NCBI RefSeq assembly: GCF_006345805.1
Contig: NC_043006.1
Location: 55,800,001-55,864,000, forward strand
DNA: 64,000 nucleotides
Reading direction: 5' to 3'
Source of the DNA: Octopus sinensis
Taxonomy: Eukaryota
The first letter of the stretch is position 1; each line of letters opens with the position of its first letter. Positions 1-64,000 of the stretch are shown piece by piece. Made by a program: the position numbers and the translations under genes. A model generated the notes under the pieces. The model ran no database searches. It saw nothing but the letters and a program-made list of their open reading frames with translations, and had not been told where the DNA came from.

Positions 1-455
<455 letters not shown>

Positions 456-501
456 CGTCTGTCTTTGTGATTATTTTTGAATCTGTCCATTCATCAGTCC
501 G

Positions 502-533
<32 letters not shown>

Positions 534-969
534 TACCACGATTTCTCATCGTTCTAACGTATGCATTCAATGGTCAGTTGGGTGTTGCTCTGAGTAAAGT
601 CGGGGATCAATCAGGCATTAAGATTTTTGCTAGTCAAATCAATTTACTATACCAAAATCTCACAGGTACTGTAATCAAGAAAATGTTAAAGTCACAAAAA
701 ATATTGCATATGCAGACAATGACATAGCTAGAGCGGGTGCCTCGGGGCTTGTTGCTACTGCTCCACACCATCTATACAGGCCGTTATAGTAGACTCAAAT
801 ATGCTTTCCTCATAAGAGTGTTGCCCATTTACCCCTTCCCAACTACGCTGCTCTTTACAAACACCGTCAACATTTTCTGTCAGTAGTTTGTGATATAGAA
901 TGTATACAGAAAAAAAAAACTTCTAAGATCTCAAGTGCATTTTGATCTAATAAATATTTCTTATTTTTC

Positions 970-1900
970 TATATCTCTCTTTATCTCGCAACAGTGTTGG
1001 AAGTTGCCTTCGTTGAAGTTGGATTGGTGATTTACATCCAGATGCAGCGTGATGCTGATATGTTCAATACTACACGGTATCTAGCAAAGACGCGTACTTC
1101 GAAGGCCCTAGAGTGAGAGATGCTGTTTGCTGATGATAGTGCGGCGGTTGCCCACAACGCCGAAGATTTTCAGAAACTGGTAGAAAATTTTACCGGAGCT
1201 GAATAGCAGTTCAGCTTAAAGTTTAATATCAGAAAAATCGAATGCCTTTACCAACCTGTGGAGAATTTAGCTGCTCCTGTAACAGAAGAAAACATCACAT
1301 TTAAACATGAAAGGCTGGCCCAGTACAAAGTATTCAAATATCTAGGCAGTACCATCTCAGATAATGCATAACTGGGCCAGGAAATCACGAACAGAATGAG
1401 CAGAGCTAGTACTTCATTTGGCAAGCAGCAGAAGAAAAATAGGCATGTTTCTATACGTGTCAAATGCAAGGTATACCAGATTATAATGCTTTCTTCCCTA
1501 CTGTGTGGAGTTGGACTTGGAGAGTCTACAAACCTCGTGTAGACAAGTTACAGGCATATGCCATGAGACGGTTACTATGAATTATAAATAATGCTCTTTT
1601 TAACAGGATCACGAATGAAGAGATCCTAAGAAGCGTGCTGGTCTGCTTCTTACGATGGAAATCGTGATTGATAGAAATTTACGTTGGTTGGGTCACGTAC
1701 ACAGGACAGACAATGACACACCCCACACTCCCCAGACAAATCTTTTACTTCCAATTATGCAAGGCGAAAAGATACCGTGGAAAACCTAGAGAGATTCAAA
1801 GATACTGCAAAATATAGTATGAAGTTGAATTGATCAGAATAAATGGCATACTCAAACGAAAGACCAGCCAGTATGAAGAAAACGTATCAAGTCATGCCAA
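970..1900 (+). mobile_element. Degraded RTE-clade LINE (RT and C-terminal region)
   Basis: Translates IYIQ..DADMFN...EMLFADDSA...NIRKIECLYQP...FKYLGSTIS...RMSRASTSFG...LRWLGHVHR, with stops and frameshifts. Confidence 0.85.
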
Positions 1901-2276
1901 AGCCACGAATAGTCATAGTTGCGACAATTGACTGCAGATAATATTTCAATACTGACTTACCTTTTCTTACGTAATTCTTTCTCGAATAAGTACCTATATT
2001 TCAATTAAACAAAATATTTCTGATTCTGGGCATAAAGCGGTTACTGTACTAGTGCGTGTGTATTTATATATATAAATAACCTTTATCATTTACTTGTTTC
2101 AATTCCATTAGACTGTGGCCTTGAAGAATCCTTTTAAAGCCTGATGCATATTCTATCGATCACTTTCACTGAACTACTAAGTTAAGGAGATATAAACACA
2201 GCAACACCAATTGTCAAGCAGTGGTGGGGTACAAACACGGACAAAGATACACTCAGACTTTATATACATACATACA

Positions 2277-2355
<79 letters not shown>

Positions 2356-2367
2356 TTAACTACCTAC

Positions 2368-2446
<79 letters not shown>

Positions 2447-2799
2447 CATTTTATACCACCATTTCATCTATTTGGATTACCGCTTTACATTCACCATGTG
2501 CATATTTTAATATCCTCACTGATTTTAATACAGGCATACAAACTCGCAAGTACATTTGTGTATTTATATACTAATACATTTATATGTTTTTATATTATAT
2601 CATGCATATATGAGTGCACCTATGTATGCTGTGAAGTATTCTAATGCTTTGAAATATATTGAGTGATTAAAAACATTGACCTTTGAAATTTGTTCTCTCT
2701 TTCTTGACTTTATATTCCTGATGCTCTATTAGTGCGCTAATTAGTCGTGCTGTATAAGGGGATAATTATTCTATATATTACTTCTTTAACACTACGTTT

Positions 2800-4290
2800 T
2801 TGTGTGGATCAAAGGGGACCGTTGTATGACGTAAATTAAGTGTACGAAGTATACAATTAATCGCCTCTACATGGATGATCTGAGGTTTTCACAAACGATG
2901 GTCAACAACTGGAACGACTTCTAACTGTAAGACAAATAACTGACGAAATTGAAAAGGAGTCGGCCTTGATAAATGTTCTAAAAACCATATTATTCAAGAA
3001 AAAACTCCTGAAAACGAACAGCATACAGATAGAAAAATCTATCATCAAGGAAATATATCCTGGAAATTAGAAATATATAGGTGTGAAGGGGATGGTATCC
3101 AGCACTCATAAACGCGCGAAAAACTATGTAAATGATGTTATAGTTGAGCTAGAGCTATCCTAAACAGCGAACTTAATGTGAGGAACAGGACCCTAACTAT
3201 ACCTGTTGTGACCTGAAGCCGTGACCTAATGAAGTGATTCATCAACGAGATCAGTGAAATTGATACAAAAATACACAAGTTTCTCAAAATGTACCACATG
3301 CACACCCAAAGTCAACTGTAGGTAGGGTATACATCCCACGAATGGATAAAGGACGTGAAGTGATGCAGCTACATTTTTCTCTAAAAACAGCAACTCTAGT
3401 GGGGTAGTCACCTATCTAAAGTACCGAAAGAACTGTATTCAATATTAGAAGCAAAGGAATATGTAAATAAATTAAAGATCAACGAGACTGAGACGCAGCT
3501 GGTTAAACAAAAGAATCCATAATGATAGTAAAATTGATATACATCCCACGAAAGTGATTGTAAATTTGATAAAAACACAAGCAAAATCAAATGGCATCTC
3601 ATAGCTGCAAAGTAGATGGAAAAGTAAGGCGTTGTAAGGGAAATACCATACAAGGACTAGCGATACTGATGTTGATACAAATATGGCCCATCCATGTTGA
3701 TTGCATCTAGACTTAAATCGGAAATAGAGGGATTCATTTTCGCAGCTGAGGATCAGAATCTGCCCATTATTCTTTAAAATGGTTCTCACCCTGCCTGCTG
3801 CTTTTCTGGGGGCAAGCAGAGAAACAACTGGCCACTTCATCTCTGGATGCCTTGTTAATCACCATGATAGACTTGGATCATACGTGAGTCTGGACTCGCG
3901 TATGAGAAGAACTGGTGGGAACGATACCACCAGTTATTTGGGACTTCAGTATTCAAATTGATCGAGTTATTCGGGATAATAGACCAGATATTGTGGTAAA
4001 AAATCACGTTGGCAAAACGTATCTGCTCATAGATATGTCAATCGATGGGGATTGTAGCACTTCTGTAAAAATATTTCAAATGTTACGAAAAGATAAGGAC
4101 CTTGAGATGGATGTCTTAAAAATATGTTATCTAAGAGCAAAAACTGTACCTGTGATCATCTGAGCTTTGGGGACAATATCAAATGGCATTCTCAAAGACT
4201 TTGGTTAAATACCATGAAACCCAAAAGTATCAGAACCACAAAAAATTGTTCTCGTGGCTACATCCCGTATCTTAAGAAACACATTGTTAA
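2800..4290 (+). mobile_element. Degraded R4/Dong-type LINE (RT and restriction-like endonuclease)
   Basis: LYMDDL near 2866, EGFIFAAEDQ, HFISGC, and RDNRPDIVV..LLIDMSI (ORF 3915-4163). Confidence 0.8.
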
Positions 4291-4472
4291 CACGCGGTAC
4301 ACACGTTACACACCTTCCTTCCTGCTGTAAACAGCGGCGGTTAACTAGAACGTTAAAACTTCGTGCGGATGCGCAGCAGATTTTAATGTCAATTTTAGCC
4401 AAGCGGCTTTTCTCTGCGTGATTTAGCTTTGTTACCATGGCAACAATCTGGACACTTATAGATCAAACCACG

Positions 4473-4505
<33 letters not shown>

Positions 4506-4940
4506 ATATATATATATAACTTACTTGGAGAAGAAGACGATGCGTGCGTTCGGTCATATAATAACAATTTAAAAGAATCTTATTTAATTTTTTCGCGGGA
4601 AGGATTGTTTCAGCGTAGCCGTGTTCTGCCCTTACCTTCGAAACACGCATTGAGTCGAAACAGGGGCAGCTGAAGAAGGGGAATGTTCCCTCTGTTATTT
4701 GTCTTGTACTCTGTTTTTTCGTTGTTAAAGTCCGTTTCCTTGTTTTGTTTCTATGTTTTCGTTTCTCGGTGTGTTCTACGTATATTTGTGGTGTCCTGTA
4801 CTCATATATGCATGTATATATACATATAGATGTAGGTATGTACATATATGTATGTATGTATGCATATGTTTTATTTATTAAATTGTTATATATGTATATA
4901 TATATATATATATGTGTGTGTGTATGTATGTATGTATCTA

Positions 4941-4995
<55 letters not shown>

Positions 4996-5128
4996 GTATG
5001 TATGTATGTATGTACGTATGTATGTATTCACATACGAACATGGTTGTATGTATTCATGTACATTAGTAGATATATGACAGATAAAGGACAAAAGAATTAC
5101 TAGAATGAAATATGCTAAAAACGGTTAC

Positions 5129-5313
5129 CTGGACATTTATGATCCGTTAGGCCGGGGAAGAAATCTGACCAAAAGCCGCATATATTGTTCATGTAATTCT
5201 CCCTAGTCTCAAGTGTTGGTTTGTCGTCAATCACAAGATATTTTTGGTTTCGGGGTGTGAATTCTGGCCATGGTTCATTTGAGCAATCAGAACATTCTCC
5301 ATTATTGGGATTA
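5129..5313 (-). CDS. ACHE: Cholinesterase second coding exon
   Basis: Reverse strand reads ttttcattttctctag|T AAT CCC AAT ... CCA G|gtaacc. The 185-nt exon matches the phase of the upstream donor (GG|T = Gly). It translates (G)NPNNGECSDCSNEPWPEFTPRNQKYLVIDDKPTLETRENYMNNICGFWSDFFPGLTDHKCP, which contains the cholinesterase NPN, WPxF, KYLxI and CxFW motifs. Confidence 0.93.
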
Positions 5314-5634
5314 CTAGAGAAAATGAAAATAAAAATACAAAATAAAATAAATATTTAAGGCAATTAAAGGGTAATTAGGAACTCCTCTCACCAATTTCGA
5401 AGAGTTTATGAAGGATCATGTGCACTGCTTTCCCTGATGGGCAAAAGACTGTTTTTGATGTATGTGTATGTGAGTAGTGTGTATTATACAAAGAATGCGT
5501 TGACATCCTTATTTAACCCACTGTAAGGTCTCATTATGTTTATATTGTTATAATCCTTCTGATTTACGCAGTGCCGTGTGTAAGTAGATATTTCAGGCGC
5601 GCACATTACACGAACACACACACACACACACACA

Positions 5635-5692
<58 letters not shown>

Positions 5693-6068
5693 ACACACAC
5701 ACACATGCGTATACGTATATAGTGGAATAATAAAAGAGTTCTTGGTACAGTATGATATATTTGAAAAAATGAGTAGAGATAGATTTTGGTGGGGTGGGGG
5801 ATCATTTTTATTTTAATGATGATGTTTACAGTTACTCTTAGTTTCGAGTTTTTCGAAATTCATTTTCAAACTGAAATTCTGTGGTTTAGAAGATTGTTTA
5901 TATAGCAAAATATTTTTTTCTTACAAGTATACAAATAGAAAATAAAAATAGAAAATAAAAGACCGAAAAAAAATTAAAATAAAGAGTATACTCTATATTT
6001 TTTTCTATCTTCACTTTCTATTTCATGTCTTCTCTAGAATAACTATTGCTTAACCATTTTCTCACATC

Positions 6069-6116
6069 GTCTCCGATGAAGGGATATATAAGATATCCCG
6101 AAAACAGCTGTAAGAC
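6069..6116 (+). ncRNA. Minimal hammerhead motif in a probable PLE pLTR fragment (~5990-6330)
   Basis: gtct CCGATGA a gggatat-ataag-atatccc GAAA ACAGCT GTA agac: stems I and II, palindromic ACAGCTGT stem III, GUA triplet. There is one extra A after GAAA. Confidence 0.7.
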
Positions 6117-6356
6117 CTTTTTTTTATAAATGTTCTGAAATCTTTCACAGCCTTGGATTTTTATCTCATTCTGTTAACTTTTTTATAAATATGCATGCTG
6201 ATATATGACCTACGTTGCACTCCTCATTCGCATAATCACCGAACCTGAAGCTTAACTATAGTCTGTCCATAGCACTTACTCAGCATTACCTGATATCTTT
6301 GGGTCTTTGCCACACCATTACCTCTCATAACTTATATATATATATATATAGATATA

Positions 6357-6432
<76 letters not shown>

Positions 6433-6672
6433 AACTAAAACAAGAACATTTAGAAGACGACACAAAAAAAAAAACACGACGGGACATTCGAAGCCCTCAA
6501 TCATCAGTCAAGAGCCGGATCATCTTCGCAATTTCGGCTGATTAATCTTGAGATTGCTCCGATCTGGGCAGCCTCCAAGGGAAATCTAAGCCAAGCGCAT
6601 TAGATACCTTGGAAGAAAGCCTCACATGGTCAGATACATTCACTTACCTATGCACATATATACACATTGATA

Positions 6673-6727
<55 letters not shown>

Positions 6728-7140
6728 AGTAATAATAATAATAATAATAATAACAATTAAGGTGGCTAGACGCAATTCAAAGCCAAAAAGGAAATAATTC
6801 ACCGTCACTAAAAAGTAATAAAGTGTGCTGGGAGTACCAACATTGCTAGAAATTATAGTCAAAGACACTTTAGCCATAGAAGCATATGTTCTATCTACTG
6901 ACAAAGGAGATAACCTTGTCAGTAAATATTCAGCTTCTGATTCCTATGGTAAATTCTATATAAACTGATAAGGTACATTTAGCTTCACCACCCGCAATAG
7001 AGTAAGCATTACTAATGAATATTAATTTCCATGCGAAATTGGCATCCCAATCTAATGCCACTCGCTTACGGTGGGGAGGTTATCTCCCTTGTTAGTAAAT
7101 AAAGCATTTGTTTTCGTGGATAAAGATTTTTTTACATACA

Positions 7141-7252
<112 letters not shown>

Positions 7253-8811
7253 TAGATCATAAAACGAGGGATCGGTACTTGGTGGGTCGGAACATTTGCA
7301 TACTCGTATATTCCATCTTCCGTTTCTCATTAACTATATATATATTATACATTTATATATATATACATACATTTGTGTATGTGTGTGTGTGTATGTGTGT
7401 GTGTGTGTACGTGTGTGTGTGTGTGTGTGTGTGTGTGTACATACCACATCTTTCTTAATTTAGTGCTAGTTCGAATATCGGTAAGGTTTTATAGAAATTT
7501 TCTCTAAACACCATGTTATTTCTCAGAATTAATAATCAGAAACGAGAATGCATTTTCTTCATTTATATCAAAACAGAATTTGAGTGACGGAAATTGAATT
7601 GAATAGAACAGAACAGGTATAATCGAATTATATAGTTTTTCATCACACGTTTTTTTCCAGTTGACACCACAAAGGACATTTTAAACAAGGAAGATTTTTT
7701 TCTTGTCACACTATTTGGCTGGTGAAGATATCAAAGAAGCCTCTCATGTTCACATCTAATAAACGAAGTTTAATTTTTTTTTCTAGGCTGTCGTGTTATA
7801 TACGCTGTTCTTTCGTATTTTAGGAGAAAATAACGAAAATTATTTCAAATTTGAAGAAGTCCCCCGTTTCATTTCGGACAGGCGTATTTCATTTACGAAT
7901 TCTGTAGTGTGTATGCCCGCGCGCGCGTGTGTATCCGTGCTTGTGTGTGTGTGTGTGCTTGTGTGTTATGTATGTTATGCTTACAGGACAATGTGGGATC
8001 TTGTATGTGCAGCCTATATGCTAGATACAGCAGTTACATCATCCTAGCTGCATTATTATATGAGAAAAGTAGACAGTCTTGTCATAGATTCACAGTTGAA
8101 CTGCTTTGATCATAAGTTTGCTCGCTCAGAAATTATCTACAATAACTACAACAACAGCACTAGCAATAGTAACAAGTATAACAACAACTTTATTTGACCT
8201 TCGGAAGATTCCAGCTGTAAAGATAATATTTGAAAATATAGCCGTTCTTTAATCTTGTACCAAATAAATACAAAATTCAATGAATTCCATTTATGTCAAA
8301 CATTTTGGAAATACAAAATTATACAGCGGGCTGTATCATTTTTTAAGGCGGCTGGCAGTGATTTGTGAGAATTTGTCTAATTGGTTGTATGGCTATGACA
8401 CAATTCTCGGAAAGGGATATATATATAAATTTGTAATGCAAAGGAGACAACTCTAAAATATTTTACAAGAGTTTTTTCCCTTATTAAGGCTCTACTCGAT
8501 ATACTTTCACAAATGCTTTAATTGTATCAAATGTTGCTTTGGATTTTATTGACCACAATTTTGCTGATATTTTGGCATTTAGAGAGTTTAGACCTCCACG
8601 ATGTGAAGAAAATGTCGATTGCACTAAACCAGTATGGAAGATATCACTCATGTAATCAACAGGTACGGATGAAAGGGTTTTGTTTTTCTGATGGATATGC
8701 CAAAAACAAACCAGAATCAGAATATTTCTATAACTTTAAAAATAAAGAATAAAAATAAAATATTCCAATAAAAACAGCAATCTGGTGTAAGCACAATACG
8801 ACAGATATTAA

Positions 8812-9215
8812 GGCCGCGAACTGGCAGAAACGTTAGCACACCGGGCAAAATGCTTAGCGGTATTTCGTCTGCCGCTACGTTCTGAGTTCAAATTCCGCCG
8901 AGGTCGACTTTGCCTTTCATCCTTTCGGGGTCGATTAAATAAGTACGAGTTACGCACTGGGGTCGATATAATCGACATAATCCGTTTGTCTGTCCTTGTT
9001 TGTCCCCTCTGTGCTTAGCCCCTTGTGGGTAGTAAAGAAATAGGTATTTTGTCTGACTTTATGTTCTGAGTTCAAATTCCGCCGAGGTCGACTTTGCCTT
9101 TCATCCTTTCGGGGTCGATTACATAAGTACCAGCTATGCACTGGGATCGATATAATCGACGTAGTCCGTATGTCTGTCCTTGTTTGTCCCCTCTGTGTGG
9201 GTAGTAAAGAAATAA
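8812..9215 (+). mobile_element. SINE family A (tRNA-like head), internally duplicated
   Basis: tggcagaaacgttagc ... gagttcaaattccgccgaggtcgactttgcctttcatcctttcggggtcga occurs twice; tail tgtgggtagtaaagaaata. Confidence 0.9.
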
Positions 9216-9989
9216 GACAGATATTGTTCGTTGGGACTGGAAAAAAGGTTTCGCACTGTTATAGTTATCAGCTGGTTGGCGGACATAAATGTCTCTTGAG
9301 AAATTGTGGGAAAGGAGAACTGCTGTAGAGAACTAAAGAGAAACGTACAACACTTACGTCTCGACGAAAGATGTTGTGCTTGAATTTTATTCCTCACATT
9401 TTCGTTTTATATTTTGCTACATAGAGTCAGGATTAGAGTCTCTACGAAAGAGACAGGTTTAAAATCTATTGGATCTGTTACGTCAGGAAGTAGATTACGT
9501 CAGTAATGTGATATGAAAATGCAATAAACTTATATGCCACCGAGTTACTACCGCGTACTATGGTATCTTTATTGAAGTACAGACTACTTCATCACCAACC
9601 TTTGAATGGTATAACATCATTACTTAGTTCTTAGTATTGGTTTGGACTTCACTCCAGACTCCCCGCCCCTTGAGTGGCATATAACGTCGATTTTCCGGAA
9701 TCTTTAGTCCCAAACCTTTCCCCGATTACTGACTTTTCTGAACGTGGGTAGTCTAATCTAAATTAAATATCAAATGTATTTAAATAATTAAAAGAAATAC
9801 AGATACCCAAATACCTGGACACTACTATAAATGATATCTGTTTATCAATATTGCACTGTGTAAGGTACGAATCTGTGCAAGGTACCAGTAAACTAGTCGA
9901 GCGGATAAGGGAATTTGATGTTGCTTGTTAATAAGTGCGGATTACGTCTCGGTATTAATACGGCTTCTTTCTTTAACAATTATTTTAAA

Positions 9990-10298
9990 CAAGCATACTA
10001 TCTTGGAAAAGTCTAAACCACACGTACACTTGTGTGCGGCATATACACTCCTCTCCATACACTTTTTGCAACTTTGCGTAGGTCTCTGAGAAAGTATCGC
10101 CATGACAGCTGTTTCTGTGATAGTGAATGTGATGATCACACGCTACACACTTTCCTTCCAAGCACTGCTGTAAAGAGAGGAAATTAGCTAGAACGTTAAA
10201 ACTTAAGGCTAAGGTCAAACTGTGCCCAGCCGCTTCATTCTGCGTGCTTTAGCTTCGTTACTCTAGCAACAATCCGAATACTTTTTGATCAGACCATA
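9990..10298 (-). mobile_element. Mariner 5' fragment (TIR and HTH); related non-coding piece at ~4330-4473
   Basis: GDTFSETYAKLQKVYGEECICRTQVYVWFRLF; terminus tatggtctgatcaaaaagtattcgga. Confidence 0.75.
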
Positions 10299-10395
10299 TA
10301 TATATGTATGTGTGTGTATGTGTGCGTATGTGTGTGTGTGAGTGAGTGTGTGTGTGTATGTGTGTGTATGTATGTATGTATGTATGTATGTATGT

Positions 10396-10810
10396 ATAGG
10401 GGTTGGACAAAAAAAGGAAGCACCTTAAAATTTCAAACATTTATTTTAATATAGGGTAGGACTGCCTTTGGCAGTAGATACAGCTTGAATTCTACGAGGT
10501 ATGGACCCGTAGAAAGGTTGAACAGTATCCAGTTCTTGGATACAATTGTGATGATAGTGGAGGATATCAACTTTTTACTTGTGATTCTAAACTGCACCAT
10601 AACTGTTCAATAATATTGAGATCTGGGGACTGTGGGGGCCAGATAAGATGTTCAACTTCCCTAGAATATTCCTCGTGCCATTTAGTAACAAATTCAATTT
10701 CCCTCCGAAAACAGTTCCTCAATAATAGGATGAATTTGATCAGATAAAATTCTTAAATAGTCTTCACTGTTAATTCTGGCTTGAAGGAAAACCATTGGAC
10801 CGGCAAATTT
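10396..10810 (-). mobile_element. Tc1-like transposon 3' fragment
   Basis: Reverse strand HLIWPPQSPDLNIIEQLW; TIR-like end ggggttggacaaaaaaaggaagcacc. Confidence 0.8.
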
Positions 10811-10950
10811 CCAAGATATAACTTCTCAGATCATCACAGGGTAACGAAGCTAAATGTTCAGTTAAATGGAGTCACACGAAACGATCGCACTGCATTACCT
10901 CTGGATATCCCTGTTGCTTATTTTGATTATATATATATGTATACACACAC

Positions 10951-11008
<58 letters not shown>

Positions 11009-11029
11009 CATTCACACATATATATATAT

Positions 11030-11061
<32 letters not shown>

Positions 11062-11286
11062 ATGTATATATGTAGTAATGATAATGATAATCCATGGAAG
11101 GAATTTATAAATATTTTAATGCATCGAGGCGCACGTCTCTACAAATCACGTTTCTTACTGTCATATTCCGTATACCTAGGATGATTACAGTGCAATCAAT
11201 AATATCCATGGACATCGGATGGATCATAGTTCATGCATTCAATTCATCAGGCGATATGACATTAAAGGAAGCAACGAATGTATAGT

Positions 11287-11692
11287 GGCGCAGGAGTGGC
11301 TCTGTGGTAAGTAGCTTGTTACCAACCACATGGTTCCGGGTTCATTTCCACTGCGTGGCACCTTGGAGAAGTGTCTTCTACTATAGCCTCGGGCCGACCA
11401 AAGCCTTGTGAGTGCAGTTGGTAGACGGAAACTGAAAGAAGCACGTCGTATATATGTGTATATATCTATGTGTGTGTGTGCATATATTTGTGTGTCTGTG
11501 TTTGTTCCCCCAATATCGCTTGACAACCGATGCTGGTGCGTTTACATCCCCATAAATTAGCGGTTCGGCAAAAGATACAGATAGAATAAGTACTAGGATT
11601 ACAAAGAATAAGTCCTTGGGTCGATTTGCTCGAATAAGGCCGGTGCTCCAGCATGGCCGCAGTCAAATGACTGAAACAAGTAAAAGAGTGAA
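11287..11692 (+). mobile_element. SINE family B, full length
   Basis: ggcgcaggagtggct.tgtggtaag (A box) ... ggttccgggttca (B box) ... ccagcatggccgcagtcaaatgactgaaacaagtaaaagag. Confidence 0.9.
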
Positions 11693-12740
11693 GAGTGTAT
11701 ATAAGCCGTTAAAACTTGGTGCGTATGCATAGCGGAGTTCAAGTTCAATCTGTGCCGAGCGGTTTCACTCTCTGTGTTTCTATGATTGCTCTAATTCTTT
11801 CCTTGGTATCTACACTCGTTACTGGTATAACAGTTTTTACAAAAGTTTACGATCCGTTACTGCCATACTTGTTCTGACTGCTTTTGATCCTTATTATTCT
11901 GTATCTCATCGTTTCACGGTGTTAATGACAAAAGATTTATCATCCAGAAGTGGGAAGAAACAATTACATCGCTCTTTGTTTCAGGTATTATCAACAACTG
12001 AAGTTCAGCTACCATACTAAAGCAGTTGACCTTCGTAGTCCACCTTCCCACGATCCATCAAATTCGAAAATCCTGAATTAGTCTCTTATTGTGCTGGCGA
12101 TGGAGAATTGAGCACTGTAATTTTTAACCTGCAGTTGACCACCAGATCTTTTAATTCTTAATTGCAGATGCAATTAACTACTGCAAAGACTGTGACTCAC
12201 CATGATCCTAGCTTGCAGACTGGTATTGGTTAGAAGAGGAAGAAAGTAAGACCATTTTCCATTTTAAGAAGAAAAGTATACGATACTATGTTCGGACAAT
12301 AAAATTTTATATCCATCTCAACATAGTTGTTATGTTAGAACACCGATTAGACTTGTGATCCACTCATATAAACGCTTGGTGCATAAAAGTAAGTTCCTTT
12401 ATGAGAGGATCTCTGAAGGCTAACAAAGCAGTATTCGGTGTTCTATGGTAAGTTGTCGTTTGATATTAAGACTGCTTCCGTCATTAGTAATCAATAAAAC
12501 GCTCTTTTATTTTCTTTTATTTGTTTTAGTCATTTGACTGTGGCCATGCTGGAGCACCTCCTTTAGTCGATCAAATCGACTCTAGGACTTGTTCTTTTGT
12601 AAGCCTAGTACTTTTCTTATCGGTCCTTTTGCCGAATCGCTCATAAACACACCAACATCGGTTGTCAAGCGATGGTGGGGGATATATAGCAGAATAATAA
12701 GCTGGCTGCTTGTTTCTCTGGAGACTGTCAGAATAATGTA

Positions 12741-12790
12741 GACATCTCTGATGAAAACCCAGTAAGGTTCGAAGATTGATTAAGGTTGCT
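12741..12790 (+). ncRNA. Degenerate hammerhead motif
   Basis: CTGATGA a aacc-cagtaa-ggtt c GAAG attgat TA. GAAA is mutated to GAAG. Confidence 0.35.
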
Positions 12791-12854
12791 CATCATATTT
12801 TTCAGTCTGCGGAGAAATGGTCAAAATTTGCCCTGTTTATAATTATACTATATG

Positions 12855-12906
<52 letters not shown>

Positions 12907-13869
12907 TGCATGTATCGCTAAATAGATTAGACAGCTGAAGACATCTTTCGATCTTCACTTGACCTTATCAGCTAACAATAATCTTAATTGCACTCACCAA
13001 ACTAATGGTAAATAAAGCACGAAGTAAATATACAAGAGTATAAATGCTTTGGTTGCTTAGGAAAATAGAATTTTACTAATATAATTCAGAGATAATATTT
13101 GCTTGAAAAAAAAAAGAGAAAAAAGACCCAACAGAACAATAGCTTAGATAGTGTTACCACATTTAATGCATGGAGCATTTAAAAGTTATCTGAAATTACA
13201 TATGTGGTGAGAAAAAAACAAAACTATCAATTAACGGTTAATTTTATTTTAGCATTTTCTGGGGCTATACGTGATGCAACTTGCAGCTCCATTTGGGCGT
13301 TACCTAAGCCAATGTTGGCCACCTTTTCCATATATGCCCCACCCTGTTCTATTCTCATTCACTGTAACCCAGTAAAAGACATGTACTTTCTAAAACGTTT
13401 GCCATCTGGAGTAATTATTCTACTAGCTATACAACTAATTCGGACTTTCCTGTCGATCTTACTGAAGTGTAGCACTGGCAATAGGGAAATCCTAAATAAA
13501 TAGCAACACGCTTTTATATTTTAAATGTCGAAAGCCAAAATTATTACTATTCAGAAAAAAAACTAAGCTTGTCACCTACAAAACTTTGCTATGGTTCACG
13601 TTGTTATTGGTGATTATATTTTTGTTCTTGTTTTGTTGTTTTGATTTTGTAACTATTTTTTGTTATAGTTCGACGTGGATCCCAAGTCCCAACCTAAATT
13701 TGGACGACTTTCACATTACTGATAACAATTATGAGTTCTAAAACAAGGGCAAAATAATGTCATAATTTTGCATTATTCTTATAAAAAGTATATATCAAAC
13801 GAAATGTTCAGGCTATATCTCACTTCCGTCTCATTAAGCAAAATAAATGTCGTTGTTCCCAAATTATAT

Positions 13870-13895
13870 ATGTACATACATACATACATACATAC

Positions 13896-13989
<94 letters not shown>

Positions 13990-14896
13990 TCACGCACACA
14001 CAGAGGCACACATACACATACGCACACACACGCACACAGACACACACATATTTGATTTGGGTGCTAAACCTGGTGTTTGCCCTTAAACCTCGCTCGCCAA
14101 CGCTGCAACAATTTTCTGACTCCACTTGCCTTACACACACACACACACACACATAAATATATAGGTGTACATAATACATATATATATATACATAAAAACA
14201 TACATACATACATACATGCATACATACATGCATACATACATACATACATGCATACATACATACATACATACATACATACATACATACATACATACGTACG
14301 TACGTACGTACGTACGTACATACGTATAAAAGCGGCGAATTGACAGGATAGTTAGCATGTCAAGTAAAATACTTAGGGGCTTTTTATCCTTCTTTACGTT
14401 CTGAATCCAAAGTCCACCAAAGTCGACTTTACCTATTAACCTTTCAGAGTCGATAAGTACCAGTTGAGCAACTGGGGTCAATATAATCGGCTTGTCCCTT
14501 CCCCGAAACTGCTAACATTGTAAAGATCTGTAAAACTTTCCAAAAGTTTATCATTGAAATACATATGAGCATGTTTAGATATGCAAATATATGCATGAGA
14601 ATACATGCATAAAGCAAAACATACAAATTTGTACATATACATGCATACATGCATGCATACATACATACATACATACATACATACATACATACATACATAC
14701 ATACATACATACATACAAACAAAAACACTGTTGTTGATGTTGAAATTCTAATGAAAGAGCCTTGTGTCTAGATTAGAAACCGGCTCTTTCTCTATTGGCA
14801 AGAAATCTTGAAATAAAATTGAATAATGACATAACACATACATACATACATACATACATACACGCATACATATACATACATACATACATACATACA

Positions 14897-14932
<36 letters not shown>

Positions 14933-15060
14933 TACATACATACATACATACATATATACATACATACATACATACATACATGCACACATACATACATACA
15001 TGCATACATGCATACATACATACATACATACATGCATACATGCATACATACATACATACA

Positions 15061-15096
<36 letters not shown>

Positions 15097-15110
15097 TACA
15101 TATATATACT
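13870..15110. repeat. Cluster of (TA)n, (CA)n and long (TACA)n microsatellites
   Basis: Directly visible; source of the MYVC/HTYI pseudo-ORFs. Confidence 0.95.
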
Positions 15111-15335
15111 TGCGTTGTATTTTAACATCCTCTTTCACTCACCGTCTCTTAATTATTGTATTACGATTCATAATTTGGCCTTGTATTTCATGCCAATAGT
15201 TTTTAGTAACCCACTAAACTGCTGGGTGAGGTTCACTTCGAATTTCAGCTGGATTGCCAAAAGAGAACAAAACCAGTCAGATTGAAACAAAGGATAATTT
15301 TTCTTGGCTCGCTTCCCTTTCGTCCATCTTCATTA

Positions 15336-15401
<66 letters not shown>

Positions 15402-15759
15402 CATCATCATCATTATTTGGAATGTAAAATTAAAAGGGAAGTGCTACTTTCCAGTAGATTTGCTGAAAGGTAGCTGGGAGTAGCGAGCATGGTCTGTTTG
15501 TCTACTCTAAGTTTGAACCTGTAGATTGAAAGAAGACATCAGTACGAAGGCCTTATTGGTCAGAGTCACCGTGGTTTTGCGAGGTTTCCTTGAGCAGCTT
15601 CCGGAAGTCTCCCTCTTGTCGAAGATTTATTTATTGTTGGAATTTATTATTACAGTTGTTCTTCATATAATCTCGCATTACATCTTCCACCCCAATGATT
15701 TTGTGGTTAAAAGAGAAAACACATTCTTAGCGTTGTTATATTTCATTGTACACTATTGA

Positions 15760-16060
15760 AATCACCGTGATCACCGCGACCGACCAGGCTATCAGATTTT
15801 GCTACACATCGCTGGTAAACAATGCGCTTCGCATTGTTTTAGCCTTCAAATGACGCCACCCTGCTGGCTAAGCGAGCAGGCCAACAGAAGAAAGAGTGAG
15901 AGAAAGTTGTGGCGAAAGAGTACTGCAAGGGTTGCCACCGTCCCCTGCCGGAGCCTCGTGGAGCTTTAGGTGTATTCACTCACAACTCCCGGTCCGGGAA
16001 TCGAAACCACGATCCTACGACCGTCAGTCCGCTGCCCTAACCACTGGGACATTGCGCCCC
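15760..16060 (-). mobile_element. SINE family C-related copy
   Basis: Shares the tRNA-like head and the aaagctccacgaggctccggca segment with 17060-17190. Confidence 0.8.
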
Positions 16061-17059
16061 CACACACTATTGATATAAATTACTTATTTTCATTGTGTTT
16101 TCCTCTCATGTTAACTGTCAAACCCGAACAAAATGCCTCAGACGGAAAGTACATTTCTGAGAAAATAAAAATATGAGCTGTTTTAAGTATAGATTTTTTT
16201 TTATCATTCGCGTATCTGACTTGATGTCCAGCCGCTCAGATTCTTTTTTTCATTTTCTTTTTGAATGAACCTAAATCACCATGGATAACAAGTTTTACTT
16301 TCACTTCTGCTACTGGGATTTCTCGCATTCTTGATTCATCGTATTCATCTATTTTAAATCAGTGTATTTCATGATTTTTTTTCTTACAGCCATATCTGCA
16401 ATATTTTGTCAGAAGGAATTGTAACGTCTACTACGAGGCATTTTGTTTTTATATATAATGTATGAGACCAGGAATTTTGAGGGGACGAGGTAAGTCGATT
16501 ACGTTGACCTCGGTACTCAACAGATATTTATTTTATCGACCCCAGAGTGATGAAAAGCAAAATCGACTTCGACATTTGAACGTAAAAAAGCGGAAGAAAT
16601 GCTGATTAGTATTTTGACCGGCATGCCAACAATTCTGCCAACTTGCCTCCTTGATGTCATCTTAATGATATCTCCTTTACGTCGTTCAATTAATTTTGCT
16701 GTCAAGTAACAACAAAAACAAGATATTAAATAAAACCACAGCCACCATCGAGAAAAAAAACCCAGTTAAAACAAATACAAATAAAATACAAGAAAAACAA
16801 ATAAAATGAACGAAGAACAATTAACAACATCAGTGATAGCAGCTACAGCGGCAGCATCACAAGATTAATTCCTGTAGAAGAGTCTCTCGTAGCATATAAA
16901 AACACCGTCTCCACCACTACTGCTTCAGTGGTTGACAGAGGAAACAACGTCGGCGGCTTCACCTACACCGTTTTGGGCTGAACAAGTCTTGCAACCAAAG
17001 CAATGCCGTTACTACGGTTGCCGGTTCTGTCAGCATCTAAAACAGCAGCAGAAGCAAGT

Positions 17060-17410
17060 GGGGGCGCAATGGCCCAATGGTTAGGGCAGCGGACTCGCGG
17101 TCGGACGATCGCGGTTTCGATTCCCAGACCGGGCGTTGTCTGTGTTTATTGAGCGAAAACACCTAAAGCTCCACGAGGCTCCGGCAAGGTGGGGTGGCGA
17201 CCCCTGTTGTACTTGCTCCAACTTTCTCTCACTCTTTCTTCCTACTTCTTGTCCCCGACTTCCAAGGCAACCGATGAGCCTGGATGCGCATTCATCCCTC
17301 CGTCGATGCTCTCGGTGTCGGGGGTTGGCCTGCTTTCTCTTCTGCGGGTCTTACGAATAGTAAAGGACCACGTTTCGGACTTCTGGGACGAAGACCATTC
17401 GCAGACCATT
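17060..17410 (+). mobile_element. SINE family C with tRNA-like head
   Basis: ggggcgcaatggcccaatggttagggcagcggactcgcggtc...ggtttcgattccc (A and B boxes) followed by a non-tRNA body. The same head is reversed at ~15985-16060 and ~40925-40980. Confidence 0.8.
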
Positions 17411-17439
17411 CAACAGCAATAGCAGCAGAAGCAACATTA

Positions 17440-17860
17440 AGGCGGCGAGCTGGCAGAAGCGTTAGCACGCCGTGCGGAATGCTTTATTGTATTTCATCCG
17501 CCGTTGCTTTCTGAGTTCAAATTCCGCCGAGGTCGACTTTGCCATTCATCCTTTCGGGGTCGATTAAATAAGTACCAGTTACGCACTGGGATCGATATAA
17601 TCGACTTAATCCATTTGTCTGTCCATGTTTGTCCTCACTGTGTTTAGCCCCTTGTGGGTAGTAAAGAAATAGGTATTTCGTCTCCCGTTACGTTCTGAGT
17701 TCAAATTCCGCCGAGGTCGACTTTGTCTTTCATCCTTTCGAGGTCGATTAAATAAGTACCAGTTACACACTGGGATCGATATAATCGACTTAATCTGTTT
17801 GTTTGTCCTTGTTTGTCCCCTCTGTGTGTAGCCCCTTATGGGCAGTAAAGAAATAAAGAA
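17440..17860 (+). mobile_element. SINE family A, internally duplicated
   Basis: Same structure as 8812-9215. Confidence 0.9.
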
Positions 17861-18603
17861 ATAAGAAGCAACATTAACACTTAAAGACACAACTAAGAAG
17901 ACATAAGAACTGGGTCTTTCACCTGCGCAGCGAGAGTTCGAGAAAGAAACGATTAAATAAGTGAATGCTTGAAAGAGGTTTGAAATATGTTAAGTCCAAA
18001 GCGAGGGAAAGTTAGTTTGTCCTTCCACAAAAGCATCGAGGAAACACAGAAACACACAGCAACTTTCTGCTGAATACATGCGAAAATTAAACAGGTAGAG
18101 AGATGCATGACGACTGTGTGGAGTCTCGACACTTGCATGGCAGGCACCATGGTAAAGTGAATGTCAGGTTCCCTTTTGAGATCCAATTGAAAATGTATCA
18201 TTTGGAAAAGGTAAAGGTGTTGGATGCGTTGCCATAAAGAAGCATTAATTGGCTGCTGCCGGTCATCTTCGCAGACATTGAAAATGTAGTCACAACCCTA
18301 GAGGAGCAGAAGTTGTACTGAGAAAACTGGTCGCGGGAGGCATGGAGCTTTTGATCTAAATAGATCAGCAAAGGCTCGGATCACTGCCGATTTGATTGGC
18401 ATGCAGGTTGGCATTCTTTCGGTTGTGATGCTGCAAACGACATAAGAGAATTCCATCTACGACAGAGGGTCTAAAAAAAACCAACCAATTGCCTCCATCA
18501 CTATAAACACAACAATAACAACACCAGCAACAGTGTGCAGCCACAATAGTAGAAGTATGAATAGCAGGTGTAGGAGTGGCTGTGTAGTAAGTAGCTTGCT
18601 TAC

Positions 18604-20974
18604 TTCCGGTTACCCAGAATGCAACTCTAGTTGGTCTGGACTGTTACAGTGAGAAGACGTGAGATTTGGCTCCGTGAATAGAAAAAAGAACAAAAAGAAA
18701 AATAGTCAATTATGGCTCGCTATAGCGAGCAAAAATATTGCGTTCTCATCACTATAACGGTGAATTGAGAATTTTTGCTTGAAAATTCTTGGTGTGGCTT
18801 TTTTTCGCCAAATAATTTGTAAATTCTAGTGGGCGTATCTCGCTAGAAAAAGTGAAATTTTTCCGAACTGGAGTACTTCAAGAATAACCCAGACTATTGG
18901 ATTACCTTTTGGAGTATTGTACAAAGGGCTCCGTCTGTTCTATTTGTGAAGTTTTTATTTTATTTTTTTACCTTCTATTTTTTCTTTCTTTCTAAATTTT
19001 GGAAAATTCTTTTCATTATTTAAATTTCAGTTTCCTTTCCTTCTCTTTTATTTTGTTTTACTTCTATTTTTTCGGTTTTAATTTTTTGGCGGACTGTTTT
19101 TTGAACTACTTTTGATCTGTTTTTTTTTGGGGGGGGGACATGGCAGAGAAGGAACTTAAAAAGAACTCTGTCTTGGAGTGGTAAATTAACCCGCCTAAGC
19201 AGTGGTTAAAAGATATGGAGGAGAGGACGGTGGTGGTTAGAACTTACTCTAAAGTTTTTGATACCATCACCGTCTTCAGAAAACAAACCATTGAAGAAGA
19301 ACTAAAATACTATTTGTCCCCTGTAAAATATATATCCCGGGGCGTCAGGCATGCAACGGTGTGGTTGCTGTTCAACACCAGGGAGGAGGCTGGCAATTTT
19401 GCAAGTCAGCCTTTGGAGGGAAAAGAAATATTGTTCCTCCCGTTGTATTACGGGAGGAAGGTGATAAGAGCCTGTGTATGTGGGCTACCCCCGGGAATAG
19501 AGGCGGATTGGATAGGCGGCCTGGGGGATAGCAGGTCCAGGCTCTTAAATGTAAGAGTGACGCCTGCGGTCAACTGGGAGGGTGCAAAAGCAACTTTGAC
19601 TCTGTGGACCCCAGAGGCCGCAGGCAAAAAAACCTACCCCGACTTTTTGAGGATGGTTGGCTCCAGGTATCCAGTGATTTTGGAGGGTCGCCTCCCCACC
19701 AAGTGTCACTCGTGCCGGGAGTCAGGCCATGTCAAGAAGGACTGCCCCCGGAACCGTGATTAGGCTCCGGAGCAGGAAAAGGGGAAGGTGCACTCCGCTC
19801 GCCCATTGCAGGGAGAAACGGAGGAAGTCGTTGAGTTGTCGACCTCAACGAGAAGAAAGAGAAAGGTGAGCAACGGTGGTTGCTCACCAGTAGACGTGCA
19901 GGTTGCGGGAAAGGAGGAGGACCCCTCGGATGTGCCGACGGAGGCCCCGACTCCCGCAACCGAAAGAAGAAAAAAGAGGAAGAAGAAAAACGGGAGACGG
20001 TCAGCGGATGTCGCTGTACCGTCGAACGAACCCGATGTTCCACCGGTGGGAAGTGTGCCACCGGAGCGAGAGGCTCTGTTAGTGGGAACTGTGCCACTGA
20101 CAGAACAGGATGAGATCTCTCTCTGTGAGGAAGAGTTTGTCATTCTCTATCTCAAGGGAGGGCCTGTGGAGTTATACTTGGACAGTCTACTAGACCGAAA
20201 GGGATATGACTCGACCTGTATAGACTGTCTAAGCTGGCCTCCGCAGGTGGCTGCGGACGTCATAAATCAGAAAGAACTGATTGAGGTCAGCAAGACCTGT
20301 AACAAAGAAGATTTTGTTTCCCTCGGTCCGAGCCAGCCAATGCAGGCTTTCCTGCAGGCGGCAGCAAACGTACTTGGGAGCCCGGATGAGGAAGACGAAG
20401 AATAATGAAAAATATATTTTTGTAATGTGTAATTTCAATTTTTCAATTTTTTAAATTATAATTTTGATTTATATTGATTTAAATTGAACAATGATTTCGA
20501 GGGATTATAGGTCGGCGGGCGCCGGTGCCCCTCCCATTATTATTTTTTTTTCCATCTTTGTCGTTTTCATACTCATTAATGTCTCTGTCCAGCCCACAGC
20601 TACCTTTATCTATGTACAACCTTCATGGTCAATTCGAGGAAATAAAGTAGCTTTATCCCATGAACCCGGAAAAAATTAAAACAGAGGGTTACTTACTTGC
20701 AAACAAATGAGATAACATGTAACATTATTGACCGAGGTTACCGTGGTCTTTTCCATAGGCTTTTCCTTCCACGAATAAACCTATCTGCTTCCATCTTTAC
20801 ACTTTACATCATGACATTTCTGTGATACACGATCCCTATTGATCGGTTTTCCCCTTTTTACGATCCCTTATGACCGAAAACCTACCCTTACTTTTTTTTT
20901 CTCCCCAAATAGAAAAGCTCTACTTTGTAATCTGTCCCGTCTGTGTGCAACCCTGTGTGGCTAATAAAGTAACA

Positions 20975-20976
<2 letters not shown>
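18604..20976 (+). mobile_element. L1/Tx1-like element carrying only ORF1 (HAL1-like)
   Basis: 5' end ttccggtt...gagaagacgtg, T-rich 5' UTR, gag-like ORF, then ~570 bp with no ORF2, ending ...ccctgtgtggctaataaag followed by (TATC)n. Confidence 0.6.
19140..20405 (+). pseudogene. Retroelement ORF1/gag-like protein with CCHC zinc knuckle, broken by two in-frame stops
   Basis: ATG at 19140 is in frame with ORFs 19215-19763 and 19788-20405, with stops TAA at 19182-19184 and TAG at 19761-19763. CHSCRESGHVKKDC fits CX2CX4HX4C. It has basic runs RRKRK and RRKKRKKK and an acidic C-terminus. Confidence 0.8.
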
Positions 20977-21047
<71 letters not shown>

Positions 21048-21364
21048 GTCTATCTGTCTGTCTGTCTGTCTGTCTAAATGTCTGTCTGTCTAAATGTCTG
21101 TCCGTCTGTCCGTCTGTCTGTCTATCCCTTCGTCCGTCCATCTGTCTGTCCGTCCGTCCGCCTGTTTGTCTGTCCGTCCGTCTGTCTGTCTGCCTGTCCG
21201 TCCGTCTGTCTGACTGTCTGTATGATAGGCTTCTTTCAGCTTATGTTTCCTATACCCGTTCACAAGGCTTTGATCGGCCCCGGGTTATTATGGAAGACAG
21301 TTGCCAAAGATGTCACACAGTGGAAATGAGCCCGGTATCAAGTGGTTAGGAAACAAATTTCTGA

Positions 21365-21805
21365 TTGTCCAGACGACCGCGTTTATTGATGGTAATTTGC
21401 TGTTAACAAAGGAACGGAGGATTGCAATAAACTCATGTTGCTCGGGTTTGTTTCGACCCTTTAGAATTGGAATTTTTGAAAAGTAAAAAAATTGCATTAC
21501 GTAGCTTGTTATTCTCTTTAAGTGAACATTTTTCTGGTTGAAATACACCGAAAAATGGCGACACAGTAGTCAAAAAATCGTAAAAAAATAGGGATTTTCA
21601 TAGAAAAAAGCACCTTTTTGATGTAAATGATTTTTGGTATTAACATGGTCCGATTTGAATTTTATCTTCTACGGAAGGAAAAGCAAGCCTTCTTCTATCA
21701 TACTTTCAATTTTAGTCAACTTGCGCCGCAGGGTCTCGGAGGAGATAGGGTTAGTTCCAAACCTGCCATACACAGACAACTTCAGCTTTATATATAGAGA
21801 GATTA
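21365..21805 (+). mobile_element. Possible non-autonomous Helitron/Helentron-type element
   Basis: Non-coding, ending acagacaacttcagctttatatatagagagatt, which resembles HINE/DINE-type ends. Resemblance only. Confidence 0.35.
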
Positions 21806-21836
21806 GCAACACGAATCGGCAAGAAAAAAGAAAAAA

Positions 21837-21897
<61 letters not shown>

Positions 21898-22932
21898 CAA
21901 AACAAAAAAAGAAATAATAAAAACAGAACGAACTATAGAACTATGAAAATGTTGTCTAGGCGACTCCCTTCCACCATAAACAAATATAGATATATCTTTT
22001 TTCCCCGGCAAAAACATAAACTCACAAGTGCCGGCGAATTTTGTTTGGCTGCCAATTTTCATTCTCTTCAATTCCGGCTCGAACTGATTTCATATTCTGT
22101 TTACTCATATGATTTTATATGCTTAACATTGCTTTGAAATTCATTTTCGCAATAAATCAATAAAGAGTTATTAGCTTTTAAAATTTGAAAAGTTTGGCTA
22201 ATTTTAGCTAATCGACACAATCTTGCTATCTTATACTAAATATAAAAGCCAAATAGGCCTTAAATGACGCAACAATTTTTTTGTTTTAGTTTTGGATCAT
22301 CGCATGAATTCCTGTGTGTAGAATACACATTCCCAAAATACAAAAAAGTTATTAGGGGTTATATGGCGTACATAAAGCAGAATTTGATTTGTTTACGGTT
22401 GACAACACGTACTGTCACGCAGATAATGACAGCTTCCAAATCCCATTTTCTGACCGGGTGAAAATCATCAAACTTTAAACCTCTATAACTTAAGAAGAAA
22501 AATATGGATAAAGTGAAGTATCTCCTGAGATTCAGCTTAGAAAACACCATTAATGCACCAAATTTTAAGTCTCTCAATAAACTTTGAGTTTTCGAAATTT
22601 GACAGTCAAACTGAAAAGATCCGAGCAGGCACACTAGTGTGACTGTATGTCTCAGACTTCTACGATATGCCGAACGATGATTTCGAGGTAAAAAAAAGCC
22701 CGTTACAGGAGGCGTTCATAAGAGGAAATCATAAAAAATGTAAGGCTGTCCTAAGAAGAAAGGGAGTTTTAAAGGGGAAGAAAAGATTTCTTCGACTAAC
22801 CACACTTCTGCTCTATCAAGACCATCGGGAGCAGTGTGTGAGTCTATCAATCTATCTATGTACCTAGTTGTGCTGTACATATATAGGTATATGAAATGTA
22901 TATGTACACACACGCACATACACACATACATA

Positions 22933-24210
22933 TACATGGGATCATTCCATAAATAATGCGGTTTTTTCAATTGCATGCACCAAAAGTCAGTGGGAGACAG
23001 AATGAACTACCTGTATCAACTTACTATAAAATCAGGTAGAAATGTTACTTGTACTTATTCTTAGTGAAATTTTTGAAGAGTGCAGTTCGATTTTAACAGT
23101 TATTTTTTTCAAAGTTATAATGGAAGTGACAAAGGAGCATATTCGGCATATTTTGCTTTATGAGTTCAATAATGGCAACAACACAACGGAAAATGCGAGG
23201 AATATTAATGCAGTATACAAAGATCGGAGAATAAGCGTAAGCCAGTGTCAACGGTGGTTCCAGAAATTCTGAGCCGGAAACTACAGCCTAGCAGACGAGC
23301 CTCGTTCTGGAAGAGCTGTACAGCTCGACGAGGGCGTCCTGCAAACCATGATGGAACAAAATCCCACCGTAACTGTTGAGGAAGTAGCACAGAGGCTTTC
23401 GTCATTCATCGACACCTGCGTGCCATGAGTAAAGTTAGCAAATTGGGTCAATGGATTTCTTACAAACTTTTCGAGTCTAATCGCGAGAAGAGAGTGAATG
23501 TGTGATCTTCATTACTGTTACGTCCCACGAATGAACCGTTTTTTTTTTTGACTGAATAAGTGACTGCTGACGACAAATGGGTTCTCTATCAAAATGTCCA
23601 GTGCCGAAGACAGTGGGTAGGCAAAGGAGAAACACCGGTACTCCAGGCTAAAGAAGGTCTTCACCCAGGTAAGGTGTTGTTATCTGTTTGATGGGATATG
23701 AATGGTTTAGACCACTTTGAACTTTTAAACCCAAATCAAACGATGACAAAGGAGATCTATTGCAAGCAGCTTGAGCGGCTTAAGTCAGCGCCAGAAGAAA
23801 ACCGACCATCTTTGGTTTCAAGACTAAAGGTGTTCTTCCATCAGGATAATGCTTGGCCACATACAGTGAGGATAACATTCCAAAGGCTGGAGCAGTGTGA
23901 ATGGGAAAAGATGCCCCACCCACCATATTCGCCGAATATTGTCTCATCTGATTATCATTTAATCCGCAGTCTTCTAAATCATTTGTACGGAAAATATATG
24001 AATTCTGTAAACGAGTTCAGAACAGTACTGGAGGAGTACTTTTCGACACGGACAAGTGAATTTTTGAAAAGGGACCTTGCAAGTCTACTAGATAGATAGT
24101 AGAGCATTGTAGAAAATGAAGAAGGGTATATTTTAGATTAAGAAAGAACTTTGTTTATCTTAATTTTGAAAAATAAAAGAGGTATAAAAAATGTATTATT
24201 TATGGGATGT

Positions 24211-24215
<5 letters not shown>
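22933..24215 (+). mobile_element. Near full-length mariner (DD34D-type) transposon with pseudogenised transposase
   Basis: TIRs gggatcattccataaataatgcggtttt / aaaatgtattatttatgggatgtcc, flanked by TA. HTH region MEVTKEHIRHILLYEF..QRWFQKF, then VTADDKW, HQDNAWPH and HPPYSPNIVSSDYHL. Confidence 0.92.
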
Positions 24216-24257
<42 letters not shown>

Positions 24258-24306
24258 AGAACAAATTGTACCTACGCCACTATATATATGAAAAATACAA
24301 AATGGG

Positions 24307-24968
24307 ACAAGAACGTAAAACATCCGGACAGCTAGGTGATACAAAAGGGGACAACAAAACATCTAAATAGACGATACAAAGAAAACAAGGACGTGTCATT
24401 CGAAGTATTCTTTCTTCGGTGAAGCACCAGATTATCCTCGCAATTTCGACTGATTATTCTTGAGATTGCTCCAATCTGGCCAGCCCCAAGGAAAAACTAA
24501 GCTAAGAGCATTAGATTCCCTGGAAGAAAGCAGCGAATGTATACAAAAACAAGGACGGAAAAAACGGACAATGTTATACAAATATAAATGCAAAATAAAA
24601 AATACAATAAAAATAATAACAGGACATAACAACAGGTGTCTTTCGACTAAGGACGAACTGAATTAAGCTGGCGCTTGTGGAAATGAAGCCTTACAGCTAT
24701 ATATTGTCCTTTTTTTCGTCCTTGCCTTTGTATCCATTCGCTGCTTTCTTCCAAGGAATCTAATGCTCTTAGGTTAGTTTTTCTTTGGGGCTGGCCAGAT
24801 TGGAGCAATCTCGAGTATAACCAGCCGAAATTGCAAAGATAATCTGGAACTCGACTAAGGAAAGAAAACTCCAAATGACTCGTCCTTGTTTTCTTTGTAT
24901 CGTCTGTCTGGATGTTTTATTGTCCCTTTTTTGTATCACCTAACTGTCTGGATGTTTTACGTTCTTGT
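24307..24968. mobile_element. Inverted pair of ~265-bp repeat arms (probable PLE pLTR inversion) in (TA)n; related copy at ~6435-6620
   Basis: 24307-24573 is a diverged reverse complement of 24702-24968, with a spacer of ~130 bp. Confidence 0.75.
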
Positions 24969-25007
24969 TATATATATATATATATATAGCGGTGTACATA
25001 CACTTTA

Positions 25008-25082
<75 letters not shown>

Positions 25083-25670
25083 ATATATGTGTGTGTTTGT
25101 GTGTGTGTGTGTGTGTGTATACACCAAAACTGCGCAAACTTTCCACTCACCAAGCATTGTGCATCCCGTGACAAGAGCATAAAACACTATATCTTGTGGT
25201 AACGACGAGACGTTTTAGATACAAAAACATAACCGAACCTTTATTTACATTTCTTTGTATTCTATATTTAAATTCCATCACAATAGACTTTGCATATTAT
25301 TATGCGAAGTCAAAGACGAGCACGAAGACGGAATCGTTAGCATGCCGGACAAAGCCCTTAGTGGCATTTCATCGGCTTTTCGCTGAGTTCAATTACTGCC
25401 GAGGTTGTCTTTGCCTTTCATTCTTTCCATTTCGATGCAATAAATATCTGTTTAGCACTGGGATTGAAGTATCCCCAACAAAATTTCAATTCCTGTTCCT
25501 ATATTAGAATTATGCCAAGTTGAGAAAATATTTTCCGGTGAACTAACAGATGAAAACATGACATTTGAAAATACAAATAATGAGCTTACCTATAAATTTA
25601 TAACTTTATATATCTTACTTTTTTTCTGTCGTTGGGCTGGCGCTATACTGCAGCCCAGATCTATCTATCT

Positions 25671-25772
<102 letters not shown>

Positions 25773-26874
25773 CCATACATACATACATACATACATACAT
25801 GTATGTATTTATTTATTATTCTTAAAGAAGAATGTTGTTGATAGTGACTTCAAAGTTTCAGCCAAGTAAGCCGACGATGGGCTAGCTGACTGAAATATCG
25901 AAGTCGCAGTCAACAACATTTTTCTTTAAAAATGATAGATTTATACTCTTCAAAAGACAGACAGACACACACACACACACATAAGGGACTACTATCCGAT
26001 ATGGCGTACCGGCAGTTATTTTTCCGATGTGCCAGGGACCGGTAATATTAATTCATACCGGAAGCAATATATATATATATATTATAATATATATATAATG
26101 AATATAATAAAAGTTGGCAATTTTTCTATCTTATATTTATTTTGTAAACAAATGATTCAAAAATAATACAAATAATTCATAAGCATTTTATAATGTTTCT
26201 TCCTTTTCTGGAAACTGGCCGCGTTCCGGCAGCTGATAGTTCGCGGACCACCACGTTGAGTAGCACTGGTTTACGTCACTCACTAGACTTTGGTCGGCCC
26301 GGGTCTTTATTGGAAGACAGTTGCTCAAGATGCCGTGCACAGTGAGAATGAACACGGAACCATGTTATTACGAAGCAAACTTCTTGCCGCACAGCCACGA
26401 GCGCGTTGTAGAGAGTGAATTGCTATTAACATAGGAAGGTAGGGTTGCAAAAAAACTCATGTTGCTTGAAATACCACTAAGTTTTACTTAATTAATAGTG
26501 GAGATACTGGCGGATTTTCTTTTGAGATAATATGTTGGTGTTTCAAACCATGCGTAAGTTTGTTTCCATATTTACAAGGCTGAACCTGGTAAATTCATTA
26601 TTTCTTACCCCAAAACTAATCTGTTTCCCATTTATGTAGCCACAACACCACCAGACCAACACACGCAAACATGTACACACGCACGCACACACACGCTCGC
26701 GCTCACATACACGTAATATCCACACAAAACTCATTATGCATGCATATATATATATATATATATATACAAACATATGTATACACACACACATATAGACACA
26801 TAATGATTTTGTGTGTATAAAAATACGTCTGTATTGTGTAGTGCGCGTGCGTGTGTGCGTGGATGCGTGTATGT

Positions 26875-26926
<52 letters not shown>

Positions 26927-27228
26927 TGTAAGTGTAAAACAGGAAGGGAAAAAAAGCGTCTACTCAATAGCAAAATTAAAGCTGTGTATCATATTTCATT
27001 GGAAATAGAGATTGCAGAGTTGTTGTTACTCCGAGTTTCTCGCTTCCGATCGTATGAAGTTAGTGAAAAATAAACATTAGGAAGTTTTTGAAAGAGAAGC
27101 ATAAAAGGTAAATTAAAGTCGAAGAAGATTTTAAGAAATTAGCCCACAAAACTTGAAACAAAATGAACTTTTACGGACGAGGATATGAACACTAAACACA
27201 CAAACACACACACACACGCACACACACA

Positions 27229-27322
<94 letters not shown>

Positions 27323-27825
27323 TATTCACACAAAACTCATTTTGTATGCTTATATATATGTATAGGATGAATTTAGCAAAGCCACCTAGCCAAGCAGCGA
27401 CTCTGTGTTGATAAAGGGCAATGCTCCAGAAACCGGTCCACAGATGTTGTTTTGTGCTGGATGGCGGGTGCTGGACTCCCTGTTCGAAAATATTAGGACA
27501 CAGATATTGTGCTATATAGCCAACTGGAAACGATGTTACCTGGGGCTAAACAACAGTAGCAAACGTCCCTTCCAGGACAGCCACAAAATGTTGGCAAATA
27601 GCCTTGACTTCAATTTCATATATATTTATATGCATGAGTATGTATGTGCATGCATATATGTATATATTTATGTATGTATAAGTACATATACACGTATATA
27701 TGAATTGATAGTATACATATATATATGTGTGTGTGTGCTCTTGTGTGTGTGCGTGTATAAATATATGTGTGTATATGTGTGTGTACATATACATGCATAC
27801 ATACATATATACATCCATCCATACA

Positions 27826-27875
<50 letters not shown>

Positions 27876-28978
27876 CACGTACATACGTACATAAGCACAT
27901 GCTCACGCACACGTGTATCGTCTCTGAAAGGAGGCTTTCTAGGTCAGAGCAAAAGAAATAGAGTAGGTATATTGTTCTAAATTAAGAACTATTAACTGCT
28001 TAAGTGTTACTGCATTGTTTCATAAGTAACTAATCTTTCCATGCGGAAGTTTAGTCAAAGGCTCAAGAGACATTTCCAGCTTGAAGTGTATTGTCCCATC
28101 TGTTTTACACTATTCAAAAGACAGCATCGAATCAAAATAATTAAAAGATTTTTGGTAACATTAAAAATGAACCAAAATGAAATACCGAGGATGTTATCGT
28201 ATGCAAAGACCATAACAGCGTCGGGCTAAATGTCATGCTGCAAGAAATGCGGCGTGCCATTTTGTCCAACACTCCAACAATTCTGCCGATTGCGTGTGTT
28301 CATATGTTTTCTCATGTTTCAGCTTCAAATTTCGCTAGTTTCATTCATTGGACTGCAACCACGCTGGGGTACAACCTAGTAGTATTTAGTTGAACAAATG
28401 GACCTCAGCTTTCTTTTCAAGTCCTGTACTTATTCTATCGGCCTCTATCTGGTTTCATTATCATTGCCGCGCAATGATAATAAAACCGGAACCACGTGAT
28501 AGCAAAGCGAGTTTCTTAAACCACACAGTCAGGCCAGCACCTACGTCTTTCTGTCTGTCTATCCTGATAGCTAGCTATATTATATATGTGTGCGTATGGT
28601 GCAATCAGTATTTAATGGTGGCAAATATGAAAGAAAAAAAAAAAGCATTTCTTTGAAGTATAGTCATACGTCCTCAAATGTAAAAGGAATAGGCTGGTTT
28701 TGTAGTAGCATGTTCGTTTGATACGTATGTTATATCGACTCCTGGTGCATGAAATGCTGAGATGTCTCGGGCAGAAGTGGAATACAAAATGGAAGAGAAT
28801 AAGAATAAATACTTTAAATTTGTTTGTCTTTGGTCTTTCTCGTTTTAAATACTAGTTGGAAGTAGAAATAAAGCACAAGGTAAGAGTGCTGAAAATGGAA
28901 CGCAACGTTGATGAAGGTAAAGAATTCCAGATGAGATATCAAGAATTTGTTTCAATATATGAGTTACACAAACAGACA

Positions 28979-29076
<98 letters not shown>

Positions 29077-30056
29077 TTGTTGTGTGTGTGTGTGTGTGTG
29101 TACAGAGAGAAAGAGAGAGAAAGAGAAAGGGAGAGAGAGGAAGATAAAGATGGGGAGAGGAGTTTTAGAGAGATGGTGTAGAGGATAAGCAATTGCAGAA
29201 AGACAGAAACAAAACTAGCAAACAAATGCAATACACAAGGGAATTACAACAGACAGACGATAACCTTATGAAAGGGAAACAAGAGAGAAAACCACAATGT
29301 AGCGGCAGCAGCAGTGATGTTAACAATGTAACAACAACAACAAAATTCTACTGACTCTGATACAACGGCAATATTCTGTTATAACTCCTACACTATTTCT
29401 TCCCTAAAGGCATGACCTACTTGTTATTTCTTCTTACCAGGCAAACATTTACCTATATAGGTGAAGCCATCGTTCACATCCATTTTTACGTTACTACACT
29501 TCCAGTCTTGTATCTTGCTGCACTTAAACTCTTATCTTGCTTTACATACATCCTTATATTACTAGTTGTTCACCATTATTTAACTACAAAACAGCCGTCA
29601 TTACCATTCCAGCGAGAGACAGGTTCTCTTACCCCGCATAACAATACTTCAAGAAACCATACATCAAGTGCCGCAAAACAATACTTCAAGAAACCTTCAT
29701 ACATCAAGTGTTGACAGCTTAGTAACACAGTACAATCATTGCAAATACTAAACGAACTCATTATATATAGGCGCAGGAGTGCCTGTGTGGTAAGTAGCTA
29801 GCTTACCAACCACACGATTCCGGGTTCAGTCCCACTGCGTGGTACCTTGGGCAAGTGTTATATATATATATATAATCACAATGTGGACATTCAAACCTGA
29901 TATAGGGATATTTATCTAAGATACGCTGGTTTAAAATATTAAATTTTGAAGAGATAATCCGTCAATGAATATATATGTATGTGTATATATATATATGTAA
30001 ATACATATATATGTGATATATATATTCATATATATATATATGAATATATATATATA

Positions 30057-30109
<53 letters not shown>

Positions 30110-30369
30110 GTGTGTGTATATACATACATACACAAGCACACACACGCACACACACATACAAACGCACACACGCACATATGCATGTATGTATGTGTGTGTG
30201 TACTTTTCCGCACAATGCATCTATATGAAGGGACCTCTCAAGGCTAATACCGCAGTAGCCAGTGTTCTAACAAGGCCTTCCCGTTTAAGTTGGATATAAA
30301 TGTTGCCTTTGGGTACTGATACAGTTTCTGTGGCTAAATAAATAAATAAATAAATAAATAAATATATAC

Positions 30370-30446
<77 letters not shown>

Positions 30447-30657
30447 TATATATATATAAATATATATATATATATGTACATACATACACACGTGCATACA
30501 TTAATACAGACATATATACGTATGCATGTATCAAAAAGAAAGTGTTTAACGTGTTTAAGACGCAAAGTCACTAAGAACTACTTCTGAAAAGTTCAAAATC
30601 CAGGCACGGTCATAAATCTATAATGCTATTGTTTATGTAAATTTATACTTATGGACG

Positions 30658-30703
<46 letters not shown>

Positions 30704-31399
30704 CACACATACTCATACGCACACACTCATCCATTTGCTTTTGTTTTTCTTTTTGTTGGGCTAGTCTACGTATTGTGTTAAGTTACATCATTGTAAACCA
30801 AGTTTATGGGTACAATGTATTTATATATATACACATATACATAGACACATGTCCTTATATATTTTACGATTGTTTGTATTATGTATACATGTGTGTTTGT
30901 TTTTATGTGTGTATATATGCACGTAGGTGTATGTGTTGTGTACGTGCATATATATATGTGTGTGTGTGTATGTGTATATATGTAAATGTGTGTTTATGTG
31001 AGTTCAAAATGCCATCTGGCGAACGTCGAGTCGGCGCAAAACTTTAAATAATGGCAATATAAACATTCCCCACATACACATTCCCCCCACACACACAAGA
31101 ACCCATATATATTTATATGTACGTAAACTCTCTTTCTCCCTTCCTCTATCCCTCTTTCTCTCTCTTCCTCACCCACGCACACAATGCACACACATTTGCA
31201 CACATATCTATATGAATTTACGTGATGTTTTTTTTTGTATTGCTGCCGATAGTTATAAAAATGACGACGATGATGATGTGCGTGCATTTAAGCGTGCATC
31301 TGTGTAGCTTGCGTAAGTATGTGCGCAAATTAATTTTTCTTCGAGATGAATTAATTAAAAAAACGACTGTATATTTTGAAGAATAATATATATTATTTA

Positions 31400-31830
31400 T
31401 TCATTTAATGAATCATAACACCATGTTGAAGACATTGCCTTTTGTCAGTTTTAAAAATTTTATTTTCATTGACCCTTTTGCTCTGGCAGATGTTATTCCG
31501 ACACCATCCCAAAAGAGCAAGTCATATCCAATGGTCAAACGTCTTTGGGTTATTCCTTCTCCTTCAACTTTCAAACACCCTCTTTAGAATCCTTGCCGTT
31601 CCTAACATTGCTGTTTTTCTGCAACAGTTCCGTTCTGATGGTACTTCCTAGCTTCTCAAGTCATGCATCCGGATTGTTGGTAACTTCTCCCAGTGCACTA
31701 ACCACAACCGGTGCCACATCTATGTGCGTGATTCCCCGTTAGTTTCCGGATTTCCCACTTCAGCACCTCATATTTCTCCCCTTTCTCAATTTCATTCTAT
31801 TCATCCTGTGGTCCCACAGTGGAGCAATAT
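31400..31830 (-). mobile_element. R4/Dong-type LINE 3' fragment
   Basis: Reverse strand encodes VAPVVVSALGEVT and QKTAMLGTARILKRV-like C-terminal motifs. Confidence 0.7.
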
Positions 31831-32062
31831 TCTTCTTCTTCTTCTTCTTCTTCTTCTTCTTCTTCTTCTTCTTCTTCTTCTTCTTCTTCTTCTTCTTCTT
31901 CTTTCTTCTTCTTCTTCTCTTTCTTCTTCTTCTTCTTCTTCTTCTTCTTTCTTTCTTTTCTTCTTTCTTCCTCTCTTCTTCTTCTCTTCTTCCTACTTCT
32001 TCTTCTTCTTCTTCTCCTTCTTCTTCTTCTTCTCCTCCTCCTCCTCCTCCTCCTTCGTCTTC

Positions 32063-32115
<53 letters not shown>

Positions 32116-32157
32116 AATAATAATAATATTATTAATAATAATAATAATAATAATAAA
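31830..32157. repeat. (CTT)n/(CCT)n followed by (TAA)n
   Basis: Directly visible, at the junction of two oppositely oriented R4/Dong fragments. Confidence 0.97.
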
Positions 32158-33475
32158 TCGCATCGAGGCCATTAACATCCTGGAGCTTTCGGTAGTCCAA
32201 TATAGTTTCAACATCATTAACTGGAATCTTATAGAGCTCTAACGCCTGGGCAGGAAAACAAGAAAAATGCTTACTTGTTAGAACATGTACTACCCAAAAG
32301 CAGATGTTGAATTTTGTACCTACTTAGAAGTAATGGGGGAAGAGGAATGATGCAAGTAGAACTGTGCTATAAGATCTTCACAATAGCAATGAACAGGTAC
32401 TTATCTAGTACAGAAGACTGGACGCTGCAACATGTGTGCAAACACGAAAGCAGCAAAATGTCATTCGATTGTCAAGGAAGCTTGCAAATTCACAAGGGAA
32501 CTTGGCATTAACTCTGTAATAGTTGAAGAACCTGAAACCACTGACACAAAGCAAGCAAAATGGATCAAGCAGACTGCAAAAAAGAACGGGCAGAAACAAA
32601 TTGTGGGACGATGGAGCCAGAAATCTCTGCATGGATAGTATATACTTCGAAGTCGAAATGCTTATGTAGATCAAGGAACAACACACTAGTGGCTGAGAAG
32701 CTCAGGACTGAAAGCAGAAACTGAAGGTTTCATATTGGTGGCACAAGACCAAAGCATGCTCACAAAAAACTACCAGGTTAACGTTCTTCAAAATTGTTCT
32801 GACCCTAACTGCAGGTTCTACAAAACATTTGACGAAACAATAGACCATCTCGTCTCGGGATGTCCTGTGCTGACACCAAACGAATATAAAAATCGCCACG
32901 ATTGAGTAGGACAGTATTTACATTGGAAAATATGTAAACAATACAAAAGCAGTACTCCTACTTACTGGTACGTACATCATCCTGAGCCAGTCGTTGAAGG
33001 TAAAAGTGTCACTATCCTCTGGGATTTTCCAGTCAACACTGACAGAACCATCCAGGCTAATCAACCAGACTTAATTATCAAATACTGGGAAGAAAATACT
33101 TGTAGACTAATACAAGTTCCTACTGATAAAAACATGTGTCAAGGAATTTGACAAACTAAGTAAATATAAGGACCTGGAAATTGAAATACAAAAGATGCAG
33201 CATCTTAAAACGAGAACTGTTCCTGTTAGAGACATCTAGATAAGATCCCAGGAGAACCATGTCTCAGAGAAATCCAAAAGATTGTGCTGACAAGTACTGC
33301 CCACATCCTTAGAAAAACCCTGCCCATTTAAATGTATGTGTTGTACTACATGAAGATATTTCACTACCTTCTCAAGCTTTCAGTCACATCATAACATCTC
33401 TTATCTTTCACTTGCCCCAGGACGTTGGGGATGTTTCGGCAAGTGACTGTAACAAAGATGCAGATTAAAAGTAAA
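32158..33475 (+). mobile_element. R4/Dong-type LINE, 5'-truncated, after (TAA)n
   Basis: SGLKAETEGFILVAQDQS, ETIDHLVSGCPVL, VGQYLHW, ILWDFPVNTDRTIQANQPD, IQKIVLTSTAHILRK. Confidence 0.9.
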
Positions 33476-33480
33476 TGCTG

Positions 33481-33569
<89 letters not shown>

Positions 33570-33588
33570 GCTGCTGCTGCTGCTGCTG

Positions 33589-33658
<70 letters not shown>

Positions 33659-33659
33659 C

Positions 33660-33722
<63 letters not shown>

Positions 33723-33742
33723 ATAATAATAATAATGATAAT
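33476..33742. repeat. Alternating (CTA)n/(CTG)n trinucleotide blocks ending in (TAA)n
   Basis: Directly visible; follows the 3' end of an R4/Dong copy. Confidence 0.97.
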
Positions 33743-34239
33743 AAAAGATTGGATACAACAAATATCCTGCTCAAAACCGCAGATTTGTTTGTTAGCTGTT
33801 TGACCTTAACCAGTTGAACGTGTCCCTTAGTTGTTGACGATATGTGCATCTTTGATCAGCAGCAGGGGTAGTGAGGAAGCATCATACTCATGTGTTGAGA
33901 GGAATTTTTTTGGGGGGTGTTGAATAATTCACTTCTGGAAGCATGGGTCTTTCGTTCATCATCCTTAAACAACTCTTATTCAGAGACCTTTTGAGTGGGA
34001 TGGGTTACTCAACCTGAGAAAATTCCTAGTATGGCCCCACGAGCAAGGGCATGCGTTGTTTATCTTGATACAAGTTTACCATGTTTCGCACATATGGTTG
34101 TGATGCATGTACCTGGTGTACCCTCATCAGACGAGTAGTCATGATGGGTATATTGGGCTTTGTATATTTGCATCCCAGTATCACTTTGATGGCATACATC
34201 GCTGTCACTCAACGACAACAATAATAATGGTTTCTAATG

Positions 34240-35072
34240 TTGGCACAAGGCCAGCAATTTTGCGGGAGGAGTAAGTCGATTACATCGACCCCAATACTCG
34301 TCTGGCACTTATTCTATCGACTCTGGAATTTCAACTCGGAACGTGAAGGCGGACGATATGGTGCTAAGCATTTTGTCCGGCGTGTAAACGATGCTGCCAG
34401 TTCACTGCCTTGAAAAATAAACAAAGACATGACATGATAGAGTTTGGCCAATATCCACACTGGTTAACAAGTCGGCATTATAAAATCAAATCTGTTGCAA
34501 TGTGGTACAAACGTCACTCTGAGGCTGTAACTGATGGAGACAACGTAACGATGCTTTGAGACTTTCCTGTACATACAGATAGAACCACTCAAGCTAATAA
34601 ACCGGATATTGTTGTAAAAGGCCAAAATAATGGTTTCAAATTTTCTCACAAGGGTTACAATTTGGGGGTAGGGGATGTGTTAATTACATCGACGCCAGCG
34701 TTCGACTGGTATTTAATTTATCGACCCCGAAAGGATGAAAGGCAAGGTCGACCTCGGCGGAATTTGAATTCAAAATGTAGCAATGGGCGAAATACTGCTA
34801 AGCATTTCGTCTAGCGCGCTAACGATACTGCCAGCTCGCTGCCTTTAAAAATAAATAACCCTTTCTATTATAGGCATAAAGCCTGAAAGTTGGAGGAGAG
34901 GGATAGTCGATTAAGTCGATAGAAGAACTCAACTGGTACTTAATTTATCGACCCCGAAAAAATGAATGGCAAGGTCGACCTCAGGGGAATTTGAGCTCAG
35001 AACGTAGCGACGGGCGAAATGCCACTAAGCATTTCGTCCAACGCGCAAACGATACTGATAGCTTACCGCCTT
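34240..35072 (-). mobile_element. Cluster of three family A SINE copies (~34240-34410, ~34635-34845, ~34865-35072)
   Basis: Repeated tcgaccccgaaaggatgaaaggcaaggtcgacctcggcggaatttga cores. Further copies at about 14330-14520, 16470-16650, 25320-25500, 36185-36690, 40803-40920, 55950-56130 and 57090-57300. Confidence 0.85.
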
Positions 35073-35460
35073 GAAAAATAAATGGCAAAGACATGACGTG
35101 TCAGAGTTTGGCCAATATCCACACTTGTTAATATGTCGGCATTATAAAAACAAAACTGTTGTCAATGGTATAAACATCATTCCGAGGCTGTAGGTGATGG
35201 AGACAACGTAACGATACTTTGGGACTTCCCTGTACATACAGACAGAACCACCCAAGCTAATAAACTGGATATTGTTTTAAAAGACTAAAATAATAAAGTC
35301 TGTTCGTTGATTGATATCAGTTCCCCTTGTGTATATAATATTGCAGCAAAAGAATTTGACAAGCTCAGAAAACATAAAGATTTGATCGTTGCAATTATAA
35401 ACAAAAAAAAAAGGCATTTCATGGCGATTACAATCCGATACAATACCATTGATTATAGGA
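34425..35460 (+). mobile_element. Two R4/Dong-type endonuclease fragments (~34425-34630 and ~35085-35460) separated by SINEs
   Basis: Repeated RHDRV(G)QY.H..., WDFPVHTDRTTQANK.DIV and LIDIS..IAAKEFDKL, similar to 43071-43600. Confidence 0.75.
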
Positions 35461-35654
35461 ACACTAGGAATAATAATAATAATAATAATAATCTAATAAT
35501 AATAATGATACGATGATGATATGATGATATGATGATGATGATGATAAATAATAATATAATAATAATAATAATGATGATGTGATGAATGATAACAATAATA
35601 ATAATAATAATAATATAATAATAATAATAATAATATTAATAATATAATAATAAT

Positions 35655-36165
35655 ATGGTATAGTACACACCAGAAAAGGTCACAGAAAACGAGAAAGCCC
35701 CTACTCGGGATATGCCGATACACACAGATAGAGAAATTAGGCCAACAGGCCAGATATAGTTTGTCAGAGATCATGAAGAAAAAAAATGCTTTCTAAATTG
35801 ATGTAATCAATACCGGCTGATGACAACGTCTCTCTAAAAGAAATGGAGAAACTCCAAAATACAAATACCTGAAATAGAGGTAACCAGAATGTGGAATCTG
35901 AAAACATAAACAATTCCTATCATAGTAGGTGATTAGACATGAATAAAAACATATTCAGACAAATACATACAAAAACACCAGGACTTACAAAACATTAACA
36001 TACAGAAATTGCACTACTAGCACTGCAACCATCCTCCTAACGCAGAACACTTTCCCTACATAATACCATCTGCAGCATCACAAACAAATCACACACATAC
36101 CCAGGCACCAGAGCTGCGTTCGGTAGTGAAGTGAAAGCACACTATAAAAATAAAACTACTGAATA
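35655..36165 (+). mobile_element. R4/Dong-type LINE 3' end between (TAA)n tracts
   Basis: Close copy of 45160-45668, ending gctgcg.tcggtagtgaagtgaaagcac..tataaaaataaaactactgaataataat. Confidence 0.85.
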
Positions 36166-37093
36166 ATAATAATAATAATAAACAACCAGTCGATTACATC
36201 GACTCCAGTGTTTCACTGGTACTTAATTCATCGGCCTCGAAAGGATGAAAGGCAAAGTCAACCCCGGCAGAATTTGAACTCTGAGAGTAGCAACGGGCGA
36301 AATACCGCTATGCATTTCGTCCCGCGTGCTAACCATAGTTCCAGCTTGTGTGCCTACCTTTTTAAAGGCACAATACCTGAAATTTGGTGGGAGGAGACTA
36401 GTCGATTACATCGACCACTGTCTTTCGCTGGTACTTAATTTATCAACCCCGAAAGGATGAAAGGCAAAGTTGAGCTCGGCGGTGGGCTCGTAGAATCGTT
36501 AACTCGCCCGGCAAAATTCTCAGCAATATTTCGTTCATCTTTACATTCTGAAGATTTACACCGATGTTGACTTTCCCATTCATCTTATCGGGGTCTATAA
36601 AATCAGTACCAGTTCATCACAGGGGTAATGTAACCGACTTAACTTCTGCCCCGAAACTGTACGCCTTGTGTCAAAAATTTGAAACTGACATTCTTCTTTA
36701 GCTAGGTTGCTACTTTCTGCAATTTATTATCAGAGCAGTTCTTTATTATTTGTCAAATTCCTGCTTATTTTACTTTGAGACATGCTACAATTTTGCTGTG
36801 ATAATTTTGTGTTGCAAGCGTGGAGAAAGAAAAAAAAATATTTTGGATTTTAATTCACTCGTAAGTAGTGACATCTTCGTGTTAAATTAAGCAAACTGCT
36901 GTGTTTGGGTATACGTACAATGTGACAAATATTTTGGAAACGATAACTTTAGGTGATGAGAAGGTCATACAAGCACTAAACAGGAAATACTGTACACATT
37001 CTATAGTTATTGTTTTTTCATAAGTTAAATTACTTCGTTTAATTATAAGATCCAAAATCACATACATCCATGTCTATATATTATATATATATT

Positions 37094-37145
<52 letters not shown>

Positions 37146-37193
37146 AAAATAAGACAAGGTAGATAATACTAAAATGATTTTATCAAGAAACAT

Positions 37194-37232
37194 TTAGTAC
37201 CGGTTTCAGTCATTGCGACTTTTTCAACTTAG
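37194..37232 (-). ncRNA. Minimal hammerhead motif (U3:A8 core) next to (TA)n
   Basis: Reverse strand: ctaag TTGAAAA agtc-gcaat-gact GAAA CCG GTA ctaa. Stem III is the palindrome ACCGGT; stem I is imperfect. Confidence 0.6.
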
Positions 37233-37554
37233 AGTAAAGTATGAAAAACAATTAAATTGTGGAAAAATTAAATGAAATTAAATGAAATGTTTTTTTAAAA
37301 ATATATTTCCATATTTTCAAATGCGAGGGACATTTTCGTTTTTCTGCCTCTCTCTCTCTCTTTCTCTCTCTTTTTTTTTTACATCTGTGGGTTCTAACTG
37401 GAACCGTTACTAAAATGTTCTTCATAATAAAACTTATTTTCCTCATACATATCAACTCGTGTGTTCCTTTTCAATCTTCTACACACACACACAGATACAA
37501 CACACACACACACGCACACGCACACTCACACACACACACACACACGCACGCGCG

Positions 37555-37591
<37 letters not shown>

Positions 37592-37943
37592 ACACACACA
37601 CATATATCTGTGATGCCTCAGCATGGCTTTTGCCGTAGGGCTGAAACGTATAAAAGAATAAAAGAATACACACATATTGTTAAAATAAATCATTTATACA
37701 TTAATTTCCAAATGAATTACTTTACATTATCATAATAATGTCTGTATATGCGTAGGATTTTGTGGGATGGTGGTACATGTGAGTTTGTGAGTGTATGTAT
37801 ATGTGAGTACATGGTGTGTATATAAAGACGGCACATGTTTGCAGTGAATGAATGTGCATTCTTTTGTAGATGGAATAAGATCGGGAGAATAAGAATTTAA
37901 AACAAATGAAAGACAATAATATAACAAAGCAAAGTAAACTTAC

Positions 37944-39433
37944 CCCGACTTAGAAAAGTTTGCAAAAAGACTTGTCGTCCTTTTTGTTACTAAATTTCCT
38001 TCTTTTGAATAATTTTTTCCAGATAACGTTTGAGCAAATAGGAATTCAATCTCATACCCATGCATCACACCAGCCCATTCCGGCCAAGGATTTAATCTCG
38101 ATCGAAATTCGAAAGAATACATATAAACTTTGGCATGTTTGCTGTATTCCTGGGCAAATTCGATAACAGGACATTTAAATTTGACATCTCCTGATGCTTG
38201 GTCCAATATGTATCTGTATTTTTCAGTTTCAGAAGAGCCGTAGACATGAGAACCATAAAGATAAGATATTAAATCCAACTGCACAGAATTTGCGCGTAAC
38301 GGTGCGATTACCTTATTAATCAATTTGCCTGCGGTAGATTTGTTTATCGGAACAGTTCCTTTCAAGGGGAAATATTTCGGTAGATCATAGATAAGAAAAT
38401 AGGTTCCTTCGTTTGTGACATAGCCAAGTAACACATCCTTTTTCTGTGGTTCATTTTTCAGAGATTCTATTGGTTTCTGTGTCAAGAAAGCGCCGTCAAC
38501 AATAGGGCTTAAAGTATAAGGTAGGAAACTATCTAAATTATGAAACTGCGCGTTTGCAAGTTTATGAGCATCAGCTTCTAGAAAGCAATCTATCATCGAT
38601 GTAGTATTCTCGGTTGGACACTTAAGGAAATCAGCCATCGCTTTCGCTCTTTCAATGTTTTTCTCTACAGGCACAGTTGCCCACGTTGCTGTTGCCGAAC
38701 CACTCATCATAATAGCATTCCTGAAAAGCCTCTGAGAAAGTGGGGAAACGACGTGCAGACTAACTGATCCAGAACCAGCACTTTCTCCAAATAGTGTCAG
38801 TTTTTTAGGATCGCCACCGAACGATAAAATGTTATCACGAATCCATTGTATAGCAAGGGTTTGATCTAATAATCCCATGTTACCGGGAGCACGTACGTTA
38901 TTCAAGGAAAGGAAACCAAATGGTCCTAATCTATAATTTAGTGATGCAACGATGACATTTTCACTAGCAGCTAACCATCGTCCATCATATATATCCAGCG
39001 TGCTTGATCCAGACATAAATGCACCTCCAAATATCCAAATCATGGTAGCTAACTGTGAACGAGACTTTCTTGCTTCTGATGGCGCCCAAATGTTCAAATA
39101 AAGACAATCTTCGCTCATAACAGTATTTGGATTCCACATTTCTGCACCTTCAAAGTCCCCGAATGTAGTGTCTTTAACTTGTACACACGACGAAACATAT
39201 TTCTTTGTTTCTTTCACACCAGACCATGGTCTAGCTGGTTGAGGATGTCTAAATCTTAGATTACCAACGGGAGGTCGAGCAAATGGTATTCCAAGAAAGA
39301 CATCAACTTCAACACCTTGAATTAAAACTGTTGATCCTTTAATCTTACCTTTATTAGTTTGAATAATCGGGTCTTCTGCATGGACGTAAATTTTTAACAG
39401 AAAAATTATGAAAATATATTTCAGTCCTTCCAT
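37944..39433 (-). CDS. ACHE: Cholinesterase (acetylcholinesterase-like), first coding exon: signal peptide plus most of the alpha/beta-hydrolase domain
   Basis: 497-aa ORF with hydrophobic N-terminus and the motifs FLGIPFARPPVGNLRF, EMWNPN (Trp84 equivalent), SEDCLYLNIW, FGESAG (catalytic Ser at 38780-38782), NEGTYF (Glu) and GVMHGYEIEF (His). It ends at NFSKSG with GG|GTAAGT, so the track's TAA belongs to the splice donor. A polypyrimidine+CAG acceptor at 39464-39466 lies 30 nt upstream of the ATG. The symbol is family-level; orthology is not established. Confidence 0.95.
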
Positions 39434-39710
39434 GATATGAATGGTTCAAATGATGACGAAACTCTGAAGAAAAAAGAAAAAGAAACAGAAGTTTATTATA
39501 AGAACCAATTTGGTTGTCTTCATGTCAATGTAGCTTAATTTTCAGTTAACTTCGAATGTCAGACTTATATCACAGTAAAAACGTGTTTGGAGAATATGAT
39601 AGATAAATAGTAGCCTCATCACAAGGCGTGTTAGAAAGCAAAGTTTACTTTAGAATAATTTAATACCAAATGTGGAGACTGATGTTATAGAAAGCATTTT
39701 AAACAATTAT

Positions 39711-39761
<51 letters not shown>

Positions 39762-40131
39762 ACCCATCGATTGCGAACATAACGAGTCTGATATAGTTAT
39801 CTGACAGTAATGAAGAGTCATGTACAGTCATAGAGGCTAGCTGCTCTGAGATGTGAATACTTCTTGCTTGCTTCTGGAGTACTTGACTTTACATGGGAAT
39901 TTAAGCGGTGTTGTGCAAGGTATAACTGACATTGTTAACAGACATTATCTTCAACATCTAGGATAGGATAATTTGTCAGCGATGGCCATACTCATCAACG
40001 AGTGGCAGCCATCATGTATATCCATACATAGATATTATACATCCACACATGCACAATGTATCTGAGTGCGTGTGTTGTGTGTGTGTGTGTTGTGTGTGTG
40101 TGTGTGTGTGTGTGTGCGTGCGTGAGTGTGC

Positions 40132-40162
<31 letters not shown>

Positions 40163-41404
40163 TGAGTGTGTGTGTGTGAGTGTGTGAATGTCGGTATGTG
40201 TGTAAAATTTAGAACTAGAAGTCAATAATAAAGGACACGGAATGAGGTTGTATGTTGAGAAGAATATTATGTACTACTTTATATTACATTACGTTATATT
40301 AAAATAAGAATGATTCGTTACAGCTGGCCATATGTTTCACTCTATATGAGCTTAACAAATAAATGAGATATTTAGTCAGCTGTTGGAGTTTATAGGTTAT
40401 TTTAATATAACCCATATTTTTTTGTAATTTTAAGAACTAAATCTTTCCCCATTCTTTTGATAAGATCGTGTAGTGTGAAGCTTATAGCCACACATAACAG
40501 ATAACTTTAATTTAAATGCTATACATACTATATGTATTTGCGCATATATATATATTCATTCCTCATTTTGACTTACAACACTGATACTGTTGCTACTGTT
40601 TTCATCCATGGATTGTATTTTGATAATAGACATTTATATAACGTTAGGTCAGGTTTCATTTTACCATGTAAAACAGTACAACTACTTTTATCACTGGGTG
40701 GCAGTAACTAAAACCATTTACTCGTTACATAATTTTCTCGATAGTGAACGAGATTAAAATAAAATCTGTGAAAAAAGTGGAAAAGCCTCCATACAATCTA
40801 CCTATTTCTTTACTACCCACAAGGGGATAAACACAGAGAGGACAAACAAGGACAGACAAACGGATTAAGTCGATTACATCGTCCCCAGTGCGTAACTGGT
40901 ACTTAATTTATCGACCCCCGAAACTGCGATCCTATGACCGCGAGTCCGCTGCCCTAACCACTGGGCCATTGCGCCTCCGAACCTGTGATTATACTTGGGT
41001 CTACCAAATTCCACTCACAAGGTATCGCTCAACAAATGGCAAAGGTAGAAGGCATTGCTCAGTGCACCGTGCTGTGTCATCAAATTTGAAATCATGTACT
41101 TTCAAGGCAAACATCTCACCCTTGTGCTTCTGGTTTCTCTTGTCGATATTTACGCTTTTTTAGATTTGAAATGATGCAAAATGAATGTCTTGGCAATGTA
41201 TAAAGTTTAGTACCGATTACAGGGGACACGAATAGTAGCATTTTGTGATACCTTGTGGAATCATCCGATTTGATGCAATCATATGAATACTTCATGAATA
41301 CATCATTAAAATATTTCACTTCATCAGAATAGAAGTACATATTTATCTGAAAGTGCCAGAAACTTTTCGGAACCGGTTAAATGTTTGATTATATTTACTC
41401 TTTT

Positions 41405-41800
41405 TTTTTTCTTGTTTCAGTCATTTGACTGTGGCCATGCTGGAGCACCGCCTTTTAGTCGAGCAAATCGACCCCAGGACTTATTCTCTGTAAGCCTAGT
41501 ACTTATTCTATCGGTCTCTCTTTGCCGAACTGCTAAGTTACGGGGACGTAAACACACCAGCATCGGTTGTCAAGCGATGTTGGGGGACAAACACAGACAC
41601 ACAAACACACACACATACATATACATACATATATACGACGGGCTTCTTTCAGTTTCCGTCAACCAAATCCACTCACAAGGCTTTGGTGGGCCCGAAGCTA
41701 TAGTAGAAGACACTTGCCCAAGGTGCCACGTAGTGGGACTGAACCCTGAACCATGTGGTCGGTAAGCAAGCTACTTACCACACAGCCACTCCTACGCCTA
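41405..41800 (-). mobile_element. SINE family B, full length
   Basis: Reverse complement of the 11287-11692 family. Confidence 0.9.
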
Positions 41801-43016
41801 TTTGATTAGTTCAAGTTGTATATTCGGCTAGATTTAGTCAATGACATTCATATAAGACATTGTTAAAACACGATTAAGATAAGCTAAATTTATGCAACGT
41901 AAATAAAAAGGCATGGGAAATTTGGAAATTGAGCGAAATTAAATAAATGTGACTTTTTCGAATGTGTATCTTGTCCTTTGACTTTCAAATTATACTTCAC
42001 AGAGAGGGTATTTGATGTTTCCAAACAATGAAAGCATGAACATTTTCAGAGACACAACGGCCTTTGCTCGATATACGATCGCTAAATAGATGCAAACATT
42101 TAACTAAACCTGGTGCTTGTACGCAATTTTCTTACAGTTCTTTTACTAGTCAATCAAGACGGTCATTACAAAGATAAAATATTGCTACAAAGATAAAATA
42201 TTGCTACTGATTCACGAGCGCCTACTTTATCATAAACAAAAATGATTATGTTTCAGATCATGTTTAACGTAAAAATATAATTTCGGGAAAAACATAAAAA
42301 CATGTTAACCGAAGAATATAAAATAGAAGCAAGTACTAATTTTTTTTACAGATTAGATTAAGTAACTAAGAAATTCCATGAATTCTCTTGTGGGTGACGT
42401 GATATTTTCACAGTGACAATTTACAGATGTTAATTTGAGTAAAGGAAGTGTACCAGTGGTGTAATGGTGGGCTCAGTTATCTACAGAAGCGTAGTTCACT
42501 CGCCGTGGTTCGTCTTGTGCACATTTCCTAGCTTAGTTTCGTGTTTGTAAAGTATCTAATTTAATTTAATACACACACATGTATACACAGATACGTAAGA
42601 ACGTAGATGTATACGTACGTACATACATGCATACATACATACATACATACATACATACATACATACATACATACATACATACATACATGTATGTGTGGGT
42701 GGGCCTCTTTGCGCGTGCATGTTGTTGCTTTTAAATTCAAGCCAGTCTTAATTGAATAGACCTATGGTCAACGATATTCCAGTCGACGAAAGCGACTTTT
42801 GCAAGGCATCTAATGTATCATTATCAAATGTATCATTCCTTGACAGTAACGTCTAATTTGAGAGAGAACATTTCGTTACTATTTCTGGCGTGTTGAAAGA
42901 CCACAGAGCTGAGAACACACCATACCTCCGGAAAATACACGAAGCATATTCATTAAGTATATATAATTAATGATGATGATGATGATGATGATAATAATAA
43001 TAATATTAATATAATA

Positions 43017-43069
<53 letters not shown>

Positions 43070-43070
43070 G

Positions 43071-43769
43071 GACTACCTAATCTCTGGATGTAAAGTCTTA
43101 GCACCAGTGGAGTATAAATTAAGACATGACAGAGTTGGCCAATATCTACACTGGCTAATAAGTCGGCATTACAATATCAAAACTGCCGACAAGTGGTATA
43201 ATCACCACCCTGAGGCTGTAACTGAAGGAGAAAATGTAACCATTCTGTGGGACTTTCCAGTACATACAGACCGAACCATCAAGGCCAATAAACCAGATAT
43301 TGTTGTGAAAGACCAAAACAATAAAGTTTGATTATTGATCGACATGAGCATCCCCTGTGATCATAATATCTCAGCGAAAGAGTTTGACAAGCTCAGAAAA
43401 ATAAAGACCTACTCATTGAAATTGAGAACTGTGGCATCTCAAGGCGGTTACAATACCAGTGATCGTAGGAGCAGTAGGAATGATCAAGAAGGAACCGAAA
43501 ATTATATGAGAATGATCCCTGGCTTACCATCCCTGCAAGAAGTGCAAAAGATTGTCTTAACTGTACATCACACGTATTGAGAAGAGCATTGTCGATGTGA
43601 GAACTGTTGCTGCTCATGTATTTTAATTTAACTTAAAAAAAAAATAAATGAACGAACTATTGAGTTTTGTTTAATGGCCTACCAATGTATACTATGAGAT
43701 TCTTTGCCCTAGGAGTCGGGAAGACACTCGGCAAGAAATGGAAGCAAATTTGAAAGAAGAAAAAAAAAG

Positions 43770-43770
<1 letters not shown>
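43071..43770 (+). mobile_element. R4/Dong-type LINE 3' fragment between (TAA)n tracts
   Basis: HDRVGQYLHW, ILWDFPVHTDRTIKANKPDIVV and IDMSIPCDHNISAKEFDKL. Confidence 0.9.
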
Positions 43771-43845
<75 letters not shown>

Positions 43846-43846
<1 letters not shown>

Positions 43847-45662
43847 TACGGCAAAACGATCAGCCACCTTTTATATATGGATGACATGAAACTATACGCT
43901 ACAAATGACAAACAGCTGGAAACACTATTAAAGACAGTTAATGGATTTACCAAAGAAATAGATATGAAATTTGGTTTAGAGAAATGCGCCAAAGTAACCC
44001 TGAAAAGAGGAAAACTAGTTATGAGTAGCAACATCACACTAGATAAAACCAATGAAATAAAAGAATTAGACCAAAGCCAACTTACAAATACTTAGGAATC
44101 CATGAACTAGATAAGACACAACACACACAAATGAAAAAGAAAATAAAAAAAGAATATTATAGACGAGTTAGATCAATACTGAAAACAGAGCTCAATGCTA
44201 AAAACAAGATAATAGGTATCAACACTTTAGCCGTCCCAGTTATAAGTTACAGCTACAATATCCTTAACTGGACACTAAATGAACTGACCAAAATAGATAG
44301 GAAACAAGAAAAATAATGACAGGATCTAGGATGCATCACCCAAAATCTGACATATAAAGGCTATATATACAACGTATAGAAGGTGGAGAGGCCTTATGCA
44401 GCTGAAAACTACTATAAAATAACACCATAGGACTGCAAAAATATCTACTTCGGAAGGAAGGAAAACTGATACAATAGCGGCAAAACACACGAGCAAAACA
44501 AAAAACTGTTCTCAGTATTTTAAGGAAGCTGACAAATACAAACAAGAATCATACCACCTAACAAATATGAAGAAGAAGAAGAAGAAGAAGAAGAAGAAGA
44601 AGAAGAAGAAGAAGAAGAAGAAGAAGAAGGACGAAGAAGAAGAAGAAGAAGAAGAAAAGAAGAAGAAGAAGAAGAAGAAGAGAAGAACAACAAAAGCTAT
44701 AAAACAAATGAATCCAACTAAAATAGAACAGCAACGAACTGTGATAAAACGATGGCAAGAAAAGCCCTTTCATGGCAAATACTGGAGTAAACTAAATGTA
44801 AAGAAATAGACAAAAAAAAATCCCAGCAATGGTTGAGAACTCAGGACTCAAAGCAGAGACAGAAGGATTTTTAATTGCAGCACAAAACCAAAGCCTCCCC
44901 ACCAGATTAACCACCAAACATGTAATGAAAAGAAATATAACAAGTAACTGCAGAATATGTGGAGATGGACAAGAAACAATAAATCATATCATCTCTGGCT
45001 GCCCAGTCCTGGCTAAGAAGGCATATATTCACAGACAACACAGAGTTGGGACCTATATACCTGGAAGCTATGCCAACATTATGAAATAACAACAAAAAAA
45101 ATAGTACAAGAACAGGCACACACATGCCAACATATGAAAATAAAACAACAGAAAAAGATAGTACAGGCACACACAGAAAAGGTCACAGAAAACGAGAAAG
45201 CAACCATAATCTGGGATATGCCAATACACACAGATAGAGAATTAAGGCCAACAGACCAGATTAGTTGTCGAGATCATGAAGAAAAAAAATGCTTCTAAAT
45301 GATGTATCAATACCAGCAGATGACAACGTGTCTCTAAAAGAAATGGAGAAAACTCTCAAATCCAAAGACTGGAAATAGAGGTAACCAGAATGTGGAATAT
45401 GAAAACAGAAACAATTCCTATCATAATAGGTACATAAGGCATGATAAAAAAATATTCAGACAAATACATAACAAAAAACACCAGGACTTACCAAACACAT
45501 ATAACATACAGAAAAATTGCAATACTAGGCACTGCACACAGCCTACGAGAACACTTTCCATACAGTAACCATCAGAGCATCACAACAAATCACAGCACAT
45601 ACCCAAGGCACACAGAGCTGCGCTCGGTAGTGAAGTGAAAGCACGCTATAAAAATAAAACTA

Positions 45663-45668
<6 letters not shown>
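43846..45668 (+). mobile_element. R4/Dong-type LINE from RT motif YMDD to the 3' end, flanked by (TAA)n
   Basis: HLLYMDDMKLYA, FGLEKCAK, GLKAETEGFLIAAQNQSL, CRIC...ETINHIISGCPVL, IWDMPIHTD and ANRPD, with many 1-bp frameshifts. Confidence 0.92.
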
Positions 45669-45727
<59 letters not shown>

Positions 45728-45747
45728 TAATAATAATAATAATAATA

Positions 45748-46240
45748 CAGTTCCAGACAAAAGTGGGACTCAAAAACCAAAGCCATCCCCATTAGAAGAG
45801 GAATATTTCTGGGAGACACACCCTCTCCTTCCTTTTCTAATTAGTACTGACACCTTTATCTGACATACTAAACAGAACTGGATGTGGATACAACTGTTAC
45901 GGCAAAACAATCAGCCACCTCTTATATATGGATGACCTAAAATTGTATGCTACAAATGATAAACAACTGGAAACATTACAACAGACAGTACATGGATTTA
46001 CCAAAGAAATAAATATGAAATTTGGCTCAGAAAAATTTGCCAAAGCAACCTTGAAAAGAGGGAAACTAGTTAAGAGTAGCAGCATCAAGCTAGATAAAAT
46101 AAATGAAATAAGAGAATTAGACCAAAGCCAAACTTACAAATATTTAGGAATCAATGAACTAGATACGATACAACATACACAAATGAAAGAGAAAATAAAA
46201 AAAGAATACTATAGACAAGTTAGATTAATACTGAAAACTA
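45748..46240 (+). mobile_element. R4/Dong-type LINE RT fragment
   Basis: RGIFLGD (QGD motif region), HLLYMDDLKLYA and YKYLGI; paralogous to 43846-44190. Confidence 0.88.
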
Positions 46241-46548
46241 TTGTGTCTGTGTGTGTTAATGTTAGCATTTTCAAGCGCTTTTTAATAGCGTAGCTAAGCA
46301 TATACTGATGGTGTGATTCTATAATGAGAGTAGAGTAAAACTTATGAATATCAAGTTGACTGGAACTTCATATTTTGTCTATCCGCTTGAAGGGCTCAGT
46401 GAAGGAGCATTTTACTTGTGATTTCCTTAAATAAAAGAATTTTTTGTTAAATAAATGAAGTAGGCATAATTGGTGTTGCCATTTGTTACAAATTTCAATG
46501 AATGGTTAGATGGTGATTTCTTTTCTTCTTCTGGGATTTCCGTTTTTC

Positions 46549-46582
46549 GTTCCGACGAAGAACTATGCTCGAAGCGTCAAAA
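46549..46582 (+). ncRNA. Degenerate minimal hammerhead motif
   Basis: tt CCGACGA agaactatgctc GAAGCGTC aa, resembling CYGANGA-gagc...gctc-GAAACGTC with two substitutions. Confidence 0.4.
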
Positions 46583-47374
46583 GCTCATCTTACTGGGCAT
46601 CAAGCTAATACATCTCATGTGAACGTACTCTAGTTGTTTGTTGCTGTTTGGCTTAATGCTCGTTTATTTGATTAGACTAAGAAGATAGCTGAGTAGGATG
46701 ATCGATGAAAAGGAAGCTTGGTGGGGAGAGATTGAGTGGAGAAAGAGAACAGGCTACGAGAAGGGTTATTGAATATAGGTTGATATAAAGCTAAACTGCA
46801 ACCAGTAGTTTAGCATAGTATAGGGCAGCCACTGGGAAACTGTGATCCCCGCAACTTCTTGAATGAAACAGCTAACGAAAATTTACTTTGAAAGTGTTTC
46901 GTAGCGCCGGTCTCATGTGGCCGAGATCTCGAAAGAAGGTTACCCATGCTTGGTTTAAGTATTTTGTAAGTGGATTAAGTTTTACATAATAAAGTTAGTG
47001 CCATATTGAAATGTATAGGGAAAATATTGAACTTTCAAAGCAAGTGTATATGTGTGTATGTTAGAGAAATTAATGTAAAAATTACTGTTAAAATATACCT
47101 TTCATTTTTCTACATATAAAACTAGAAATAAACCCTGGAAGATATTACCTCTATAAAGAGTTTAAAGAAAAGTAATAAACAAGATAGTTATCTATATTCA
47201 TAGTCATTCAGTGTATCTTCGGATGACGAATCTTTCAATCGTGATGCATAATATTATAACAATGCTTTAGAAATTAGCAGTTTAAAAGCGAAAGTAAAAG
47301 TAAACTACATAAAACATTGAATAATATATAAAAATTAAAATTAAAAAACGTAAAAAATATTTTTCAGTCTATGG

Positions 47375-47744
47375 TTCTTTATTGCCTACAAGGGGCTAAA
47401 TATAGAGAGGGCAGACAAAGGCATTAAGTCGATTACATCGACCCCAGTGCGTAACTGGTACTTATTTAATCGACACCGAAAGGATGAAAGTCAAAGTCGA
47501 CCTCGGCAGAATTTGAACTCAGAACGTAGCGGCAGACGAAATACCTATTTCTTTACTACCCACAAGGGGCTAAACACAGAGAGAACAAAGAAGGACAGAC
47601 AAACGGATTAAGTCGATTATATCGACCCCAGTGCGTAACTGGTAATTATTTAATCGACCCCTAAAGGATGGAAGACAAAGTCGACCTCGGCAGAATTTGA
47701 ACTCAGAACGTAGCGGCAGATGAAATACCTCTAAGCATTTCTCC
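47375..47744 (-). mobile_element. SINE family A, internally duplicated, head cut by the 363-bp unit
   Basis: Reverse complement of the family A body, present twice. Confidence 0.88.
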
Positions 47745-48171
47745 CTGACCAGCGGCAGCGATTATTCTTATATCTATAAGAATTCCATATTAATATGGCG
47801 ATAACAATTAATTTCCAGTAAACGCTGTCGTAATCTCTTTTATAGAGACTTAGTAATTTTAATATTTCTATTATTGAAAACAAGTGGATGTATTCCACTG
47901 AAACTAGGTAAATATAAGCCTTCGAACAGAGACGTCAGTGGCGACACCTGCGGGGTCTGACTGCGCTACATTGACAAGGGGCAATACCCCGAAACGCGTC
48001 TGTAGCTGTCGGAACTGGCAGTGTGAAGCGGCTGACCTCCCTTGTTCGAAGTTATAATGGATACAGATCGTGTATCAATAGCTATCTTAAGCGGTGGCCT
48101 CATGGAGCTGACCAGCGGCAGCGATTATTCTTATATCTATAGAATGCCTTATTAATATGGCGATAACAATT
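47745..48171 (+). mobile_element. Non-coding 363-bp unit bounded by ~64-bp direct repeats (retrozyme-like or solo PLE pLTR)
   Basis: ctgaccagcggcagcgattattcttatatctata...ttaatatggcgataacaatt occurs at 47745-47809 and 48108-48171. A hammerhead lies inside and the track shows no ORF. It abuts a truncated SINE on the left and (TA)n on the right. Confidence 0.7.
47965..48006 (+). ncRNA. Minimal type I hammerhead ribozyme (U3:A8 core)
   Basis: gctaca TTGACAA gggg-caata-cccc GAAA CGC GTC tgtagc: 6-bp stem I, compensated core, 4-bp stem II, palindromic ACGCGT stem III, GUC cleavage triplet. Confidence 0.85.
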
Positions 48172-48175
48172 TATA

Positions 48176-48216
<41 letters not shown>

Positions 48217-48221
<5 letters not shown>

Positions 48222-49671
48222 ATAAACGGTAAGATACAAAAGAAGAAAGAGACCTCAATATTATGTAAATAGAGGAAATTTATCTATACAATATGTTACA
48301 TTACTCGGTAGTCAAGATAAAACTCTGAGTTTCAGATGCCGAAGTGGAAATCCACAACACCATCTCTTCGGTTATCTGGCTATTTGAAAACGTTATGAAA
48401 AAATACCGTTAAAAATGAAGGGAAATTACTCTGTTATAACTCTGCTTTGCCTGCGTACTTATCATCGCTCGCATTTTTCGTCATAAAAATTATATAAAAA
48501 TACATAAAAATATATAAAAATATATAAAATATATAAAATCTCTTGGGACATAACACAGAAAGCATGTTCTATCCGTTTTCTTTAGGGGACCAAAAACGTA
48601 ACAGAAATTTAGTCACATGTGGGCATGATCCGAAAAGCTCTGTCCTTGTATTTAGACATGTGGTAGGGTCTAAGCTGCTTTTCCAGATAAGCCATCTCTC
48701 CATGTCGCATAAACCGCACCTTCCGCTGCCGTTAGTATAGGGCTTACATCTGGCCAAAATCTTCCATTGTATGTTATAATCGACACCTTTATCTCTTAAA
48801 GACCAAATATGATTGGATAATTGTGTCGCTTTTCTTTTGTTCCAGTGCCTAAGCTCAAAGTGTGGTTATTGAACCTGGCCTTGAAATTACCCTCTGTCAG
48901 GCCCACGTATTTCTTCGTCGAAAACGGTGTCTTTAGTGGTTATAGAGTTTACGGTAGCTTCATATATGATGGTCTTGGACATGCAAGCTCCATTTAGCGG
49001 GCACAATTCTTTATTCCTGCATGAACAGCTGTTTTCTTCTTGTGTTTTTTGTATGTTATGATTGATTATGTTTTAAAATTGGTAGTTGAACTAAAACTAA
49101 TTTTTAAATTGTGTCTATTAAAGAGTTTCCTATAAGCATGGTTAACTGGAAAATGTCTATCTATCAGTGCTAGGAAATATTACCTATATTGAAGGCCACC
49201 TCGGGTGAGTAAGGGGGCGTAAACCAGATGACCTTCCTATTTCTATTATTCCTTTTCCTTATTGTTGGGCTGGTGATAGGTGTATATTTTATTTTTTCGC
49301 TAAAACCACTATCTTTTAAAGCTTTATTATAAACTGGGGCAACGCTATTGAAGATGTCCTCATTAGATGAGAGGCTAGAAATCCTCTTACTAATATTTTT
49401 AACTAAATTTTTGAATACTATAGGGGGATGGCATGAACCTACATTAATATAACTTAGTCTATCATTGGGCTTCCTATAAGGCTTATAAATATTATTATTA
49501 AGATCTAAGGAAACGTCTAAGAAATTGACAACCGTCAGGTTAGTGTCTATAGTTATACTAAGTCCGAAGTGTTTCATTAACTGGATAATATCCTTCCTAA
49601 AACGATCTTGTGCTGGTCCATTTGTATTAGCTGTTAAGGCGAGGGCATCATCTTTGTAGATGGCGAAATGT
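48217..49671 (-). mobile_element. Penelope-like retroelement (Naiad-like), 5'-truncated; left arm of the palindrome
   Basis: ORF pieces 49170-49577 and 48569-48757 encode the RT C-terminus/thumb (NFLDVSLDL..YKPYRKPND..YINVGSCHPP) and the GIY-YIG tail. The arm is the reverse complement of 49672-51129. Confidence 0.9.
48315..48377 (-). ncRNA. Mirror copy of the PLE hammerhead motif
   Basis: Reverse complement of 50967-51029. Confidence 0.65.
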
Positions 49672-51244
49672 ACATTTCGCCATCTACAAAGATGATGCCC
49701 TCGCCTTAACAGCTATACAAATGGACCAGCACAAGATCGTTTTAGGAAGGATATTATCCAGTTAATGAAACACTTCGGACTTAGTATAACTATAGACACT
49801 AACCTGACGGTTGTCAATTTCTTAGACGTTTCCTTAGATCTTAATAATAATATTTATAAGCCTTATAGGAAGCCCAATGATAGACTAAGTTATATTAATG
49901 TAGGTTCATGCCATCCCCCTATAGTATTCAAAAATTTAGTTAAAAATATTAGTAAGAGGATTTCTAGCCTCTCATCTAATGAGGACATCTTCAATAGCGT
50001 TGCCCCAGTTTATAATAAAGCTTTAAAAGATAGTGGTTTAGCGAAAAATAAAATATACACCTATCACCAGCCCAACAATAAGGAAAAGGAATAATAGAAA
50101 TAGGAAGGTCATCTGGTTTACGCCCCCTTACTCACCCGAGGTGGCCTTCAATATAGGTAAATATTTCCTAGCACTGATAGATAGACATTTTCCAGTTAAC
50201 CATGCTTATAGGAAACTCTTCAATAGACACAATTTAAAAATTAGTTTTAGTTCAACTACCAATTTTAAAAACATAATCAATCATAACATACAAAAAAACA
50301 CAAGAAGAAAACAGCTGTTCATGCAGGAATAAAGAATTGTGCCCGCTAAATGGAGCTTGCATGTCCAAGACCATCATATATGAAGCTACCGTAAACTCTA
50401 TAACCACTAAAGACACCGTTTCGACGAAGAAATACGTGGGCCTGACAGAGGGTAATTTCAAGGCCAGGTTCAATAACCACACTTTGAGCTTTAGGCACTG
50501 GAACAAAAGAAAAGCGACACAATTATCCAATCATATTTGGTCTTTAAGAGATAAAGGTGTCGATTATAACATACAATGGAAGATTTTGGCCAGATGTAAG
50601 CCCTATACTAACGGCAGCGGAAGGTGCGGTTTATGCGACATGGAGAGATGGCTTATCTGGAAAGCAGCTTAGACCCTACCACATGTCTAAATACAAGGAC
50701 AGAGCTTTTCGGATCATGCCCACATGTACTAAATTTCTGTTACGTTTTTGGTCCCCTAAAGAAAACGGATAGAACATGCTTTCTGTGTTATGTCCCAAGA
50801 AGATTTTATATATTTTTATATATTTTTATATATTTTTATGTATTTTTATATAATTTTTATGACGAAAAATGCGAGCGATGTATAAGTACGCAGGCAAAGC
50901 AGAGTTATAACAGAGTAATTTCCCTTCATTTTTAACGGTATTTTTTCATAACGTTTTCAAATAGCCAGATAACCGAAGAGATGGTGTTGTGGATTTCCAC
51001 TTCGGCATCTGAAACTCAGAGTTTTATCTTGACTACCGAGTAATGTAACATATTGTATAGATAAATTTCCTCTATTTACATAATATTGAGGTCTCTTTCT
51101 TTCTTTTGTATCTTACCGTTTTATCAATAAATCACCTCCCGGACGACGTTATTCTCAACTAAGAGCTAATACGACCTTTTGGGATTATCGCCTAACATCG
51201 GTTTGAGGACTCTCACAAACAAAAGAATCTAATATGGACGCATA

Positions 51245-51248
<4 letters not shown>
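49672..51248 (+). mobile_element. Penelope-like retroelement (Naiad-like), 5'-truncated at RT motif C; right arm plus pLTR-like extension
   Basis: Reads IYKDD (RT catalytic motif), NFLDVSL, SCHPP, WFTPPYS, linker CSCRNKELCPLNGAC, GIY-YIG-like IIYEA...KYVGLTEGNFKARFNNH, CGLC and LNTRTEL. The 3' non-coding region holds a hammerhead motif and the element ends in (TA)n. Confidence 0.9.
50967..51029 (+). ncRNA. Type I hammerhead ribozyme motif in the PLE 3'/pLTR region
   Basis: Stem I agataa/ttatct; core CCGAAGA; stem II gatg...catc with an inner gtgga/tccac hairpin; GAAA; short stem III actc-a-gagt; GUU triplet. Confidence 0.65.
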
Positions 51249-51283
<35 letters not shown>

Positions 51284-52220
51284 TATATATATAGACAAAC
51301 ACTTATATATGTATACACACACATATGTATAAGTGTGTATTTGTGTACGTTAAAAAAAAAATATATATGTGTGTGCATATATATGTATAAATGTAAGCCT
51401 GACGGCTGAATGGAATGTAGAGCAATAAATTGCTTTATATCGGTATTATTTGGGTTTTGATGTGTATATACAATGTATTTATTTTTCTGTCCGTTTCTGT
51501 CCGTGTAGTTTCGTTTTCCGTTTTGTTTTATAAATATCGATAAATATATGTATGTAAGCAAAGAAATAATGGGGATATATGTAGATATAGCTTATTTTAT
51601 TTAATTTGTTGTTTAATCTTATTGTCAGTGTGTGGGAGATTTCGTTTGTATTGTATTAATTTGTTTTTGTTGTATGCATTTATTTAAATGTTTTTTTCGT
51701 TGACCGTATCGAATTGATTTTGTTTTTCGTTTTGTTTCTATAAACGGAAAATTATTAATCTCTCTTGCCTTCTAATAGTCAAATTAAAAAATTTAAATTT
51801 GTTTTAATATATATAAAATAATGTACTTACATAAATAGATACGTGTGTATGAATTGTATATGTATGTAAATTGTAAAAAAATATATATATGTATATATAT
51901 GTAGATGAATAACTAAACGCGTGCAAGTGTATATGCATCTGTATATACGTACGCATGTGTCTAAGTATGTATACATAAATGATAGGTGTATGTGTGTATA
52001 TATAAGTATGTATAAATATATACATAAACGTCTGTACTGTGCAAATAAATCGGTTATAGAACGGAATAGTTATAGTTTTAAATTTATGAATCTACAAAAT
52101 TTCAGTTAGATTATTTACTTTTTTTATGATTAAGCTCGTTCTTATATAGCGTCTTCGTAATAATTTAGAAATTATAAATATATCCATTTGATAATTTTCG
52201 TCAAATGTCTAAGAAGATAT

Positions 52221-52303
52221 ATCTATCTGATGAAGCATCATCACATATTTAAACGGATTTAAACGTTTTATTAATGAAGTGGAAACAGCTGTAATTTATG
52301 AGA
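52221..52303 (+). ncRNA. Hammerhead-like motif with long stem II in a probable PLE pLTR relic (~51370-52385)
   Basis: CTGATGA at 52227-52233 and GAAACAGCTGTA at 52282-52293, the same stem III as at 6100-6112. Stems I and II are degraded. Confidence 0.5.
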
Positions 52304-52381
52304 TGTGTCATTTGTTTGTATGAAATATTTAAATTGAACTGAAATTATAATTGTTCAATTTATTGTTTTGTTTTCCATTTT

Positions 52382-52442
<61 letters not shown>

Positions 52443-52447
<5 letters not shown>

Positions 52448-53300
52448 GATGTTTGGGCTAAATTTGACAGTACACTTTGCATAAAGGGAAACCAAAACAC
52501 AGTTTCCTATTCCATAACTAAAGTATTAAAAAGATTTTAAATATCAACTAGATTATCCTGGAGGATATCATCTTCCACCACGGCCGGATGACGCCTTTGG
52601 GACCTGGTTACACGTACTTCACTGCGTCGCTGGGAACATCTTCGAACACCTCCTTGATACCCGCCTGGTCGGCTTTGTTGTTACAGTCAGAGCGGTTGGT
52701 GCATTTTTCAACCACGCCCCACATGTAGTATTTCATGGGATTACATTTGTGTGTATTAGGGGCCAGAAATTGGGGATTGTGAAGACGTAGAAATTCTCCG
52801 AAGACCACTTCCACAGATGTGGTAAGGAGCCAATTCCTACTGCCAAACATAGACACTTCCAGCAACCCTCTTCAGCCAAGGATTAGTCTTCAGCAGTCTT
52901 CAGCAGCTGCATAGAGCCACATCAGTCTTCAGCAGCTGCATAGACCCGTCTTGATTGAGCTAAAGGCTCTGTAGGGATTGATTCTGGCGTGGAGACGCAG
53001 TAAGAACGTCTGCTGTATTCCTTTCTGCTGGTCACCGTTTTGTAGTTCACGTTGCTGCTGTCCATGTCACGTCTTATAGCTTTTACAGTGTTCACAGACC
53101 ATTGAGTGGTAGTTATGAAATTGTTATTTGGAAATCCGGCTTTTCCAACATTCAGATGGCATCCATTTCACCGTGTCAGCTAACATTTTTCAACTACAAC
53201 TTCAGTCTTTATGCGATCCAACACCGTTAACTATTCACCAAATATCAAGCTGTTCCTGAAAAAAGGAGACATAAAAAATCATCAAATTTAGCACCCTTGA
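52443..53300 (-). mobile_element. Internally deleted maT/DD37D-like Tc1/mariner element
   Basis: ORF 52608-52865 contains PN..CNPM.YYMWGVVEK; terminal inverted match gctaaatttga / tcaaatttagc. Confidence 0.65.
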
Positions 53301-53417
53301 CTTTTAATTCATCCGAAGTAAACAGTTTTTCTCATGATGTAATCGGTTCTACTCATCAATAGAAAACGCATCTTAAAAAGCTATAATGAACCTTAACCCA
53401 TTGGTGTTCTTGCTTTC

Positions 53418-53456
<39 letters not shown>

Positions 53457-53487
53457 CCGAATTTTATTGTATTAAGTATCCATCACG

Positions 53488-53578
53488 GTTGGTCTTACCA
53501 ATCAGTTTCGCGCAAAAAAAAAAACATGGATTGTTAGGTAACAATCCAATTATATAATTATGCTCATCAGAAGTAGCC
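53488..53578 (-). ncRNA. Hammerhead-like motif with long stem II
   Basis: Reverse strand CTGATGA gc...ggattgtta-cc-taacaatcc...gc GAAAC tgattg GTA. Stem I is weak; adjacent to (TA)n. Confidence 0.45.
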
Positions 53579-54178
53579 GATACGGAAGGGAATATGGCGA
53601 CTGCTCTTCACTGCCGGACGTGGATTAGCACAACATCTCTGCGTCTGCCGCCAAAAAGTGAAATGAAAAATGAGCCAGGGTATTTGGCTAGGTGTTATAT
53701 CATTTGGCTAGGTTTGTTGTGAAGACGGCCAGAGTTATCTTGAAGTGGGGAAAGTTTGTATTAATAATGTAGCGTCCCTGTGGGGATGGGGGTGTGGTTT
53801 GGGGGTTTATGGTATGTATAGTGGTGTCATATGTATAACTTTTACTGGGGGTGCAGGTATACATAGCGCTGTTGTTCGTTGGTCTCTTTTATTTCTCTGA
53901 AGGATAAAGTTGTGGGGCTTTCTATATTAGCGTGCGATGATATCAAAAGTCCGAAAATAAACCAGAAATAATACTACCACTACCACAAAAATAAGAACTT
54001 CATCTTTAAGAGCAAGTGTATTTGAAGTGGTTTAACGAAAGTGCTCACACACTAGAAGAAAACTTCTTTCCAAAAGAAGGTTAGTAACATCCTCATAAAA
54101 GATTTCATAACATATTTTTAGAAAATAAAAATATCCCCATTATACTTAAAAAACTGTATTAATTAATCCTCATAGACG

Positions 54179-54258
<80 letters not shown>

Positions 54259-54349
54259 TATATATTTCAAATGACACTTGAAATAAAATTACTACGAACT
54301 TCCTTTATTTTGGAGAGAATATTAAGTTGTGTGTGTGGGTGTTTGTGTT

Positions 54350-54385
<36 letters not shown>

Positions 54386-54483
54386 AAAGCTTATATATAA
54401 AGAACGTGAAATTCACGAATTGTCAAACACGGAAAAACGGACAGTAATTCAGAGCCTTCATTCTTCAATATATATATATATAT

Positions 54484-54850
54484 AGGCGCAGGAGTGACTG
54501 TGTGGTAAGTAGCTTGCTAACCAAACACATGGTTCCGGGTTCAGTCCCACTGCGTGGCACCTTGGGCAAGTGTCTTCGGCTATAGCCCCGGGCCGACCAA
54601 TGCCTTGTGAGTGGATTTGGTCGTATATATGTATATATATATATATAAGTGTGTATATATATTTGTGTGTCTGTGTTTGTCCCCCTAGCATTGCTTGACA
54701 ACATAGCGGTTCGGCAAAAGAAACCGATAGAATAAGTACTGGGCTTACAAAGAATAAGTCCCGGGGTCGATTTGCTCGACTAAAGGCGGTGCTCCAGCAT
54801 GGCCGCAGTCAAATGACTGAAACAAGTAAAAGAGTAAAAGAGTAAAAGAG
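54484..54850 (+). mobile_element. SINE family B
   Basis: Same head and tail. Partial copies at about 2085-2250, 12505-12685, 18565-18603, 21225-21365, 26270-26400, 28310-28545 and 29768-29858. Confidence 0.9.
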
Positions 54851-56619
54851 TATATATACATATATATGCACCTATGGTTTTCGCATATCCTTTGGTCAAT
54901 GGCGTATAAATGGTTGTATGGATATGTTTAAATAAGACTGTGAAAGGTAAGATAGAGATTTGATCTGGAACCTAATCTAGGAAGTTGTTAAAAGTGGGTG
55001 GATATGAGTGGGTGGGAAAAGAGGAGACAAATATAACTAATAAGATGGAAAAGGAAATATTGAAAGTGCTGCGAAAAGGAAGGAGCAAAAAACAAAAAAG
55101 GTAGGTCCATCATCTTGGTGTTTTTCATCTGTTCTTTCTAGCTTTCCTAAGAATTGTCTTTCTATTAATCTTTCTGTGTCGCTACTTTGCTCACTCACTC
55201 ACTCACATACTCACTCACTCTCACTCACTCACTCACTCACTCACTCACTCACTCACTCACTCACTCACTCACTCACATACTCACTCACTCTCACTCACTC
55301 ACTCGCTGATTCGATCTCTCTCAAAAACACAGATACACACACCCACACACAATTTTCCACTCTCCTTGTCTCTCTATCTCTCCCCCCTCTCTCTGTCCCT
55401 CATTCCCTTAGCTCTAATTTTTGTCAATTTTTGCGTCACTGTGTCTGGTTGTTGCATTTAGATGTATATCCGAACTATTTACCATCTGTTGGAAATCGAC
55501 ACGGATTTCAACACTGGATTATTAAGTGAGAAGGACACACAGAAACATCTCAATCTACTAGAAAGAGCAGCTAGATTTTTCTCTTAAAACCGGATAATGT
55601 TGTTTTAGCAATACTATTTCTGAAAGAAGGCCAGATGCTTTGGCTGGAATCTTTTTGATCATGGCCCTGCTTGTAAACGTTTCATACAATAACTTAATAC
55701 ACTCGGTACAACATAAAATGGCAATTCACAAAAGTTGCTGGTTGTGGTATGGTAAAGTGCATGAGTACTATTGACATCATGAATACGGACACCGTCTAAA
55801 GTTACATACATAAAAACAAGAAAACAGTTTCTTTATTATGTTTATTTATTTAACTCGTGTTCTGTTTTTTTTTCCTATTCTGTATAATCTTTTTACTATC
55901 AGTATCTTATCTACACAAAAAAACTTCTCATTTTGTGGAGGAGAGAAGAACAGTAGATTAAATCGACTTCAGCTTAATTAATTGACTGGCGCTTAATTTT
56001 TATTCTCCTTGAAAGGATGAAAGGCAAACTTTAGCTTAACGGGATTTAAACTCAGAACCTAAAAAAAAAAGTGGAACAAATCACGCAAAGAATGTTATTC
56101 GATGGTCTCAAAGACTGCGCTAGTTTAGCGCCCTCCACCCTCTTATAATTGGTAGTTGACAAAATAAAAGTAGGTTAAAAACAATGACGGAAAGAAAAGC
56201 GACCATTTAACCTGAAGATAAAAAAAAAAAGGAGATGTAATAAAACTTATGGGTGACTAAATAGAGAAGGAGGAACGAGATCCTGCTCTGTTGACATTCC
56301 GATCTTTTTGTATTTTTTTCCATTACAAAGTGCCTGAAAAGTGGTTTGACATTTCCTAATAGCCTAGAAATTAAAAAAAGAAACTGTACTTTTTATAGTT
56401 GAACATGTCCTTGCTTTCCTAGTTCTATTTACTTAACCCCACCACAAAAAACAAAAAAACAAAAACAAAACAAAAACAAAGCAAAAAAAGCAAAATAAAC
56501 AAAAAAAAACTCATATATGTTGTTCCATAAACAAGAGATTTGGTTAAAAGTTAAGGATGTCGGACCGAACACATCGAGAACTAATTTACTGCTCCAAGGT
56601 TTCACAATCAAAATTTTGC

Positions 56620-57830
56620 CAAATCTTGCGTTTTGATGACCTTATTTCCACATGACAATAACAGATTAAGTAACAATAGTGAGGGAGACACTAAATATTC
56701 CAGCATTTAATTCCATACCTCATCGGTTTAGGTTTAGAGCCTTCTTTCCCAATACTCTAAATTAACAAAGCTGTTGAGCGGACTTTTATAATACTTATTT
56801 CTTTTTCAACAACTTTAGACGTTTAATTTAAGTGTGATGATTTCAATCACATATTGAACTCAAATCGGATTGTGCTCCATCAAAGAGTCACGTTTTACGC
56901 AAGCAACTAACACAGTTTTGATTCGCAGATGACGTTTATTCATTGCTGAAACCACAGCTCAGCTGCGGACCATGCTGACAGAATTGTACACTGAGCTTAA
57001 CTGTAGTTCTTAAAATGAAAGGCATGAAAACAAAATATGTGCGGTCGGAAGACGCAGCCCAAGACCAAATAGGTGGGAAGCGATGAAATCCTTTCTACTA
57101 TATGCACTAGGCCTGGAGTTTTGTGATGAGGGGACAGTTGATCACAACGAGCCCGATATTTTACTGATAGTTAATTTATCGATCCCAAAAGGATGAAAAG
57201 CAAAGTCGACCTCGATGGAACTTGCACTCAGGACTTAGCGACGGGTGAAATACCGCTGAGCATTTCGCCCGGTGCTAACGATTCTGCCAGCTTGCTGCCT
57301 TGGGAAGCTATGAAATCGAGGAGGTATAGGAGCACCTCTACTTAAAGCACACAGTGAATATGCACCGAGATATGGATGCTAAAATCTCGAAAAGATTAAG
57401 GGCAGGATGAAAGGCCTTCAACTCAATAAAGGATGAGCTTCAAACAAAGCTAGGTAATGACTTACTTGCCAGACTCTATATTATCACCGTCCTACCTCCG
57501 CTATCATACACAAGAAAGACGTGGGTTACTACGAAGAGAACAGAATATAAATTGGCTATGACTCAAGAGGCCATAGAAAGATCTTTGATAGGAATTATAC
57601 AAAGAGAACGGAGTGGAGGGAACAATATAATCGCAGCGTATCGAAAGTAGAACTTCTGCTGGGCCGGATATGCTGCAAGATTCACAGACAGCATGTTGAC
57701 CCTTGTCGTTGCCGAGTCCTAGAGGTCAGAAAAAGCCGCTTGACGACAGAAGACGATTTAGTCAAGCAATATGGGTCAAGATGGAAAAGAATGGCGCAAT
57801 TAAGACAAAATTGGAAGTGCATTGTGACCT
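56620..57830 (+). mobile_element. Heavily degraded RTE-like LINE interrupted by a SINE (~57090-57300)
   Basis: FADD at ~56922-56933, followed by RLRAG*KAF, TVLPPLSY and TQEAIERSLIGI. Confidence 0.65.
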
Positions 57831-57947
57831 GCGATGCATAACTGCATTTGATGGTCTGGTCGATACCTTGATGCTGTAGTACTGTGATACACACACACAC
57901 ATTCACACACACACATATGCATATACATGCACACATATGCATACACA

Positions 57948-58540
57948 CACAGTGGGTAAGATGGGTAAATTGTAACCATTTTATATTTTTAATTTCGTGT
58001 ATGCGCATTGATTGTTCTCGATTTGTCGACTACACAGTATAGTGGGGTCAGTTGGGCATCACCTGTGAGAAAAACAGCACCATGACGCAATTCATTCTTC
58101 CAGAAATTTGGAAGCGACATGCTGTCAACTCGGAGTCATTACGAAGTCAAGGAGAGAACCCAGCCATGGCTGTCAAGCAATTTCTGCGAACACATCTCTC
58201 CTAACATCTGGTTACCTAACTCCTCAGAATACAATCCCCTTGATTATTATGTGGTGGGCGTTGTTGAGGGAGAGAGATCAACAAAACTCCTTGTAACACC
58301 AAAGATGAACCGAAGGTAAGCATTATGGCAGCATTGACTATCTTAAACAAGGGGACCGTCCACAAGAGTTGCAGGAGAGTCCATGGTTGAAACAAATGGC
58401 GATTTCATTGAATAAATGTACTGTTTAGTGTTTCAAGATACTTTTTTGTAATTTTGGTAAATATGTCTATCGAAATAAGATGTCAGTGTTATTTTAATTT
58501 TTGTGTAATCTAGACAACAATTTATTCACCGCATCCTGTA
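57948..58540 (+). mobile_element. Deleted maT/DD37D-like element (MITE-like)
   Basis: WLPNSSEYNPLDYYVVGVVE; imperfect TIRs gatgggtaaattgt / acaatttattcaccgcatcctgta. Confidence 0.65.
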
Positions 58541-59102
58541 TGTGTGTGGCTGTGTGTGTGTGTATGTGTGTGTGGCTGTGTGTGTGGCTGTGTGTGTGCG
58601 TGAGTGCGTATGTGTGTGTGTATTTACGGAGAGATAGAGGAAAAGAAAGAGAAGTAAAGAGAAGAGAAAGCAGCAGTCACATATCAATCACCTGACTGAT
58701 TAAATTTGAGTGATTCATAATGGATTACTTCATAGAAAATCTGATAACAGATATAACCGAATAGATAGTGAGAGGATAATAGAAATAGAGTAAAAATACA
58801 ATGAAAGTATAAGTAACGTAATTAAAATAATTGAAAACAGAACTAAAAGAAAAATTCTACAAAATACACATTAAAGAGCAACAATGTCTCTACCTCTCGC
58901 AAAAAAAAAGAAAAAAAACGGGAATATATCTCGAAATAGCAAAAAAAATATACTTTGAAACTGAAATTTCCTCACTAAGATTTATGTTTTTGGTTTCAAA
59001 TTTTCGTATTTTACATATTAATATTCCGTATGTATCTGTGTCTCTGTGTGCATGTATGTGTGTGTATTTATGTGTGTGTGTATGTATGTATGTATGTACG
59101 TG

Positions 59103-59134
<32 letters not shown>

Positions 59135-59962
59135 TGTATGTATGTATGTATGTATGTATGTATGATGTCCGTTTATTCGTCTATTGTTTGAACCAACTTT
59201 CTGCTAAGGGAAGTTTGACCTTATATGAAACTGTTGTCAACTTTATTTGGTTAATGTTTTTGGATATTGTATTAATTGATTAATTCTTTATTATATTGTA
59301 TTAAAATTAACATACATATACATTTTCTTCATGTACTGGTCTCTTCGCTTTTCAGCAAGGCAAGAGAAAGTACCACCACGCGAAGAAAAATGAACGACAC
59401 GCAACGCGACAGAAATTGTAAAAGGAAAAAAAAAACCTTCTTCTTTTTCTTATCCACGCATTCTATAAAAACTTAAAACAACATAACCGAACTTTCAATC
59501 ATGTACATTTGTTACAATCTACGCTCTACATTTAATGATATTATCGGTGAAACTCATTGAAATGTATGTGAACAGTTGACCATTTGATCGCTGAAACATG
59601 TTTGTCCGTACTTCTTAACTCTGTTAAACCACGGTTGTTTTATATATATTTGTACCGTTCATATACAAAATATTGTTGAAACTAGTTTGGTATGCATGTA
59701 AATAAATCTCTTTAAAAACTACGGCACGTTTTTGAAATTCAGGTGCATTTTCAAACCGCAACGGACACACACACATAAGATTAAATGGAGCAGGAAGACA
59801 CGCGCGGACGGAGAAGGTCGATGTAGAGGTCGCAGATGTGTGACGAAAGATTTCCGGACTATAGACATAAGATAAAATAAGAACAGTAATAAACGAGTGA
59901 AGAACGAATATATAGTGCGTGTGTTTATTTGGCAAAAAAATGGCCATCCCGACATAATATAC

Positions 59963-60043
<81 letters not shown>

Positions 60044-60201
60044 CGTTTATATATATATTGCAAGATTTTTTATGTGAAATCGTGTGTTGAAACAGATATT
60101 GTTGTATTTAGGAATGGTCATTTTGCCAGTTTAGCCAATAACACCAAATATATAGTGCGTGTGTTTTTATGGGCTAAACTGGCAAAATGTCCACTATATA
60201 T

Positions 60202-60243
<42 letters not shown>

Positions 60244-60321
60244 GGTAGTCTCACATGTTTTGAGAAAGGGTTCTGCTGTTTCTTACTAAACAATAAAAAT
60301 GTTTGGTTTACAGTGATCAAA

Positions 60322-61240
60322 TATACGTGGTGATGGGAGGCTGAAAACTTCATAGGCTGACTATGAAGGTGCGATGCTGGAGCTGTGAAATCTTGCATGC
60401 ATTAATCTCAAATCTCCTTCTTAATAACTGCATTGTTTCTTTCCGGGTAAATTGATATCTGACTGTTCAAAGACTTCAAATGTAACTAGTAGCAACTTCT
60501 CTCGAAAATGGACAAAATCTGGCATCGTCATGTTATTAAGTACCTGCAGAAAAGGCCATTTATGCTGACATGCTTTCTACCTTTTGGATGGATAACAGTC
60601 CAGATTTTTCAACAGTGCAAAAGAGGGTAGCTCAGTTTAAAATGGAAAGGGAGAATCTAGAAGATGACCCAACATCTGGGCGTCCTGCAACTGCTACCAC
60701 CGAGGAAAACTGAACGTGTTCGCCACAGAGTGGCGGATGATAGGCGATTGATTACAAATTAAACAGCAAATGCTATTAGCGTATTCCGTAAGATAGTTGA
60801 GAATATTCTACACAATCAACTTGGTATGACGAAGGTTTCTGCTCGGTGGGCTCCATGTCGTCTGATATCTGATCAAAAACGGCACCATGCTGATGACCTC
60901 ACAGGAAAATCTGACATTGTTTCAGGCAGACCCAGCTGGTACGCTTCAAAGGTTTCGTGACTCAGGATGAGTGACGGCTTCATTACTTTGAGCAACAGAC
61001 AAAGATACAATCTATGCAGTGGAAATACCTCTCCTCACTTGCTCCAGAGCAAGCCAAGGTTGTTTCATCTGCAGGGATGGTGATGGTCTCAGTTTTTGGG
61101 GGATGCAAAAAGCATCGTGTATAAACACGATGCATCTTGCATCCCCCAAAACTATCTTCCAAAGAGTTACATCTTCAATGGAAAGTATTGTGCTAACTTG
61201 CTGAGGCAGTCACGAAAGGCTGTCAAGAGCAAACGTCTAT
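60322..61240 (+). mobile_element. Different mariner (Himar1/Hsmar2-like), 5' two-thirds
   Basis: LEDDPTSGRPATA, LGMTKVSARWAP, VTQDE, QSMQWK and SAGMVMVSVF; truncated shortly before the neighbouring mariner. Confidence 0.8.
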
Positions 61241-61339
61241 TGCGGAAATGACGAAGAGAAAGAGCATGCTATGGTGAAGGTAAGAAGAATTTGGGCAGTC
61301 CCTGCTAGTATCAATGCTACATTTCAATTAGCAATACTG

Positions 61340-62440
61340 TTTTGAAGAGTGCAATTCAGTTTTAACAGTTACTTTTTCAAAGCTTTAATGGAAAAGGGAC
61401 AAAGGAGCATATTCGCCGTATCTTACTTTATGAGTTCAATAGCGGCAACAACGAAACGGAAAGTGCGAAGAATACTAATGCAGTATATGGGGATCGGACA
61501 ATAAGAGAAATCCAGTGTCAACGGAATTTCTAGAAAATTCCGAACCGGAAACTATAGCCTAGAAGACGAGCTTCGTCCTGGAAGATCTATAGAGCTCGAC
61601 GAGGACGTCCTGAAAACCCTGGTGGAATAAAATCCCATCGTAGCTGTTGAAGAACTTGGAGAGAAGCTTAGATTTGGTCATCGGAAAAGTTAGCAAATTG
61701 AGTCAATGGATTCCTCACAAACTTTCCGAGTCTAACCACAAGCAGAGAGTGAATGTGTACACTTCTTTGATGTCATGTCTCATGAATGAACCTTTTTGGA
61801 CCGAATAAGTGACTGCTGACGAGAAATGGGTTCTATATAAACATGCCAAGCGCCGAAGACAGTAGGCAAGGAAAGGAGAAACAGGCTAAAGAAGTTATTC
61901 ATCTACGTAGGGTGTTGTTATCTGTTTGGTGGGATATGAAAGGTTTAGTCCACTTTGAACTTTTAAACTCAAACCAAATGATAATAAAGGAGATCTACTG
62001 CGAGAATCTTGGCGGCTTAAGTCAGCGATAGAAGAAAAAGGACCATCTTCGGTTTCAAGACGGAAGGTGTTCTTCTATCAGGATAATGCTTGGTCACATA
62101 CAGCGAGGATGACATTATAAAGACTGGAGCAGTTTGAATGGGAAACGATGCCCCACCCACAACATTCGCCGGATATTGTTCCTTGTGATTATCATTTATT
62201 CTGCCGTCTTCAAAATCATTTGTACGGAAAATATGAATTCTGTAGACGAGATCAGAACAGTACAGGAGTAGTATTTTCGTCACGGAGAAGTGAATTTTTG
62301 AAGAGAGGCTACCAAATAGATGGAATAGCATTGTAGAAAATGAAGGATAGCATAGTTTAACTTAAAAAAGAACTTTGTTTATCTAAATTTTGAAAAATTA
62401 AAAGAAGGAAAAGACGCATTTTTATGGGATGACCGAAAAT
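61340..62440 (+). mobile_element. Second copy of the same mariner family, left TIR missing
   Basis: Colinear with ~23075-24212; motifs LLSVWWDMKGLVHFELL and HPQHSPDIVPCDYHLF; right TIR tttatgggatgacc. Confidence 0.9.
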
Positions 62441-63017
62441 ATATGTATGTACGTATGTATGTATGTATGTATGTATGCATCACTTAATGCACACAGTATA
62501 AAGATACGAGCTCCTGATAATTTTGTGCATTTGAAACGCGAATCTAGGCAGGTTTTTATAACACACCTCGTGTTATAGATCAGCCTAGACTCGCGCCTCC
62601 AATACATGAAACAAATAATAGCTTCTGCCTTTATACTGTGTACATTAAATGACATTTACCTCTAACTGGATGGAATACCGTTTTGTTGATCTTAACTGAA
62701 CAGAACAGTAAACTCGTTTTCTTTCTCTCTCTCTCTCTCTCTCTCATTCTCTCAATACACACAAACATATACATATATATGATCAGATGTTTCGTATAAC
62801 AGTATACAAATTTTAAATATTTTTGATACATGTAACAATGTGCATGATGTTAGAAAATTTAGAATATAAACATAATTTCATATATAGTATTTTCAAATGT
62901 ACATGTGCGCACAAACCCACCCATGTGCGTGCGTGCGTGTGTGTATGTATGTGTATATGTATTAAATATATGTGTATGTAAAGAAAAATAGGTAAAAAGA
63001 AGGATACATACACACAC

Positions 63018-63320
<303 letters not shown>

Positions 63321-63500
63321 TCTAGCAGAAGTAATAGACTGACTCAATTTCCGACAGTTTCGTGCTTTGGCATGACTGTACATATAGATAGATAAATAGG
63401 TAGATTTTTACCTTGTTTTTCATGCAGTACCCACGCATTCAGTACTCCCAGTAATAAACAAAATGCTTCAACTGTATAGGGAAGACAAATTCATATGCAT

Positions 63501-63532
<32 letters not shown>

Positions 63533-64000
63533 GAATATATATATATATATATTGGTATAATGACAAAAACCTTTATAGTAGGAATCTTTATAGTAGAAGC
63601 GGCATGGAGGCGGGGTTGTCTGTGAGGTAGAGAATAAGTGAACATGTGAGCGAGGGAGGGAGAGAGGGAACCAGAATGCACGTGTCTATAAGAAGTGAAA
63701 GGACTATAGTTTAGTGGGAGGAAAAAGAAATGTTATAGAATGATGAAGAGAGAGGATGAGTGTTGAGTAAAGAAGAGAACGAGAGGTAAAGAATATAAGA
63801 GTGATGCATCAGTTCAGAGAGAGAGAGAAGGGGGGGGAGAGAAGGGGGAGAAGAGAGAAATGAGGAAATGTTGAGAAGGGAGCGGAAGGAGAGGAAGAGT
63901 TAGGAATGGTTAGGAGGAGAAACAGAATGGGTGTGAGGGGAGATGGTGAAAGAGAGGAGTAAGGAACAGAGTGATAATGAATAACGGAATGATGATCTGC

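What the first reader, a model, noticed from the sequence alone, without database searches (positions are those of the whole stretch)
48217..51129. ~2.9 kb spacer-less palindrome made of a Naiad-like Penelope element folded at its RT active site
Seen: the symmetry axis lies between 49671 and 49672 (…gatggcgaaatgt|acatttcgccatc…) with no spacer, a few codons upstream of YKDD. The ~1.45-kb arms read outward and differ mostly by 1-bp indels. Frameshifts fall at different places in each arm, so combining them restores an almost continuous RT-thumb-linker-GIY-YIG frame. The flanks differ: the left arm stops in (TA)n while the right continues ~120 bp. Established: PLEs often carry inverted 5' segments, and long perfect palindromes are unstable and hard to assemble. 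Inference: a very young insertion made by fold-back synthesis. If transcribed (for example within a 5' intron of the cholinesterase) it would form a long dsRNA, a strong ADAR/Dicer substrate.
Basis: partly seen in the sequence, partly recalled or inferred. Interest (0 to 1): 0.75.

Follow-up and report, generated by a model that had tools for sequence, protein, structure and literature searches.

The report
Back-to-back Hydra-type Penelope retrotransposon insertion
The 2.9-kb mirror repeat is two truncated, back-to-back copies of a young, abundant Penelope-like jumping gene of the Hydra group (not Naiad); most copies of this family sit this way, likely because two DNA copies are started at two different fixed points of the element's RNA and then joined, so it is ordinary in kind but useful for testing how these elements insert.

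Summary
The palindrome is in the assembly as described: axis in GTAC at 49670-73, 15 one-base indels and 1 substitution between arms. The element is a Hydra-clade Penelope-like element (RT, then C-terminal GIY-YIG; RWK, DKT, CxCx5C, hammerhead, (TA)n target), not Naiad. The family is young, with 727 exact copies of one end. Head-to-head insertion is its normal form: 77 of 94 insertions sampled on two chromosomes. Of these, 73 pair one arm ending at site A with one ending at site B, 67 nt further on. Arms share their start within 2 nt in 11 of 65 simple pairs (1.0 expected), either arm can be the longer, and joints carry microhomology. This favours two primed cDNAs joined end to end over fold-back. 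The window copy is atypical: its right arm runs past B to +18 of the next ORF, and its arms differ at a family polymorphism (sole discordant pair of 21), suggesting two templates. The indels are likely consensus errors; the fold next to YKDD is likely coincidence. No public contig spanned the axis (inconclusive). The scan noted head-to-head Penelope palindromes before on other DNA of this genome.

The parts
48179..48219 (.). (TA)n target, left side
48217..49673 (-). Left arm: 5'-truncated element, element coordinates 1022-2486 (ORF ATG = +1), ending at site B; carries T at polymorphic site 1576
49670..49673 (.). GTAC micro-palindrome shared by both arms; the symmetry axis
49670..51129 (+). Right arm: element coordinates 1022-2486; carries C at site 1576
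49685..49696 (+). YKDD codons, right arm (left arm copy 49647-49658, -)
50316..50342 (+). CxCx5C linker codons (left arm copy 49001-49027, -)
50343..50772 (+). C-terminal GIY-YIG endonuclease region with CxxC and CxH, ending at the stop codon (left arm copy about 48569-49000, -)
50967..51029 (+). Hammerhead-type motif in the pseudo-LTR (core CCGAAGA ... GAAA; short stem III), right arm
   Evidence: layout compared with File S2 of PMC8557442
48315..48377 (-). Hammerhead-type motif, left arm
51064..51129 (+). Tail between site A (51063) and site B (51129); also present in the left arm (48217-48280)
51130..51251 (+). Read-through past B into the next unit's 5' UTR and the first 18 nt of its ORF (ATG at 51234); ends in ATA at the target
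51250..51273 (.). (TA)n target, right side
37943..39445 (-). Context: carboxyl/cholinesterase-family large exon (Met near 39433), member of a tandem cluster that continues beyond the palindrome

Best explanation
This is one insertion of a young Hydra-clade Penelope-like retrotransposon, made of two 5'-truncated copies joined head to head in a (TA)n tract, likely formed when both ends of a cut target each primed a separate cDNA and the two cDNA 3' ends then annealed at the self-complementary GTAC. Shown: the anatomy, the clade motifs, and the family-wide pattern. Inferred: the endonuclease cuts both strands of (TA)n; each 3' end pairs with an AUA in the RNA, normally one at site A and one at site B; the two reverse transcriptases run 5'-ward, often on the same RNA with strand displacement, stop, and are joined by microhomology. 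In this copy the right arm was likely primed instead near the RNA's 3' end (+18 of the next ORF) and on a second RNA of the other haplotype. The one-base indels are likely long-read consensus errors, not biology.
For: Family: 58 matches to the right arm in the own genome among 40 of 1968 candidates scored, most at 99%; 727 exact B ends and 562 exact A ends. B-anchored sample, 94 insertions (97 listed on C1 and C2, 3 dropped as duplicates): 77 head-to-head, 17 solo; 73 of 77 are A+B, none B+B. In 65 simple A+B pairs the A arm reaches more than 25 nt further 5' in 26 and the B arm in 17; starts agree within 2 nt in 11 (permutation mean 1.0; 0 of 20000). 42 of 47 joints without inserted bases overlap by 2 nt or more (18.6% expected). 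9 of 20 short B arms start at 2408-2425, at site A (p 0.0009). Arms of one insertion disagree at 21 of 1298 polymorphic site calls, arms of different insertions at 16.7%. At site 1576, 20 of 21 pairs agree and the window is the exception. Segment ends at +16 to +42 recur in 7 other loci, and L192 also pairs a B arm with a read-through arm ending at +28. L002 is another 2.9-kb palindrome with a 1-nt spacer. For each of the 15 indels one state is seen in 83-173 of 207 fetched loci and the other in 0-5. The esterase left of the palindrome is 58-62% identical to 4 cluster members on the right (a fifth, split, 55-66%) and 35-39% to 3 elsewhere. In vitro, an anole PLE cuts and extends both strands and starts at two internal sites that bound the tail (PMC11167929).
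Against: No public contig spanned the axis in 4 runs, so the junction has no independent support. The window copy breaks the family's A+B rule, and its exact right end is unique in the genome. The two-template inference rests on one base. Same-RNA priming is not separable from two RNAs of one source locus. The start-matching excess is weak for long arms alone (2 of 36 within 2 nt, 855 of 20000 permutations; 8 of 36 within 25 nt, 2 of 20000). Joint overlaps are BLAST overlaps and may be slightly inflated. The anole element starts at sites without target homology, unlike the ATA match here.
Confidence: 0.7

Rival explanations
1. Fold-back: one cDNA primed at +18 reached GTAC, turned on itself and was copied back to site B.
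For: Identical start points and no spacer; the left arm is nested inside the right arm; L192 has the same layout at a natural hairpin; start matching is common in the family.
Against: The arms differ at polymorphic site 1576. A spacer-less turn would prime from one base pair over a 2-nt loop (inference). 26 of 65 family pairs cannot be fold-back copies of a target-anchored strand.
Confidence: 0.1
2. Assembly artefact: a fold-back (missed-adapter) read created the axis and the assembler joined arms from two copies.
For: 15 indels against 1 substitution point to poor local consensus; arms carry different haplotypes; the B plus read-through layout is rare (2 of 40 read-through hits).
Against: Both flanks belong to one esterase cluster; no N or adapter-like spacer; both ends stop at ATA in (TA)n like natural copies; the axis sits on a micro-palindrome as in 4 of 5 zero-offset pairs; similar large palindromes occur elsewhere (L002, L043, L050).
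Confidence: 0.1
3. An ordinary A+B insertion whose right arm was later broken (cruciform) and repaired from a tandem donor of the other haplotype, which added the tail and 122 nt of read-through.
For: One event would explain the missing A end, the read-through and the allele mismatch; 40 read-through loci could serve as donors.
Against: Needs a conversion tract of over 1 kb ending by chance at +18, inside the +16 to +42 zone where other segments end.
Confidence: 0.1

Closest known systems
Hydra clade of C-terminal EN+ Penelope-like elements, esp. Hydra-1_Obim and Penelope-13_HM (PMC8557442; section 11, passages, supplement rows and alignment hits seen)
   Same: Unit under 3 kb (2590 bp), single RT-EN ORF, RWK, DKT, CxCx5C, CxxC, CxH, no CCHH, hammerhead motif, (TA)n targets. 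Hydra-1_Obim is closely similar by eye along the RT. Penelope-13_HM is listed with a 5'-truncated inverted copy at its 5' end.
   Different: A distinct family: its hammerhead sequence differs from that listed for Hydra-1_oBim; core mostly CCGAAGA (90 insertions C, 3 T); catalytic motif YKDD where the 10 aligned relatives have YRDD; clear pseudo-LTR tandems and a 67-nt tail.
Poseidon_Ac (PAc) of Anolis, Penelope/Poseidon clade (PMC11167929; parts 1-2 of 4 read)
   Same: Two internal start sites bounding a tail; both target strands extended; AT-rich target; weak priming from the RNA 3' end.
   Different: PAc start sites lie 111-118 nt inside the ORF and lack target homology; here both lie before the next ATG and end in ATA matching (TA)n; tail 67 nt versus 30-40.
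Penelope insertions of Adineta vaga with inverted pLTRs (PMC3846280; passages read)
   Same: Head-to-head inverted repeats with palindromes at the junction and a tail on one arm.
   Different: That paper proposes self-priming on an antisense template; the counts here favour two target-primed cDNAs.
Naiad PLEs (PMC8557442)
   Same: (TA)n preference; inverted 5'-truncated copies.
   Different: Naiads have an N-terminal EN, CxC motif, CCHH, 3.4-4.4 kb and no canonical hammerhead.
LINE-1 twin priming (recalled, not read here)
   Same: Both target strands prime cDNA; joint by microhomology gives an inversion.
   Different: L1 segments are non-overlapping parts of one RNA; here arms usually overlap almost fully and start at fixed sites.

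Membership tests
Hydra PLE | Single ORF, RT followed by C-terminal GIY-YIG EN | tested here: met
   (GIY-YIG at 428-460 of 545 aa, E 0.0086, below cut-off); no fetched copy had the whole frame open
Hydra PLE | N-terminal RWK motif | tested here: met
   KRMRWKAFFF in locus L031; lies 5' of the window's truncation
Hydra PLE | DKT in place of DKG | tested here: met
   LDKTKN in L031
Hydra PLE | CxCx5C linker | tested here: met
   CSCRNKELC in both arms
Hydra PLE | No CCHH in EN; CxxC and CxH near the end | tested here: met
   No cysteines between the two halves of the GIY-YIG core; CGLC and CPH present
Hydra PLE | Length under 3 kb | tested here: met
   2590-bp tandem period in L031
Hydra PLE | Canonical hammerhead | tested here: inconclusive
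   Descriptor match in both arms, 0 in 100 shuffles (pattern built from this sequence); core has C for U in most copies; Rfam gave no hammerhead hit; MFE fold shows stem II only
Hydra PLE | (TA)n target | tested here: met
Hydra PLE | Placement in the Hydra clade by RT phylogeny | not testable with these tools
   Reference proteins could be read in the supplement but not used as input; comparison by eye only
Naiad PLE | N-terminal GIY-YIG EN | tested here: not met
   EN follows RT
Naiad PLE | CCHH motif in EN and CX2-5CxxC finger | tested here: not met
Naiad PLE | Length 3.4-4.4 kb, no canonical hammerhead | tested here: not met
Neptune / Penelope-Poseidon / Nematis PLE | CCHH motif inside the GIY-YIG core | tested here: not met
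   definition from PMC8557442

The most novel reading that the evidence does not exclude
This family's insertions record how Penelope-like elements make tails and inverted copies: a dimer primes both target strands at two fixed RNA sites 67 nt apart, usually on one RNA; the downstream enzyme either stalls at the upstream primer (tail-only arm) or displaces it, both can run off the same RNA 5' end (spacer-less palindrome), and the ends join by microhomology. The window copy is a rare case built from two different RNAs.
Probability: 0.45. Interest if true: 0.62.

Novelty: new member of a known kind. Interest (0 to 1): 0.36.

Why it matters
The palindrome itself is an expected PLE footprint. Its value is the family: about 700 young insertions give counts that bear on a question the field calls open (how PLEs form tandem/inverted structures and tails; PMC8557442 section 15). 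The counts argue against simple fold-back and fit the in vitro two-start-site result. Searches for a twin-priming account of PLEs listed no paper whose title or abstract start states one (listings only, open-access library). Hundreds of such hairpin-forming insertions could feed RNA editing or small-RNA pathways if transcribed, which was not tested.

Tried and rejected
Public reads: contigs of 4 runs on the left flank and arm were swamped by family copies and showed no informative joint. On the 52-bp axis, 3 of 4 runs laid nothing and the fourth gave 7 ordinary element contigs that stop at the GTAC: no verdict. No RNA holder listed. No alternative haplotype of the right flank in the assembly; other hits were 70-87% old repeats. 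The exact axis occurs once in the genome, so it is not an inherited master junction. An apparent truncation hot spot at 980-1020 in the first, biased set did not hold in the unbiased set. RNA fold around that region is unremarkable (z -0.41). Shared private substitutions between arms show no A>G excess (1 of 26), so no sign of edited templates. Rfam matches were sub-threshold hairpin hits. Pfam has no RT match for this clade; PDB sequence search gave nothing significant. 120 listed homologues (43-53% identity) carried no informative names. The first between/within-arm comparison was inflated by (TA)n aligned past site A and was redone without those sites. No earlier scan note matched this sequence.

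Full report
Observation. The window holds an inverted repeat with arms 48217-49671 and 49672-51129, no spacer, 15 one-base indels and one internal substitution. Both outer ends abut (TA)n; the right arm runs 122 nt further than the left.

What the element is. A search of the own genome with the right arm gave 58 matches from 40 of 1968 candidates scored, most at 99%. Locus L031 holds a partial tandem with a 2590-bp period; I used it as a natural reference, numbering from the ORF's ATG. Its frames read RWK, DKT, YKDD, a CxCx5C linker, a GIY-YIG core without CCHH, then CxxC and CxH. These are the features by which PMC8557442 defines the Hydra clade (section 11). The published Hydra-1_Obim protein is closely similar by eye, and Penelope-13_HM is listed with an inverted 5' copy. 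A hammerhead-type motif laid out like those in the paper's File S2 lies in each arm, though Rfam does not score it. The extra 122 nt of the right arm are the next unit's 5' UTR and first 18 ORF bases.

How the family inserts. Exact patterns found 727 ends at site B (coordinate 2486) and 562 at site A (2419). I took the 97 B ends listed on contigs C1 and C2, dropped 3 as duplicates, and entered one (L097) by hand. Of 94 insertions, 77 are head-to-head and 17 solo; 73 of the 77 pair an A end with a B end, and none is B+B. No A+A pair appeared among 30 A-anchored loci, a few of which were cut off by the locus edge. Both sites end in ATA, matching the target. In 65 simple pairs the A arm reaches over 25 nt further 5' in 26 and the B arm in 17. 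Starts agree within 2 nt in 11 (1.0 expected) and within 25 nt in 22 (4.3 expected). Joints are rich in microhomology: 42 of 47 without inserted bases overlap by 2 nt or more, against 18.6% for random joints. Nine of 20 short B arms begin at site A. Arms of one insertion share subfamily alleles (1.6% discordance against 16.7% between insertions). 33 of 155 arm starts fall at 2295-2337, just before the hammerhead, and segments ending at +16 to +42 recur; I infer these are the RNA's 5' and 3' ends.

Mechanism (inferred). A fold-back copy of a target-anchored cDNA must be nested in that cDNA. An A-primed strand lacks the tail, and a B-primed strand cannot yield a longer A arm, so 26 of 65 pairs are not simple fold-backs. 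Two target-primed cDNAs, one per site, joined by microhomology, account for all counts. B arms stopping at A and matched starts suggest that both often use one RNA. This fits the in vitro behaviour of the anole element, which extends both strands, starts at two internal sites bounding the tail and is predicted to be a dimer (PMC11167929, parts 1-2 of 4). PMC3846280 instead proposes self-priming on antisense RNA (passages); a free hairpin cut with random polarity is not excluded by my counts.

The window copy. It is not alone in size: L002 is a 2.9-kb palindrome with a 1-nt spacer, and L043 and L050 are near-symmetric. It is atypical in having B plus a read-through end; L192 is the only other such case among the 40 read-through hits. 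Its single substitution falls on site 1576, which splits the family; 20 of 21 pairs agree there and this one does not. That points to two templates. A cDNA ending in GTAC can anneal to the same GTAC in a second cDNA (3 such sites per unit), which gives a spacer-less axis without fold-back. This rests on one base. The indels are near-singletons (minority state in 0-5 of 207 fetched loci, which overlap in part) and lie mostly in base runs, so they are likely consensus errors. Closeness to YKDD is likely chance.

Artefact test. Public contigs gave no verdict. The esterase gene left of the palindrome belongs with the cluster on its right, which argues against a distant misjoin. I put an artefact at about 10%.

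Host gene. A carboxyl/cholinesterase exon lies at 37943-39445 on the minus strand, its start codon 8.8 kb from the left arm. Whether a 5' UTR intron covers the palindrome was not testable.

Other papers. 10.64898/2026.07.22.740005 (passages) and PMC13282606 (passages) added only clade lists and the statement that young Penelope families exist in an octopus genome. bioRxiv supplements were not seen. LINE-1 twin priming and the instability of long palindromes are recalled.

Verdict. A new family of a known clade showing a known architecture; earlier scan notes describe the same architecture for other Penelope families in this genome. The interest lies in the family-wide counts, which make the insertion mechanism testable.

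Noticed in passing
window 24213-25078: A second, older head-to-head inverted pair (81-87% complementary) flanked by (TA)n, unrelated in sequence to this element; probably another PLE-type remnant.
   Followed up: partly
L023 and L165: Two loci share the same 1003/1741 joint (5-nt microhomology) with the A and B ends swapped; L121 versus L137/L166 likewise. Either recurrent joining or a common double-armed source.
   Followed up: partly
L183, L198, L204, L209, L211, L233: Complex insertions with an internal segment from about 2300-2345 to +16..+88, as if the RT jumped from the 5' to the 3' end of a short (about 310-nt) pseudo-LTR RNA or read a circle.
   Followed up: partly
L226 1631-5001: Tandem array of a 520-bp piece spanning the pseudo-LTR/ORF junction, joined at a 5-nt microhomology.
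   Followed up: no
L054, L168, L100: Three arms start at 2380-2381, next to the predicted hammerhead cut after 2379; two may instead reflect stem I microhomology.
   Followed up: no
window 37943-39445 and G000:C10:55.96-56.15 Mb: Tandem cluster of at least 8 large-exon carboxyl/cholinesterase loci, several split or with internal stops.
   Followed up: partly
window 23071-24254 and 61340-62476: Two 81%-identical repeat copies whose frames look like Tc1/mariner transposase remnants (label recalled).
   Followed up: no
window 43847-44313 and 45841-46290: Two fragments of a non-LTR RT (YMDD motif), 88% identical.
   Followed up: no
window 47375-47740, 8807-9214, 17436-17855: Tandem 184-bp units of a dispersed short repeat next to the left flank.
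   Followed up: no
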